Positions 1-64,000 of a stretch of 64,000 nt of DNA are shown here, in pieces. The position numbers and the translations under genes were made by a program. The number at the start of each line of letters is the position of its first letter. Position 1 is the stretch's first letter. The notes beneath the pieces are model-generated. The model was not told where the DNA came from, made no database searches, and worked only from the letters and a program-made list of their open reading frames with translations. The stretch is from positions 992,001-1,056,000 of the forward strand of contig CAVVPN010000004.1 of the NCBI GenBank assembly GCA_963750165.1, read 5' to 3'. This stretch comes from an uncultured Gemmataceae bacterium. GTDB taxonomy: Bacteria; Planctomycetota; Planctomycetia; Gemmatales; Gemmataceae.

Positions 1-1554
1 GTTCGCACTCGTTTTGCCCCCAGTCCGACCGGTTACCTGCACATCGGCGGCGTTCGCACGGCCCTGTTCAACTGGCTGTTCGCCCGCAAGCATGGCGGCC
101 AGTTCATCCTGCGCATCGACGACACCGATCAGCAGCGCAACGTCGCCGAGGCGCTGCAGCCGATCCTGGACGGTTTCCGCTGGCTCGGCCTCCACTGGGA
201 CGAGGGGGCGGAGGTCGGCGGGCCGCATGGGCCGTATTACCAGTCGCAAAAGCTGGACCGCTACCAGGCGGCAGTGCGGCAGTTGGTCGAGACGGGGCAC
301 GCCTACTGGGACTACGCGACCACCGAGGAACTGGCGGCCGAGCGCGCCGCCGCGGAGGCGGAGAAGCGACCGTTCCTCTACAGCCGCCGTTGGGCCGCTG
401 AGTCACCGGCGCAGCGGGCCGCGTTCGAGGCCGAGGGCCGCAAGGGGGTGGTTCGACTCAAGATGCCGCGCGAGGGGGTTTGCCGCTTCAACGACCTCAT
501 CCGCGGCGCGATGGAGGTCGCATGGGTGCAGGAGCAGGATCACGTTATCCAGCGCACCGACGGCACCGTGCTCTACAACCTGGCGAACGTCGTGGACGAC
601 TTCGACATGCAGATCACGCACGTCATCCGCGCTGAGGAGCACCTGTCGAACACACCAAGGCAGCTTTTCGCCATCGACGCACTCGGCTACCCGCGGCCAG
701 AGTACGCCCATTTACCGTTCGTCGCCGAGCCGGGCAGCAAGAACAAGCTGAGCAAGCGCAAGATCGCGAATTACCTACGCAACCCGGACTTCAAGAAGGT
801 CTACGAGCACGGCAAGGCCATCGCCGACCGCCTTGGTTTGACGACCGCGGCGGAGACGTTCAACCCGGTGATCGTCGATTTCTACGAGCAGGTCGGCTAC
901 CTGCCGGACGCGATCCTCAATTATCTGGTGCTGCTCGGCTGGTCGCTCGACGACCGGACGGAGGAATTTTCGCGGCCGCAGATGATCGAGCAATTTTCGC
1001 TGGAGCGCGTCAACAAGGCGCCGGCCAGCCTGGATGTGAAAAAGCTGTTCGCGTTCCAGGAGCGCTACATGAACCGGCTGCCGGTCACCGACAAGGTGGC
1101 GATGGTGGTGCCGTACCTGCAGCGGGCCGGGCTCGTCCCCGACCCGGTGCCGGACGCGGTGCGTGCGCTGGTGACGCAGGTCGTCACGGAGGTCGGCCAC
1201 CGGCTCATCGTGGCGGGCGACATCCTCAGCTATGAGGATTTCTTTGTCGCCGATGATAAATTAGCTTTCGATGACAAGGCGTTTGACAAGCACGTCCGCA
1301 AACCGGAGGCGGAGCTGCTGCGCAAGCTGCGGGAGTTGGTGGCGGGTGCGGAGCCGTTCGACGCGGCGACGCTGAAGGCGCGGGTGGAGGGGTTCACGCA
1401 GGCCGGGGGGCTGAAAGCGGGGCCGGTCAGCCAGACGCTGCGCGTCGCGGTGACGGGCAAGGAGGTCGGCTTCGGGACGTACGAGACGCTAGCGATTCTC
1501 GGCAGGGAGCGCTGCCTGGCGCGGATGGATCGGGCACTGGGAAAATTGGCTTGA
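1..1554 (+). CDS. gltX: Glutamate--tRNA ligase (5' end lies just before the window)
   Basis: Frame 1 from base 1 reads VRTRFAPSPTGYLHIGG (HIGH motif). RIDDTD and the KLSKR (KMSKS-equivalent) motif are present; continuous with ORF 274..1554. Confidence 0.95.
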   Translation, partial: VRTRFAPSPTGYLHIGGVRTALFNWLFARKHGGQFILRIDDTDQQRNVAEALQPILDGFRWLGLHWDEGAEVGGPHGPYYQSQKLDRYQAAVRQLVETGHAYWDYATTEELAAERAAAEAEKRPFLYSRRWAAESPAQRAAFEAEGRKGVVRLKMPREGVCRFNDLIRGAMEVAWVQEQDHVIQRTDGTVLYNLANVVDDFDMQITHVIRAEEHLSNTPRQLFAIDALGYPRPEYAHLPFVAEPGSKNKLSKRKIANYLRNPDFKKVYEHGKAIADRLGLTTAAETFNPVIVDFYEQVGYLPDAILNYLVLLGWSLDDRTEEFSRPQMIEQFSLERVNKAPASLDVKKLFAFQERYMNRLPVTDKVAMVVPYLQRAGLVPDPVPDAVRALVTQVVTEVGHRLIVAGDILSYEDFFVADDKLAFDDKAFDKHVRKPEAELLRKLRELVAGAEPFDAATLKARVEGFTQAGGLKAGPVSQTLRVAVTGKEVGFGTYETLAILGRERCLARMDRALGKLA

Positions 1555-1557
1555 GTC

Positions 1558-2136
1558 ATGATTCGACAATTGAGCGTTACCTTCATGAGAAATCCATCCA
1601 GGGCCGAACCGGACCTGGCTAACCTGCAAGGCGTGGTAGCGCCGGAGGTTCTCCAGGCGGCCGCAATCGCCTCGAGCAAATTGCGCGAGGCCGGGATTCC
1701 TCACGCGCTCGCGGGAGGATTAGCCGTGGGGGCCCACGGTTATCCGCGCACCACGGACGACGTGGATTTTCTTGTGGGTGATGAGGCGTTCGAGAAACAT
1801 GTTGGTGGTATCGTCATGCTCAGGGTGCCGATCATTGCCGTCGGCAACGTCCGGATCGATTTCGTCTCGATGGACGAGTCAGCAGATGAAGGGAAACCAT
1901 TGCGATCCGCCGTGGAAAATCCACCAGAGAGCGAACATATTCCCATCGTGCCGCTCAGCGCTCTTGTCTACATGAAGCTTAAAGCGGGCCGACAGAAGGA
2001 TCTCGCCGATCTCGTGGAGTTGCTCAAGCGCGGCAGGATCGAAGTCCGCAGCATCGACAATTACCTTGTGATGCACGCCCCTGAGCAAGTGCGCAGGTGG
2101 GAGCAGGTGAAGGCGATTGCTGCAACGGAAGAGTGA
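1558..2136 (+). CDS. Nucleotidyltransferase-superfamily protein (AbiEii/DUF1814-like)
   Basis: [21 protein letters not shown] (GG...RxTxDxD) and C-terminal [13 protein letters not shown]. Start could be 1585. Confidence 0.7.
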
Positions 2137-2180
2137 CCAATCCTCTCATCGACGCTGGCAAACACGTGGAGTTAATATAC

Positions 2181-3888
<1,708 letters not shown>

Positions 3889-3898
3889 CAGGACACAA

Positions 3899-4003
3899 AG
3901 GATTAGCCACAGAGGACACAGAGAACACAGAGAGAAAGAGAGGAGACGGGATACTCCTCCTCTCTTTCTCTCTGTGTTCTCTGTGTCCTCTGTGGCTAAT
4001 CCT
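3899..4003. repeat. Long inverted repeat (about 42-bp perfect arms) built from 9-mer units; probable bidirectional terminator or REP-like element
   Basis: aggattagccacagaggacacagagaacacagagagaaagag and its exact reverse complement lie between convergent glnS and the sulfatase gene. Confidence 0.85.
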
Positions 4004-5333
4004 ATTGTGCGCCCTTCTTGCCCGCGCTCCACAAAGGCGGCACATTTGAGGAGTTCCAGCGTTCCCAGTCCGCCCGCATGGCGCGCACTCGCTCCGGCTG
4101 CGCCGCCGCCAGATCCTTGCTCTCGCCGATGTCGTCCTTCAGGTTGTACAGGTGGACGCCGGTCTTGTCGTACTGCACCAGCTTCCAGTCGCCGTGCCGC
4201 ACCGCGAACTGCTCGCCGAAGCGCCAGAACAAATATTCGTGCGGCGCCCCCGCCTTCTTGCCCTCCAGGTACGGCAACAGGTTGACGCCGTCAATCTTCA
4301 GCTTCTCCGGCACCTTGCCGCCCGCGGCGGCCAGCACCGTTGGCAAAATGTCCAGCTGGATGATGGGCTGGTCATACGTCTTGCCGCCCGGCAGCCGCGC
4401 CTTCCACTGCAGCACGAACGGCACGCGCACGCCCCCTTCGAGCAGCTGCCGCTTGGAGCCGCGCAGCGGGAAATTCCGCGAGCCGTTGATCGTCGTGCCA
4501 ATCATCGTGGGACCGCCGTTGTCGCTGAAGAAGAAAATCAGCGTGTCGTCCTCCAGGCCCTTCTCGCGCAACTTCGCCATCACCTTGCCGATGGCGTCAT
4601 CCATCGCCGACAGCATCGCCGCGTAGGTGCGCCGCTGCTTGTCCTTGATGTTCGGGAAACGCTCCAGATACTTGTCCGTCGCCTGCATCGGCGTATGCAC
4701 CGCGTTGAACGCCAGGTAGAGGAAAAACGGCTCCCTGTCGTGACGGTCGATGAAGTCCACCGCCTCGCGGGCCAGGGCGTCCGTCAGGTACTCCTTCTCC
4801 TCAACCTCTCTGGTGCCGCGCTGAATCGGCACGCCCTTGCCGGCGAAATAGGGGTGCGCGCCGCCGAGGAAGCCGAAGAACTCCTGAAAGCCGCGCTCCG
4901 TCGGGTGCATCTTCGGTTGCCCGCCCAGGTGCCACTTGCCGACCAGGCCCGTGGCGTAGCCGAGCTGCCGCATCAGGTTCGCCAACGTCACCTCCGTCGT
5001 CGGCAGCCCCTGCTTGCCGCCGCCGGGGTTGAACTCGTGGCCGAAGCGGTTCTGGTAACGACCAGTCATCAGGCCGGCGCGCGTCGGGCTGCAGTACGGG
5101 CCGGAGACGTAGCCGTTCGTGAAGCGGACGCCCTGGCGGGCCAGCCTGTCGATGTTGGGCGTCGGGATGTCCTTGCAGCCGTGGAAGCCGGTGTCGGCGA
5201 AGCCCAGGTCGTCGGCCAGCAGGATGACGATGTTCGGCTTCTTCGCCTGCTTCTGGGCGAGCACGGGCTGGCCGTTGGCCAGCAGCAGCGCCACGGCGGC
5301 CAGGCCGAGCAGCGCGATGTGTGCGGAGCGCAT
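4002..5333 (-). CDS. Secreted arylsulfatase-family sulfatase (Cys-type)
   Basis: Signal peptide; PNIVILLADDLG; CSPTRAGLMTG (CxPxR); GKWHLG; FFSDNGG. Confidence 0.93.
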   Translation of the reverse strand: MRSAHIALLGLAAVALLLANGQPVLAQKQAKKPNIVILLADDLGFADTGFHGCKDIPTPNIDRLARQGVRFTNGYVSGPYCSPTRAGLMTGRYQNRFGHEFNPGGGKQGLPTTEVTLANLMRQLGYATGLVGKWHLGGQPKMHPTERGFQEFFGFLGGAHPYFAGKGVPIQRGTREVEEKEYLTDALAREAVDFIDRHDREPFFLYLAFNAVHTPMQATDKYLERFPNIKDKQRRTYAAMLSAMDDAIGKVMAKLREKGLEDDTLIFFFSDNGGPTMIGTTINGSRNFPLRGSKRQLLEGGVRVPFVLQWKARLPGGKTYDQPIIQLDILPTVLAAAGGKVPEKLKIDGVNLLPYLEGKKAGAPHEYLFWRFGEQFAVRHGDWKLVQYDKTGVHLYNLKDDIGESKDLAAAQPERVRAMRADWERWNSSNVPPLWSAGKKGAQ

Positions 5334-5360
5334 CAGTGTTTCTCCTTGACGCCGGATCGG

Positions 5361-6581
5361 TCAGCGGGGCGACTGCACGCAGCGGAAGCCGATGTGCGAC
5401 GCTGCACTGGTAGGCTCGCCCTTGCCGCGGGCGCCCGCCACGTAAGCGATGCAGTAGTTGTTGCAGCACAAAAACGATCCGCCGCGCTGCACCCGCTTGG
5501 GCAACGGTTCATGGGGATCGTGACTGACCGCCGGCCCCTGCGGGTTGATCTGTGGACCGAGTACGGGGTAACCGGGCTGATACCAGTCGCTGCACCATTC
5601 CCAGACATTGCCCGACATGTCGTGCAGACCGAATCGGTTCGCGGGGAACGAGCCGACCGGCGCCGTCCCCACGTAGCCGTCTTCCTTGGTGTTCGTCGTC
5701 GGGAAATTCCCGTCCCAGATGTTGGCCATACACTTGTCTTCAGGGAACTGCTCATCGCCCCAGTAAAAGTCCTTGCGGTCCAGGCCGCCGCGGGCGGCGA
5801 ACTCCCACTCAGCCTCGGTCGGCAGTCGCTTGCCGGCCCACTTGCAATACACCAGGGCGTCCAGGTAGCAAATATGCACGACCGGGTGGTTCTCTCGTCC
5901 TTTCAAGTCGCTGCCCGGACCCTCGGGGTGGCGCCAGCAGGCCCTCTTGACGTCCTTGAACCAGGGGATCTGTTCGTTCGCGCCGTCCTGCTTCCGCGGG
6001 TCGGGCTCGAAGACGATCGAGAACGGCTCCAGGGGCTCCAGGACCTTGTAGACCCCGTGCCAGGGGAGCGCGGCCGGAAACGGCTGGGTCGGCACCACGC
6101 TCAGGAGCCCCATCCGTTGATTAAACAGCATCTTCGGGAAGTCCTTCAGGTTCGGGACGCACTCGGCGTAGGTTTTGTAGCCGGTCGCTTTCACAAACTT
6201 CGCGAACTGGGCGTTGGTCACCTCCGTCTTATCCATCCAGAAGCCGTCCACGGTGACCAGATGCACCGGCTGGGCGTCCTTGAAATGGTCCGAGCCCATG
6301 TAAAACCGGCCGCCAGGAACCCACACCATGCCCTCGGGCGCCAGTCCGGGCGGTTCGTCGGCGTTGACGTATGTTTCTTCCGCCCAGGTTTTGGTATTCG
6401 GAAAGAGGGCGTCGCGGAAATGGTAGCCAGCGTAGGCCAGGCCGCCCACCACGAGCACCGCGGTGAGCACCATCAGGTAACGCCGCCAGTGGGTCTTCCA
6501 CGACGGCAACAGCGGCTGCGGCTGACTCTGCTGGAACTGGCGAGCCTGCCGCACGCGCCGGCTGCTGGGTTTGGGTTTCAT
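5361..6581 (-). CDS. Formylglycine-generating-enzyme (SUMF1/FGE-sulfatase) domain protein, membrane-anchored
   Basis: RLPTEAEWEFAARGG, ANRFGLHDMSGNVWEW, RGGSFLC, HIGFRC; N-terminal TM segment. Confidence 0.92.
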   Translation of the reverse strand: MKPKPSSRRVRQARQFQQSQPQPLLPSWKTHWRRYLMVLTAVLVVGGLAYAGYHFRDALFPNTKTWAEETYVNADEPPGLAPEGMVWVPGGRFYMGSDHFKDAQPVHLVTVDGFWMDKTEVTNAQFAKFVKATGYKTYAECVPNLKDFPKMLFNQRMGLLSVVPTQPFPAALPWHGVYKVLEPLEPFSIVFEPDPRKQDGANEQIPWFKDVKRACWRHPEGPGSDLKGRENHPVVHICYLDALVYCKWAGKRLPTEAEWEFAARGGLDRKDFYWGDEQFPEDKCMANIWDGNFPTTNTKEDGYVGTAPVGSFPANRFGLHDMSGNVWEWCSDWYQPGYPVLGPQINPQGPAVSHDPHEPLPKRVQRGGSFLCCNNYCIAYVAGARGKGEPTSAASHIGFRCVQSPR

Positions 6582-6798
6582 CAGTCCACCTCGTCACGAA
6601 GAAGCGTTCGCACGCCGCGGACAGCAGGCGAAGCGTAGCCGTCGCGGTCGTGGAGCGAAGCCGGTTGGGTGACGCTATTGTACAGAGACGGCGCGGGCGT
6701 CAGACGGACGGCGTCACCTTTTTTGTTGGGCGCCGGCCATAGCGGTTTGGCCAGGCCCGCGTTCCACTTGTCGTTGGCCGCCTGCGATGTAGGTCAAC

Positions 6799-7206
6799 TT
6801 GCAGATCGACCCGGACAAGGCAACCAAGGTGTGGATGCCAGCGGTCGGGCCAGAGGAACCGATTTACCGATTCTGGTCCGTCGCGGATTACGAAAAAGAG
6901 ATCGCATCCCCTTACCACTTTGGCCAGGAGGGGGTGCCGTTCACTGTCTTCCAGGCGGTCGGCCCGCAGTCGCCGGAGGTGCTCCGGGGGCTCGCCACGG
7001 CGTTGAAAAGCCCCCACGGGGTCGTTCGCACCAAGGCCGCCGTCTTGTTGAGCCGCATGGGGACCGAGGCCCGCGCCGCTGTTCCCCTCTTGCTCCCCCT
7101 GTTGCGCGACACCTACAGCCCCACGCGCCGGGCAGCTGCGGAGGTACTCGGACGCATCGACCCCAATGCATTGAAGAAGGCAGTCCCCCAGGGAGGCAAC
7201 CGATGA
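6799..7206 (+). CDS. HEAT-repeat-containing protein (possibly a fragment)
   Basis: VRTKAAVLLSRMG and TRRAAAEVLGRID HEAT-like helices. The stop overlaps the next ATG; start uncertain. Confidence 0.5.
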   Translation: MQIDPDKATKVWMPAVGPEEPIYRFWSVADYEKEIASPYHFGQEGVPFTVFQAVGPQSPEVLRGLATALKSPHGVVRTKAAVLLSRMGTEARAAVPLLLPLLRDTYSPTRRAAAEVLGRIDPNALKKAVPQGGNR

Positions 7207-7430
7207 CCGTTTCGACCTCAATCTCAATGAGCGTTCGCGCGCTCGCCGTGGCGGTGGGGTGGCTCCTCATGGGGGGGACAGCGCCGGCCCAGCAGCCGGC
7301 CCTTGTGAAGAAGACGCATACCTACAAGACCGTCGGCAAGGTGGCGGTGCAGGCGGACGTGTATCGGCCGGACGACGCCAAGGTGCGGCCGGTGCTGGTG
7401 TGGATCCACGGCGGCGCCCTGATCTCTTGT
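7203..7430 (+). pseudogene. Truncated secreted alpha/beta hydrolase (esterase)
   Basis: Signal peptide, then TYKTVGK...ADVYRP...PVLVWIHGGALI. Homology breaks off immediately before a palindromic element. Confidence 0.7.
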
Positions 7431-7434
7431 TCCT

Positions 7435-7497
7435 GGTCGGAGCCCGAGCGCCAGCGAGGGGCAAAGCGTGCCTCTCGCTGGCGCTCGGGCTCCGACC
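7435..7497. repeat. REP-like palindrome (family A)
   Basis: ggtcggagcccgagcgccagcgag...ctcgctggcgctcgggctccgacc; related copy at 17326-17359. Confidence 0.8.
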
Positions 7498-7525
7498 TAC
7501 CACGAACATTCCTGGCGATTTGGTA

Positions 7526-8728
7526 TCAGGCCGCCTGCCGCGCCGACCCCAGTGCCACAGGCACCGCTGCGGCCGGCCGCCGATAGGTCCAGGCCAGCCG
7601 CACCGCCTGGCCGCCCAGGAACAGCAGCGCCCCCAGAGCCTGGAAGGCGTGTTCCCGGGCGAACACGCGGCCGCGCTCGCCCACCAGGTCCGACACCAGC
7701 GGCCCCGTCAGCAGCAGACTCGCCAGCAGCAACGCCCGCCACGGCCAGTTCGCCGGCCCCGACCACGCCGCCACCAGCAGCCACGCCAGCGGCACGGCCA
7801 GCACGACATAGGTGACGGGCTCTGTCGCCGGCCCGAACAGCGCCACCCAGACGCAGAACAGCACGAAGGTTTCCGTCAGCAACGCCCGCTGCCCCGGCGC
7901 CCGTCGCGCCAGCCACAGGCACAACGCCAGCACGACGCCACCGGCCAGCACGCCGAGCAGGGCGAACGTCAGCGGCGACAGTGGTTGGAGGTAGACCGCA
8001 CAGAAGTGGTCGAAGCTGCGCCAGCGCCAGCGCAACAGTGGAGCGTCGGGGCTCTCCAGCAAGTGGGCCCACCAGCTCCGATACTGCCAGGCAACCACGT
8101 CCGGCCAGTGCGTGGCGAACGGCAGCGCCAGCCCCACGCCCAGGGCGACCGCGAACCGCCCGGCGAACTGACGGTAGCACACGACGGCGAGCAGCAGCGC
8201 CAGCGCCAGCGGATAGGTCTTGATGAGCGTGGCCGCGGCGAGGTAGGCGGCGGCCCGGTTCCACTTGCCGTCGGCGGCGCGGGCCAGGCCGAGCAACATA
8301 CAGCCCAGCATCAGCAGGTTGGCCTGGCCGTTGTACATGCACGGCATCGACAGCGGCAGCACCAGCAGGAAGAAGGCCGCGCTCTGGGTCCGGTCCCAGG
8401 TGAGCGGTAGCAACCGCCGGGCCGCCGCCCCCAGGCCACAGGCGAAGACGCCGAGGTTGAACAGCTTCCACAGTGGGCCGCCCAGGAAATCGGGCAGCAC
8501 CGCGAACGGCGTCAGGGCGATGGCGAACAGGGGGCTGTAGCGGTAGTAGTCCAGGCGGAAGAGGTACAGGTCCTCGGCCACCCACCACGCCCGGGCCGGC
8601 GGGGCGTAGATTGGATAAACGGAGTGGGACAGGGGGAAGAGGCTGGCGTGGATGGCGATCAGCGCCGCCAGCAGGCCCCACACCGCCCAGGCAATGCCGG
8701 GCAGGCGGCCGCGCAGGCTCATCAACAT
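7526..8728 (-). CDS. Glycosyltransferase family 87 (DUF2029) integral membrane protein
   Basis: YRYSPLFA, NGQANLL, AATLIKTYP; many TM segments. Confidence 0.85.
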   Translation of the reverse strand: MLMSLRGRLPGIAWAVWGLLAALIAIHASLFPLSHSVYPIYAPPARAWWVAEDLYLFRLDYYRYSPLFAIALTPFAVLPDFLGGPLWKLFNLGVFACGLGAAARRLLPLTWDRTQSAAFFLLVLPLSMPCMYNGQANLLMLGCMLLGLARAADGKWNRAAAYLAAATLIKTYPLALALLLAVVCYRQFAGRFAVALGVGLALPFATHWPDVVAWQYRSWWAHLLESPDAPLLRWRWRSFDHFCAVYLQPLSPLTFALLGVLAGGVVLALCLWLARRAPGQRALLTETFVLFCVWVALFGPATEPVTYVVLAVPLAWLLVAAWSGPANWPWRALLLASLLLTGPLVSDLVGERGRVFAREHAFQALGALLFLGGQAVRLAWTYRRPAAAVPVALGSARQAA

Positions 8729-8965
8729 GGTGCAATTCCTTTGGTGCTTTCCAGGTGCCGGCCCTTTCATCGGCCGCCCCCACCTTGCGCCGCCACTGGA
8801 AATCGTTCAGTTCGCCAGGACGGGGTCTGCGTCGGGCGCACACCGCCGGTTTTGCTGAAGCGACTTGATTCGTTCTGACGATTGAGTTAAAGGCCATCCC
8901 CTGTCCGGGCAGGCATTGCCGCGCCGCCCCTTTGACCCGCCTGCCCTCGAACGTGAGGACCACCC

Positions 8966-9811
8966 ATGCAGCCCGACACCGACGCCCAGGAGCCGGACCC
9001 AGCCTTGACCAGTTTGGTTTTCCCCGTGTACAACGCGGAACCGCTGGTGCGTGCTACCTGGGAACGTGTGCGGGCCTTCCTGGGCGCGGCCCCGGGAACC
9101 TGGGAAGTCCTGTTCGTGTGCGATGGTTGCAGCGATGACACCGAGCCCACCTTGCGGGAGCTGACGCGCGACGCCGGTGAGCGCGTGCGGGTGCTGTCCT
9201 ACGACCGCAATCGCGGTAAGGGCTACGCCGTCCGCCACGGACTGCAGGCGGCGCGCGGCCAGTGGCGAGTGTTCACCGATGTGGACCTTGCCTATCGCTT
9301 CGAGGACGTGGTACGACTGGCGCAAACGCTGTGGGCCGGGGCGGAGGTGGTGATTGCGTCGCGGCACCATCCGGACAGCCGGCTGATGCTGCCGCCCAAC
9401 TTGCAGGGCTATTTTTACCGCCGGCACCTGCAAAGCCTGGTGTTCTCGCGGCTGGTGCGCTGGCTGCTGCCGCTGTCGCTCGGCGACACGCAGGCGGGCC
9501 TCAAGGGCCTGAGTGCCCGTGCCGCCGGCCTGATGCTGCCGCACCTGCGCTGCCGGGGCTTCGGCTTCGACTGCGAACTGCTGACGGCGTGCGTCCGCTT
9601 CGGCCTGGCGGTGACCGAGGTGCCGGTGTGCGTCCGCTACGAGGACCGGACCACGACGACCACGCTGCGCAGCACTGGCCGCATGGTGCGCGAGCTGTGG
9701 AAAATCCGCCGGCGCTGGCGGCGCTTCTCGCCGCCGGCACCCGTGCTCGCCCCGAAAGCTGCCGTTAAGCAGGAGCAACCCCTTTGCAAGGCCAACGCTA
9801 TCTTGTCGTGA
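8966..9811 (+). CDS. GT2 polyprenyl-phosphate glycosyltransferase-like protein
   Basis: VFPVYN, CDGCSDDT, NRGKGYAVRHG, FTDVD, DTQAGLKG, GFGFDCELL. Confidence 0.9.
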   Translation: MQPDTDAQEPDPALTSLVFPVYNAEPLVRATWERVRAFLGAAPGTWEVLFVCDGCSDDTEPTLRELTRDAGERVRVLSYDRNRGKGYAVRHGLQAARGQWRVFTDVDLAYRFEDVVRLAQTLWAGAEVVIASRHHPDSRLMLPPNLQGYFYRRHLQSLVFSRLVRWLLPLSLGDTQAGLKGLSARAAGLMLPHLRCRGFGFDCELLTACVRFGLAVTEVPVCVRYEDRTTTTTLRSTGRMVRELWKIRRRWRRFSPPAPVLAPKAAVKQEQPLCKANAILS

Positions 9812-10689
9812 CGGCGGACGATTTCGGCATCGGCCCGGCCACGACGCACGGCATCCTTGACCTGGCCGCCCAGGGGCTGGTCACCGCCACAGTGCTGCTG
9901 GTCAACTCCCCCCACGCCGAATACGCGGTGCGCGCCTGGCGCCAGAGCGGCGCCGTCCTCGAAGTCGGCTGGCACCCCTGTCTGACGCTGGACCGCCCCG
10001 TGTTGCCGGCCGCCGAGGTGCCCACGCTTGTCGATGCCGCCGGCGCATTTTTGCCGCTGGGCCGCTTCCTGCGCCGCCTGCTCGTGGGCCGCGTCAATGC
10101 CGGGCAGGTGGCGGCGGAACTGCGGGCCCAGTATCGGCGTTTCCTCGACCTGATCGGCCGGCCGCCGGTCGTCGTCAACGCCCATCATCATGTGCAGGTG
10201 TTCCCGACGGTTGGCCGCGCCCTGCTCGACCTGCTGGGGCAACAGCGGCCGCTGCCGTACTTCCGCCAGTTGCGCGAACCGTGGCGGACCCTGCAGCGCG
10301 TGCCCGGTTCGCGGCTCAAGCGGGTGGTGCTGTCAACCCTGGGCCGGCGGTTGGCGCGGCGGCAGCGTGACGTGGGTTTCCCCGGTAACGACTGGCTCGC
10401 CGGCATCAGTGATCCTGTGTACGTCGCTGACCCGCACTTCCTGGTGCGCTGGCTGCGGCACACGCCCGGCCGGGTCGTCGAACTGATGTGCCACCCGGGC
10501 TACCCCGACCGGACGCTGCTGGGCCGCGATGCCACCGCGGATGACGGCCAACTGGAGCGGCGCGTCTGCGAGTACCAGCTGTTGCAGCAGCCGCGGTTTT
10601 TGCAGGCCTGTCACGATGCGGGCTTTCGCCTGGTGGCGCCGTCCGGCGTCGGCCCGCAGCTGAGTGAGGTGGAGCCGCATGCCGCCTGA
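9784..10689 (+). CDS. YdjC/ChbG/HpnK-family carbohydrate deacetylase
   Basis: VVTADDFG, GWHPCLT, NAHHHVQ, ELMCHPG. Confidence 0.88.
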   Translation: MQGQRYLVVTADDFGIGPATTHGILDLAAQGLVTATVLLVNSPHAEYAVRAWRQSGAVLEVGWHPCLTLDRPVLPAAEVPTLVDAAGAFLPLGRFLRRLLVGRVNAGQVAAELRAQYRRFLDLIGRPPVVVNAHHHVQVFPTVGRALLDLLGQQRPLPYFRQLREPWRTLQRVPGSRLKRVVLSTLGRRLARRQRDVGFPGNDWLAGISDPVYVADPHFLVRWLRHTPGRVVELMCHPGYPDRTLLGRDATADDGQLERRVCEYQLLQQPRFLQACHDAGFRLVAPSGVGPQLSEVEPHAA

Positions 10690-11904
10690 GCACGCCCAGA
10701 CCGTTTCCCGCCCGCTCGCCATCGACTGGCCCCGCCTGTGGCCGCGCGTGGTGATGGGCTTGTGGGTCATCGTGGTGGTCGTGTGCTGTCTGCGTGCCAG
10801 CCTGTCTTCACGGCAGCGCAGCGTCTACCCCATCTTCGCCGCCGCCGCCCAGCACTGGCTCGCTGGCGCCGAGGTGTACGTCACCGGCGACGCACCCTAC
10901 CGCTACAGCCCGCTGGTGACGGTGCTGCTGACGCCCTTCGGCCTGCTGCCTTATCCGCCCGGCGTCGTCCTCTGGCAGCTGCTCAACGTGGCGGTGCTAC
11001 TCGCCGGGCTGACGGCGTGGTGCCGACATGTGCTGCCGCGCGACCTGGGCGCTGCCGCACGGCGATGTTCTTCGTGCTGATGCTGCCGGAGGTGGCCGCC
11101 AACGTCAACAACGGGCAGAGCAACTGTCTGCTACTGGGCCTGATGCTGCTGGCGGTGGCGGCGGTGGTGCGGCGCGACTGGACGCCCGCGGCGCTCTTCC
11201 TGGCGCTGGCGACGCTGGTCAAGATCTACCCACTGGCCCTGGCGCTGGTGCTGATCGGCCTGGCGCCGCCGCGGTTCGGCTGGCGCTACCTCGTTCTGGT
11301 GGCGCTGGGCCTGGCACTGCCGCTCTGCTGCCAGGATCCGCTGTACGCGCAGTCGCAGTACGGCAGCTGGTTCGAGCATTTGCGCTCGGACGAGCGCTCG
11401 GAGCGATCCATTGAGGTGATGTATCGCGACGTGCGGTTACTGTGCCGGGCCGTGGGCCTGGAGGTGTCGCCACCGGCGTATCTGCTGCTGCAGACGCTCA
11501 GCGGCACGGCGCTGTTCGGACTGGGTCTGCTGGTGCGGCGCGACTGGGACCGGCCACGGCTGTATCGCTGGCTGTTCGGCCTGGTGTGCTGCTGGATGAC
11601 GGTGTGCGGCACCGCCACCGAGTCGTGTACCTACTTGCTGGCGGCGCCGGCGCTGGCCTGGGGCCTGGTGGAGCCACGCCGCGGTCGGTCGGGCTGGCTG
11701 GCGGCGGGCCTGATGACCGGTAGTGCCGTGCTGTTGCTGGCGTGCCAGGTGTCCGCCTGGTGGCCGGGCGGCAACCGCTTCCATGCACTGGGGCCGCACC
11801 CCCTGGCCGGTGTGCTGCTGACGGCGGGGCTGCTGTTGCCGGAACTACCCGCATTGTTCAGACGGGGCGAGCTGACGCCGCGCCGCTCGCACCTTGTCTC
11901 CTGA
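10679..11904 (+). CDS. Glycosyltransferase family 87 protein, apparent frameshift near 11050
   Basis: The N-part (YRYSPLV) and C-part (NNGQSN, LATLVKIYP) are in different frames; paralog of 7526..8728. Confidence 0.8.
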
Positions 11905-12053
11905 ATTGCGCCGACTGCCTTTTTCCCTCAAGTCCGCCGCCTTCCCGCGTCGATGGGGGAGAGGGATGACCCCTCTTCACCGAGGGCGTGAATGCGTGGC
12001 CGCATTCCTCCGCACCCTTGAACGACCGCTGTGCCCCTTGACCGGAATGACCC

Positions 12054-13417
12054 ATGCGCAGGTGCTCCCTCGTGCTGTCCATACTGGGCCTGCTCGCCCT
12101 GGGGGCGCCGGATCGGCCCGCGCAGGCGCAGACCCCCGGCTCGGAACTCGTCTACTCCAAACTACGTCAGTTTGTAATCCCCTTCACGATCGGACCCGGC
12201 AAGGACCGCCTCAAGGAACTGCGGCTCTTCGTGTCTACCGATCAGGGCAAGAGCTGGCAGTACGCCGCCGCCGCCGGGCCGGAGCAGGGCAGGTTCCAGT
12301 ACATCTCCGACCGTGACGGCCAGCTCTGGTTCGTCGTGCAGACCATCGACAAGGACAACCGCCCTTACCCGGCCACCATGGACGGCATCTTGCCGCACCA
12401 GCGCGTCATCGTCGATACGCAGCCGCCGGTGGTCACGTTGAAGCAACTGCCGCCGCGGGACGGTCTGGTCGGCGTCACCTGGACCATCCAGGACGCCAAC
12501 TATGACCCCGGTGCGCCGGACACGTTCCGCCTGGAGTTCCATCCCGTGGGCGGCATCGGCTGGACGCCGATTGTGCCGCGCGGCCTGGGCAACCAGGTGT
12601 ACTGGAACCCCGATACGACCAGCCCCATTGAGGTGCGGCTGCGCGCCGCGACCGCGCCGGCAACGAGGGCAGCAGCACGCTCAAGATCACGCCCGGCGAG
12701 AATAACCCCGGTAACTTCCAGGGCAGCCCGATGGAGAAGGATCCCGGCCCCCCACCGGTCGCGAGCCACCCGAAGGAGCGCCGGCTGCTGAACAGCACCA
12801 CCATCAACCTCAATTTTGAGATCAAGGACAAGGGCCCGTCCGGGATTTCGTCCATCGAATTGTGGTTCACACAGGACGGCCGCAGCTGGAACAAGTATCC
12901 GCTGCCGCCGCCGCAGGACGGCAGTGAAATCAAGTCGCCGTTGACGTTCAAGGTCAGCAACGAGGGCCTGTACGGCTTCACGCTGGTGGCCAAGAGCGGT
13001 GTCGGCCTGGGCGAACGGCCGCCGCAGGTCGGCGACAAGCCGCAGGTCTGGGTCGAGGTCGATCTGACCAAACCGGTGGTCGCGATCCAGAATTTCATCG
13101 TCGGCCAGGGCAAGGACCAGGGCAAGCTGTTCATCCAGTGGCGGGCAACCGACAAGAACCTGGGGGCCGCGCCGATCACGCTGTTCTACGCGGAAAAACT
13201 GGATGGGCTGTGGCAGCCGATCACCGAGAAGAAGCTGCCCAACACCGGCCAGTATGTCTGGCAGATGCCGGAAGGCTTGCCGTACCAGTTCTACCTCAAG
13301 GTCGAGGCGGTGGACCGGGCCGGCAACGTCGGCACGGCGGTGACGCCGAACCTGGTGCGCGTGGACCTGAAGTTACCGAAGGTCAACATCAAGTCCGTGG
13401 AGCCGGGGGGGCGCTAA
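12054..13417 (+). CDS. Secreted beta-rich hypothetical protein, apparent frameshift near 12645
   Basis: Signal peptide; two similar modules (STDQGKSW, FTQDGRSW) and a C-terminal VEAVDRAGNVG, spread across two frames. Confidence 0.7.
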
Positions 13418-13651
13418 TCCTTGACTCCCCTCGCCCGCTTCAGCCGCCACTCAATTGCTGCCTTTGGTCTACGCCGCGGTAGAATGGACCAGGGTTGGCA
13501 TGATGGAGGCCGCCAAGGATGAGTTGTTCGGGACGACGATCCTTTAACCCCTCACCCCGATCCCGCTCCCCCTGAAAGGGCGAGGAGAGTCAACTCCCCG
13601 ACGCCAGACGTCCCGTTGTCTCTGCGCGCCGCCGCCCGATACAATGCGGAC

Positions 13652-14494
13652 ATGACACACGGCCCCAACGACCTGCTCCGCATCCATGATCTGCCCGCCC
13701 TCGAACGCGCCACCCTGGTCCTGGCCTTCAGCGGCTGGATGGACGGCGGCGACGTTTCGACCGGCACCGTCCGCCGCCTCGTCGATCTGCTCGGCGCCCA
13801 GCGCATCGCCGACATCGATCCCGAGCCGTTCTACCTGCTCAACTTCCCTGGCTCGATGGAGATCGCCGCCCTGTTTCGACCCGAGATCAAGATCGAGGAC
13901 GGCCTGATCGCCTCGTTCGAGATGCCGGAGAACGTCTTCTACTGCCACGCCGCAGCGAACCTGGTGCTGTTCCTCGGCCGCGAGCCGAATCTGCACTGGC
14001 GCGCCTTCGGCGACTGTGTGCTGGAGCTGGCGCGGCGGGCGAACGTGCGGCGCGTGCTGTTCGTCGGCTCCTTCGGCGGCCCGCTGCCGCACACGCGCGA
14101 ACCGCGCCTGCACGTCACCTGCTCCGACGCCGCGCTGTTGCCCGAAATGGCGCAGTACGGCCTGCGCCGCACCGGCTACGAGGGCCCTGGCTCGTTCTCC
14201 AGCTACCTGATGACGCGGGCGCCGGCGGCCGGCCTGGAGATGGCGTCGCTGGCCGCGGAAATTCCCGGTTATTTGCAGGGCCGCAACCCCGTGTGCATCG
14301 AGGCCGTCACGCGCCGCCTGGCCAAAATCCTCAAGCTGCCGCTGGAACTGGGCGAGTTGCGGGCCGAGAGCACCGAATGGGAAATCCAGGTGTCGAAGGC
14401 GGTGGAGGAGAACGCGGAGATGGCCAGGACGGTGCGCCGTCTGGAAGAGGACTACGACGAGGAACTGATCCAGATGGAAGAGGAAGACGGGTGA
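13652..14494 (+). CDS. PAC2 (proteasome assembly chaperone-like) family protein
   Basis: LAFSGWMDGG, GREPNLHW, PHTRE, YEGP, RRLEEDYD. Confidence 0.85.
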   Translation: MTHGPNDLLRIHDLPALERATLVLAFSGWMDGGDVSTGTVRRLVDLLGAQRIADIDPEPFYLLNFPGSMEIAALFRPEIKIEDGLIASFEMPENVFYCHAAANLVLFLGREPNLHWRAFGDCVLELARRANVRRVLFVGSFGGPLPHTREPRLHVTCSDAALLPEMAQYGLRRTGYEGPGSFSSYLMTRAPAAGLEMASLAAEIPGYLQGRNPVCIEAVTRRLAKILKLPLELGELRAESTEWEIQVSKAVEENAEMARTVRRLEEDYDEELIQMEEEDG

Positions 14495-14589
14495 AAGCGG
14501 CGTTCCGTTTATTTGAAGAAAATCCGGCTCCTCCCCGCGTCTGCGGGAACTATACCGACAGAGAGCCAGTTCCACCTGACAGCTACCGC

Positions 14590-16557
14590 GTGAGGCCAGG
14601 GGCCGTGTCCCGTTCCATCTCGCAATTGATTCGCCGCGTCGTCGCCGACGAGTGCGTGCGACAACTGCCCGACCAGGTGCTGCTCCAGCAGTTCCGCGAA
14701 CGACGGGATGAGGCGGCATTCGGGACGCTGCTCCACCGGCACGGGCCGATGGTCCTGGGCGTTTGCCGCAGCGTGCTGCGGAACGAGGCCGACGCGGAAG
14801 ACGCCTTCCAGGCCACATATCTCATCCTCGCCCGCAAGGCGGCGTCCATTCGCAAGACGGCATCGCTGGGCAGCTGGCTGCACGGCGTCGCCCACCGCAC
14901 GGCTCTCAAGGCGCGGGCCAGGTCGGCCACGCGGGAACAACACGAGGCCCAGGCGCCGGGGCGGCCCGCGTCCCTCCCGGACGACCTGGCCTGGCGGGAA
15001 GTCCAGCAGGCCCTGCATGAGGAACTGAACGCCATCGCCGAGCAGTATCGCGATCCCCTGGTGGCGTGTTACCTTGAGGGCAAAACCCAGGACGAGGCCG
15101 CGACGCAGCTCGGGGTGGCGAAGTCCACGTTGAAAGACCGGCTGGAGCGCGGCCGGTCGCTGCTGCGGACGCGGCTGGTGCGGCGCGGCCTGGGGCCATC
15201 GGCGCTCCTGGCCGCCGCGGTCCTGCCCGCGGCCGCCACCGCCGTGCCCGCGCCGCTGGCATCGAGCACGCTCAACGCCGCCCAGCTGTTTGCGCGTGGG
15301 CAGGTGGCAACAACGGTCGCCTCGGCAAAGGTCGCGGCCTTGACGGAAGGAGTGCTGAAGACGATGTTGCTGACCAAACTGAAGTTCGCCACCGTGGTGC
15401 TGGTCGGGCTGGCGCTCCTGGCGGGCGGGGCCAGCCTGGCGTTGCTCGCCGCGCCCGCCAGCGAACCGCCGACCGCGGTCATCCCGAGTCGCCCGCCAGA
15501 CCCGCAACCGGAGCAGGACAAACCTGCTCCCGCGCGGACACTGCACCTGCCCGACAAGCCGTATCACTATGCCGGCCTCGACTTGCCCGCCCACTTCCAG
15601 AACGAGTTCGTGCGGCGCTTCGATAACACGCCGGACAACAACCCCGTGACCGATCACGGAGCGACGCTCGGCCGGGTGCTCTTTTATGACAGGCGCCTGT
15701 CAGCGAACCACACGGTTTCCTGCGGCTCCTGTCACGTGCAGAAAAACGCCTTCGTCGATCCGAACCGCTTCAGCAAGGGGTTTGAAGGCAAATTGACCGA
15801 CCGTCATGCGATGAGCCTGGTCAACCTCCGTTACGTCCCGCGCGGCCGGTTCTTCTGGGATGAGCGGGCCGGGAGCCTGGAAGAAGCCGTGCTGTTGCCG
15901 ATCCAGAACAAGGTGGAGATGGGGCAGGATTTGACCCGGTTAGTCGAGGTGCTTGGCAAGGACGCCAAGTACGCCGAACTGTTCGGCAAGGCGTTCGGTG
16001 ACGGCAAGGTCACCCAGGAGCGGATCGGCAAGGCCCTGGCGCAGTTCGTGCGCTCGATGGTCTCGTACCGGTCGAAGTTCGACGAGGGGTTGGCGAAGGT
16101 GACCTCTGCGCGCGACGACTTCCCCAACTTCACCGTTCAGGAGAACCGGGGCAAGGCGCTCTTCATGAGCAACTGCGCCATTTGCCATCTGCCGGGCCCG
16201 GACGTGAACTTCTTGATGATTGGTCCCGCGAACAACGGGCTGGATGCGGACCACAAGAACACCGATGGCGGCGTTGGTGACATCACCCTCAACGGCCGCG
16301 ACATCGGCCGGTTCAAGTCGCCGTCCCTGCGGAACGTCGAGCACACTGCCCCCTACATGCACGACGGACGGTTCGCCACCCTCGACAAGGTGATCGACCA
16401 CTACGGCAAGGGGGTCCAACCCCACCCCAACCTCGATCCGCGGATGCGCCGGCTGAATTTCACGGATTCCGAGAAGGCCGCGCTCATCACCTTCCTGCGG
16501 ACGCTGACCGACCACAGGTTCCTCACCGATCCGAAGCTCTCGGACCCGTGGCGCTAA
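14590..16557 (+). CDS. ECF sigma-70 factor fused, via a TM helix, to a di-heme cytochrome c peroxidase/MauG-family domain
   Basis: Region 2 (DAEDAFQATYLIL, SWLHGVA), region 4 (EGKTQDEAA..LG..STLKDRLERGR), TM, then LGRVLFYD..LS..SCGSCH, FFWDERA, CAICH, FKSPSLRN..TAPYMHDG. One continuous frame; start approximate. Confidence 0.85.
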   Translation: MRPGAVSRSISQLIRRVVADECVRQLPDQVLLQQFRERRDEAAFGTLLHRHGPMVLGVCRSVLRNEADAEDAFQATYLILARKAASIRKTASLGSWLHGVAHRTALKARARSATREQHEAQAPGRPASLPDDLAWREVQQALHEELNAIAEQYRDPLVACYLEGKTQDEAATQLGVAKSTLKDRLERGRSLLRTRLVRRGLGPSALLAAAVLPAAATAVPAPLASSTLNAAQLFARGQVATTVASAKVAALTEGVLKTMLLTKLKFATVVLVGLALLAGGASLALLAAPASEPPTAVIPSRPPDPQPEQDKPAPARTLHLPDKPYHYAGLDLPAHFQNEFVRRFDNTPDNNPVTDHGATLGRVLFYDRRLSANHTVSCGSCHVQKNAFVDPNRFSKGFEGKLTDRHAMSLVNLRYVPRGRFFWDERAGSLEEAVLLPIQNKVEMGQDLTRLVEVLGKDAKYAELFGKAFGDGKVTQERIGKALAQFVRSMVSYRSKFDEGLAKVTSARDDFPNFTVQENRGKALFMSNCAICHLPGPDVNFLMIGPANNGLDADHKNTDGGVGDITLNGRDIGRFKSPSLRNVEHTAPYMHDGRFATLDKVIDHYGKGVQPHPNLDPRMRRLNFTDSEKAALITFLRTLTDHRFLTDPKLSDPWR

Positions 16558-16590
16558 ACACGTTCTCTCTTACTGCAAAGGAAAACACTC

Positions 16591-17271
16591 ATGCACAGCT
16601 TCATCAAACGGTGGCTCGCGCCGGCCCTGTTCGCGGGGTTCGTCCTTGCCGGCCCGAGCCTGGCGCAGCCGCCCGGCCAGAAGAAAGGATTCTCGCAGGG
16701 GCCTGCGCAACCGGCCCGCATCAGTGTGGAAGATGTCATCGAGCGGATCATGGCGTTCGACAAGAACAAGGACGGCAAGGTCACCCGGGACGAGTTGCCC
16801 GAACGGATGCACCACCTGATCAAGCTGGGCGACACCAACAAGGACGGCGCCCTCGACCGGAGCGAGATCAGGACGTTGGCGACCAAACTGGCGGCCGCTC
16901 CCGAAGGGTTTGGCGGCGGCCCTGTCCGGATCGGGGTTGGTCCCGGTCCCGGATCTGGTGCTCGCGGCGGGTTCGCCGTCAGCGGCGCGATCCGGTTCGG
17001 TCCTGATGCCGTCGAGGGGGTCGTGGACGATCTGAAGCTTTCGGGCAAGAAAAAGGACCAGGCGCTGGCAGCGGTCAAGGCACACCAGGAGCACGTCCGC
17101 AAGCTGATGGACCAGGCCCGTGCGGACTTGCTGCAGAAGATGAAGGGCATCCTGAGCGCGGAGGAATTCAAGGATTTCGCGGCGGCCCTGGATCGTCCCC
17201 GCGGTGTGACTGCGTTCGGCGTGGGGCCCCGCGTGGAAGTGAAAAAGAAGCGCGATCAACCGCGGAAGTAA
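16591..17271 (+). CDS. Secreted EF-hand protein
   Basis: Signal peptide; DKNKDGKVTRDE and DTNKDGALDRSE EF-hand loops. Confidence 0.8.
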   Translation: MHSFIKRWLAPALFAGFVLAGPSLAQPPGQKKGFSQGPAQPARISVEDVIERIMAFDKNKDGKVTRDELPERMHHLIKLGDTNKDGALDRSEIRTLATKLAAAPEGFGGGPVRIGVGPGPGSGARGGFAVSGAIRFGPDAVEGVVDDLKLSGKKKDQALAAVKAHQEHVRKLMDQARADLLQKMKGILSAEEFKDFAAALDRPRGVTAFGVGPRVEVKKKRDQPRK

Positions 17272-17325
17272 CCGGCATCGCTGCCGCGGGCGGCTTGTGC
17301 GGAATCGCCCTGGCCATTCGTGGTG

Positions 17326-17359
17326 GGTCGGAGCCCGAGCGCCAGCGCGGGCTCCGACC
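17326..17359. repeat. REP-like palindrome (family A, internally shortened)
   Basis: ggtcggagcccgagcgccagcgcgggctccgacc; shares the flank ttcgtggt with the 7435 copy (opposite strand). Confidence 0.7.
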
Positions 17360-17423
17360 AGAGACAAGAACGATCAAGGCGACTCGGTAGCTGCGGCTTG
17401 TCGCAGAGGGATGGCCGGATTGC

Positions 17424-18590
17424 TTACTCCAACGGCTCTTCGCGCCCGGTCGTCAGCCGGTGGATGATCCCCGCAACCGCCCCGAGCCGCTTGCTGCCCT
17501 GCGCCCGCACGATCGCGCAGTCCGCCAGCGCCGGCGCCAGCGCCCGCTGCCGCGTCAGCTCCAGCAGCCGGGCGAACGCCTCCGGGACCGCGTCCAGGCA
17601 GCGGCCGTACAGAAATAGCTTGCTCGGGTTGAAAACGTTGATGACTGCCGCCAGGCCCACCGCCAAATATTGCAGCACCCGCTCCAGCTCCGCCGTCACC
17701 GTCAGCCGGGCCGCCTGCGCCTCGGCGATCAATTCGTCCATGCCGAGTTTGCGGCCCAGCCGCTCCGCCACCGCGGCCAGCAGCGCCGAGTCGGTCGCCA
17801 CCGTTTCCAGACAGCCGCGGTTGCCGCAGCCGCAGCGTTTGCCGTCCAGCTCCACGGTCAGGTGCCCCAGTTCGCCCGCCAACCCGCGGTGCCCCTTCAG
17901 CAAATGACCGCCCTGTACCACGCCCAGGCCCAGGCCCTCGCTCACGTCCAGCATGGCGAAGTCCTTGACGCCTTGAGCGGCGCCGTACATCTGCTCCGCC
18001 AGGCACAACGCCTGCGACTCCTGCAACACCACGGTCTCCAGCCCCAGCCGCTTGCCCAGGTCCGCGCCCAGGCAGCGGCCGTCCGTCTGGTGGACGTTCG
18101 GCGACACGACCGTGCGCTTCTCGCGGTGGTCGAGCAGACCGGGTACACTGAGTCCCAGGCCCAGCACCGGCGTGGCGCTGGCATCCAGGAAGCGCTGCGC
18201 CTGCCGCACGAACGTCCGCACCAGGTCGGCGTAACGCGGCGGCGTCGGAAAGGACCAGGCTTGCTCCGGTAGCACGCGGCCGTCCAGAGCCGCCACCACC
18301 AGTTCGCAGCGCACAGCGCCGACCACGCCGCCCAGCACCGCCGCCGTCGCGGCCAGCCGCAACACCTTGCCCGGCCGGCCCAGCGCCGCCCGCACCGCGT
18401 CGCCCTCCTCCAGCAGACCGCTCGCCATCAGCGACGAGACGGTGCGCGTGACGGTCGGGCCGCTGATGCCTGTGTGCCGTGTCAGTTCGGCGCGCGACAG
18501 CGGGCCGCGGTGCTGGATGGCGGTCAGAATGGCGCGTTCGTTCAGGTGCCGCAACAGCGCCGGCCGGGCACGGGTCCGCAGGGGGGCCAT
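17424..18590 (-). CDS. ROK-family transcriptional repressor
   Basis: N-terminal HTH (LSRAELTRHTGISGPTV); GELGH..CGCGNRGCLE Zn motif. Confidence 0.9.
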   Translation of the reverse strand: MAPLRTRARPALLRHLNERAILTAIQHRGPLSRAELTRHTGISGPTVTRTVSSLMASGLLEEGDAVRAALGRPGKVLRLAATAAVLGGVVGAVRCELVVAALDGRVLPEQAWSFPTPPRYADLVRTFVRQAQRFLDASATPVLGLGLSVPGLLDHREKRTVVSPNVHQTDGRCLGADLGKRLGLETVVLQESQALCLAEQMYGAAQGVKDFAMLDVSEGLGLGVVQGGHLLKGHRGLAGELGHLTVELDGKRCGCGNRGCLETVATDSALLAAVAERLGRKLGMDELIAEAQAARLTVTAELERVLQYLAVGLAAVINVFNPSKLFLYGRCLDAVPEAFARLLELTRQRALAPALADCAIVRAQGSKRLGAVAGIIHRLTTGREEPLE

Positions 18591-18639
18591 AAGGTTCCTC
18601 ACGGGGCGAAGGAAAAACACTCGTCCCCCGATTTTATCA

Positions 18640-18687
18640 TTGACACGCGACCCGTCCAGCTTTACTTATTTAATAACTGAAAAGAAT
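18640..18687 (+). promoter_or_regulatory. Putative promoter and ROK operator between divergent genes
   Basis: TTGACA at 18640, followed by the AT-rich palindrome TTATT-T-AATAA (18666-18676). No clear -10 box. Confidence 0.4.
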
Positions 18688-18719
18688 TCCCCCGGTCGCC
18701 CCCAGGAGATGGAATCGCC

Positions 18720-21700
18720 ATGACGTGCTGGCACCGGCCCGCGGGCCTCCTCGCCGCTCTGATCCTCGCCGCCCTTGTCAACAGCCTGGCGGCCCAGGCG
18801 CCACAGGCGCCGCAGCCGCAGCAACCGGGCAAGTTGAAAGTCCTGCTCCTCGGCGACACCGGCCACCACCGGCCCGCGGTGTTCGCCAAAATCCTGACGG
18901 CGGCGCTGGCGAAGCAGGGCATCGACATCGATTACACCGCCGACGTGGCCGACCTGACGCGCGCCCGGCTGGCGAAGTACGACGCCCTGGCGATCTTCCG
19001 CGACAGCGGCAATTTGCCCGCCACCAACGAGGCAGCGCTGCTGGAGTTCATCGAAGGCGGCAAAGGGCTGGTGGCGATCCACTGCGCCTCGCACTGCTTC
19101 CGCAACAGCGACCGCTACACGGCCCTGGTCGGCGGCCGTTTCAAGTCGCACAAAACGGGCGTTTTTCGCACGCGCATCCTCGACGCCCAGCATCCGGCCA
19201 TGCTGGGCGTGAAGACCTTCGAGAGCTGGGACGAGACGTACCTTCACGATCAGGTGGCGAAGGACATCCGCGTGCTGATGGTGCGTGAGGAACTGGGCGG
19301 CTACGAGCCCTACACCTGGGTGCGCGACCAGGGCAAGGGCCGCGTGTTTTACACGGCGCTGGGCCACGACGAACGCACCTGGAAGGTGCCCGGTTTCCAG
19401 GCGCTGCTCGCCCGGGGGCTGCGCTGGGCAGCCGGCCACGCCATGCAAAAGAAAGACCTCAAGCCGTTCGAGTACGTCGAGGCCAAAATCCCCATTTACC
19501 GGCCGAAGAAGGGCGCGAAGTCCGAAAAGCTGCTCATGCAACTGCCGCTGGAGCCGGCCGAGTCGATGAAGCACTTCCATCTGCCCGAGGGCTTCGAGAT
19601 TCAGCTGTACGCCGCTGAGCCGGACATCGCCCGGCCGATTGCGATGGCCTGGGATGAAAAAGGTCGATTGTGGATCGCGGAAAGCGTCGATTACCCCAAC
19701 GAGCGCAAGCCGGCCGGCGCCGGCCGCGACCGCATCAAGATTTGCGAGGACACGAAGGGCACCGGCCGCGCCGACAAGTTCACCGTCTTCGCGGACAAGC
19801 TCAGCATCCCCACAAGTCTGGTGTTCGCCGAGGGTGGAGTCATCGTCACGCAGGCGCCGCACACGCTGTTCCTGAAGTCCACGAAGGGGGACGACAAGGC
19901 GGACGAGCGCAAGATTTTGTTCAGCGGCTGGGGCACCTACGACACGCACGCCGGGCCGAGCAATCTGCGCCGCGGCCTGGACAACTGGATCTGGGGGACG
20001 GTCGGCTACTCCGGCTTCAACGGCACCATCGGCGGCCGCAGGTACAACTTCAAGCAGGGCGTCTACCGCTTCAAGCCGGACGGCTCGGCGTTCGAGTTCC
20101 TGACCTCGACCACGAACAACACCTGGGGCCTGGGCCTGGCCGAGACGGGCGAGGTATTCGCGTCCACGGCCAACGGCATGCACAGCGTTCACCTGGGGCT
20201 GCCCAATCGCGTCTTCGAGGGCGTGGGCGGCTGGTTCGGCAAGGGCAGCGGCCCCATCGCGGATCACCGGCGCATCCACCCGGTCACGGACAAGGTGCGG
20301 CAGGTGGATTTCCACGGCGGCTTCACCGCCGCGGCCGGCCACGCCGTCTACACTGCCCGCAGTTTCCCGCGCGACTTCTGGGACCGCGCCGCCTTTGTGT
20401 GCGAGCCGACCGGCCATCTCGTCCATGTCAACCGTCTGGTGCCGCAGGGCAGCGGTTGGGTGGCGCGCGACGGCTACAGCATTCTGGCCAGCGATGATGA
20501 GTGGACCGCGCCGATCATGGCCGAGATCGGGCCGGACGGGGCGCTGTGGGTGATCGACTGGTACAACTACATCGTCCAGCACAACCCGACGCCGCCCGGC
20601 TTCAAGACCGGCAAGGGCAACGCCTACGACACGCCCCTGCGCGACAAGACGCACGGCCGCATTTACCGCATCGTCTACACCGGCGCCGGGGCGAAGAAGT
20701 CCACGCAGCCAAAGCTGGACGCCGCGGACCCCAGGGGACTGATCGACGCATTGGCACATGAGAATCTGTTCTGGCGCCAGACCGCCCAGCGGCTGCTCGT
20801 CGAACGCGGCAAGGACGACGTGCTGCCAGCGCTGGCGAAGCTGGTACGGGACGAGCGCAAGGACGCCGGGGCCACGCACGCGCTGTGGGCCATGCACGGC
20901 CTGCGGGCGTTCCAGGACGCCAAAAAAAGTCCGTGGGTGGCGGTGGCGCACGCCGCGCTGAAGCACCCGGAACCGGCGGCGCGGCGGGCGGCGCTCGGCG
21001 TGCTGCCGCGGCATCCCGATTCCGTGGTCGCCATTGCGAACGCGAACATTTTGCAGGACAGTCAGGCGGGCGTGCGGCGTGAGGCGCTGATCGCGCTGAG
21101 CGAGATGCCCGAGTCGAAGGCAGCGGCGCCGGCGCTGGCGGCGCTGCTGCTGGAGTCGCGCAATGCCAACGACCGCTGGATTCCGCAGGCCGCCACCGCC
21201 GCCGCCGCCCGCAGCCCGCTGGCGTTCCTGCAGGCAGCGGCCGCGACCAAGAAATCTGCAACTGGCGACGCCGCACTGGTGGAAGCGGTGCGGGTGGTCG
21301 CCGGCCATCTGGCCCGGCAGGCGCCCGCCGATGCCGCTCCGTTGCTGGCGGCGTTGGCCGCGGCGCCGCCGGCCGTGGCCGACGCCATGCTGACCGGCCT
21401 CGCCAACGGCTGGCCCGCCGGCAAAACTGTCAAGCTCGAAACCGACGCCGCCGCGGCGCTGGGCAAGCTGCCGGCCACGCTATCGTCGAACGGCCTGGTG
21501 CGGCTGACCGCGCTGGTCAAGCGCTGGGGCCAGCAGGACAAGTTGACGAACCTGTCGGCCGGGCTCAAGGGCGGCCTGCTGGCGAAGGTGGCCGACGAGA
21601 AACTGGCCGATGACGACCGCGCCGCCGCGGCCTGCGACCTGATCGGCATGGCCGACGACGCCGCCAGCGCCGCGAAAATTCTGGAGCAGATCAACGCCCA

Positions 21701-23030
21701 GGCATCGCCGGCGCTGACGCGCGGCCTGCTGGAGGCGCTGGGTCAGTCGCGTGCGGAGGAAGTCGCGGCCGCCGTCGTCAAGCGCTGGGGCCAGCTGACG
21801 CCCGCGACGCGGCCGGCGGCGCTGACGCTGCTGCTGCGGCGGCCGGCGTGGACGAAAACGCTGCTCGGGGCGCTGGAAAAAGGCACCATCGACCGCAGCG
21901 ACCTGAGCATCGACCAGGTGCAGTTCCTGAGCCAGCACCCGGACAGGACGCTGGCGGCGCTGGCCGGCAAGGTGCTGGCGAGCAGCGGCCGCCTGCCCAG
22001 CGCCGACCGCAAGAAGGTGCTCGACGAGCTGCTGCCGCTGGTGAAAAAGAGCGGCGACAAGGTGCGCGGCCGGGCGGTCTTCGAGGCCAACTGCGCCAAG
22101 TGCCACCGTTTCGGCGACCTCGGCAACACCGTCGGCCCGGATCTGACCGGCATCGCCGTCCGCGCCCGGCCGGACATTCTGGTGGACATTCTCGATCCGA
22201 ATCGCTCCGTGGAGGGTAATTATCGCCAGTACACGGTGACGACCACGAACGGCGTCATCCTCAACGGTCTGCTGGCGGCGGAGACGAACACGGCCATCGA
22301 ACTGCTCGACGGCGAGGGCAAGAAGCACGTCCTGCTGCGCGAGGACATCGACAGGCTGACCAGCTCGAAACTGTCGCTGATGCCGGAGGGGTTCGAGAAA
22401 TTGCCGGCGGACGACCTGGTGTCGCTGCTGGACTTCCTGAGTGCCCGCAGCAAATATCTGCCGCTGCCGCTGAGCAAGGCCGCGACCATCACGAGCGTCA
22501 AGGGCATGTTCATCAGCCCGGACGGCGACGAGCAGCGGCTGATTTTCAAGAAGTGGGGGCCGCAGACGGCGTTCGGCGTGCCGTTCCAGGTGATTGACCC
22601 GCGCGGCGGTTCCATCCCGAACGCGATTTTGCTGTACGGCCCCAATGGCGCGGTGTCGAAAAAGATGCCAAAGTCGGCGTCGGTGGACTGCAACGCCCCG
22701 GCGAAGGCGATCCACCTGCTCAGCGGCGTCAGCGGTTGGGGTTACCCCTACAGCAAGAAGGGCACGCTGTCGATGATCGTGCGGCTGCACTACGCCGACG
22801 GCAAGACGGAGGACCACGAGCTGCTGAACGGTGTGCATTTCGCGGACTACATCCGCGAGGTGGACGTGCCGGAGTCGAAACTGGCGTTTCGGCTGCGCGG
22901 CCAGCAGTTGCGTTACCTCACGGTCACGCCGAAGCGCGACGCGGTGATCGCGCGCATTGAGTTCGTCAAGGGGACGGATAATACCGCGCCGCTGGTCATG
23001 GCGGTGACGGTCGAGGGCCGCGAACAGTGA
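18720..23030 (+). CDS. ThuA-like domain plus PVC-type membrane-bound dehydrogenase/heme-binding protein (beta-propeller, HEAT, cytochrome c)
   Basis: GRVFYTALGHD (ThuA-like); LPEGFEIQLYAAEP..IAMAWDEKGRLW; GPDGALWVIDWY; CAKCH..VGPDLT..ILDPN..SLMPEG. Confidence 0.88.
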   Translation: MTCWHRPAGLLAALILAALVNSLAAQAPQAPQPQQPGKLKVLLLGDTGHHRPAVFAKILTAALAKQGIDIDYTADVADLTRARLAKYDALAIFRDSGNLPATNEAALLEFIEGGKGLVAIHCASHCFRNSDRYTALVGGRFKSHKTGVFRTRILDAQHPAMLGVKTFESWDETYLHDQVAKDIRVLMVREELGGYEPYTWVRDQGKGRVFYTALGHDERTWKVPGFQALLARGLRWAAGHAMQKKDLKPFEYVEAKIPIYRPKKGAKSEKLLMQLPLEPAESMKHFHLPEGFEIQLYAAEPDIARPIAMAWDEKGRLWIAESVDYPNERKPAGAGRDRIKICEDTKGTGRADKFTVFADKLSIPTSLVFAEGGVIVTQAPHTLFLKSTKGDDKADERKILFSGWGTYDTHAGPSNLRRGLDNWIWGTVGYSGFNGTIGGRRYNFKQGVYRFKPDGSAFEFLTSTTNNTWGLGLAETGEVFASTANGMHSVHLGLPNRVFEGVGGWFGKGSGPIADHRRIHPVTDKVRQVDFHGGFTAAAGHAVYTARSFPRDFWDRAAFVCEPTGHLVHVNRLVPQGSGWVARDGYSILASDDEWTAPIMAEIGPDGALWVIDWYNYIVQHNPTPPGFKTGKGNAYDTPLRDKTHGRIYRIVYTGAGAKKSTQPKLDAADPRGLIDALAHENLFWRQTAQRLLVERGKDDVLPALAKLVRDERKDAGATHALWAMHGLRAFQDAKKSPWVAVAHAALKHPEPAARRAALGVLPRHPDSVVAIANANILQDSQAGVRREALIALSEMPESKAAAPALAALLLESRNANDRWIPQAATAAAARSPLAFLQAAAATKKSATGDAALVEAVRVVAGHLARQAPADAAPLLAALAAAPPAVADAMLTGLANGWPAGKTVKLETDAAAALGKLPATLSSNGLVRLTALVKRWGQQDKLTNLSAGLKGGLLAKVADEKLADDDRAAAACDLIGMADDAASAAKILEQINAQASPALTRGLLEALGQSRAEEVAAAVVKRWGQLTPATRPAALTLLLRRPAWTKTLLGALEKGTIDRSDLSIDQVQFLSQHPDRTLAALAGKVLASSGRLPSADRKKVLDELLPLVKKSGDKVRGRAVFEANCAKCHRFGDLGNTVGPDLTGIAVRARPDILVDILDPNRSVEGNYRQYTVTTTNGVILNGLLAAETNTAIELLDGEGKKHVLLREDIDRLTSSKLSLMPEGFEKLPADDLVSLLDFLSARSKYLPLPLSKAATITSVKGMFISPDGDEQRLIFKKWGPQTAFGVPFQVIDPRGGSIPNAILLYGPNGAVSKKMPKSASVDCNAPAKAIHLLSGVSGWGYPYSKKGTLSMIVRLHYADGKTEDHELLNGVHFADYIREVDVPESKLAFRLRGQQLRYLTVTPKRDAVIARIEFVKGTDNTAPLVMAVTVEGREQ

Positions 23031-23057
23031 TCGCGTCTGCAAGTGGTTGAGAACGCC

Positions 23058-23134
23058 CGAACCCCGGGAGTCCCGTTTACAGTTTCGCGCGGATGCTACC
23101 CGCGCGAAACTGTAAACGGGACTCCCGGGGTTCG
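23058..23134. repeat. Perfect 35-bp inverted repeat between convergent genes
   Basis: cgaaccccgggagtcccgtttacagtttcgcgcgg, loop atgctac, then the exact reverse complement. Confidence 0.85.
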
Positions 23135-23163
23135 TGATTCCCAGCGAACCTTGTGGTTTCCCA

Positions 23164-23487
23164 TCACGGCCCCATGCCACCGTGGACGCGCTGATAGGTC
23201 ATGTGCGAGGGCTGGTCGTTCATCCAGAAGCGCCGCCATTCGTCATGGATTTGCCGCAGATCCTCCGACTGATAAAGCAACTGTTGCATCTGCACCGCCG
23301 CAGTCGGTTCAGTCAGCGACTGAATCCAGTCATTCCACCAACTCTGGCCCGCCGGTTCCTGGTCGCCGGTGCGAACCCCCTCGCACTGAAAGAAACACTC
23401 CGTGACCCACCATTCCGCTGGTTCCGCCGGCCCGGTCTGCCCGGTCACCAGCTGCTGCACCAGCGCCAGCCACAACACGAACGCCAT
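23164..23487 (-). CDS. Small hypothetical exported protein
   Basis: Hydrophobic N-terminus; ordered C-terminal motif QSEDLRQIHDEWRRFWMNDQPSHMTYQRVHGG. Confidence 0.55.
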   Translation of the reverse strand: MAFVLWLALVQQLVTGQTGPAEPAEWWVTECFFQCEGVRTGDQEPAGQSWWNDWIQSLTEPTAAVQMQQLLYQSEDLRQIHDEWRRFWMNDQPSHMTYQRVHGGMGP

Positions 23488-23748
23488 GTCTCGCCCCCCG
23501 CGTTGGGGTAAACGCCCCCAGCGTGCGCACGCCCGAGAGTCGCTCACCGTTGCCCGGTTCCACCCTGGATTGAGTGAATCCGCATACGCAAGGAGGCCAT
23601 CGCTGTCAAGAGCTATTTCCGCCGTGGAAAGCTGTACCCGTTGCGGTCAGTCATGGCGACCGCGCCGCCTGCGGGTGGTAAACGTCGGCCAGCAGGACAG
23701 TTCCGTCACGCATCGGGACGGCCACGCCCCGCTCGACGGTGCAGGGGC

Positions 23749-23778
23749 TTGACGGTGCGGCGGTCGGGTTCATAGAAT
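23749..23778 (+). promoter_or_regulatory. Possible upstream sigma70 promoter
   Basis: TTGACG-18 nt-TAGAAT. Confidence 0.45.
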
Positions 23779-23868
23779 CGCTTTGTGGGCAAGAATGCGG
23801 GAAAGCGACCGCAGTTTACCGGCCCTGGCGTTGGGCACAACAAAAAAGCAAGATTTTACTTTTTCCCG

Positions 23869-23896
23869 TTGACAGGCGCCTGGGCGCTCCTATAAT
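23869..23896 (+). promoter_or_regulatory. Consensus sigma70 promoter for the tRNA locus
   Basis: TTGACA-16 nt-TATAAT, with an A/T-rich UP-like tract upstream. Confidence 0.85.
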
Positions 23897-24017
23897 TTTC
23901 TCTGCGGCGGTGTTTGCCAGTAGTCCATCTTTCCAAAGACGGCTTATGACGCAGCAAATTCGCACGACGATTTTTGAGGCAGGGTGAACGCTCTATCCTT
24001 TTCATGAGGCGGATAGG

Positions 24018-24051
24018 GCCAAACCTCTTCGGTTTGGCTTTTTTGTTTTTT
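24018..24051 (+). terminator. Intrinsic terminator in the leader upstream of tRNA-Ile
   Basis: gccaaacc-tcttc-ggtttggc followed by ttttttgtttttt. Confidence 0.7.
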
Positions 24052-24067
24052 CTGAGGTAGTGGAGAA

Positions 24068-24141
24068 GGGCGTATAGCTCAGTTGGCTAGAGCGCAGCTC
24101 TGATAAAGCTGAGGTCCTTGGTTCGAATCCAAGTACGCCCA
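24068..24141 (+). tRNA. tRNA-Ile (GAU), CCA not encoded
   Basis: Cloverleaf gggcgta...tacgccc-a; anticodon arm cagct-ctGATaa-agctg; T-loop gttcgaatc. Confidence 0.95.
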
Positions 24142-24161
24142 TTGCGGTCCAGGCGACGAAC

Positions 24162-24234
24162 GGGGATGTAGCTCAGCTGGGAGAGCGCCGGTTTTGCAAG
24201 CCGGAGGCCACGGGTTCGAGCCCCGTCATCTCCA
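24162..24234 (+). tRNA. tRNA-Ala (UGC), CCA not encoded
   Basis: ggggatg...catctcc-a with a G3:U70 pair; anticodon arm ccggt-ttTGCaa-gccgg. Confidence 0.95.
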
Positions 24235-24281
24235 CAAAAAACGGTTGTGCCGGATATTTTGAAAATTCCGCGAAAGATGGA

Positions 24282-24310
24282 TTGACAGGGCTGGTGGTCG
24301 CGAGTAAATT
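24282..24310 (+). promoter_or_regulatory. Internal sigma70 promoter for 23S-5S
   Basis: TTGACA-17 nt-TAAATT downstream of tRNA-Ala. Confidence 0.65.
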
Positions 24311-24513
24311 AATGATGTAAGTTGTTTGATAAAAACAACTTACAGCCGTTCGGGTTCCAGCTGGTTGCGAGTCGCTGCACCCCTTCCACAAGGGAAGATT
24401 TTGGTGCATCGACTCCTGATCAGCAGAACGTGCGGCGACCCAATGCGTGGTTGCCAACGAACTGGTGAGGGCCTTCGGGCCAGCGTAATCCTGCTGGGAT
24501 TACGTCGGGAGTT

Positions 24514-24525
24514 TGTTCTTTGACA
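24514..24525 (+). promoter_or_regulatory. rrn boxA antitermination element
   Basis: tgttctttgaca. It is followed by ggtagcggtaagagttgc, which is complementary to gcaatctcttatcgctacc downstream of the 23S (processing stem). Confidence 0.75.
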
Positions 24526-25762
24526 ATTCGGTAGCGGTAAGAGTTGCAACTCACATAGAGCGCAAAGCGCTCACGTCTGGAACGCAAGTTCTAGGCGTGA
24601 AACTTTGCAGTTTCTTTGAGTCTCTGCAAGAGCCCTTAGAGAGAAAGGATCGTTACTTTCCCCTCAACTCTGGATCAGGGTTGGGGGACGGTAGCGGACG
24701 CGATCGCTCTTGGGCGGGGGGCACCCGCCGAGGAAACGATCAATGCGGCCAAGCTACTAAGGGCGTGTGGGGGATGTCTAGGCGCCAGGAGGCGATGAAG
24801 GGCGTGGAAGACTGCGATAAGCCCGGGGGAGCTGTCAAACGAGCGTTGATCCCGGGATCCCTGAATTAGCGTCCGCTGAATCCATAGGCGTACGCGGCAA
24901 ACGGGGGGAACTGAAACATCTCAGTACCCCTAGGAGAGGAAAGCAACCGCGACTCCGTCAGTAGCGGCGAGCGAAAGCGGATCAGCCCAAACCACCGGGA
25001 CATGTCCCGGCGGGGTTGTAGGACCGGACATATGGGAGTTACCAAGTTCTTGTTTAGCGGAACGATCTGGAACGTTCGACCATAGCGGGTGACAGTCCCG
25101 TACGCGACAGACAAGGACCTCCCGTTCGGCACCTGAGTAGAACCGGACACGTGAAAGCCGGTCTGAATCTGCGGGGCCCATCCCGCAAGGCTAAGTACTC
25201 CCTGGCGACCGATAGTGGACCAAGTAGCGCGAGCGAAAGATGGGAAGAACCCCTACCAGGGGAGGATAGTGAACCTGAAACCACATGCCTACAAGCGGTC
25301 GGAGCCCGACTGGACCCGCAAGGGTCCTGGGGTGACGGCGTGCCTTTTGCATAATGATCCGGCGACTTACCGTCACCAGCAAGGTTAAGCGCCTGTGGCG
25401 CGGAGCCGAAGCGAAAGCGAGTCCGAACAGGGCGTGCAGTTGGGGGCGGTAGACGCGAAACCACGTGAACTACGCATGGGCAGGATGAAGGGCGGGTAAC
25501 ACCACCTGGAGGTCCGAACTCACTAGTGTTGAAAAACTAGGGGATGACCTGTGTGGAGGATTGAAAGTATCATCAAACGTGGAGATAGCTCGTTCTCTCC
25601 GAAATAACTTTAGGGTTAACGTCTCATTAGTTGGCAAGGGGGGTAGAGCGACTGAATTCGGCAGGGGGCCTACCCGGTTACCCTCCGAAACCAAACTCCG
25701 AATACCCTTGTTCAAGGTGGGGCAGCTAGACGGCGGGGGATAAGCTTCGTCGTCGAGAGGGG

Positions 25763-25795
<33 letters not shown>

Positions 25796-25836
25796 CATGC
25801 TCAGTGCGAAAGGAAGTTGGACTCCGGTGACAGCCA

Positions 25837-25886
<50 letters not shown>

Positions 25887-26634
25887 TGGTCGAGGAGTCC
25901 TGCGCCGATAATGAACGGGACTAAGCATGACACCGAAGCAGCGGGTAGCGTAAGCTACGGTAGGAGAGCGTTGTAGCAGCCCGTGAAGGCGGACAGATAA
26001 TGACCGCTGGAGGTTCTACAAGTGATCATGCCGGAACGAGTAACGATAAAACGGGTGAGAATCCCGTTCGCCGAAAGCCTAAGGTTTCCTGGGGAAGGTA
26101 AATCCGCCCAGGGTTAGTCGGACCCTAACGCGAGGCCGAAAGGCGTAGCGGATGGACGGCAGGTTAATATTCCTGCACCACCTACGAAGGTTGATGGCGT
26201 CAGGACGCAGTACCGAAGGAGAGCACCCGGTCAGAAGTGGGTGTGCCGCAAGGCCGAGGCCGTATACGATGCCAAAGTCTTCGGAAGTCCTGACAAGAAA
26301 AGCCGACGCCGGACGACGTAGGTGCCCGTACTAAAACTGACACAGGTAGGCGAGATGAAGATTCTAAGGCGCTCGAGAGAACGCTCGTGAAGGAACTCGG
26401 CAAATTAACCCCGTAACTTCGGGATAAGGGGTGCCCTTGGCCTTGTTAAAGGGGCTGGGGGCCGCAGAGAAATGGATCTGGCGACTGTTTACTAAAAACA
26501 CAGGTCTCTGCCAACGCGCAAGCGGATGTATAGAGACTGACGCCTGCCCGGTGTCGGTAAGTTAAGGAAGAGGGTTAGCCAGTTTACTGGTGAAGCTCGC
26601 AACCGAAGCTCCGATAAACGGCGGCCGTAACTAT

Positions 26635-27370
26635 GAACCACTCGTAGTTATAAAATCTGGCTAAATGCTGGAACCCCTGAGTATCCGCTGGTACTCGCCC
26701 CGCCCAGGGGCAGTGACAATCCAGGCGGTGCAGGCAATCAGCAGGAAAGGCCGGTGTGCTGGATGCTGTTCGTGGATCGAATCCCTGAGTCCGTCGGTTA
26801 CTACTTTGCTGGTTTCGTGGATGGCGAAGGAAGCTTTAACATCAGCTTCCGCAAGCGACCCGACTACAGAATCCCTTGGAAAGTTTCGTTGTGCTTGAAC
26901 GTGTCCCAGAAAGACCGTTCAATCCTGGCCTTGCTCAAGGATCATCTTGAGTGCGGCACGATTCGTTACAAGTGTGACGATGTCTGGTTCTTCGAGGTGA
27001 ACAACCTCGTCTCCATTCACGGAAACGTCATCCCTTTCTTTGAACGCTTTCGCTTCCTATCCGCCAAGAAGAAACGCGATTTCGCGATCTTCAAGCGGAT
27101 GGCTAAACTTCTAGCTGAGGGAGCGCATCTGAACAAAGAAGGAATCGTCGAGTTACTTAAACTTCGACGGAAAATGAATGACGGCGGCAAACGCAAGTAC
27201 GACGATCAGGCGGTCTTGAATGCATTTGACATCCCGGAATCCTCAGAGACTATACGCCAGACCTCGGAAGCCAAAACTTCTGGGGATGATATAGTCCGAC
27301 CTGCATGGCGACATGCAGAGCTGGGCAGAAATGACCCGGCCCAACCTGCTCAAGGTTGAGTAACAACGTG
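26635..27370 (+). mobile_element. Group I intron L1917 (736 nt, IB-like) with homing endonuclease
   Basis: Interrupts gtaactat|gacggtcc. P1 taactaU:Gtagtta; P aaatgctgg; Q aatcagcagg; R tcagagacta (27243); S gatgatatagtcc; terminal G. Confidence 0.93.
26754..27359 (+). CDS. Single-motif LAGLIDADG homing endonuclease
   Basis: YFAGFVDGEGSF motif, VSQKD, K..DF..F, HL.KEG. Start could be 26754, 26763 or 26772. Confidence 0.92.
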   Translation: MCWMLFVDRIPESVGYYFAGFVDGEGSFNISFRKRPDYRIPWKVSLCLNVSQKDRSILALLKDHLECGTIRYKCDDVWFFEVNNLVSIHGNVIPFFERFRFLSAKKKRDFAIFKRMAKLLAEGAHLNKEGIVELLKLRRKMNDGGKRKYDDQAVLNAFDIPESSETIRQTSEAKTSGDDIVRPAWRHAELGRNDPAQPAQG

Positions 27371-27404
27371 GACGGTCCTAAGGTAGCGAAGTTCCTTGTC
27401 GGGT

Positions 27405-27674
27405 AAGTAACATTGCCCGGGGCAAGAGCGATCTTGTCCATTCAACCGGCTCAAATCGGTGGAGCCCTCCCGGCACTTGCAGGAGTGTCGCGGGTAATAC
27501 CGAGGGTAAGATTGCCCCAGCAATCCCCGTAACGACTCAGGGGTGAGATCCCTGGATGAAGCTTCCTGGCTTCATAATACGCCGGCCCTGACGACGCCCA
27601 ACGGTATGATCTTCTCAGTCATCCGCGTCAGGTGAACGTATAGTCTACGCCACGGGAAACCGTGGACAAGCGTG
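27405..27674 (+). mobile_element. Group I intron L1951 (270 nt, IA-like, no ORF)
   Basis: Interrupts tcgggt|aagttccgac. P1 cgggU:Gcccg; R cccgtaacgact; S gtatagtct; P9 ccacgggaaaccgtgg; terminal G. Confidence 0.9.
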
Positions 27675-27705
<31 letters not shown>

Positions 27706-28153
27706 CGGATCACTGTCTCCACGAGCGACTCGGTGAAACTGTAGTAGTCGTGAAGATGCGACTTCCCCGCAACTAGACGGAAAGACCCCGTGAACCTTTA
27801 CTGCAGCTTAGTATTGGGCTTAGGCCCAGCATGCGTAGCGTAGGTGGGAGCCTGTGAACCGTGATCTCCGGATCATGGGGAGGCGACAAATGAAACACCA
27901 CCCTTGTTGTGCTTGAGTTCTAACCCCGACCCGTGAACCCGGGCGGCGGACAGTGCTAAGTGGGCAGTTTGACTGGGGCGGTCTCCTCCTAAAAGGTAAC
28001 GGAGGAGTTCAAAGGTACCCTCAGCCCGGTCGGCAATCGGGCAGCGAGCGTAAAGGTAGAAGGGTGCTTGACTGCGAGTCCCATCAGACGAGCAGGTGCG
28101 AAAGCAGGACTTAGTGATCCGGCGGTGCTGGATGGAAAGGCCGTCGCTCAACA

Positions 28154-28189
<36 letters not shown>

Positions 28190-28225
28190 TCTGAGCGTTC
28201 ACAGCGGCGAGGAGGTTTGGCACCT

Positions 28226-28520
28226 TAACACATCGGGGTGCTGCGGCAGCAATGCCGTACCAACAAATCGGCTTATAACGGTGGACCCGTCCGTGGTGCT
28301 GTGATTGACCACACCACGCGGCAACACCGTGGGAAGTCTAACGTCAATTTGATTGACGGATGACCCCGTAACGACTGAGTCGAAAGACGAGAGTTTCCCG
28401 ATTCGGGAAGCTAATACGCCGACGCCTGCCAGCCCAAGTCAGGTTATGATCCGAGAGGATCTACGACCGACGGCAGGATGATGATATAGTCTACGCCACG
28501 AGAAACCGTGGAATTTGGTA
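28226..28520 (+). mobile_element. Group I intron L2500 (295 nt, IA-like, no ORF, 3'-terminal A)
   Basis: Interrupts ggcacct|cgatgtcggc. P1 caccU:Gggtg; P10 acatcg:cgatgt; R cccgtaacgact; S gatatagtct; P9 ccacgagaaaccgtgg. Confidence 0.9.
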
Positions 28521-28591
28521 CGATGTCGGCTCATCGCATCCTGGGGGTGGAGAAGCTCCCAAGGGTTTGGCTGTTCGCCAATGAAAGCGGT

Positions 28592-28629
<38 letters not shown>

Positions 28630-29017
28630 CCCTATCTGTTGTGGGCGCAGGAAGCTTGAGCGGTTCTCTCCCTAGTACGAGAGGATTGGGAGGGACGTAC
28701 CTCTGGTGTGCCAGTTGTCGCGCTAGCGGCACGGCTGGGTAGCCAACGTACGGCCGGGATAAACGCTGAAGGCATATAAGCGTGAAACCCCCCGCAAGAT
28801 GAGGCTTCCCTCTGCTTTACGCAGTGAAGGCTCCCGGAAGACCACCGGGTCGATAGGTCGGGTGTGTAAGACGGGCAACCGTCTCAGCTAACCGATACTA
28901 ACAGCCGAGCGCTTGACCGCATTGATCCTTTGCTCGGCGGCGCGTGGGTATGCCTCACGCCCCCAGCCCAAAGGGCCTTGCAGATCGCAATCTCTTATCG
29001 CTACCAATTGATATACG

Positions 29018-29120
29018 GCTAGTCATTAGTCATTAGTCATTAGTCGTTAGTTATCGAGGTTTCGGCCCTGGGCTGCGACCTAAATAGCTAAAGATTAGGG
29101 ACTAATGACTAAGGACTGGC
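29018..29120. repeat. Inverted arrays of heptamer tandem repeats in the 23S-5S spacer
   Basis: (agtcatt)3-agtcgtt on the left; gactaat-gactaag-gactggc on the right, complementary to it. Confidence 0.75.
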
Positions 29121-29129
29121 GATGTGACT

Positions 29130-29239
29130 TTCCGGTGAGCATACCTGAGTGGATACACCCGTTCCCATTCCGAACACGGCCGTTAAGCACTCTGGGCCCA
29201 TGGTAGTGTGTAAAACGCGAGAGTAGGTCATCGCCGGAA
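29130..29239 (+). rRNA. rrf: 5S rRNA
   Basis: ttccggtga...tcgccggaa terminal helix; cacccgttcccattccgaacacgg; gagagtaggt. Confidence 0.95.
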
Positions 29240-29245
29240 TTATTT

Positions 29246-29282
29246 AAGCCCGCTGGGATTTCCCAGCGGGCTTCTGTTTTTT
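29246..29282 (+). terminator. rRNA operon terminator
   Basis: aagcccgctggga-tt-tcccagcgggctt followed by a T-run. Confidence 0.85.
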
Positions 29283-29368
29283 CCACACCCCGAAAAATCT
29301 GTCAGCTGGGCGGTTTTTGTGCTACCTTGAGGGCGACAACTTCGCTCTCTCCCGGAGGCACACCGTTC

Positions 29369-30325
29369 ATGACCCCCTCTGAAGTGCTCTGCGCCGGCAT
29401 CATCGTCGCCGACCACGTTTGCTCCCCCATCCCGCACGTGCCCGCGGCCGGCGAACTCGTGATGACCGACCGCATGCTGTTGACCAGCGGTGGCTGCGCC
29501 GCCAACGCGGCGGTCGATCTGGCGAAAATGGGCGTGCGCGCCGCGGTCGTCGGCCGCGTCGGTGGCGATGTCTTCGGCCGCGTCGTGGCGGAAATGCTCG
29601 GGCAGACCGGCGTTGACGTGTCCGCCCTCCGCGTCAGCCCCGATGCCGAAACCAGTCAAACACTCATCGTCAACGTCCAGGGCCAGGACCGGCGCTTTAT
29701 CCACACCTTCGGCGCCAACGCCGCCTTCAGCGCCGCCGACATCCCGCTGGATCGCGTCCGCCGCTGCCGTGTCCTGTACGTCGGCGGCTACCTGCTCATG
29801 CCGAACCTCCGCCAGGAAGACCTGGTGCCCGTCTTCACCGCCGCCCGCCAGGCCGGCGCCCGCACTGTCCTCGACGTGGCTGTGCCGGGACGCGAAAATT
29901 ACCTGGCCCGCCTGGAAAAACTGCTGCCGCTCGTGGATGTGTTCCTGCCCAACAATCACGAGGCCGAGGTGATTACCGGCGAAGCCGACCCGCTGCGCCA
30001 GGCGGAGGTATTTCGGCAACTGGGCGTCGGCACCAGCGTCATCACGCTGGGCGCCGACGGGGCGGTGCTGATGCAGGGCGATCTGCGACTGCGTTCGGGA
30101 GTGTATGCGGTGCCCTACGTGGACGGCAGCGGCGGCGGCGACGCCTTCGACGCGGGCTACATCTACGGACTGCTGCGCGGTCTCGACGCCACGGAATGCC
30201 TGCGCGTCGCCAGCGCCCTGGGCGCGAGTTGCGTGCGGGCCATCGGCACCACCCCCGGCGTCTTCACCCGCGCCGAGTGCGAGGTCTTTCTCCAGGAGCA
30301 AACCCTACGCATCGAGCGGCTGTGA
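29369..30325 (+). CDS. PfkB-family carbohydrate kinase
   Basis: GGCAANAAV.LAKMG, VGGDVFG, PNNHEA, ITLGADG, DGSGGGDAFDAG. Confidence 0.92.
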   Translation: MTPSEVLCAGIIVADHVCSPIPHVPAAGELVMTDRMLLTSGGCAANAAVDLAKMGVRAAVVGRVGGDVFGRVVAEMLGQTGVDVSALRVSPDAETSQTLIVNVQGQDRRFIHTFGANAAFSAADIPLDRVRRCRVLYVGGYLLMPNLRQEDLVPVFTAARQAGARTVLDVAVPGRENYLARLEKLLPLVDVFLPNNHEAEVITGEADPLRQAEVFRQLGVGTSVITLGADGAVLMQGDLRLRSGVYAVPYVDGSGGGDAFDAGYIYGLLRGLDATECLRVASALGASCVRAIGTTPGVFTRAECEVFLQEQTLRIERL

Positions 30326-30738
30326 CGGCGGGCCGCCGGCCAGGTGCGCCTCCAATCGGTCGATGAACGGCACCTGATCGGGGTGCAACAACTCGCGGGC
30401 CCGCGCAGCGCCACGAAACACGCCTGATCGACCTCCCACGACGCGCAGCGCGGCTGGGCGTCCTCCGGAGCGGGGCCGCCGAAGCAGTGGACCTGTTTGC
30501 GACTCTTCCGGTAGATGATGGAGCCCAGCGACACCAACGGCCCGGTCACGGCGACCGCGGTTTCCTCCAGCGTTTCGCGGCGAGCGGTCACCTCCAGGTT
30601 CGATTCACCCTCGTTGGGCATCCCCTTGGGAATGCTCCACGGCGCGCGGCGGTTGTAGCCGCCCGACGGATGGACCAGCAGCACCTCCAGGCCGTCCGGT
30701 CCCGAACGGTAGAGCAGCGTCCCTGCGGATTGCTTCAC
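30305..30738 (-). CDS. NUDIX hydrolase, apparent frameshift near 30405
   Basis: VKQSAGTLLYR..LLVHP..WSIPKG..ARRETLEET. Adding one base restores RARELLHPDQVPFIDRL...stop at 30305. Confidence 0.75.
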
Positions 30739-30751
30739 GATGGGCCTCCCT

Positions 30752-31600
30752 TCACGACGCGGGGTTGTCCGCGGAACAGATCGGGCCGTACAGCTCTGGC
30801 CGCCTGTGCCGCACCCGGTCCAGCTCGTATCCTTTCGGGATGATGACGATGTGCTTGTCGCGGGCCTGCCCCGGGTCAATGTCGGCGTACAGAATGGCCG
30901 GCCGGTCGTCGTCACTGACCGCCAGCAGGTCGCCGTTGACGTTGACGATGCGGCTCATGCCCAGGAAGCGGAAGTCACGCTCGGTGCCGACGCGGTTGAC
31001 CGCGGCGTAGTAGACGCGGTTCTCCAGCGCCCGGGCCTGAATCAGATACTTGACTGTGCCGAGGGCGCCGGTGGGCCAGTTGGTCGGCAGCACGATCAGG
31101 TCGGCGCCGCGCAGCATCAACACACGGGCGGCCTCGGGGAAACTGCCGTCGTAGCAAATATTCATGCCGACGCGCAGGCCGCCGAGGTCGTGGACCGCGA
31201 ACGGCCGGTCGCCCGGCGTGGTGAAGTGATCGACGCCCAGGCAGGGCAGGTGGACCTTGCGATAGGTCGCGGCCACACCGGCCGGGCCGACCAGGACACA
31301 GGCGTTGTAGAGCAGGTCGCCGGCGGCGCGTTCGAGCAGGCCGACGACCACCCAGACGCCGAGGCGGGCGCAGTCGGCGGCGAGGGCGTCGGTGCTGGGG
31401 CCGGGGATAAGCTCGGCGTGCGGCAGGGCCTCGGCCTTGCTCGCGAAGCAGTAGCCGGTCAGGGCGCACTCCGGGAAGATCACGAGCCGGGCCCCGGACG
31501 CCGCGGCCTCGTGCAGCCGGGCGCGGACGTACTCCAGGTTGTGGGGCCGGTCGCCGAGCCGGCAGTCCATCTGCACGCCGGCGATTTTCCAGGGGGCCAT
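30752..31600 (-). CDS. Carbon-nitrogen hydrolase (nitrilase family)
   Basis: IFPECALTGY, YRKVHL, NICYDGSFPE (E-K-C triad). Confidence 0.92.
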   Translation of the reverse strand: MAPWKIAGVQMDCRLGDRPHNLEYVRARLHEAAASGARLVIFPECALTGYCFASKAEALPHAELIPGPSTDALAADCARLGVWVVVGLLERAAGDLLYNACVLVGPAGVAATYRKVHLPCLGVDHFTTPGDRPFAVHDLGGLRVGMNICYDGSFPEAARVLMLRGADLIVLPTNWPTGALGTVKYLIQARALENRVYYAAVNRVGTERDFRFLGMSRIVNVNGDLLAVSDDDRPAILYADIDPGQARDKHIVIIPKGYELDRVRHRRPELYGPICSADNPAS

Positions 31601-31744
31601 GACGGTCGGGCCTCGCGGGGATGGGGTCGGTGGGGATATTGTGTGGATGCGCGGTCGGGTGGCAACGCGCCGCTTGACCGGCGGGCGGGCGGTGGTAGCA
31701 TGGCTGCGGTGTACAACGCCCGCGTACGATTGCCCGGAGTCCGC

Positions 31745-32035
31745 ATGGACCCGCTACCGAGTTTGCTCGCCGTCGCGGCCGGTGTGGCCCTGCTCGCCTG
31801 CCGGCCGCGCTATGCGTTCGTCGTGCGCCTGGAGCGGGGTGAGCCGCGGGTGGCCTCCGGCGAGGTGACCGCCGCCTTCCTCGAGGAGGTTCGCGAGGTC
31901 TGCCAACAGGCCCGTCAAATGAGCGGCTGGCTGGGCGGCGTCCGCCAGGGCCACCGCATCAAGCTGACGTTTTCGCACGGCATCCCGCCGCCGTTACGCC
32001 AGCGGCTGCGGAATGTGTGGATGCTGCACGGGTGA
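31745..32035 (+). CDS. Small membrane-anchored protein (DUF3634-like)
   Basis: N-terminal TM; LTFSHGIPPPLRQRLRNVW. Confidence 0.6.
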   Translation: MDPLPSLLAVAAGVALLACRPRYAFVVRLERGEPRVASGEVTAAFLEEVREVCQQARQMSGWLGGVRQGHRIKLTFSHGIPPPLRQRLRNVWMLHG

Positions 32036-32058
32036 ACCAACCGCGTTTCGGAGAGCGG

Positions 32059-32472
32059 ATGAGCGGCATTGTGTTGCGACTTCCTGGTTACCTTTGGGCA
32101 CTCCCCGTCACCCTCGTGGGATTGCTCTTCGTGCCAGTCGCCTGTCTGACCGGTGGCCGTTTTCGAATCGTGGCCGGGGTGATCGAAGTCCAGGGCGGCC
32201 TGGTGGCGACCTTTCTGCGCGGCAGTTTTCTGGGTTTTCGCGGCGGGGCGGCCATGACGCTTGGGCACGTGATCCTGGGCCGCAATGTGCAGTGCCTGGA
32301 GACGAGCCGAGCCCACGAGCGCGTTCACGTGCGGCAATTCGAGCGGTGGGGGCCACTGCTGCTGCCGCTGTATTTCCTTGCCGGCCGCCGCGCCCGGTGG
32401 CGCGGCCTGGATCCGCATTTGGATAATCTGTTCGAGATCGAGGCGTATGAGCGGGGCCGGCATGGTGAATAA
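32059..32472 (+). CDS. Hypothetical membrane protein with an HExxH motif
   Basis: AMTLGHVILG..HERVHVRQFERWG..NLFEIEAY. Confidence 0.7.
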   Translation: MSGIVLRLPGYLWALPVTLVGLLFVPVACLTGGRFRIVAGVIEVQGGLVATFLRGSFLGFRGGAAMTLGHVILGRNVQCLETSRAHERVHVRQFERWGPLLLPLYFLAGRRARWRGLDPHLDNLFEIEAYERGRHGE

Positions 32473-33244
32473 CGCGAGCGCACTGAGCCCCCTCGACCGC
32501 CTCAGCAGCGAACAACACTTCCACGACCGCCAGGCGTCTGAACGGGCTGCGGCCCTGGCGGCTCAGCCCGATGCCCTGCGCTTCACCGATCAAGCCTATC
32601 TCGATCACGAAACGTGGATTCGCCCCGCGCTGGCGCGGTTGGGCAAGCTGCGTGGGCAGGCCGTCCTGGACTACGGCTGTGGCCACGGCATGGCGGCGGT
32701 GGTGCTGGCGCGCGGCGGCGCCCGCGTCACGGCCTTCGACCTGTCGCGCGGCTACCTGGCCGAGGCGACGGCGCGGGCGGCGGCCAACGGTGTCCGCGTG
32801 GACTTCGTGCAGGCGGACGGCGAACGGCTGCCGTTCGCGGACGCGGCCTTTGACGGCGTCTGGGGCAACGCGGTCCTGCACCACCTCGACCTGGCGAAAG
32901 CGGGCCGCGAGTTGCGGCGCGTGCTGCGGCCCGGCGGCGTCGCGGTCTTCTGTGAGCCGTGGGGCGAAAACGTGCTGCTGAACCTCGCCCGCCGCTGGCT
33001 GCCCTACCCCGGCAAGCGGCGCACCCGTGACGAGCAACCGCTGCGCCGCCGGCAGCTGCGGCCGCTGTTCGACCTGTTCGGCCGCGTCGAGCTGCACGGC
33101 TACCAGCTGCTGGCGATGGTGCGGCGGGCGCTGCCGGGTCGGCGCCTGCCGGCGACGCTGGAGCGCTGCGACGCGGAACTGCTGCGGCGCGTGCCGGCGC
33201 TGGCCCGCTTCTGCCGCTACGCCGTCCTCACCCTGACCCGGTAA
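32462..33244 (+). CDS. Class I SAM-dependent methyltransferase
   Basis: VLDYGCGHG, LPFADAAFD, LHH, RVLRPGG. Confidence 0.88.
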   Translation: MVNNASALSPLDRLSSEQHFHDRQASERAAALAAQPDALRFTDQAYLDHETWIRPALARLGKLRGQAVLDYGCGHGMAAVVLARGGARVTAFDLSRGYLAEATARAAANGVRVDFVQADGERLPFADAAFDGVWGNAVLHHLDLAKAGRELRRVLRPGGVAVFCEPWGENVLLNLARRWLPYPGKRRTRDEQPLRRRQLRPLFDLFGRVELHGYQLLAMVRRALPGRRLPATLERCDAELLRRVPALARFCRYAVLTLTR

Positions 33245-33371
33245 CCCGGTCACGCTTTCTCCTGACCTTCCCACTCAGTCCATTTTTTCCGTTCGCAGTA
33301 AGGAACCAGTGATCCGGGCCGATAAAACCCAGAGGCGGTACTGTGGGTGAGGTGAGCAGCTCAGCTCATGG

Positions 33372-34182
33372 GTGCGTTCGATCAGGTATCGGGTGTTTAC
33401 CGCCCTGGTCTACCTGCGCGGCCGCTGTCCGGAGGGCGTCCTCGACATGACGCTCGAGCGGTTCACGCACGGTTTGCACACGAGTGGGCGGCGGGCACGG
33501 CTTGACCACCAGCGGCCTGCATTGCCACAGCAAGGGGGCCAAGGAGGCCAAGGGGGCCAACTTTTTCACACGTCGAGAATCGCCGCCTGGCAGCGCCGGC
33601 CTGCCGTTCGTGGTCCACACAACTGGGAACCACTCTGGAGCGGTTCGCAAGCGCGTGGACCACAAACCGTGGCACGGCTCTCCAGAGCCGTGGTGGAAAC
33701 CGCACGGCTCTGGAGAGCCGTGCCACGTCGTGTGCGCCTGCCCTTCGTGAACCGCGCTAAACGGCGGCTTTGGCACCCGCCACGCGGCGCTGCTCTGGGA
33801 CCTGGACGGCGACAACGCTGCGGAGGTGCTGGAGTTGGTGGCCGTGGGCCGTGAGTCGTGGGGCCTGCTGTTCTGGGTGCCGCTCATGGCCGGCGCGGAC
33901 GCCGATGCCGTCGTCGCCTGGGAACGAGGACTGGAGGGCTGGGAAATGACTGAATCACAAGTCGTCAACCGTTGGATCGGCGAGACCGAAGTCAAGGCGA
34001 CACTGGCGGCTTTCCGCCTCGCCCTGATTCGTATCCTTTGCAGCCGGTTTGGAGAGCCAATCCCGGATGAAGTATTGGAGACAATCAATACCCAGCCGAG
34101 CGCGACGTTGCTCGTAGACTGGATTGATGCGGCGTCGTTGGCCACCACCCTGCAAGACTTCATCGCGGTTCTGCGCCGCTGA
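33372..34182 (+). pseudogene. Degraded hypothetical gene (Rpn/DUF4351-like family, tentative), fragmented around a REP-like insert
   Basis: Fragments TALVYLRGR, WGLLFWVPLMAG, MTESQVVNRW..RFGEPIP..WIDAA in different frames. Confidence 0.45.
33668..33727. repeat. REP-like palindrome (family B)
   Basis: cgtggcacggctctccagagccgtg...cacggctctggagagccgtgccacg. Confidence 0.85.
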
Positions 34183-37069
34183 CCCAATCCCGGGCCAGCA
34201 GCTGCCGCAGCATGAACGGCAGAATGCCGCCGTGCCGGTAGTACTCCACCTCAATCGGCGTGTCCACGCGCAGCGTCACGCGCGTCTGGTCCTCGCGGCC
34301 GTCGGCCCGATGGATCACCAGCGTCACCGCCTGCCGCGGCGACAGCTCGCCCTCCAGCCCGAGCAGGTCGAACGTCTCGGTGCCGTCCAGCTTCAACGTC
34401 CCGGCGTTCTCGCCGTCCTGGAACTGGCACGGCAGCACGCCCATCTGCACCAGGTTGCTGCGGTGGATGCGCTCGAAGCTCTGCGCCACCACGACAAGCA
34501 CGCCCAGCAGCCGCGTCCCCTTCGCCGCCCAGTCGCGCGAACTGCCGGTGCCGTACTCCTGGCCCGCGAACACGATCAACGGAATGCCCGCCGCCTGATA
34601 CTTGATCGAGGCATCGTAAATGCTCAGCCGCTCGCCGCCCGGGTGGACCAACGTCTCGCCCCCCTCGACGCCCGGCACCATGCGGTTGCGGATGCGCACG
34701 TTTGCAAACGTGCCGCGCACCATCACACGGTCGTTGCCGCGCCGCGCTCCGTAGGTGTTGAAGTCCTCCACCGGCACGCCCTGCGCCAGCAGGTACACGC
34801 CCGCCGGCGACTTCGGGCTGATCGTGCCCGCCGGGCTGATGTGGTCCGTCGTGATCGAGTCGCCGAAGATCGCCAGCGGTCGAGCGTTCTTGACCGGCCG
34901 CAGCGACTCCGGCTCCAGGCCGAACTTGTTGAAGTACGGCGGCTCCTGGATGTACGTCGAGGCCGGGTCCCACTCGTACACCTTGCCGGTCACCGCCGGG
35001 ATCTCGTCCCAGAGCGGATTCAGCCCCGTGAAGTTGCCGTACATCAGCCGGTACGCCTCCGGGTCCGCTGCCGCCTCCAGCGCCCGGCCCACCTCCTCGG
35101 TGCTCGGCCAGATGTCGCGCAGATACACCTGCTGGCCGTCCTTGCCCATGCCGAGCGGCTCGTTGGCCAGGTCGATGTCCACGCGGCCGGCCAGCGCGAA
35201 CGCCACCACCAGCGGCGGACTCATCAGGAAGTTCGCCTTCACGCTCTGGTGGACGCGCGCCTCGAAGTTGCGGTTGCCGCTCAGCACGCTCGCCACCACC
35301 AGGTCGTTCTTGCCAATCGCCTTTTCCAAATTGGGGTCCAGCGGCCCCGAATTTCCGATGCAACTGGTACACCCGTAGCCCACCGTCCGGAAGCCCAGCG
35401 CGTCCAGGTACGGTTGCAGACCAGTGCGGTCCAGGTATTGCGTCACCACGCGCGAGCCCGGCGCCAGCGACGCCTTGACCGCCGTCGGCACCGTCAGGCC
35501 GCGCTCCACCGCCTTCCGCGCCAGCAGCCCCGCGGCCAGCATCACGCCCGGGTTACTGGTGTTCGTGCAGCTGGTGATGGCGGCGATCACCACGTCGCCG
35601 TTGTGCAGCTCCACCCGGTCGCGCGGGAACTCCTCGGGCAGCACCTCCTCGATGCGGTCCGGTGTCGGCCGGTCCTGCATCATCTCGATTTCCGTCTCGG
35701 GGTTGGTGTTCTTTTCGCTGGTTTGCGGCGCCGGCGCCCTGGGCATCGTCGCCGGATCCTGCAGGCCGCCGCCAGGCAGTGGCGCCCCGTTGTTGGCCTT
35801 GACGCCCGTCTTGACCGGCACACGCTTGTGGACCTCCGCCGCGGTCTTGCCGTAGCCGCCCGCCTCCGGGGCCTTGAACAGCAGTTCGTGGAAGCGGGCG
35901 CCGACCTGCGGCAGATCAATGCGGTCCTGGGGCCGCTTCGGCCCCGCGACGCTCGGCACCACCTCCGCCAGGTCCAGTTCCAGCACGCGTGTGTAGTCGA
36001 TGTCGCCGCCGCGCGGCATGCCGAACATGCCCTGGACCTCGTAATAACGGCGGAAGTTGCCGATGTGCTCCGGTCCACGGCCGGTGGCGGCAAGGTAGCG
36101 GCAAGTCTGCTCGTCGGGCGGGAAGAAACCCATCGTGGCGCCGTACTCGGGAGCCATGTTGGCGAGGGTAGCGCGATCCGGCACCGTCAGCGACGCCGCG
36201 CCTTCGCCGTGGAACTCGACGAACTTGCCGACCACGCCCGCCCGCCGCAGCACCTGTGTGACGTACAGCACCAGGTCCGTCGCGGTCACGCCGGGGTTCA
36301 ACCGGCCGCACAGGTGGACGCCGAGCACGTCCGGCGTCAGGAAGTACACCGGTTGGCCAAGCATGCCCGCCTCGGCCTCAATGCCGCCCACGCCCCAGCC
36401 GACCACGCCCAGGCCGTTAATCATGGTCGTGTGCGAGTCGGTGCCGACCAGCGTGTCCGGGTAGAGCAGACCGCCTTCGTGGACCACGCCGTTGGCCAGG
36501 TACTCCAGATTGACCTGGTGGCAGATGCCGACGCCCGGCGGCACCACGTTGAAGCCGTTGAACGCCTGCGTGCCCCATTTCAGGAACTGGTAGCGCGAGC
36601 GGTTGCGCTTGACCTCCATCTCCATGTTGCGGCGCAGGGCGTCGGCGGTATTCGCGAAGTCCACCTGCACAGAGTGATCGACGACCAGATGCACCGGCAC
36701 CAGCGGCTCGATCAGTTCCGGGTCGCGGCCGAGACGCACCACGGCGGAGCGCATGGCCGCCAGGTCCACGAGCAATGGCACGCCGGTGAAGTCCTGCAGC
36801 AACACCCGGGCCACGACGAACGGGATTTCGTCGGTGCGCTCGGCCCGCGGCTGCCAGGCGGCCAGGCGGCGCACCGCCTGCTCGTCCACGCGGTTGCCGT
36901 CGCAGTTGCGCAGCACCGACTCCAGGACGACGCGCAGGCACACCGGCAACCGCGACACTGCCCCCAGCCCCGCCTTCTCCAGCCGCGGCAGCGAATAATA
37001 CTGGGCGCTGCCACCGTTCTTCAGTGGGATGGATTGCAGGGCGTCGAAGCGGTTGTGTTGCTCGCTCAT
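34160..37069 (-). CDS. acnA: Aconitate hydratase A
   Basis: [67 protein letters not shown]. Confidence 0.96.
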
Positions 37070-37229
37070 GGGTCACCTCCGGGGGGTCGGTCGGGCGGGG
37101 AAGGCGCGTGTCGCTACAGTGCGTTATATACCCGGGGGAAGGGGGCGGCAGCGAAGCAGGGCCCGCTGAAAGATGTGCAGGAGATCGGCGTCCCGAGCTT
37201 CTGCCGCAAGCGCTGGAGAAAAAGAAGGA

Positions 37230-39125
37230 TCAGGGCTCCTCGACAAAACTGACCCCCCAATCGACGACCCGCTGCAGCACAACCCAGCGCTGATCGACCC
37301 GCAGCAGCAGATAATAAAGACGACAACCCCGAAAGTCGGTGAACCCGCCGGCGTGGCCTCCGGCGTTGAACAGATAAAACTGGACGTTGGCAATCTCGAA
37401 CGGCCAAAAATCGCCGAACGCAACCCGTTCCAGGCTGATGCCCAGCATCGGCTTCTTCAACAGGCCAAATTTTTCATTGTGGACCGGCCGCTGCTGATGC
37501 CCCGGCACTGCGGCGTGAAACCATCGCGGCCAGGCCATCGCCCAGTTCTCATTCGCCAGGGCGAATTTGCCGGACGCAGGAGTCCCATAAACCGCACGTG
37601 CCGTCTTGAGTTTCGGGTTTGTCAATGCGTCGGTCAGGGCGGTTTGCAGCAGTTGCTCCACGCCCGCGACCCGGGGCGGGTAGGCGGGCGGCCGCTCGTC
37701 CGGATCCTTCGCGGCGCCCTTTTCCCGCGCCGGCTCCACCGCTTTCACCTTGCCCTTCGGCACCGGCTGCGGTCCGGCTTTGCGAATCTGCTCCTCTTCC
37801 TCTTCAATGTAAATCCTGGGCTCGGCCACCATCAGCCACACCCGATCCTTCGCCGCGGGCTGGTAGTCCACCGGCATCAGGATCGTCGTGCCGTCGTCAA
37901 TCTCCACGAAGCCCGTCCGCACGGCGGTGCGCACCGCCGGCACTTCGCGTTCCTGGACCTGGCCCGTCTTCAGATTCAGCATTTTCGCCTTCGTGATGCC
38001 CGCCAGCTGGGCCACGTCCTGGATGAGATGCAAACGGATGGCCCGGCGGTCGGGGCTGACTTCCACCCGGGCACGGAACGCCACGCCGGACAGGCCGGTG
38101 TCGTATTCGTTCACCACCGGATTGATCTTGTCCGGTTTACCGAAGCGCGTCACGTAGCGGTAGGGGAACTGTACAGAGAGGAACGCGGTCGCCTTACCCG
38201 GCTTGATTTTCACGTCGCTGCCGTGCTCGAACGGCTTCAGCTTCTCCAGCTGCTGCCACAGCGCGACGGTGACCGGCACCGCCCAGTTTTGCTTGCCGTT
38301 CACCGCTTTCGGCAGCAGCGGGGCCACGTGCTTGCCGTAGAAGGCGCGATCGACCTCGTAGAGCCGGGCGTTCATGACGACGGCCAGGTCGCCCAGTCGC
38401 CGCAGGGCCGCGAGCAAGTTCGCGATGAGTTCGTGCCGGTCGCGGTTGGTTTCGACCACCAGTTTCGTGCCGTTCACCACGCGAATGGTGGCGGCATTTT
38501 TTATGCCCTGCGGCCAGGGCCCCGGGGCCAGTTCCTGGTAGATCAACTGCACCAGCAGGGTCGCGGCGTCGGGCGCGGTGTTCGGCTTCGGAGCGGCCTT
38601 GTCGATAACGCCAAGGAAGCGCAGCGGGTTTGTACTGGGGTAGCGCTTCAACAGCTGCACCACGTCGCCCACGTCGTAGGTCCGCGTGGAGACGGTGTGC
38701 TGCATGGTGGTGATGAGCACGTGCGTCGGCAGGACAAGGTAATCCGGCCGGTCACCCACCTCCAAAACGATTCTGAAAAGGGCCATGCGAATCAGCGTGT
38801 TCAGGCTCACTCTCCTCGGAAAGGGCGGCAGTTTGACCTGCGTCGCCTTGACCGCGGCCAGTTCCTTGCCGAACGCCTTTTCATCGAAGCGGAAGGACAC
38901 CTTCCTGTCCCTGGGCAGCTGCTTCTCCACCGCCGCCAGGAGTTCCGCCAGCGACATCGGTTTTTGCAGCTTCTCGGTTTCGATCGATTGTTCGAGCAGG
39001 TTTTGCAAGCGCGCAATCTGCTCTGCGGCTTTCTTGTCTTTGGCGTCCGGGGCCTGGGCCAGGCCGGCGGCGCCGCCGAGCAACAGCAGCACGGCCGCAA
39101 GACGAAACGAGGTCGCGGCGGACAT
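37230..39125 (-). CDS. Hypothetical secreted protein with secretin-like segments
   Basis: Signal peptide; RTYDVGDVV, IANLLAALRR, VSPDRRAIRL, EIDDGTTILM..AEPRI. Confidence 0.6.
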   Translation of the reverse strand: MSAATSFRLAAVLLLLGGAAGLAQAPDAKDKKAAEQIARLQNLLEQSIETEKLQKPMSLAELLAAVEKQLPRDRKVSFRFDEKAFGKELAAVKATQVKLPPFPRRVSLNTLIRMALFRIVLEVGDRPDYLVLPTHVLITTMQHTVSTRTYDVGDVVQLLKRYPSTNPLRFLGVIDKAAPKPNTAPDAATLLVQLIYQELAPGPWPQGIKNAATIRVVNGTKLVVETNRDRHELIANLLAALRRLGDLAVVMNARLYEVDRAFYGKHVAPLLPKAVNGKQNWAVPVTVALWQQLEKLKPFEHGSDVKIKPGKATAFLSVQFPYRYVTRFGKPDKINPVVNEYDTGLSGVAFRARVEVSPDRRAIRLHLIQDVAQLAGITKAKMLNLKTGQVQEREVPAVRTAVRTGFVEIDDGTTILMPVDYQPAAKDRVWLMVAEPRIYIEEEEEQIRKAGPQPVPKGKVKAVEPAREKGAAKDPDERPPAYPPRVAGVEQLLQTALTDALTNPKLKTARAVYGTPASGKFALANENWAMAWPRWFHAAVPGHQQRPVHNEKFGLLKKPMLGISLERVAFGDFWPFEIANVQFYLFNAGGHAGGFTDFRGCRLYYLLLRVDQRWVVLQRVVDWGVSFVEEP

Positions 39126-39224
39126 GACTTCCCCTTTCTCGAAAGGCACTGACCCACCCACGGTGTAGAACGACCGATCAGGGCCGTCGTTTAGCGCGGT
39201 TCACACTTGGTTTGCGCACAGCCT

Positions 39225-39283
39225 GTGGGACGGCTCTCCAGAGCCGTCCTTGTCTCGGAGACGGCTCTGGAGAGCCGTCTTAC
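39225..39283. repeat. REP-like palindrome (family B)
   Basis: gtgggacggctctccagagccgtc...gacggctctggagagccgtcttac. Confidence 0.85.
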
Positions 39284-39366
39284 GGGGCGTGATCCACGCG
39301 GCTGTGAACTGCTCCAGACCGAGTTGCAATCGGTTGTAGCAGTTTGGATGTATTGCCCCCGTGACT

Positions 39367-39489
39367 TTACGCCGAAGGCGTTGCATCGAAGTGATGCAAC
39401 GCCTTCGGCGTAGGTCCAATTGAGATGACACGTTGACCCGGGGTGCGCTGCGCGACCCCAGGCTTTGCGATGCAACGCCTTCGGCGTAA
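39367..39489. repeat. REP/MITE-like element (family C)
   Basis: ttacgccgaaggcgttgcatcg with inverted copies at about 39393-39412 and 39468-39489; internal ccggggtgcgctgcgcgaccccagg hairpin. Confidence 0.8.
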
Positions 39490-39491
39490 GG

Positions 39492-40526
39492 CTAAAACCC
39501 CTTGCCCTTCGTCGTCGTGCGAATGCGGGTCAGCCAGTGGTTGGCGGTCACGTACAGCGTGCTGCCGTCGTCCCCAAACGCGCAGTTGGCGGTCGGCACA
39601 CCGGTGTTGATGGCGCCCAGCAACTTGCCCTCCGGCGAGAACACCAGCACGCCGCCCGGCCCCGTCGCCCACAGGTTACCGTCCTTATCGACCTTCATGC
39701 CGTCCGGCAGGCCCGCCTTGCCTTTCTTGCCGACCCACTTGGTCGCGTCAAAAAAGATACGGCCGGGGGTGGTGATCTCGCCCGGGGCCTTCACGACGAA
39801 CGCCTTCCAGTACGCCCGGATGGGGTCGCTGTTGGCGACATACAGCGTCTTGCCGTCCGGCGACAGCGTGATGCCGTTCGGCCGCGACATCTCCTTGGTC
39901 AGCAGCTTCAGCTTGCCGTCCTTCGACAGGAAGTAGACACCGCAGAAGTCCAGCTCGCGGGCCGGGTCGTCCCAGTTCTTTTCCAGACCGTAGGGGGGGT
40001 CCGTGAAGTACAGGTTGCCTTCCTTGTCGAACACCAGGTCGTTCGGGCTGTTGAAGCGCTTGCCCTCATACCTGTCCGCCAGGGTGGTCTTCTTGCCGTT
40101 CTTCTCGATGCGCGTGACGCGGCGGTCGCCGTGCTCGCACAGGCACAGCCGGCCCTCCGGGTCGAGCATCAGGCCGTTCGAGCCGGGTTCGCCGCCGCGC
40201 TCCTTCTTGCCGGTGTAGCCGGACGGCTTCAGGAACGTGGTCACGCCCTTGCCCGCTTGCCACTTGTTGACGACGTTGTTCGGGATGTCCGAGAACAGCA
40301 CGTACTTGCCGGCCGGCACATAGCACGGGCCCTCGGTCCACTTGAAACCCTCGGCCAGCTTCTCCAGTTTGGCGTTTTTGGGGACGAGCTTGTCGAAGGC
40401 AGGGTCGAGGCGCTCGATGGTGCCGACCGTTTCGGGGGGTTGTTTGTCCTGGCTGACGCCGGCGGCGCCCAGGGCCAGCAGCAGCCCGGCGGCCAGCGTG
40501 CCTTGCAGCAGTTGACGCGGTTTCAT
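39492..40526 (-). CDS. SMP-30/gluconolactonase family protein, secreted
   Basis: WTEGP, LFSDIP, GSNGL, FNSPND, FTDPPYG, PNGI, PDGMKVD. Confidence 0.92.
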   Translation of the reverse strand: MKPRQLLQGTLAAGLLLALGAAGVSQDKQPPETVGTIERLDPAFDKLVPKNAKLEKLAEGFKWTEGPCYVPAGKYVLFSDIPNNVVNKWQAGKGVTTFLKPSGYTGKKERGGEPGSNGLMLDPEGRLCLCEHGDRRVTRIEKNGKKTTLADRYEGKRFNSPNDLVFDKEGNLYFTDPPYGLEKNWDDPARELDFCGVYFLSKDGKLKLLTKEMSRPNGITLSPDGKTLYVANSDPIRAYWKAFVVKAPGEITTPGRIFFDATKWVGKKGKAGLPDGMKVDKDGNLWATGPGGVLVFSPEGKLLGAINTGVPTANCAFGDDGSTLYVTANHWLTRIRTTTKGKGF

Positions 40527-40608
40527 GGGGAGATTCGCCACGGTTTGAGGAGAGTACGCCGGGGCCGTCCCGGCATCGTGAGCGAATCGTACCACCGTGG
40601 CGCGGCGG

Positions 40609-40887
40609 TCACAACCAATTTCCGCCGCCCGGACACGGCGGTCGGCGGCGTCGCTTCGGCGGCCGTTCCGGGGCGAACGTGAAGTCCCGCGCCGGCCGCA
40701 GCAGGCGATACTGCGCCTGTTCGAGCTGGAGTAATTCCGTCGGGGTCGCGCGGACAATCTCGTACATCACGGCCTCGACAGCCTCCATGAGGAAGCCCTC
40801 GTCGCCGTCATAGGCGAGGAGCCGCCGCTTGCGCGGGTGCATCCGGGCTCGCAGCAGCAAACCGTCGAGCGTGCAGCGCAAGATCAC
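40609..40887 (-). CDS. Small hypothetical protein
   Basis: Compact ORF with GC-biased codon use, GTG start and a plausible SD (ggaggt). Confidence 0.55.
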   Translation of the reverse strand: MILRCTLDGLLLRARMHPRKRRLLAYDGDEGFLMEAVEAVMYEIVRATPTELLQLEQAQYRLLRPARDFTFAPERPPKRRRRPPCPGGGNWL

Positions 40888-41092
40888 GAATCCAACCTCC
40901 AGGAAGTGATGAGGAACTCCCCTTCCTTTTTCTCCAAACTAGCAGGCACTTACCGGAAAAGCCAGCCCGGTAGCCGCGGTGGCTGCCGGCGGGCCTTTTT
41001 CGTCGGTGCGGGACCGGACTGGTGCCGCCTCATACAATTTGAGAAAATGAGGCGGCGCCCTGACCCGATCAATCCCGAACAACGGTCCAGCC

Positions 41093-41911
41093 ATGATCTG
41101 GTTCGCCTGCAACAAATGCGGCAAACGCCACAGCCGGCCGGAGTCCTCCGCGGGTACCTTCGTGTTTTGCGACTGCGGCCAGGGCAATCCCGTGCCGTGG
41201 GAGAGCACCGTGGAGGCTGCGGAGGTCGCGCCGGCGGCGCCGGCCATCGTGCTGCCCGCCGAGCCCGTCGATGTCCCCGAGTTGATGCCGCCACCGCTGC
41301 CGCCGTTGCCGCGCTTCGACGCCGTGCCCGTCGGCGAGGAGCGCGTGCCGCCGCGCCCCGGCCCGACCCCGGTCGCCTTCAACGATGACAAAAAACCCGA
41401 GCGTCCCGCCGTCGATTTCGACCGCGACCGTGTGGAGCGCGGGCCGCGCCGCCGGCCCGGCACGCGCCGCCGTGACCCGCGCTTCTGCCTCAACCACGAG
41501 GACCGGCCCACGGAGCAGCCCTGCGCCGACTGCGGCGACGGCTTCTGCGCTGACTGCCTGGTGACGCTCAACAGCAAGCAGGTCTGCGGCCCGTGCAAGA
41601 ATTTCCGCGTCCGCAAGATTCACGGGCCGCAGCGGGTGTCGCTGTACGCGGTCATTGGCGTCATCCTGGCGCCGCTGGCCGGGCCACTGGCGTTCTGTCT
41701 GCTGCCGGTCAGCGAGTCGGCCGGCAGTCCGCTGATCGCCATCCTGGCGCTGCTGCCGCAGCTGGTCGCCGTGGTGCTCGGCGGCCTGGCCCTCCGCGAG
41801 ATCGAAACCGACCCGCGCATCACCGGCCGCGGTCTGGCGCTGACCACGCTGGTGACCGCCAGCTTCATCCTGTTCCTGACCCTGTTCCTGACCCTCTTCG
41901 GGTCGCGCTGA
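41093..41911 (+). CDS. Zn-finger/B-box-like membrane protein
   Basis: CxxC..CxC N-terminus; CLNH..CxxC..CxxC..CxxC; C-terminal TM helices. Confidence 0.7.
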   Translation: MIWFACNKCGKRHSRPESSAGTFVFCDCGQGNPVPWESTVEAAEVAPAAPAIVLPAEPVDVPELMPPPLPPLPRFDAVPVGEERVPPRPGPTPVAFNDDKKPERPAVDFDRDRVERGPRRRPGTRRRDPRFCLNHEDRPTEQPCADCGDGFCADCLVTLNSKQVCGPCKNFRVRKIHGPQRVSLYAVIGVILAPLAGPLAFCLLPVSESAGSPLIAILALLPQLVAVVLGGLALREIETDPRITGRGLALTTLVTASFILFLTLFLTLFGSR

Positions 41912-41929
41912 GCTGCGGGGACCATTGCC

Positions 41930-42535
41930 ATGGACTGCCGTTACTGTGGGGAATACCTGGCCGGCGACCCGGACAAGATCGGCGCCCGCTGCCCGCGCTG
42001 CCGCGAACCGCTCTACGAAAAGCCCGAGCCGGCGCGGCTGCAAAAGGAGGCGACCCGGGCCAACGGCGGCACCTGCGCCACGCACCCACGCAGCCCCGCC
42101 GCGGCCAACTGCCAGCGCTGCGGCGCCGCCGTCTGCCCGGTGTGCCGGTCGCGCTGGCTGGAAGAGGTCGTCTGCACCGCCTGTCTGGAAAAAGCGCTCG
42201 CGGTCAAGCACCTGCGGCCGGAGGAGGCAGTCGCCCACCGCCGGCAGGCGCTGCTGGGCATCGGCCTGGGGGGGGCGGCGTGGGGAGTGGTGCTGCTCGC
42301 GGGCGTTCCGCTGCTGGGGCTGCGCGGCCACGAGGGCGACACAGGGCTGGCGATCACCGCAGGCGTGCTTGCGCTGCTCAGTCTGCTGCCGGCGCTGTTC
42401 GGGCTGGGCCTGTCCGCGGCGGCGGTGCGCGTGCGCGGCGACTGGCTGCGGTTGGCGACGGTCGCGCTGTGCGTGTGCGGCGTCCATCTGGGGGCGGTGC
42501 TGGGGCTGCTGCTGTTCGCGGTGTGGAACCGGTGA
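41930..42535 (+). CDS. Zn-finger/B-box-like membrane protein
   Basis: CRYC..CPRC; CATH..CQRC..CPVC..CTAC; three TM helices. Confidence 0.7.
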   Translation: MDCRYCGEYLAGDPDKIGARCPRCREPLYEKPEPARLQKEATRANGGTCATHPRSPAAANCQRCGAAVCPVCRSRWLEEVVCTACLEKALAVKHLRPEEAVAHRRQALLGIGLGGAAWGVVLLAGVPLLGLRGHEGDTGLAITAGVLALLSLLPALFGLGLSAAAVRVRGDWLRLATVALCVCGVHLGAVLGLLLFAVWNR

Positions 42536-43374
42536 TGACCCTGGAAACGCTCACCATCGTCGGCGTCGGCCTGATCGGCGGCTCGGTGGGGCTGGCGGCC
42601 CGCCAGCGCCGCGTCGCCCGCCGCGTCATCGGCCTGGGCCTGCGCCGCGACGACCTCGAACGCGCCCGCCGGCAGGGCGTCATCGACGAGGTGTCGCTGG
42701 ACCTGAGCGCCGCTGTCCGCGCCGCCGACCTGGTGATCTTCTGCACCCCCGTCGATCAGCTGGTGGATCAGATCGTGGCCGCGGCGCCGCACTGCCCCGC
42801 GCACGCCGTGCTGACCGACGTGGGCAGCACCAAGGCGGTGATCGTGCGCGGCGTCGAGGAGCGGCTGCCGGCGGCGGCCTTCGTCGGCAGTCATCCGCTG
42901 GCCGGCTCCGAGAAGCAGGGGGCTGACCACGCGACGCCGCACCTGTTCTCCAACCGCGTCACGGTCGTGACACCGACGCCGCGAACCCCGGATGCGGCGC
43001 TGGAGCGTGTCAGCGCCTTCTGGGCGGCGCTGGGGGCGCGTGTGCAGCGGCTCAGTCCCGAGGACCACGACGAGGCGCTGGCACTGACGAGCCATCTGCC
43101 GCACCTGCTGGCGTCAGCGCTGGCGGGCCTGCTACCGCCGCCCCTTCACGATCTGACCGCGCTGGGCTTCCGCGACACGACGCGCATCGCCGCCGGCGAC
43201 CCGGCGCTGTGGACCGCCATTTTCACGCAGAACCGGCCCGCGCTGCTGCGGGCGCTGGCGCTGTTGCGCGACCGCCTGGACGGCATCGAGGTCGCTCTGC
43301 AGAAGAACCATCCGCCCGTTGTCCATGCCTGGCTGGAGCAAGCCAAGAAGGTGCGAGATGCTCTGGGAAGTTGA
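42535..43374 (+). CDS. tyrA: Prephenate/arogenate dehydrogenase
   Basis: IVGVGLIGGS, TDVGSTK, GSHPLAGSE, HD...TSHLPH, RDTTRIA. Confidence 0.9.
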   Translation: MTLETLTIVGVGLIGGSVGLAARQRRVARRVIGLGLRRDDLERARRQGVIDEVSLDLSAAVRAADLVIFCTPVDQLVDQIVAAAPHCPAHAVLTDVGSTKAVIVRGVEERLPAAAFVGSHPLAGSEKQGADHATPHLFSNRVTVVTPTPRTPDAALERVSAFWAALGARVQRLSPEDHDEALALTSHLPHLLASALAGLLPPPLHDLTALGFRDTTRIAAGDPALWTAIFTQNRPALLRALALLRDRLDGIEVALQKNHPPVVHAWLEQAKKVRDALGS

Positions 43375-46357
43375 GATCGAGCAGAAGGGCGGCGCCGACG
43401 CTGAGGCCGCTCGTGTTCGCGCCGAGGTGGCGCTGCTGGCGGCCGACCCCGCGGCGGCGCACTTCGCGGTGCGCGCCGCCCGCGGCTACCTGCTGGAGGG
43501 ACTGCTGCAGCGTGACGACGCGGAGCGGCTGTTGCAGGAATTGCTGGTCGATCCGCTGGTGGAGACCGGCCGCCTCCTGGGCCGCGATGAGCCGCCGCGG
43601 TCGGGGCAGAAGACGGTGCTGCTCAAGCCCGGCGTGATGGACCCGGCAGCGCAGAGCGTGCTGGCCGCGGCCGTGGACCTTGGCGTTCACCTGGAGGCCG
43701 TGCGCACCTTCCGCCGCTACTTCGTCGAGGGGCCGCACTCAGCGGATTTGCTGCGACGTGTGTTGGCCAACGACGCCATCGAGCAGGTGATTGACAGCCC
43801 GCTGTCACCGGAGCACCTGGCGCTGGGCCAGACGTACCGCTTCCAGAAAATCGCCGTGCCGCTGCGCGACCTCGACGACGCGGCGCTGCAAAAGCTCAGC
43901 CGTGACAGCCTGCTGTCACTCGACCTGGCCGAGATGCGGGCGATCCAGCAGCACTTCCGCGAACTGCAGCGCGACCCGACGGACGTGGAACTGGAGACGC
44001 TGGCGCAAACGTGGTCGGAGCACTGCTCGCACAAGACGCTCAAGGGCACCATTGACTTCAACGGCCGGCTCATCAAGAACCTGCTCAAGGAGACGATTTT
44101 CGGTGCGACCCAGGAAATCCGCCGCCGGCTGGGCACGGACGACTGGTGCGTCAGCGTCTTCGAGGACAACGCCGGCGTCGTGCGCTTCGACGAGCGGCAC
44201 AACGTCTGTTTCAAGGTAGAAACACATAATCACCCGTCGGCGATTGAGCCGTACGGCGGCGCCAACACGGGGCTGGGCGGCGTCATCCGCGACCCGCTCG
44301 GCACCGGCCTGGGCGCGAAGCCGGTGTGCAACACGGACGTGTTCTGCTTCGCGCCGCCAGAACGTGGGGTGGCTCGTGGGACGGCTCGTGGGACGGCTCG
44401 TGGGACGGCTCTCCAGAGCCGTCTGCCCGGAGACGGCTCTGGAGAGCCGTCCCACGAGCCGTCCTACGAGCCGTCCCACGAGCCGTCCTGCGAGCCACTG
44501 CTGCCGGGAGTGCTGCACCCGCAAAAGGTGATGCGCGGCGTCGTCGCCGGGGTGCGCGACTACGGCAACCGCATGGGCATTCCGACGGTCAACGGCGCCG
44601 TCTGCTTCGACGAGCGCTACCTGGGCAACCCGTTGGTCTACTGCGGCACCGTCGGCGTGTTGCCGGTGGACCGCTGCCAGAAGGCGGCGCAGCCGGGCGA
44701 CCTGATTGTGGCGGTCGGCGGCCGCACCGGGCGCGACGGCATCCACGGGGCGACGTTTTCCTCAGTCGAGCTGACCTCGGAGTCGGAGAAGGTCAGCGGC
44801 GGGGCGGTGCAGATCGGCAACGCGATCACCGAGAAAAAGCTGCTCGACGTGCTGCTGCAGGCGCGCGACCGCGGGCTGTATCACGCCATCACGGACTGCG
44901 GCGCCGGCGGCTTCAGCAGCGCGGTTGGCGAGATGGGCGAGAAGCTCGGGGCGGTCGTGCATCTGGAGAAGGCGCCGCTGAAGTACGAGGGGCTGTCGTA
45001 CACGGAAATCTGGATCAGCGAGGCGCAGGAGCGCATGATCCTGGCGGTGCCGCCGGGAGACTGGGAAGCGCTGCGGGCGCTGTGCGCCAGCGAGGACGTG
45101 GAGGCGGTCGCCATCGGCAGCTTTGAGGCGACGGGCCGGTTGCAGCTGTTCTACCAGGGCGAGCCGGTCGCGAATCTGGACATGCACTTCCTGCACGGCG
45201 GCCGGCCGGAGGTGGTGCGCCGCGCCACCTGGACTGCGCCGCCCGCTGCCGCGATACCGACGCCGAAATCGAGCAACTGCACCGAGGATTTGCTGAAGAT
45301 TCTCGGCGCGTACAACGTCTGCAGCAAGGAATGGATCATCCGCCAGTACGACCACGAGGTGCAGGGCGGCACGGTGCTGCGGCCGCTGGTCGGCGCGCAA
45401 GACGACGGCCCCGGCGACGCGGCGGTGCTGACGCCGGTGCTCGGCTCATGGGTGGGGCTGGCGGTCGGCTGCGGCATCAACCCGCGCTACGGCGACCGGG
45501 ACCCGTACGCGATGGCCGCCGCGGTCATTGATGAGGCGGTGCGCAACGTGGTGGCGGTCGGCGCGGACCCGGCGCGGATTGCACTGCTGGACAATTTCTG
45601 CTGGGGCAACACCAACCGGCCGGAGGTATTGGGCTCACTGGTGCGGGCGGCGGAGGCGTGCCGCGACGTGGCGCTGGCCTACGGCATGCCGTTCATCAGC
45701 GGCAAGGACAGCCTGAACAACGAATTCCACGCCGCGGGCCGGCACATCGTCATTCCGCCGACGCTGCTCATCAGCGCCCTGGGCCGCGTGCCGGACGTGC
45801 GCCGCTGCGTCAGCATGGACCTGAAGGAACCCGGCAACGCCCTGCTGCTGCTCGGCGTGACGCGCGACGAACTGGGCGGCTCGCACTATCACCTGATCCA
45901 CGGCCACGAGGGCGGACGGGTGCCGCAGGTGGATGTGCAGCTGGCGCCGCGGATTTTCCGCGGATTGCATCAGGCGCTGCAGCGCGGCCTGGTGCGGGCG
46001 TGCCACGATTTAAGCGAGGGCGGATTGGCGGTGGCGGTCGCGGAGATGGCGTTCGCCGGCGGCGTCGGCGCGGACGTGACCGGGCTGCGCGAACCAGCGC
46101 TGCATGGGCAGGCGGCGCCGGAACTGGCGGACGAGGTGCTGCTGTTCTCCGAGTCGGCGACGCGGTTCGTGCTGGAGGTGCGGCTGGCGGACGTGGCGGC
46201 GCTGGCGGCGTGCTTTGCCGCGGCAGTGCCGCTGTGGCGGATCGGGCAGACGGTCAAGGAGCCGCGGCTGCGGATCGCGGGCGGCGGCGGCGAGTGGCTG
46301 GTGTGGGCGCAACTGGCGGATTTGAAGGAGGCGTGGCAGAAGCCGCTGCGGTGGTGA
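43358..46357 (+). CDS. purL: Phosphoribosylformylglycinamidine synthase PurL with PurS-like N-terminus
   Basis: QTWSEHCSHK, KVETHNHPSA, DYGNRMGIPT, GRDGIHGA, DCGAGG, ISGKDSL, CHDLSEGG. Confidence 0.95.
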   Translation: MLWEVEIEQKGGADAEAARVRAEVALLAADPAAAHFAVRAARGYLLEGLLQRDDAERLLQELLVDPLVETGRLLGRDEPPRSGQKTVLLKPGVMDPAAQSVLAAAVDLGVHLEAVRTFRRYFVEGPHSADLLRRVLANDAIEQVIDSPLSPEHLALGQTYRFQKIAVPLRDLDDAALQKLSRDSLLSLDLAEMRAIQQHFRELQRDPTDVELETLAQTWSEHCSHKTLKGTIDFNGRLIKNLLKETIFGATQEIRRRLGTDDWCVSVFEDNAGVVRFDERHNVCFKVETHNHPSAIEPYGGANTGLGGVIRDPLGTGLGAKPVCNTDVFCFAPPERGVARGTARGTARGTALQSRLPGDGSGEPSHEPSYEPSHEPSCEPLLPGVLHPQKVMRGVVAGVRDYGNRMGIPTVNGAVCFDERYLGNPLVYCGTVGVLPVDRCQKAAQPGDLIVAVGGRTGRDGIHGATFSSVELTSESEKVSGGAVQIGNAITEKKLLDVLLQARDRGLYHAITDCGAGGFSSAVGEMGEKLGAVVHLEKAPLKYEGLSYTEIWISEAQERMILAVPPGDWEALRALCASEDVEAVAIGSFEATGRLQLFYQGEPVANLDMHFLHGGRPEVVRRATWTAPPAAAIPTPKSSNCTEDLLKILGAYNVCSKEWIIRQYDHEVQGGTVLRPLVGAQDDGPGDAAVLTPVLGSWVGLAVGCGINPRYGDRDPYAMAAAVIDEAVRNVVAVGADPARIALLDNFCWGNTNRPEVLGSLVRAAEACRDVALAYGMPFISGKDSLNNEFHAAGRHIVIPPTLLISALGRVPDVRRCVSMDLKEPGNALLLLGVTRDELGGSHYHLIHGHEGGRVPQVDVQLAPRIFRGLHQALQRGLVRACHDLSEGGLAVAVAEMAFAGGVGADVTGLREPALHGQAAPELADEVLLFSESATRFVLEVRLADVAALAACFAAAVPLWRIGQTVKEPRLRIAGGGGEWLVWAQLADLKEAWQKPLRW
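44363..44498. repeat. Family B palindrome with tandemly amplified 12-mer arms, in-frame inside purL
   Basis: (cgtgggacggct)3-ctccagagccgtct-gcccgg-agacggctctggag-(agccgtccYRcg)4. Confidence 0.9.
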
Positions 46358-46614
46358 ACACCATCCCGACGAAGAAGCACTGACAGGGAAGAAATAATGT
46401 CCGGCCCCCGCGGCCGCCACAGGTATTTTCAGAAAAAAAGCTGGCACTGTCCTATCTTTTGTCTGAATTTCGATTTCTCTAATAGGCAATCGCGCCGCTC
46501 CCGACGAGGGTCTGCGCGACCGGCTTCCCGCAGTGCAGGCAGTATCCGCGCCCTGCCGCCCCGCGGGTGCAACGCCTTTCTACCGCAACGAAATCCTGCA
46601 CCCGAGGTGGAACC

Positions 46615-47485
46615 ATGAACGAAAGTGAAGCGAAAACCGCCGCAGAGACGGCTGTCCACGGGCGTTGGCCAACCTTGGTAGACGTCCGGGCCGAGACCTG
46701 CGTTCGTGAGTTCTTCGACGGCTGGCTCGTCGTCGTGACAGCCGTGGACAGCGGCGCCGCGACTGAGCGGTTGGCATACCTCGGCCCCGAGGACGAGCGC
46801 CGCACCTTCTTGAACTGCAAGGAGATGGCGACGGCGCTGAGCGGCAAGCGGTTGCCCGGTTCGCCGTTCGAGGTGCTCGGCAGCGCGGCGAACTGGTACG
46901 GCCGCTTGCTGGAGAACCTGGCGAACCTCCTGCGCGGCCTCAAGGGCTGGCAACTGGTGTTCGGCATCGTGATCTGCGCCACCTTCGGCGGTCTGGGGCT
47001 GTTGCTCGTGACGGCGGCCTTGCGCGGGCGAACCAGGCGGCGGCCTCAGCTCCACCGACGCTTTCATCATCTGTATGGTGGCGGGCATCGGCGTCACCGC
47101 CGTGTGCTACATCTTCTCCGCCTACCTGGAGCACGCGGTGCGCTTCGAGAAGCTCATGAAAAAGGCGGAGCGGCAACTCATCAACGGCATCGGCCTGGAC
47201 CCGACGCTGCGAGCCCGCCTGCACACCTACACCATCGTGTGCAAACTGCTGGAGGACGAAACCGATGAGTGGATCGAGAAGTTTCACGCCAACCGGCCGA
47301 AGCGGAAAACCGGCGTGCTGGACCTCAACGAGCTACACGGTTATTTCACCCTGCGCTTCGTGCTGCAGGAGGCCAAGCGGGGCGGTCTGATTTCTCGCTA
47401 CGCCCCCCGCGAAGACGCCGCCACCGTGTTGCAGGCGGTCCAGGATCTGTACGACCTGCTCGACCGCATCCCGGTACGATCCTGA
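46615..47485 (+). CDS. Hypothetical membrane protein, apparent frameshift near 47020
   Basis: SD gaggtgg plus ATG; two overlapping coding-like frames (46615.. and 47075..47485) joined around TM segments. Confidence 0.55.
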
Positions 47486-47511
47486 GCGCGAACCTGCGAG
47501 GAAGAGTTCCC

Positions 47512-49311
47512 ATGACCGAGAGCATTCTGACGCGGATCGCCCAGGCCCATCAGCTGGTGCGGGACCGGGGGCTGGATTCCCCGGAACTGGCCGCCTTGCT
47601 GGCAGAGAACCGGGACCATCCGGAGTTCCTGGCGCTGAAGGCCGTCGTGGAACTGGAGAAGAACAAGCGGACAACGCCGCCGCCGCCCAAACCCTCCCCG
47701 GACAGCAAGCGCCTGGTGCGCGCCCTGGCCGCCGCCCTGGTGCTCCTGGTAATCCTCGTCGGCGGAGCGCTGTGGTTGGCCTGCACTGCCTTGAGCAACA
47801 ATGCCCTGGAGAAGAAGGCTCACGCCGCGGCGGAGGCCCAGCGCCGGGCCGAAAAAGAACGGGCGGACGCGGAGGCCGCCCAGCGCCGGGCCGAAAAAGA
47901 ACGGGCGGACGCAGAGCACAACAAGCGGGAGGCGTTGACCCGGTACGTGCTGGTTTTCGCCACCAATCCCGCGGTGGCCCGCCTGACCCGGGAGTTGCAG
48001 GACTGGAAAGACGACGGCGGCAGAGACATCCGGAGTCTCACCTTCACCCTCACGGCGGACGACAAGCAGTTGATTGACGTGCTCCCCGATCTGCTCGAAC
48101 CGCTGACGGACGCCTTTATCAAGATGCTCCAGAAGGAGGAGCCGGCCGCGCAGATGACGGCGGCCTACGCCCTGCGGTCGCTGAAGTTGAGTGCGGACCA
48201 GCAGCGGCAGGCTCTGCCGCGGTTGGCCGCCCTCCTGAACAGCCCCCGCGTGGACGTCCGCCGCGCCGCCTACGTCGCCCTGGGCAACATCGGCAAGACG
48301 GCGGTTCCGGAGGTCGTCAAGGTCTGGGACACCGGCCAGCGCAAGTCCGACGCGATTTTCACCCTGGGCCTCATCGGACAAAAGGAGGGGGCGCTGGACG
48401 ACCGCTACATTCAGCGCATCGTCGAGACGTTGGCGGAACAACAGGCCGACGCGCCGGCCCAGCGTTTGGCCGCCGCCTACGCGCTCAGCAAGATTGACCT
48501 GAGCGACTTGACCCGAGGGGGGCGGGGGAAGAATCTTCAAGTGTTGCTCGTCAACCTGCTGAAGGATCAGAGCCTCGACCCGCCGCTGCGGGACGAATGC
48601 GTGGAAGTGCTGGGGCGGGTCGGCGGCAACAGCCAGGACGCCTTTGAAATCCTCCTGGGGTTCATGCTGGGCAAGGATGCGACGACCTCCAGGCGGGCGG
48701 CGGCGGCCCTGGGGGAACTCGGGGGCAACACGACGGCGAAGGACCTGCGCGACCAGTTCCGGGCCCGGTTGCTGATGTTCCTAAAACCGGAGGAGAAGCC
48801 GAAAACCTCCAACAACGTCCGGGCCAACGCCATCGTCGCGCTGGCAGGCATGCCCGCCGGCGACGAGGAGGTGGTCAAAATCCTGACCACCCTGCTGAAG
48901 AACAACAAGGATTTCGCCGTCCGCGCCGCCGTCCAGGGCTACTTCAAGAAAGCAGCCGAGGATCCGGACCGGGCGGAGAAACTCCTGGGCGTCAATGGCT
49001 TCCTCACCGCCGACAAGAAGAAGATGGTCAACAACCGTTATTGCGTTTACTTCCCCGTCAAGATGGCGGTGGGCCACGTTTACCGGATTGACCTGAACAG
49101 CAAGGCCTTTGACGCCTACCTGTATTTGGAGAAGGAAGAGGGGGGCGCGATCCTGGAACGGGACGACGACTCGGGGGGAGGCCTCAACGCCAGGATCTAC
49201 TACTCGCCGCCGGAGAACGGGACGTATTACCTCCGCGCCACGACCTTTTCAGCCGGCGAAACCGGGAGCTACGACCTGACGGTGTGGGAGATTCCCAAGA
49301 AACCTCGGTGA
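47512..49311 (+). CDS. Single-pass membrane protein with coiled coil, HEAT repeats and a C-terminal PPC-like domain
   Basis: TM LAAALVLLVILVGG; duplicated AQRRAEKERADAE; VRRAAYVALG-type repeats; FDAYLYL..DDDSGGGLNARI..GTYYL..GSYDL. Confidence 0.75.
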   Translation: MTESILTRIAQAHQLVRDRGLDSPELAALLAENRDHPEFLALKAVVELEKNKRTTPPPPKPSPDSKRLVRALAAALVLLVILVGGALWLACTALSNNALEKKAHAAAEAQRRAEKERADAEAAQRRAEKERADAEHNKREALTRYVLVFATNPAVARLTRELQDWKDDGGRDIRSLTFTLTADDKQLIDVLPDLLEPLTDAFIKMLQKEEPAAQMTAAYALRSLKLSADQQRQALPRLAALLNSPRVDVRRAAYVALGNIGKTAVPEVVKVWDTGQRKSDAIFTLGLIGQKEGALDDRYIQRIVETLAEQQADAPAQRLAAAYALSKIDLSDLTRGGRGKNLQVLLVNLLKDQSLDPPLRDECVEVLGRVGGNSQDAFEILLGFMLGKDATTSRRAAAALGELGGNTTAKDLRDQFRARLLMFLKPEEKPKTSNNVRANAIVALAGMPAGDEEVVKILTTLLKNNKDFAVRAAVQGYFKKAAEDPDRAEKLLGVNGFLTADKKKMVNNRYCVYFPVKMAVGHVYRIDLNSKAFDAYLYLEKEEGGAILERDDDSGGGLNARIYYSPPENGTYYLRATTFSAGETGSYDLTVWEIPKKPR

Positions 49312-49971
49312 CGCCCAGGCGGGCTGTTAAGGGAGAAAAGGGGCCGCAGCTGCTGCCCTGAAAATGAATTCTAGGGAGGGACACAAACTCCCCCTCCCCA
49401 ACGGGCACGTGGGTTCGCGGAGCGACCGAGGGCGGACAAGACATCAGGGGCCCCGGCGCGACAGACCTCAAAGGGTAGAACAAGCTGCCCTGCGTGCTCC
49501 CCGCGGGTGCGGGGGCGACCAATTCGGGTTCGAGACGAGGTCGTGGGCCAGACTCTGGAGCGGGCTCATGGCACCATGCAGAAAGCGGCCTCAAGTCGCA
49601 CCGGAGAGCCCCCGGGTAGCGCTGGCCCAACTGCCCGACCCACTGCAGCAGGCCGTCATTCTGCGTTACCTGGCGCCCCGAGTGCGACGGTCGCTGACCT
49701 TTGATGCGTTGCGGATCGCCTCTCCTATCGACGTTGGCAAATCTCTGATTGCTTATCTCCCCAATGGGGCAGGGTCATGGGCTTGTTCGAGCCCCCGTTC
49801 GCAAGCAATGTGTCCGGTGCGCCCGCCTTTACTAGCGGCAGCGCTGACCGTCTGACCGCCGGCTGCGGTGCATCGTGCTGGACGGATTTCTGATCGGTCA
49901 GGGCGAAGTGGAAATCCTTCTTGCTGGTCCCGTACTATTACAATGGAGGCCTCGTTTCGGGGAGGCACGTC

Positions 49972-50892
49972 ATGCACAGTGAAGAGCCTGAACCCGGTGG
50001 ACCTCGGGGACCCCTTGCCGTGCTGCGCAAGGTCATTCCCTACCAGGCGGACGCCGCGAGCGACTGGCTGGGGTGGGTCGGCCTGGACGCGGCACGCTAC
50101 CGGGCGGCGCCCGCCTCGGAACTCCACCCGCCCGCCCTTGCCCAGCACCGTCTCGTCCTGTTTGCCCGGCCGCCGGACGAACTGGAGCTGCGCTACGAAG
50201 GGGTCAAGCGGCACGTGCCGCCCCCCGCGGGAGCGATCTCCGTGGTGCCGGCCGGCAGCCCAGTCCATTGGCGCTGGAGCGGGGGCTTCGACTGGCTTCA
50301 TATCGTACTGGAGCCGAGGCTGGTGGCGCGGGTGGCCGCGGAGGCGTTCGACCTCGACCCGGCGCGGCTGACGGTGCCGCCACTGGACGGCCTGGACCTG
50401 CCGCACCTGCGGGCCGCGATGGCGGCCGTGGACGCCGAGCTGACCGCCGGCGGCGCCGGCGGCCCGCTCGCCGCCGAGTCGCTGGCCAACGTCCTGGCCG
50501 TCCACCTGATCCGCCACGCCCAGGCTCCCCGCCGGCCGGAGCGCCGGCGGGACGGCGCCCTGCCGCGGAGCCGGCTCCGCGCCGTCCTCGAGTTCATCGA
50601 GGAACACCTCGGCGCCGGCCCGACCCTGGAGCAGATCGCGGCGGTGGCCGGCCTGAGCGCCTATCACTTCGCGCGGCAGTTCAAGGCGGCCACGGGCTTG
50701 CCGCCGCACCAGTACGTCATCGCCCGCCGCGTCGAGCGGGCCAGGCACCTCTTGCAAGGCGGGTCGGACCTGTCCCTGGCGGACGTCGCCGCCACCGTTG
50801 GCTTCTTGGACCAGAGCCAGTTCTCCCAGCACTTCAAGCGGATCGTCGGCGTCACGCCGCGGCAGTTCCGGGCGCCCGCAAGAATCGCCTAA
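49972..50892 (+). CDS. AraC-family transcriptional regulator (copy 1)
   Basis: LEQIAAVAGLSAYHFARQFK..RVERARHLL..GFLDQSQFSQHFKR. Confidence 0.92.
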   Translation: MHSEEPEPGGPRGPLAVLRKVIPYQADAASDWLGWVGLDAARYRAAPASELHPPALAQHRLVLFARPPDELELRYEGVKRHVPPPAGAISVVPAGSPVHWRWSGGFDWLHIVLEPRLVARVAAEAFDLDPARLTVPPLDGLDLPHLRAAMAAVDAELTAGGAGGPLAAESLANVLAVHLIRHAQAPRRPERRRDGALPRSRLRAVLEFIEEHLGAGPTLEQIAAVAGLSAYHFARQFKAATGLPPHQYVIARRVERARHLLQGGSDLSLADVAATVGFLDQSQFSQHFKRIVGVTPRQFRAPARIA

Positions 50893-50970
50893 TCGCCGCA
50901 AACACCAGCAAGAATCCGGAACCGGCTGCCCCTACCATTCCTCACAGTCGCCGCAAAGGAGGGACGATTC

Positions 50971-52263
50971 ATGCGTCGCATCGGCATCCTGTGTTTCTCT
51001 TCGCCGGGTCACTTCTATCCGCTCACGGCCCTGGGGAGGCGGCTCCAATCACGGGGTCATGAAGTGGTCTTCTTTCAGGTCGCCGACCTGGAGCGGCCGA
51101 TCCGGGCGGCGGGCCTGCGGTTTCGCCAGATCGGCCGGGAGGACTTTCCCCTCGGCGCGCTCCGCGGCGGGATGAGGAACTCGGTAAGCTCACGGGCCGC
51201 GCCGCCCTGCGGTGCGGGCTGCGCGGCATCGAACAGAAGGCGCGGATGCTCTTCCGGGACGCCCCGGCCGCGCTCCGCGCGGAGGGCATCGACGCCCTCA
51301 TCGTCGATCAGATCGAGATGGCGGGCGGGACCGTGGCCGAACACCTGGGGCTGCCGTTCGTCAGCGCGGCGGCCGCCCTGCCGATCAACCTCGACGCCTA
51401 CGCCCCGCCCGTCAACTTCCCGTGGCCCCACCGCGCCGGCGTTGCGGCCCGGCTCAGGAACCGGGTGGGGAATGCCGCCGTCGCCTGGAGCTTCTCGGGG
51501 GTCGTGCGGACGATCAACCGGCAACGCCGAGCCTGGGGGCTGCCCCCCGCGCGACTCCGACGCGCTGTTCTCCAGGCTCGCCCAGGTCACGCAACTGCCG
51601 GCCGCCCTGGAGCTGCCGGGCCGCCGCGTGCCGCCCCACTTCCACCACACCGGCCCCTGGACGGACGCGGCGGGGCGGGCACCAGTGGACTTCCCCTGGT
51701 CGCGCCTCGACCCGGGCAGGCCCCTGGTGTACGCCTCGATGGGGACGCTCCAGAACGGCATCCTGCCGACCTTCCGGATGATCGCCGCGGCGTGCGCGGG
51801 GTTCGATCTGCAGCTGGTGATCTCCCTGGGCGGCGGTCAGGATCCGGCGTTGCTCGGGGACCTCCCCGGTGCCCCGGTCGTGGTCGGGTACGCACCACAA
51901 CTCGACCTGATCCGGCGCTCCACCCTGACGATCTCGCACGGCGGGTTGAACACGGCACTGGAGTCGCTGGCGTGGGGCGTTCCCCTGGTGGTCCTGCCGG
52001 TGACCTATGACCAGCCGGGAGTCGGGGCCCGCGTGGAATGGTTCGGCGCGGGCCGGTCGATTCCCGTTGGGCGGTTGACGGTGGACCGCCTCCGCGCAGC
52101 GATCCACGACATCCTGGGCGACCCGGCCTACCGCACGCGGGCCGGCCGGCTCCAGGCGGCCATCGAGGCTGGCGACGGCCTGAACCGGGCGGCGGACGTG
52201 ATCGAGGGGGCATTCGGGACGGGCCGGAGGGCCGAGCCGGCCGAGACACTCAGACGAGCCTGA
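50971..52263 (+). CDS. GT1 (MGT/UGT-like) glycosyltransferase with two compensating frameshifts (about 51165 and 51550)
   Basis: GHFYP; the middle segment DALIVDQIE is in another frame; YASMGTL, YAPQLDLI..ISHGGLNT..DQP. Confidence 0.8.
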   Translation: MRRIGILCFSSPGHFYPLTALGRRLQSRGHEVVFFQVADLERPIRAAGLRFRQIGREDFPLGALRGGMRNSVSSRAAPPCGAGCAASNRRRGCSSGTPRPRSARRASTPSSSIRSRWRAGPWPNTWGCRSSARRPPCRSTSTPTPRPSTSRGPTAPALRPGSGTGWGMPPSPGASRGSCGRSTGNAEPGGCPPRDSDALFSRLAQVTQLPAALELPGRRVPPHFHHTGPWTDAAGRAPVDFPWSRLDPGRPLVYASMGTLQNGILPTFRMIAAACAGFDLQLVISLGGGQDPALLGDLPGAPVVVGYAPQLDLIRRSTLTISHGGLNTALESLAWGVPLVVLPVTYDQPGVGARVEWFGAGRSIPVGRLTVDRLRAAIHDILGDPAYRTRAGRLQAAIEAGDGLNRAADVIEGAFGTGRRAEPAETLRRA

Positions 52264-52467
52264 CGAATGACACCAGTATCCGTCCACTCGAACGCCCGCA
52301 GGAATCGCATAAACGGCCGCAAATGCGTCCAAGAAACCCGTCGGAGAGCCCCATACCATTCCCGGTGACCAGGTCAACCCGTTCTTCCCCGAAGGCAGTT
52401 CGACCCGCTTTTCGGGATGAGGTTCTGACCGGTTCTGACACCGAACACCGAAACAGAGGATGCAACG

Positions 52468-53474
52468 ATGACCGAACCGCAACCCTGGCAACAACTGTTC
52501 CAGATGCTCACCGGCTCCTGGGTCGCGCGGCGCTCTACGCCGTCGCGAAACTCCGCGTGGCCGACCACCTGCGGAACGGCCCGCTCCCGGTCAAGGACCT
52601 CGCCGACGCGGTCGGCGTGCTGCCCCGGCCGCTGTACCGAACGCTCCGCGCTCTGGCCAGCGTCGGCGTCTTCGCCCGGGAGTCCGACGGGCGCTTCCGC
52701 CTCAACCCGCTGGCCGATCTCCTCCGCGCGGACGGCCCGGACTCGATGTGGGCGATGGCGGTCATGTTTGGCGAGGAGCAGGACCGCTGCTGGGGCGACC
52801 TGCTCGAGACCCTCCGCACCGGCGCGCCGGCCTTCGAGCGCCTGTACGGCCGGCCGGTCTTCGCCTACCTGGGTGAGCACCCCGAGCAGGCTCGGGTCTT
52901 CGACACCGCCATGGCCGGGTTCAGCCGCCGGGGGTTGCAGGCCCTGCTCGACGCCTATGACCTGTCGGACGTCGGCACCCTGGCGGATGTCGGCGGCGGC
53001 ACCGGCACGAACCTGGCCGGCATCCTGGGCCACTACCGGGCGATGCGGGGCCTGCTCTTCGACCAGCCCCAGGTCGTCGCGCGGGCCCGCCTGCACCTGA
53101 AGGCCGCCGGCGTCGCGGATCGCTGCGCCGTCATCGCCGGCAACTTCTTCGAGACGATCCCCGGCGGCGCCGAGGCCTACCTGATGCGCCACATCCTCCA
53201 CGACTGGGACGACGCGCAGGCCGGCCGCATCCTCGACAACCTGCGCCGCGTGATGACCGCCCGGGGGCGGCTGCTGGTCGTCGAGGTTGTCCTGCCGGAC
53301 GGCGACGGGCAGCCGTTCGGCAAGTGGCTCGACCTGCACATGCAGGTCGTCCTGGGGAGCCAGGAGCGGACCGAGACGGAGTACCGGCAGCTCTTCGCCG
53401 CCCACGGCTTCCGCCTCAACCGCGTCGTCCCGACCGCCGACGACTACTCCGTGATCGAGGCCGTGCCGGTCTGA
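52468..53474 (+). CDS. O-methyltransferase (Methyltransf_2 with dimerisation domain), frameshift near 52525
   Basis: MTEPQPWQQLFQMLTGSWV, then ALYAVAKLRVAD; DVGGGTG; GNFF; HILHDWDD; ERT..EY. Confidence 0.85.
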
Positions 53475-53521
53475 TCGAACAACCCGAACGTGAGTCCTTC
53501 GCCCGGAGAGGAGTCAATGCG

Positions 53522-54292
53522 ATGGCAACCGATGGAACCCTGTCAAGCGCCTGGGACCAGCACCTGGCGGCCGAGTTCGCCGCCAAAAGTCCGGAGCAAG
53601 CGCTGGCGACGATGACCGCCGAGCCCTACGTCAACCTCGTCCCCTTGATGTTCGGGGCCTGTGGGCGCGAAGAACTGTACGACTTCTACGCGAACCACTT
53701 CCTGAACCAGATCCCGCCGGACCTGGAGACGGTTCCCGTCTCGCGGACCGTCGGACAGGGCCGGGTCGTCGATGAGATGATCCTGCGCTTCACGCACTCG
53801 ATCCGCCTGGACTGGGTGCTGCCCGGCATCGCGCCGACCGGCAGGCGCGTGGAAATCCCGCTGATCGCCGTCGTGCAACTCGAGGGCGACAAGGTCGCGC
53901 ACGAGCACATCTACTGGGACCAGGCGTCGGTGCTCGTTCAGGTCGGCCTGCTCGATCGGGCGCTCCCCGTGCGCGGCGGCGAGATCGCGGCGCAGGTGCT
54001 CAACCCCACGCAGCCGATGAACGAGCTGATCCGTGCGCTGAACAAACCCAGGCAGCCTGACCCATTCGAGTGGGCCGACCGTTCCGCGAGCAGGGTGATG
54101 TCGGGACGACACGACCCTGCTCGATTTTTGAACCACGTGTTCATTTTTCGAGCCACCCGCCGGTCCACCGCCCCGTCCGGCAACCCGTCCGACACCGCTT
54201 GCGGCTGGCGATACGAGGGGGTTTCTACGGCCTGGCCGGATGGCGTTAAGCCTTCGGCACCCCCCAATTCACCGGCACACCCCTTGCCTTGA
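53522..54292 (+). CDS. SnoaL-like/ester cyclase family protein (C-terminal tail may be spurious)
   Basis: WDQHLAAEF, VVDEM..FTH, PTGRRVEIP, HEHIYWDQASVLVQVG. Confidence 0.82.
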   Translation: MATDGTLSSAWDQHLAAEFAAKSPEQALATMTAEPYVNLVPLMFGACGREELYDFYANHFLNQIPPDLETVPVSRTVGQGRVVDEMILRFTHSIRLDWVLPGIAPTGRRVEIPLIAVVQLEGDKVAHEHIYWDQASVLVQVGLLDRALPVRGGEIAAQVLNPTQPMNELIRALNKPRQPDPFEWADRSASRVMSGRHDPARFLNHVFIFRATRRSTAPSGNPSDTACGWRYEGVSTAWPDGVKPSAPPNSPAHPLP

Positions 54293-54389
54293 TAGATACC
54301 AGGAATCCCCTGGCAGCGCCGCGCGTTCCGGCGTTTCCGGGGGAGTTCTGTTGCGGCACCGGGCTGCGCTGTTCAGGGAGAGCCGAGTC

Positions 54390-55307
54390 ATGCAACAGCA
54401 AGAGCCGGAACGCGGCGCCCCGATCGGGCCCCTTGATTGGTGGAAGAAACTCTCGTTTGAGCCGGCCGCGGTGAGCGACCCACTGGGGTGGGTTGGCTTG
54501 CAGGCGGTGCGCTACCGTGCGGCGCCCGCCTCGGAACTCAACCCGCCCGCCATGACCCACCACCGGCTCATCCTCTTTGCCCGGCCGCCGGAGGAGTTAG
54601 ACCTGTTGTATGAGGGGGTGAAGCGGCACGTGCCGCCCCCGGCCGGGTCGGTCGCGGTGGTGCCGGCCGGCAGCCCCGCCCGGTACCGCTGGGGCGGGTG
54701 CATGGACACGCTCAACATTTACCTGGAGCCGGGGCTGGTGGCGCGGGTGGCCGCGGAGGCGTTCGACCTCGACCCGGCGCGGCTGACGGTGCCGCCGCTG
54801 GACGGCCTGGACCTGCCGCCCCTGCGGGCCGCAATGGCGGCCGTGGATGTCGAGCTGACCGCCGCCGGCGCCGGGGGGCCGCTCGCCGCCGAGTCGCTGG
54901 CCAACGTCCTGGCCGTCCAGGTCATCCGGCACGCTCTGGCACCCCGCCGGCCGGAGCGCGGCCGCGACGGCGCCCTGCCGCGCGGCCGGCTTCGCGCCGT
55001 GGTCGAGTTCATCGAGGAACACCTGGGCGCCAGCCCGACGCTGGAGCAGATCGCGGCGGTGGCCGGCCTCAGCCCCTACCACTTCGCGCGGCAGTTCAAG
55101 GCGGCCACCGGGCTGCCGCCGCATCAGTTCGTCATCGCCCGCCGCGTCGAACGGGCCAGGCACCTGCTGCAAGGCGGGTCGGACCTGCCCCTGGCGGACG
55201 TCGCTGCACTCGCCGGCTTCTCGGACCAGAGCCATTTCACCCAGCACTTCAAGCGCACCGTCGGCGTTACGCCGCGCCGGTTTCGGATGTCCGCAAGAAT
55301 CGCCTAA
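54390..55307 (+). CDS. AraC-family transcriptional regulator (copy 2)
   Basis: Closely similar to 49972..50892; GFSDQSHFTQHFKR. Confidence 0.92.
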   Translation: MQQQEPERGAPIGPLDWWKKLSFEPAAVSDPLGWVGLQAVRYRAAPASELNPPAMTHHRLILFARPPEELDLLYEGVKRHVPPPAGSVAVVPAGSPARYRWGGCMDTLNIYLEPGLVARVAAEAFDLDPARLTVPPLDGLDLPPLRAAMAAVDVELTAAGAGGPLAAESLANVLAVQVIRHALAPRRPERGRDGALPRGRLRAVVEFIEEHLGASPTLEQIAAVAGLSPYHFARQFKAATGLPPHQFVIARRVERARHLLQGGSDLPLADVAALAGFSDQSHFTQHFKRTVGVTPRRFRMSARIA

Positions 55308-55424
55308 TCGCCGCAATTCGATTCAAGAAACTCCCGGGCGAGCCCCTTACCATTCCTTCCGGGCGGCGTGGAGTTTCGCGCCGACGGCAGGTCGATACTT
55401 TCCCCCCTGAAGAGGAGTCCCGTC

Positions 55425-56130
55425 ATGGGTGGTCGGAACAGTCTCAAGCGTTTCCTGGGCCTGGCAGCCGCAACGGTTCTGCTCGTAGGCTCGGGCATTG
55501 GTGTGGCGATCTTCCTGTCCGCGACTCGGTCACCGTTCCGATCGCCTGCGGCTCCCGGGGTTCGCAGCGGCGACGAGCGCGCGGCCGGGTCGATGGCGGT
55601 CGAGCTGGCCACGGCGATCCGCGGGGGGGATGTGCGCACCGTCCGCCGATTGCTCGACGACGGCGCGGACGTGAACGCCCGCGATGCGGCGGGCAACACG
55701 CCGCTTATCCTGGCCGCGTTCTACGCCGGCCCGGAATGCGTCGAGCTGCTGCTTGAGCGCGGCGCCGACGTGAACGCGGCGAACAAGGCCGGCGTCACGC
55801 CGCTGATCCGTGCCGCGACGGACCCGGAAAAAACACGCTTGCTGGTGGACGCCGGCGCGAACGTCCGGGTGCGGCTGCTGCTGGCACACGGCGCCGACCC
55901 GAACGCGGCGGGCGGTGAATCGGTCGGCGCGTTCGGACTGGTGCCGCAGACCCCGCGACGGATCGCAGAAAAACGGGGCCGGACTGCCGTGATCGATGCC
56001 CTCGAGGCCGCCGGTGCCGACGACCCGCCCCGGGCCGTGCGCGGCGCTTCCCCGCGCTGACGGCCGACGAGGCCGCGCTGCTCCGCACGTGGATCGACCA
56101 GGGCGCTGACTGGCCGGCGGGTGTGGTGCT
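55425..56130 (+). pseudogene. Ankyrin-repeat protein with internal deletions, followed by a cytochrome-c-like remnant
   Basis: GADVNARD..GNTPL and GVTPL repeats; abrupt junction GANVRV|RLLLAHGADPN; out-of-frame LTADEAALLRTWIDQGADWP. Confidence 0.6.
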
Positions 56131-56219
56131 CACGTCGCCACCGACCGAGAGTCAACGGTGACCCGCCCAGGAGTGTGTTTCGTTTACGTAACGTTCGCCC
56201 TATCGCAGGAGGTTTCACC

Positions 56220-57297
56220 ATGCCGGCATTGACGGGGATGAAAGGCTCAGGGTATTACGACCAACACTCGACACTGCAGCTGTCCGCGATCCGGGCCTTC
56301 CAGGACTGGGCGGAGGACGCTGTCGCCGACCTGCCGCTGCCGGACGCCACGCGGCCGGTCACCGTCCTGGACCTGGGCTCCTCGGAAGGGCACAACGCCA
56401 TCCAGCTCATGGGGGCCATCGTCGCGGGACTCCGGCGGCGCACCGATCAGCCCCTGCAGACGATCTACAGCGACCTGGCCAGTAACAATTTCAACCGATT
56501 GTTCTCCAGCCTGGAGCAGGCCCGGCGCGCCGGCCTGCTTGCGGAGGGCGTTCACCCCGGCGCGGTGGGAGGCTCGTTTTACGGCCCACTGCTGCCGCCG
56601 CGCACTGTCCACCTCGCCACCTGCTTCAACGCCCTTCACTGGCTCGACCGACTGCCGGCGGTCCTCGCGCCGGTCGGGGTCGTCTACCGCCGGCCGCACC
56701 CGCCCCGACCGGGACTCGCCGTGTCGCCGCAGGCCACGGCGGCCTTCCAGGCCCAGGCCGAACAGGACCTGGAGCAGTTCCTGGAGTGCCGCGCCCGCGA
56801 GTTGGTCTCGGGGGGCAAACTGCTGCTGGCCGGCCCGGGCGACACCGACCAGGTGCGCATCAGCGACGGGCTTTGTGAAGTCCTCACCGACGCCTGTCTC
56901 GACCTGGTCGCTTCCGGCCGGCTCCAACGCGAGCAATATGAACGCCTCACGATCCCCGCGTATTTCCGCACCACCGCGGAGCTGCTGACACCGTTGCGGC
57001 GCGGGCTCTCCCGTGCGCGGCGCGTACTCCGTCGAGCGCGCCGAGGCGCTGGAGGTGCCGCCGCCGTTTCTCGTCGAGTACCGGCGCGGCGGTGACGTGG
57101 CGGCTTACGCCACGGCCTACACCGGCTTCTTGCGCACCGTCACCGAGCCGGTGGTTCAGGCGGCCTTCAACCAACCGGAAGGGGATGTCTGGACCGTGGA
57201 ATCGCTGTACGAGCGCATCCGCGCCCGGCTGCTGTCCGAGCCGGAGCGCTACACGTTCCGCTACATCCTGGTGGCGACCCTGTTGACCCGACGCTGA
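56220..57297 (+). CDS. SAM-dependent carboxyl methyltransferase (SABATH/Methyltransf_7-like), frameshift near 57000
   Basis: MKGSGYYDQHSTLQ, DLGSSEGHN, SDLASNNFNRLF, GSFYGPLLP, ALHWL, DL..FL..RARELVSGG. Confidence 0.8.
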
Positions 57298-57683
57298 ACG
57301 AGGCGGCGCCGCCTCGCGCTCGGGGAACTGGGTCGCCGACCGAGAGACGGTGTCACGCCAGCAAAGAGCTAGCGGACAAAACTCGTTCGGAGGGCGAGCG
57401 GCGCGGCGCCCTCGCCCCCTCCTAAGAAAAAGGCGCCGGTGCAGCGGGTTACCGGCGGGCTGACGCCGCGCCGCTCGCCTTTGGTCCGTCAGCTTTAAGG
57501 GTCTTGAAGACCGGGAGGGGAAGCATGTCGGATACAGGGACCAACAGGCCTGGGAGGGATTGGGGCAGCCCGCAGGTCCGGAGTCCGCGGAACGGGCCAC
57601 CCAGCACGCAGGGTCGAGGCCCGGAGGCGACGGGGAGCTGGCATTCCCGGGGTGCGGGCCGTTTCCTGTCCGAGACTGGTCCG

Positions 57684-58929
57684 ATGGACCCCGTCGGGAC
57701 GGCCCCGGTCGCCGACCCGCGTGGCTTCTCCCCCAGGGCGGTGATCGCCACGGACACTCGGCCCGAACCGACCTGCGCGGCCCTGCCGGCCGTTCGGGCC
57801 CGACTGCGCCCCTGGCGGTGGTCTTCGTCCTGATCCTGGCGCTGGCGACTTCCTGGCGCTGCGCCGTCCTCGGGGACCATGACGTGGTGCTCCACTACCT
57901 CGATGCGACCGTCCTGGTGGCGCTGGGGGCGCCCTCGCCCTGCTGATCCTCGCGGCCGGCTCCGCGCTCGGGGCCGGGGCGATCGCCCGGCTGCACCGCC
58001 GGGTGGCCGAGGCCAGGCAACTCGGCCAGTATCGTCTCGGTCAGCGGATCGGCGCCGGGGCCATGGGCGAGGTCTTCCTGGCCGAGCATCAGCTCCTGAA
58101 GCGCCCGTGCGCCGTCAAGCTCATCCGGCCGGACAGCGTGGGGGATCCGCGGGCACTGGCGCGGTTCGAGCGCGAGGTCCGTCTGACGGCGACGCTCTCG
58201 CACCCGAACACCGTCGAGATCTACGACTACGGCAGGACCGCGGACGGGACGTACTACTACGTCATGGAATACCTGCCGGGCCTGAGCCTGGACGAGTTGG
58301 TCGCACGGCACGGGCCGCTGCCCCCGGGGCGAGTGGTGTACCTGCTGCGGCAGGTCTGCCGGGCCTTGCGTGAAGCGCACGCGGTAGGCCTGATCCACCG
58401 CGACATCAAGCCGTCGAACATCATCGCCGCGCGCCGGGGTGGGATGGACGACGTGGCCAAGTTGCTCGACTTCGGGCTGGCCCGGCCCACGGCGACCGGC
58501 CCTGCGGCGGGCCTGAGCGCGGAAGGGCAGATCCTCGGCACGCCGCTGTTCATGTCGCCCGAGCAGGTGACCGGTGATCGGGAACTGGACGGGCGTAGCG
58601 ACCTCTATTCCCTGGGGGCCGTCGCCTACCATCTGCTCACGGGACAGCCGCCGTTCAGTGGAGCCGGCGGGCTGGCGGTGCTCGTGGCGCACGCCCGCGA
58701 TCCCGTGGCCCCCCCGTCCCGGGTCCGCCTCGGCATCCCTGACGACCTGGAGCGTGTGGTGTTGCGGTGCCTGGCCAAGGACGTCGCCGATCGGTTCGCG
58801 GACGTTGAGAACCTGGAGCGCGCCCTGGGCGAGTGTGCCTGCCAGAGGGACTGGGATCAGGATCGTGCCGACCGGTGGTGGCGAGACGCTGTCCGGCTTT
58901 CGCCGCACACGGCGACCGCTGCGTCGTAA
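57684..58929 (+). pseudogene. Ser/Thr protein kinase: kinase domain intact (58003..58929), N-terminal TM region disrupted
   Basis: GAGAMGEV, AVK, HRDIKPSN, DFG, GTPLFMSPE, SDLYSLG; upstream TM fragments are in broken frames. Confidence 0.75.
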
Positions 58930-59029
58930 TCGTCAACCGGTGAAGTAGCGCGCAGCGGTCCGACATCCATGCGGGCCCCACTGTCAAGACCAAAGGGCAA
59001 GACGGGCACGGGACTTCCCAGACTTCCAT

Positions 59030-59460
59030 GCGGGTCGCCGCGCTGGACCCGCTCGAAGTAGGCCCGGAGAGTCGGCGAGCGGCGCAGCGCCTGCCAGTCC
59101 GCCTCGGCGACCAGTTGGCGCACGACCGGCGACCCCTCGCGGGTGATGTGTCCCAGCCGGTTCTTGTCCCCCGACTGGTCCTGGCACGGGACCAGCCCGA
59201 AATACCGCCCCACCGCCCTGGCGTTGCGAAAGCGCTGCGGGTCATCAATGAACGCGGCCGCCGCCTCGGCGGTGCGGGCGCCAATCCGGGGATGGTCCGC
59301 AGTTGGGCGACGGCGGACGTCTGCTGCGCCTGCTGGTTCAGCGCGTGTTCGATCCGCCGGATCTGGCGGAGGAGCGTCTCGATCCCCTCCAGGAGCAGGT
59401 CCCGCCGCAACTGCTGCGAGACCGTGGGCAACTCCAGCTGCCGGAGCCAGGCCAGACCGT
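59030..59460 (-). mobile_element. IS110-family transposase remnant
   Basis: LRTIPG, YFGLVPCQDQSG..GHITREGSPVVRQLVAEA; frameshifted and truncated at both ends. Confidence 0.75.
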
Positions 59461-59689
59461 GTCAGAGCCCCATAGCAACTCTACCACCGTTTCCCACATC
59501 CGCTGGCGACCGAGGCTACCTTCATAGTTTCAAGCCGACTACAATTTGGCTCTTCACGTTGCGTGCGTCGGTCGGATCGACCGCGGTGGGGCGGACCGAC
59601 GCGCGCTGGATGACCGCATCGTAAGTCCGCCAGTCGACTGGCCTCCTGCGGCGTCCACAACGCCAGCAAGGCCGCCGTCCGTTGCTTCG

Positions 59690-59850
59690 CGGACCTGGAC
59701 GGTGGACCTGAAGGGGCGCAACATCCGCGTCAACGTGCTCAGTCCCGGCACCATCGACACAGCCATCCCAGAAGGCATTGCCGCGCCGCGCGACTCCAGC
59801 TTCCTCACCGGCATCGAGCTGTTCGTCGATGGGGGCGTCGCACAAATATC
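59690..59850 (+). pseudogene. SDR oxidoreductase C-terminal fragment
   Basis: RTWTVDLKGRNIRVNVLSPGTIDT...DSSFLTGIELFVDGG with an internal deletion. Confidence 0.7.
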
Positions 59851-60058
59851 ATCGCGCGGCCGCCTGGATCGTGCTTCACTTGTTTCCCCGAGCCCCCCGC
59901 GTAAACTCAGGGTGTAGCCTCTGAACGGCGAATCGCCGGACGGCCCACTGATGCCGTGGCCCATTCGATGATTGCCGAAGCGGCGGAATGCCTCAGTGCG
60001 GTCCTCTCCCGGCCTCCTCGCGGCCCCGTCCCGACCTATCCAGAAAGTGACGGAGTCC

Positions 60059-61435
60059 ATGGCCGAAGCATACGACGTCGTCGTGCTGGGGAGCGGCGAG
60101 GCGGGCAAATACCTGGCCTGGACCCTCGCCTCCCAGGGGAAGAAGGTGGCGGTCATCGAGCGCAGGTACGTCGGCGGCTCCTGCCCGAACATCGCCTGCC
60201 TGCCGAGCAAGAACGTCATCCACTCCGCCAAGGTCGCCTCCTACTTCCGCCGCAGCGAAGAGTTCGGCCTCGCCAAGAACGGCTGGCGGATCGACATGGC
60301 CGGCGTGCGGGACCGCAAGCGCCGGATGGTGGAGGGAATGGTCGAGACGCACCTCCGCAAGTACCGGTCGAGCGGGGCGGAACTCGTCATGGGCGATGGC
60401 TCCTTCGTCGGCCCGAAGACGGTCGCGGTCACCCTCCATGCGGGAGGGACGCGGGTCTTGCGCGGGGGCAACGTCGTCATTTGCACCGGGTCGTGCGCCC
60501 GGATCGACGACATCCCGGGCCTGCGGGCCGCCCGCCCGCTGACGCACGTCGAGACGCTGGAACTGGACCGCATCCCCGGGCACCTGATCGTCCTGGGCGG
60601 GGGCTACGTCGGGCTCGAACTGGCGCAGGCCATGCGTCGGTTCGGCAGCCACGTGACCGTGGTGGAGCGAAACGGCTCGCTGATCCACCGCGAGGATCCC
60701 GACGTGACCGCGGCGGTCGAAGAACTCTTCCGGGACGAGGGGATCGCCGTTCTCACAGGCACGATGCTCACCCGCGTCGAAGGGGCCTCCGGGGAGTCCG
60801 TGAGGCTGCACGCGACGCGGGGCGGGTCCGAAACGGTGATCGAGGGGACGCACCTGCTCGCGGCGGCGGGGCGCACCCCGAACACCGACGGCATCGGGCT
60901 GGAGAAGGCCGGGGTCGAGGTCGATGAGCGCGGGCACGTGAAGGTGGACGAGGCGCTCCGGACAACGGCCGAGGGCGTGTGGGCGGTCGGCGACTGCGCG
61001 GGCAGCCCGTACTTCACGCACGTCGCCTTCGACGACTTCCGCGTGGTCCGCGACAACCTCGCCGGCGGCCACCGCGTGACGACGGGTCGGCAGGTGCCAT
61101 CCTGCCTGTTCACCGACCCCGAACTGGCGCGGGTCGGCCTGACCGAGCGGGAGGCCAAGGAGCGCGGGACCGAGTACCGATTGGCGAAGATCCCGATGGA
61201 GTCCGTGCTGCGGGCCGGGACGCTCTCCGAGACGCGGGGGTTCATGAAGGCGCTGATCGGCCCTGACGACCGCGTTCTGGGCTTCACCGCCTTCGGGGTC
61301 GAGGCAGGGGAAGTCATGGCCGTGGTCCAGGTCGCGATGGGGGCGGGGCTGCCCTACACGGTGCTGCGCGACTCGGTGCTGACGCACCCCACCATCGCGG
61401 AAGGGCTCGTCGTGCTGTTCTCCGCCGTGAAGTAA
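60059..61435 (+). CDS. Pyridine nucleotide-disulfide oxidoreductase (MerA/RclA-like, class I)
   Basis: [19 protein letters not shown] (CxxxxC), [17 protein letters not shown]. No C-terminal Cys pair, so not a true MerA. Confidence 0.88.
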
Positions 61436-61493
61436 CGCCCGCGCCGTGAACCCTTGTCGAGATCGAAAGCACTATCCCGAACCGGAGCATCCC

Positions 61494-62366
61494 ATGAGTA
61501 CACAGGTTACGCACAGGACGGTGAAGGTCGGCGAACTGGACATCTTCTACCGCGAAGCAGGCCTGAAGGGCGGCCCGGCGATCCTGCTGCTGCACGGCTT
61601 CCCGACCAGCTCGCAGATGTTCCGTAACCTGATCCCGGCCCTGGCCGACGAGTACCGCGTTGTCGCCCCGGACTACCCCGGCTACGGCCACAGCTCGATG
61701 CCGCCTCACGACAAGTTCAGTTACACGTTCGACAACCTCGCCAAGGTGATCGACGCGTTCACCGAGAAGGTCGGGCTGACGAAATACGCCCTCTACGTGC
61801 AGGACTACGGAGCGCCGGTCGGCTACCGCCTGGCGTCCGCGCACCCGGAGCGGGTCACTGCCATTGTGGTGCAGAACGGCAACGCCTACGACGAGGGGTT
61901 GGACAACCCCTTCTGGGAGCCGATCAAGGCGTACTGGCGGGAACCCAAGAGCCGGCAGAGGCGCGACGCGATCCGCAACCTGCTCACCTACGAGGCCACG
62001 CGCTGGCAGTACACCGACGGGGTGCCGAACCCCGAACTGGTCAGCCCCGACGGCGCGGCCCACGACCAGTTCCTGCTCGACCGGCCGGGCAACGACGAGA
62101 TCCAGCTCGACCTGTTCCTCAGCTACGGCAGCAACCCCCCGCTCTACCCGAGTTGGCAGGATTACTTCCGCAAGCACCAGCCGCCGATGCTCATCGCCTG
62201 GGGCAAGAATGACAAAATCTTCCCGGCCGCCGGAGCCGAGCCGTACAAGCGCGACCTGCTGACGCTGGAGTACCACTTACTGGACGCCGGCCACTTCGCC
62301 CTGGAGACCGAGGGCGACACCATCGCCGGGCTGATGCGCGCGTTCCTCGGCAAGCACGTGAAGTAG
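61494..62366 (+). CDS. Alpha/beta hydrolase (epoxide hydrolase/dehalogenase-like)
   Basis: [21 protein letters not shown] nucleophile, GHFALE. Confidence 0.9.
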
Positions 62367-62382
62367 TAACCGGAGCGCAGCC

Positions 62383-63009
62383 ATGCGAACGTTCCCGAGC
62401 GACGTCGCCTTCACCCCGGCGGTCAAGGCGGTCCAGGAAGTCAAGGGCTCACGGCAGAGCTATGCCCGGATGGAGACGGGGCGCGGCTGGCGGACGACCG
62501 TCACCCCCGACCTGGCCGACTTCCTGGCCGACCTGGACATGTTCTACCTGGGCACCGCCAACGCCGAGGGGCAGCCCTACATCCAGTACCGCGGCGGCCC
62601 GCCTGGCTTCTTGCAGGCCATCGACGAGCGGACGCTGGGCTTCGCCGACTTCGGCGGCAACCAGCAGTACGTCACGCTGGGCAACCTGAGCGAGAACCCG
62701 AAGGCGTTCCTCTTCCTGATGGATTACGCGAACAGCAGGCGGATCAAGGTCTGGGGCACCGCGCGCGTGGTCGAGGGGGACGCGGCCCTGCTGGAGAAAC
62801 TCCGCGACCGAGAATACCCCGGCGAGGCCGAACGGGCGATCCTGTTCGCGATCGAGGCCTGGGACGTGAACTGCCCCCAGCACATCCACCGGCGGTTCTC
62901 GGAGCGGCAGGTCGCCCCCGTGATCGAGGAGTTACAGGCCCGGATCGCCGAACTGGAGGCTGAGGTCGCGCGGTTGCAGCCCAGGAGCGAAAAGCCACAA
63001 GGAGCATGA
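62383..63009 (+). CDS. Pyridoxamine 5'-phosphate oxidase-like FMN-binding protein
   Basis: [27 protein letters not shown]. Confidence 0.85.
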
Positions 63010-63659
63010 CGATGAACTTCAGCAAGTCCGACACGGTGCTGGTGGTGATCGACCCGCAGAACGATGTCCTGAGCGAGAAGGGCGTCTCGTGGGGGCTGGT
63101 CGGTGCCAGCGTCCGGGAGAACGGCACCGTCGAGAACCTCGCGCGGCTCTTCAAGGCCGCGAAGGACCAGGATTACGGGGTGTTCATCTCGCCCCACTAC
63201 CTCTATCCCCACGACCAGGCGTGGCGGTTCGGCGGGGCCGTCGAGAAGTCGATGCTGGAGGGCAAGGAGTTCTTTCGCCCCGACCCGCTCGGTGTCGAGG
63301 GCTTCGCAGGCTCCGGGGCCGACTGGCTCGACCGCTACAAGCCCTTCATCGAGGACGGCAAAACGGTGGTGGTCGGCCCGCACAAGGTATGGGGCCCGCA
63401 GACCAACGACCTGGTCCTGCAACTGCGGAAGCGCCGTATCGACAAGGTGATCCTGGCCGGGATGCTGGCGAACCTCTGCGTGGAGAGTCACCTGCGCGAA
63501 CTGCTGGAGCAGGGTTTCGAGATCGCCGTGGTGAAGGACGCGACGGCCGGGCCCCGTCACCCCGAGATCGGCGACGGCTACAAGGCGGCCCTCATCAACT
63601 ACGGCTTCCTGGCCAACGCGGTCCTGACGACCGACGAGGCCGTGAAGGCCATGCGGTAA
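63006..63659 (+). CDS. Cysteine hydrolase/isochorismatase family protein
   Basis: [15 protein letters not shown] (D-K-C triad), DATA. Confidence 0.85.
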
Positions 63660-63676
63660 ACAAAGGAGTCGCAACG

Positions 63677-64000
63677 ATGGGTACGATCACGACGAAAGAC
63701 GGCACGCACATCTATTACAAGGACTGGGGCAAGGGTCAGCCCGTCGTCTTCAGCCACGGCTGGCCGCTGAGCGCCGACGCCTGGGAGGACCAGATGGTCT
63801 TCCTGGGCGAACGCGGCTACCGCTGCGTCGCGCACGACCGCCGCGGGCACGGCCGCTCCGACCAGCCCTGGACCGGCAACGAGATGGACACCTACGCCGA
63901 CGACCTCGCGGCGCTGGTCGAGACCCTCGACCTCAAGGACGCGGTCCACGTCGGCCACTCCACCGGCGGCGGCGAGGTCGCCCGCTACGTCGGGCGACAC
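63677..64000 (+). CDS. Non-heme chloroperoxidase/arylesterase (partial, runs off the window)
   Basis: [43 protein letters not shown]. Confidence 0.9.

Follow-up and report, generated by a model that had tools for sequence, protein, structure and literature searches.

An A-ending group I intron in the only 23S rRNA gene of a Gemmataceae bacterium and its apparent place in a widespread L2500 lineage

Few features of group I ribozymes are as fixed as the terminal guanosine (omega G), since it occupies the pocket of the guanosine cofactor. The question raised by the 23S rRNA gene of an uncultured Gemmataceae bacterium is whether one of its introns truly ends in A, how far such an ending is shared, and how a 3' splice site might be chosen with it. 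We analyzed a 64,000-nt stretch of the source DNA (the window; the 23S gene and its introns are on its forward strand). One full-length bacterial 23S rRNA gene lies at 24747-28920 (Rfam RF02541, 2429.2 bits, model positions 1-2925), and an RF02541 search of the whole genome, a 9.6-Mb assembly of 12 contigs, found this copy only. The gene exceeds the model length by ∼1.25 kb, and alignment to E. coli 23S rRNA (locus L001) placed three insertions in it, after U1917, U1951, and U2500, each of them a group I intron. The L1917 intron (736 nt, 26635-27370) ends in GUG, matches RF00028 at 22.7 bits, below the gathering score, and contains a LAGLIDADG_1 open reading frame at 26754-27359 (PF00961, E = 1.8e-17). 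Intronless relatives read CTAT/GACGG at this site (the slash marks the junction), so that the G at 23S position 1918 is native to the group and the boundary of the L1917 intron is exact. Position 1918 (window 27371) is A in E. coli and is G here and in all 14 of the relatives' loci that cover it (among L004-L022). A 34-nt exon (27371-27404, from the E. coli alignment) separates the L1917 intron from the L1951 intron (270 nt, 27405-27674), which also ends in GUG and has a core resembling that of the third intron. The last of the three, the L2500 intron (295 nt, 28226-28520), is without an open reading frame, appears to be of IA3 type, and has A as its last base. It lies within the peptidyl-transferase centre, as the preliminary description of this DNA had stated, at L2500 of the genome's only 23S gene. 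Two tRNA genes, the 23S gene, and a 5S gene follow one another at 24068-29239. Rfam found no 16S gene in any part of the 64 kb, and the rRNA genes of the source genome appear to be unlinked. A further RF00028 match was located outside the window (G000:C3:803389-803617, 34.1 bits, below the cut-off).

To place the last base of the L2500 intron, we compared its junctions, which read ggcacct/taacac...tttggta/cgatgtcggc (window 28226-28520), with the uninterrupted gene. Aligned to E. coli 23S rRNA, the insertion separates U2500 from C2501 with no base to spare on either side, and 17 loci of intronless relatives carry GGCACCT/CGATGTCGG at L2500, with CGATG after the junction. Any shift of the boundary would alter U2500 or C2501 of the conserved exon; the last intron base is thus A28520, and omega G is absent. 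The boundary is set independently by the exon sequence, by a perfect 6-bp P10, and by a 2-bp P9.0 (AC:GU), and P1 and P10 adjoin exactly at the A/C junction. The boundaries had been described beforehand as unambiguous and the intron as ending in A; the 17 intronless relatives and the abutting P1 and P10 bear out the former statement, and exon identity confirms the latter. By these sequence comparisons, the L2500 intron with a terminal A is confirmed as genuine. Omega G is best regarded as a near-universal rather than a defining feature of group I introns, one exception having been published previously.

The fold of the intron was examined in 33 related introns aligned with E-INS-i, 24 of which were also aligned with MAFFT (alignment A1, from which L091, on a long branch, and eight introns of more than 501 nt were omitted). 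The elements occur in the order P1, P2, P3, P4, P5, P6, P7, P7.1, P7.2, P3', P8, P7', P9.0, and P9. Across the 24 sequences of A1, the 61 pairs in 12 helices are paired in 97.1% of cells, compared with 86.1% in shuffled alignments, and none of 500 shuffles reached the observed value; pairing fell to 34-42% when the partners were slid by one to three columns. Compensatory changes were present in 27 of the 61 pairs of A1 and, together with the excess of pairing over the shuffles, indicate a ribozyme fold under selection. P1 is made by the exon strand 28220-28225, ending in U2500 (28225), and the internal guide sequence at 28236-28241, with a U.G wobble at the 5' splice site between U2500 and G28236 that is U.G in 23 of the 24 members. 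Directly adjoining P1 is P10, in which the intron strand ACAUCG (28230-28235) forms six perfect pairs with the start of exon 2 (C2501-U2506, window 28521-28526); 96.5% of its cells are paired in the 24 sequences. The P2 hairpin (28242-28259; 6 of 7 pairs compensatory) has a GNRA-type loop, and the 5' strand of P3 (28268-28272) pairs with its 3' strand (28418-28422, placed by A1), with 2 of 5 pairs compensatory and 99.2% of cells paired. These are followed by the P4-P5 domain (28278-28330; P4 28278-28283/28325-28330, P5 28287-28289/28319-28321) and the P6 domain (28331-28367; 100% of cells paired). Between P7 and P3' lie the P7.1 hairpin (28379-28388), with a GAAA loop and compensatory changes in all three pairs, and the P7.2 hairpin (28395-28409), which was drawn from the window sequence only. 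The P8 domain occupies 28425-28477 (stem 28425-28430/28472-28477, with compensatory changes in 5 of its 6 pairs and pairing in 100% of cells), and the P9 hairpin (28496-28511) shows compensatory changes in 5 of 5 pairs. The dinucleotide AC in J7/9 (28493-28494) is the 5' half of P9.0 and pairs with GU at 28518-28519, the first two of the three last intron bases GUA (28518-28520), so that the helix ends immediately before omega A28520.

The guanosine pocket was of particular relevance. The 5' strand of P7, A[C]GACUG (28371-28377), faces the 3' strand UAGUCU (28487-28492, placed by A1), and the G-binding pair is G28373-C28491, beside the bulged C28372; it is G-C in 24 of 24 members. The outer pair of P7 covaries, being A-U in 20 members and G-C in the 4 that show a minority form with a bulged A. 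Judged from the alignment, the pocket itself is unchanged, whichever base ends the intron. A search with RF00028 of a 346-nt stretch matched 28216-28512 (31.9 bits, E = 1.5e-6, against a gathering score of 50 bits) and put P3' in the wrong place. We had considered the bases directly after P7 as P3' and rejected them, as the family alignment has the P7.1 hairpin there and P3' at 28418-28422. In many members of CPR type (L083, L059, L025, L033, L074, and others), P2 and P3 are separated by an additional element of ∼40-60 nt (A1 columns 140-200), and the planctomycete introns are without it. Extra P7.1 and P7.2 hairpins between P7 and P3' are said to be an IA trait, as Michel and Westhof reportedly set out in 1990. 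On the basis of the P7 motif and these two hairpins, we assign the L2500 intron to an IA3-type subgroup. Introns of classes IA3.2 and IA3.3 are listed at LSU/2500 in Table 1 of Nawrocki et al. (2018, PMC6125680), and the accessible text of Prince et al. (2022, PMC8971849) gives the IA3 P7 motif as A_C_GACUG...UAGUC_U, with a minority form having a bulged A. The window intron resembles these published IA3 introns in its site and its P7 motif, and its family shows the bulged-A form as well. In the accessible portions of the two papers, in which the Greek omega is not a searchable character, no mention of the last intron base was found.

To determine how widely the terminal A is distributed, we examined relatives of increasing distance. 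Among 40 relatives, an L2500 intron was present in one genome only (G001, of the same family but another genus); this homologue is 408 nt long and ends in GUA. The 23S gene of that genome has no L1917 intron. In 400 further genomes of the phylum, many of them MAGs without rRNA genes, no non-T base before C2501 was found. A scan of GTDB with one genome per species found a base other than T ahead of C2501 at no fewer than 120 loci, from which proportions can be taken only roughly; among the matches listed, G occupied this position 79 times, A 39 times, and C twice. The 39 loci with A, again among the matches listed, comprised 36 introns, two exon variants without an insert (L060 and L094), and one locus that was cut off (L040), and all 36 introns have the same signatures as the window intron. 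By their records, the hosts of the A-ending introns are CPR/Patescibacteria, Gammaproteobacteria and Polynucleobacter MAGs, Gemmataceae, Planctomycetaceae, and one Nitrososphaerota MAG; some of these host labels may reflect binning errors, and the Nitrososphaerota intron is on a short contig. Homologous introns, to which the preliminary description had looked as a check on the terminal A, thus carry the same base in G001 and in the 36 introns among the matches listed. The preliminary interpretation was of the right kind but drawn too narrowly, as this is not a lone omega-A event: judged by sequence, the window intron is a member of a widespread L2500 lineage of IA3 type that mostly ends in A, its commonest last base.

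Several other features were encountered at or near the same site. Three archaeal records (L023, L065, and L097; Nitrososphaerales/Nitrososphaerota) have inserts at the L2500 site; one, on a 1.8-Mb chromosome record, ends in G, and another, which ends in A, comes from a 2.8-kb contig and could be a binning error. Some 23S genes of MAGs and metagenomes have no intron but differ by single bases in the catalytic centre (L060, L094, L029, and L106; L149-L256). These intronless variants (for example an extra A after U2500, U2500A, and U1951C) may be real or may be assembly errors; U1951C occurred in 21 loci among the 120 metagenome matches listed. In a genome of the same order, L005 (G026:C5) has an 864-nt intron ∼11 nt downstream of the L2500 site, with the insert after locus position 683, best placed after U2511 (GGCT/CA...GTG/CATCG); its core is of the same type, its last base is G, and it contains a LAGLIDADG-like open reading frame of 214 aa.

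The L1951 site served as a control. Within the window, the L1951 and L2500 introns are identical in 180 of 316 aligned columns and share the same P7, P3', P9, and AC:GU P9.0, but the L1951 intron ends in G, and its P10 looks weak (∼2 pairs by visual estimate) compared with the six pairs at L2500. The preliminary description had assigned a GTG end and an AC:GT P9.0 to both of the other introns. Both parts hold for the L1951 intron; for the L1917 intron the GUG end holds, whereas its J7/9 is GA and the AC:GU P9.0 was not found. When metagenome contigs were scanned at L1951, at least 120 loci had a variant base at the site. Among the matches listed, 97 were introns, all of which (97/97) end in G and none in A, the other 23 being exon variants; the AGUC strand of P7 was found within the last 45 bases of 95 of the 97 introns listed. 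The L1951 introns are of the same core type yet all those listed end in G, which indicates that the terminal A is a property of the L2500 lineage and not of the ribozyme type.

To follow the last base through the lineage, we drew a family of 33 introns from 67 full-length ones on the basis of position in a rough tree and end signatures. G is the terminal base of every one of the 34 introns not used: 19 belong to an Actinomycetes/Chloroflexi-type clade and 10 to a clade whose guide is GGGGCGCC, and there are 5 more besides. A is the last base in 22 of the 33 members and G in 11. In an IQ-TREE tree of the family, computed after the flanking exon sequence and the three terminal bases of each intron had been trimmed, the last base changes nine times on the maximum-likelihood topology (7-9 over the bootstraps), and the well-supported branches force at least three changes. 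The last-base label is not clustered beyond chance, 219 of 500 shuffles being as low. The window intron falls in a planctomycete group (support 86/84) together with A-ending (L044 and L057) and G-ending (L064, L068, and L080) members. On this tree, the terminal base has switched repeatedly between A and G in the L2500 lineage. In two G-ending introns, L081 and L054, the 3' ends read ...GUA+UAG and ...GUA+CUAG, and it looks as if a short extension gave a new terminal G to a formerly A-ending intron. Another G-ending member of the same family, an 832-nt L2500 intron in a Coxiella-like endosymbiont of an Ornithodoros tick (L043, NZ_VFIV01000003.1), is among the nearest relatives of the window intron (path 0.89).

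We then compared the last base with the helices adjacent to it. Tails were scored for the window and 120 loci among the matches listed (121 in total), P7' being required within 60 nt. P9.0 was complementary in 35 of 36 A-ending tails (AC/GU in 16, GC/GU in 14, AU/AU in 3, GU/AC in 1, and GU/AU in 1) and in 36 of 70 G-ending tails among the matches listed. Within the 33-member family, 21 introns end in A with P9.0 and 1 without it, and 1 ends in G with P9.0 and 10 without it. A scan of the columns of the 33-member alignment found only the bases at -2 and -1 to track the last base, and no core change that does so: G stands at -2 in 17 of 22 A-ending members and in 0 of 11 G-ending ones, and the corresponding counts for U at -1 are 20 of 22 and 4 of 11. 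Six contiguous P10 pairs were present in 18 of 22 A-ending members and in 6 of the 10 G-ending members scored. An independent-pairs test of terminal A against P9.0 gave three contrasts on well-supported branches, about two of them concordant and none opposite, too few for significance. The association of a terminal A with an intact P9.0 in these sequences is therefore suggestive and not proven, as the introns are related and provide only three independent contrasts.

How such an intron could be removed is a separate matter. In model introns, a change of omega G to A strongly impairs exon ligation, and A is without the contacts that omega G makes with the P7 G-C pair. Given this impairment and the unchanged pocket, efficient splicing is not self-evident. 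The first step should be ordinary, considering the canonical pocket, the U.G wobble, and the core: free guanosine in the unchanged G-C pocket of P7 would attack after U2500. In the second step, the 3' splice site would be positioned mainly by the 6-bp P10 (28230-28235/C2501-U2506) and the 2-bp P9.0 (28493-28494/28518-28519), guanine recognition would contribute less, and A would be tolerated at the last position. Ligation of the exons would then restore a normal peptidyl-transferase centre, and the terminal A would be a trait inherited within the widespread L2500 lineage, which spans CPR, Planctomycetota, Pseudomonadota MAGs, and others. We infer that the intron splices, with P9.0 and P10 compensating for the missing G; accurate exon ligation is expected of an insert that sits in the catalytic centre of a sole 23S gene, as an unremoved insert at U2500 would then affect all ribosomes. 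Overall, the stretch 28226-28520 is quite probably a working IA3-type L2500 intron with an omega A and a 3' site placed by P10 and P9.0. RNA data were neutral in this regard. Among the 24 sequencing runs listed, none held half or more of the words of the queried stretch and none was a DNA run carrying it; in 21 RNA runs, all metatranscriptomes of soil or groundwater, the share of sampled words was 0.32-0.36, and the exons make up ∼41% of the queried stretch, so that these shares could stem from exons of the organism or its relatives.

A further reading is that, throughout the L2500 lineage, the second step no longer reads the last base by means of the pocket, that P9.0 and P10 set the site, and that A has been selected; we offer it tentatively. 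A selected A could possibly suppress G-dependent side reactions (3'-site hydrolysis, circle formation, and reverse splicing) that damage the only 23S rRNA. If true, it would explain the majority of A, the repeated flips between A and G, and the absence of A at L1951. An intron that merely tolerates its A through P10 and P9.0 is the reading we prefer.

Splicing might instead fail to be accurate, with the intron kept in the mature 23S rRNA or excised without ligation to leave a fragmented working 23S. A terminal A should weaken the second step. For Simkania, a 23S rRNA in which a group I intron at L1931 remains unspliced has been reported (Everett 1999), and fragmentation of 23S after removal of intervening sequences is described as common in the accessible text of PMC4990558 and PMC11270868. 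Retention or scission at L2500 would, however, interrupt the core of the peptidyl-transferase centre at the U2500/C2501 step, in a genome with a single 23S gene. P10 and P9.0, which serve the second step alone, are nonetheless kept (six contiguous P10 pairs in 18 of 22 A-ending members, P9.0 in 35 of 36 A-ending tails among the matches listed), and the entire ribozyme core is under strong structural selection, all of which makes a failure of accurate splicing unlikely. We regard it as very improbable that the real 3' splice site follows another G, such as G28518, with a non-canonical mature rRNA as the result. The G at -2 in 17 of 22 A-ending and none of 11 G-ending members would fit such a site, but this G is already explained as the P9.0 partner of a conserved C in J7/9, and 5 of the 22 A-ending members are without it, ending in AUA, ACA, or AAA. 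Use of G28518 would also add or change two bases at 2499-2501, where CCU/CG is kept by 17 of 17 intronless relatives, and P10 adjoins P1 precisely at A/C. Less probable still is a sequencing or assembly error at A28520 or a dead rRNA copy, as the terminal A recurs in G001 and in 36 introns from independent assemblies among the matches listed, the genome has no other 23S gene and this one matches the full model at 2429 bits, and the intron core is intact.

The closest known case is the L1917 intron of Coxiella burnetii (Cbu.L1917), whose terminal base is reportedly A. It is described as one that "lacks the canonical omegaG", and the 23S gene of Coxiella has L1917 and L1951 introns around a 34-nt exon (Raghavan et al. 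2007, J Bacteriol 189:6572; as far as the accessible text goes). The gene studied here is similar in having a group I intron without omega G in a single-copy bacterial 23S gene, and in having L1917 and L1951 introns that flank a 34-nt exon. It differs in that its omega-A intron is at L2500, its L1917 intron ends in G, and the omega A at L2500 is common to a large cross-phylum lineage rather than to one species. The expectation of an omega-A group I intron at a site other than that of Coxiella was thus correct, the site being L2500. Judged by this insertion site, the L2500 intron does not qualify as a homologue of Cbu.L1917, and the L1917 intron of the window is a different element, with a LAGLIDADG open reading frame and a terminal G. 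In CPR bacteria, 23S group I introns are reported to cluster round the peptidyl-transferase centre at sites new to bacteria (Tsurumaki et al. 2024, PMC11270868), with insert ends that were estimated against E. coli and need not equal the spliced regions. Many of the A-ending relatives found here are likewise CPR/Patescibacteria MAGs. The accessible text of PMC11270868 does not discuss the terminal nucleotide, and the supplements of this paper and of PMC6125680 may list intron ends. Literature searches for a terminal A at L2500, for which the Greek omega was unsearchable, found none; those for 23S group I introns of Planctomycetes gave nothing relevant by title or abstract, and those for omega-A group I introns gave nothing relevant among the matches listed. 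As far as the literature can be searched, the A-ending branch of the L2500 IA3 introns is previously undescribed.

Pipelines that demand a terminal G or an Rfam cut-off will misplace or miss such introns in the 23S genes of CPR bacteria, planctomycetes, and others. A lineage that has an intact guanosine pocket, mostly ends in A, and resides in essential single-copy rRNA genes would amount to dozens of natural variants of the terminal base. This natural set holds close A/G pairs, with and without P9.0, and could be used to dissect the contributions of base recognition and of the helices to the choice of the 3' splice site.
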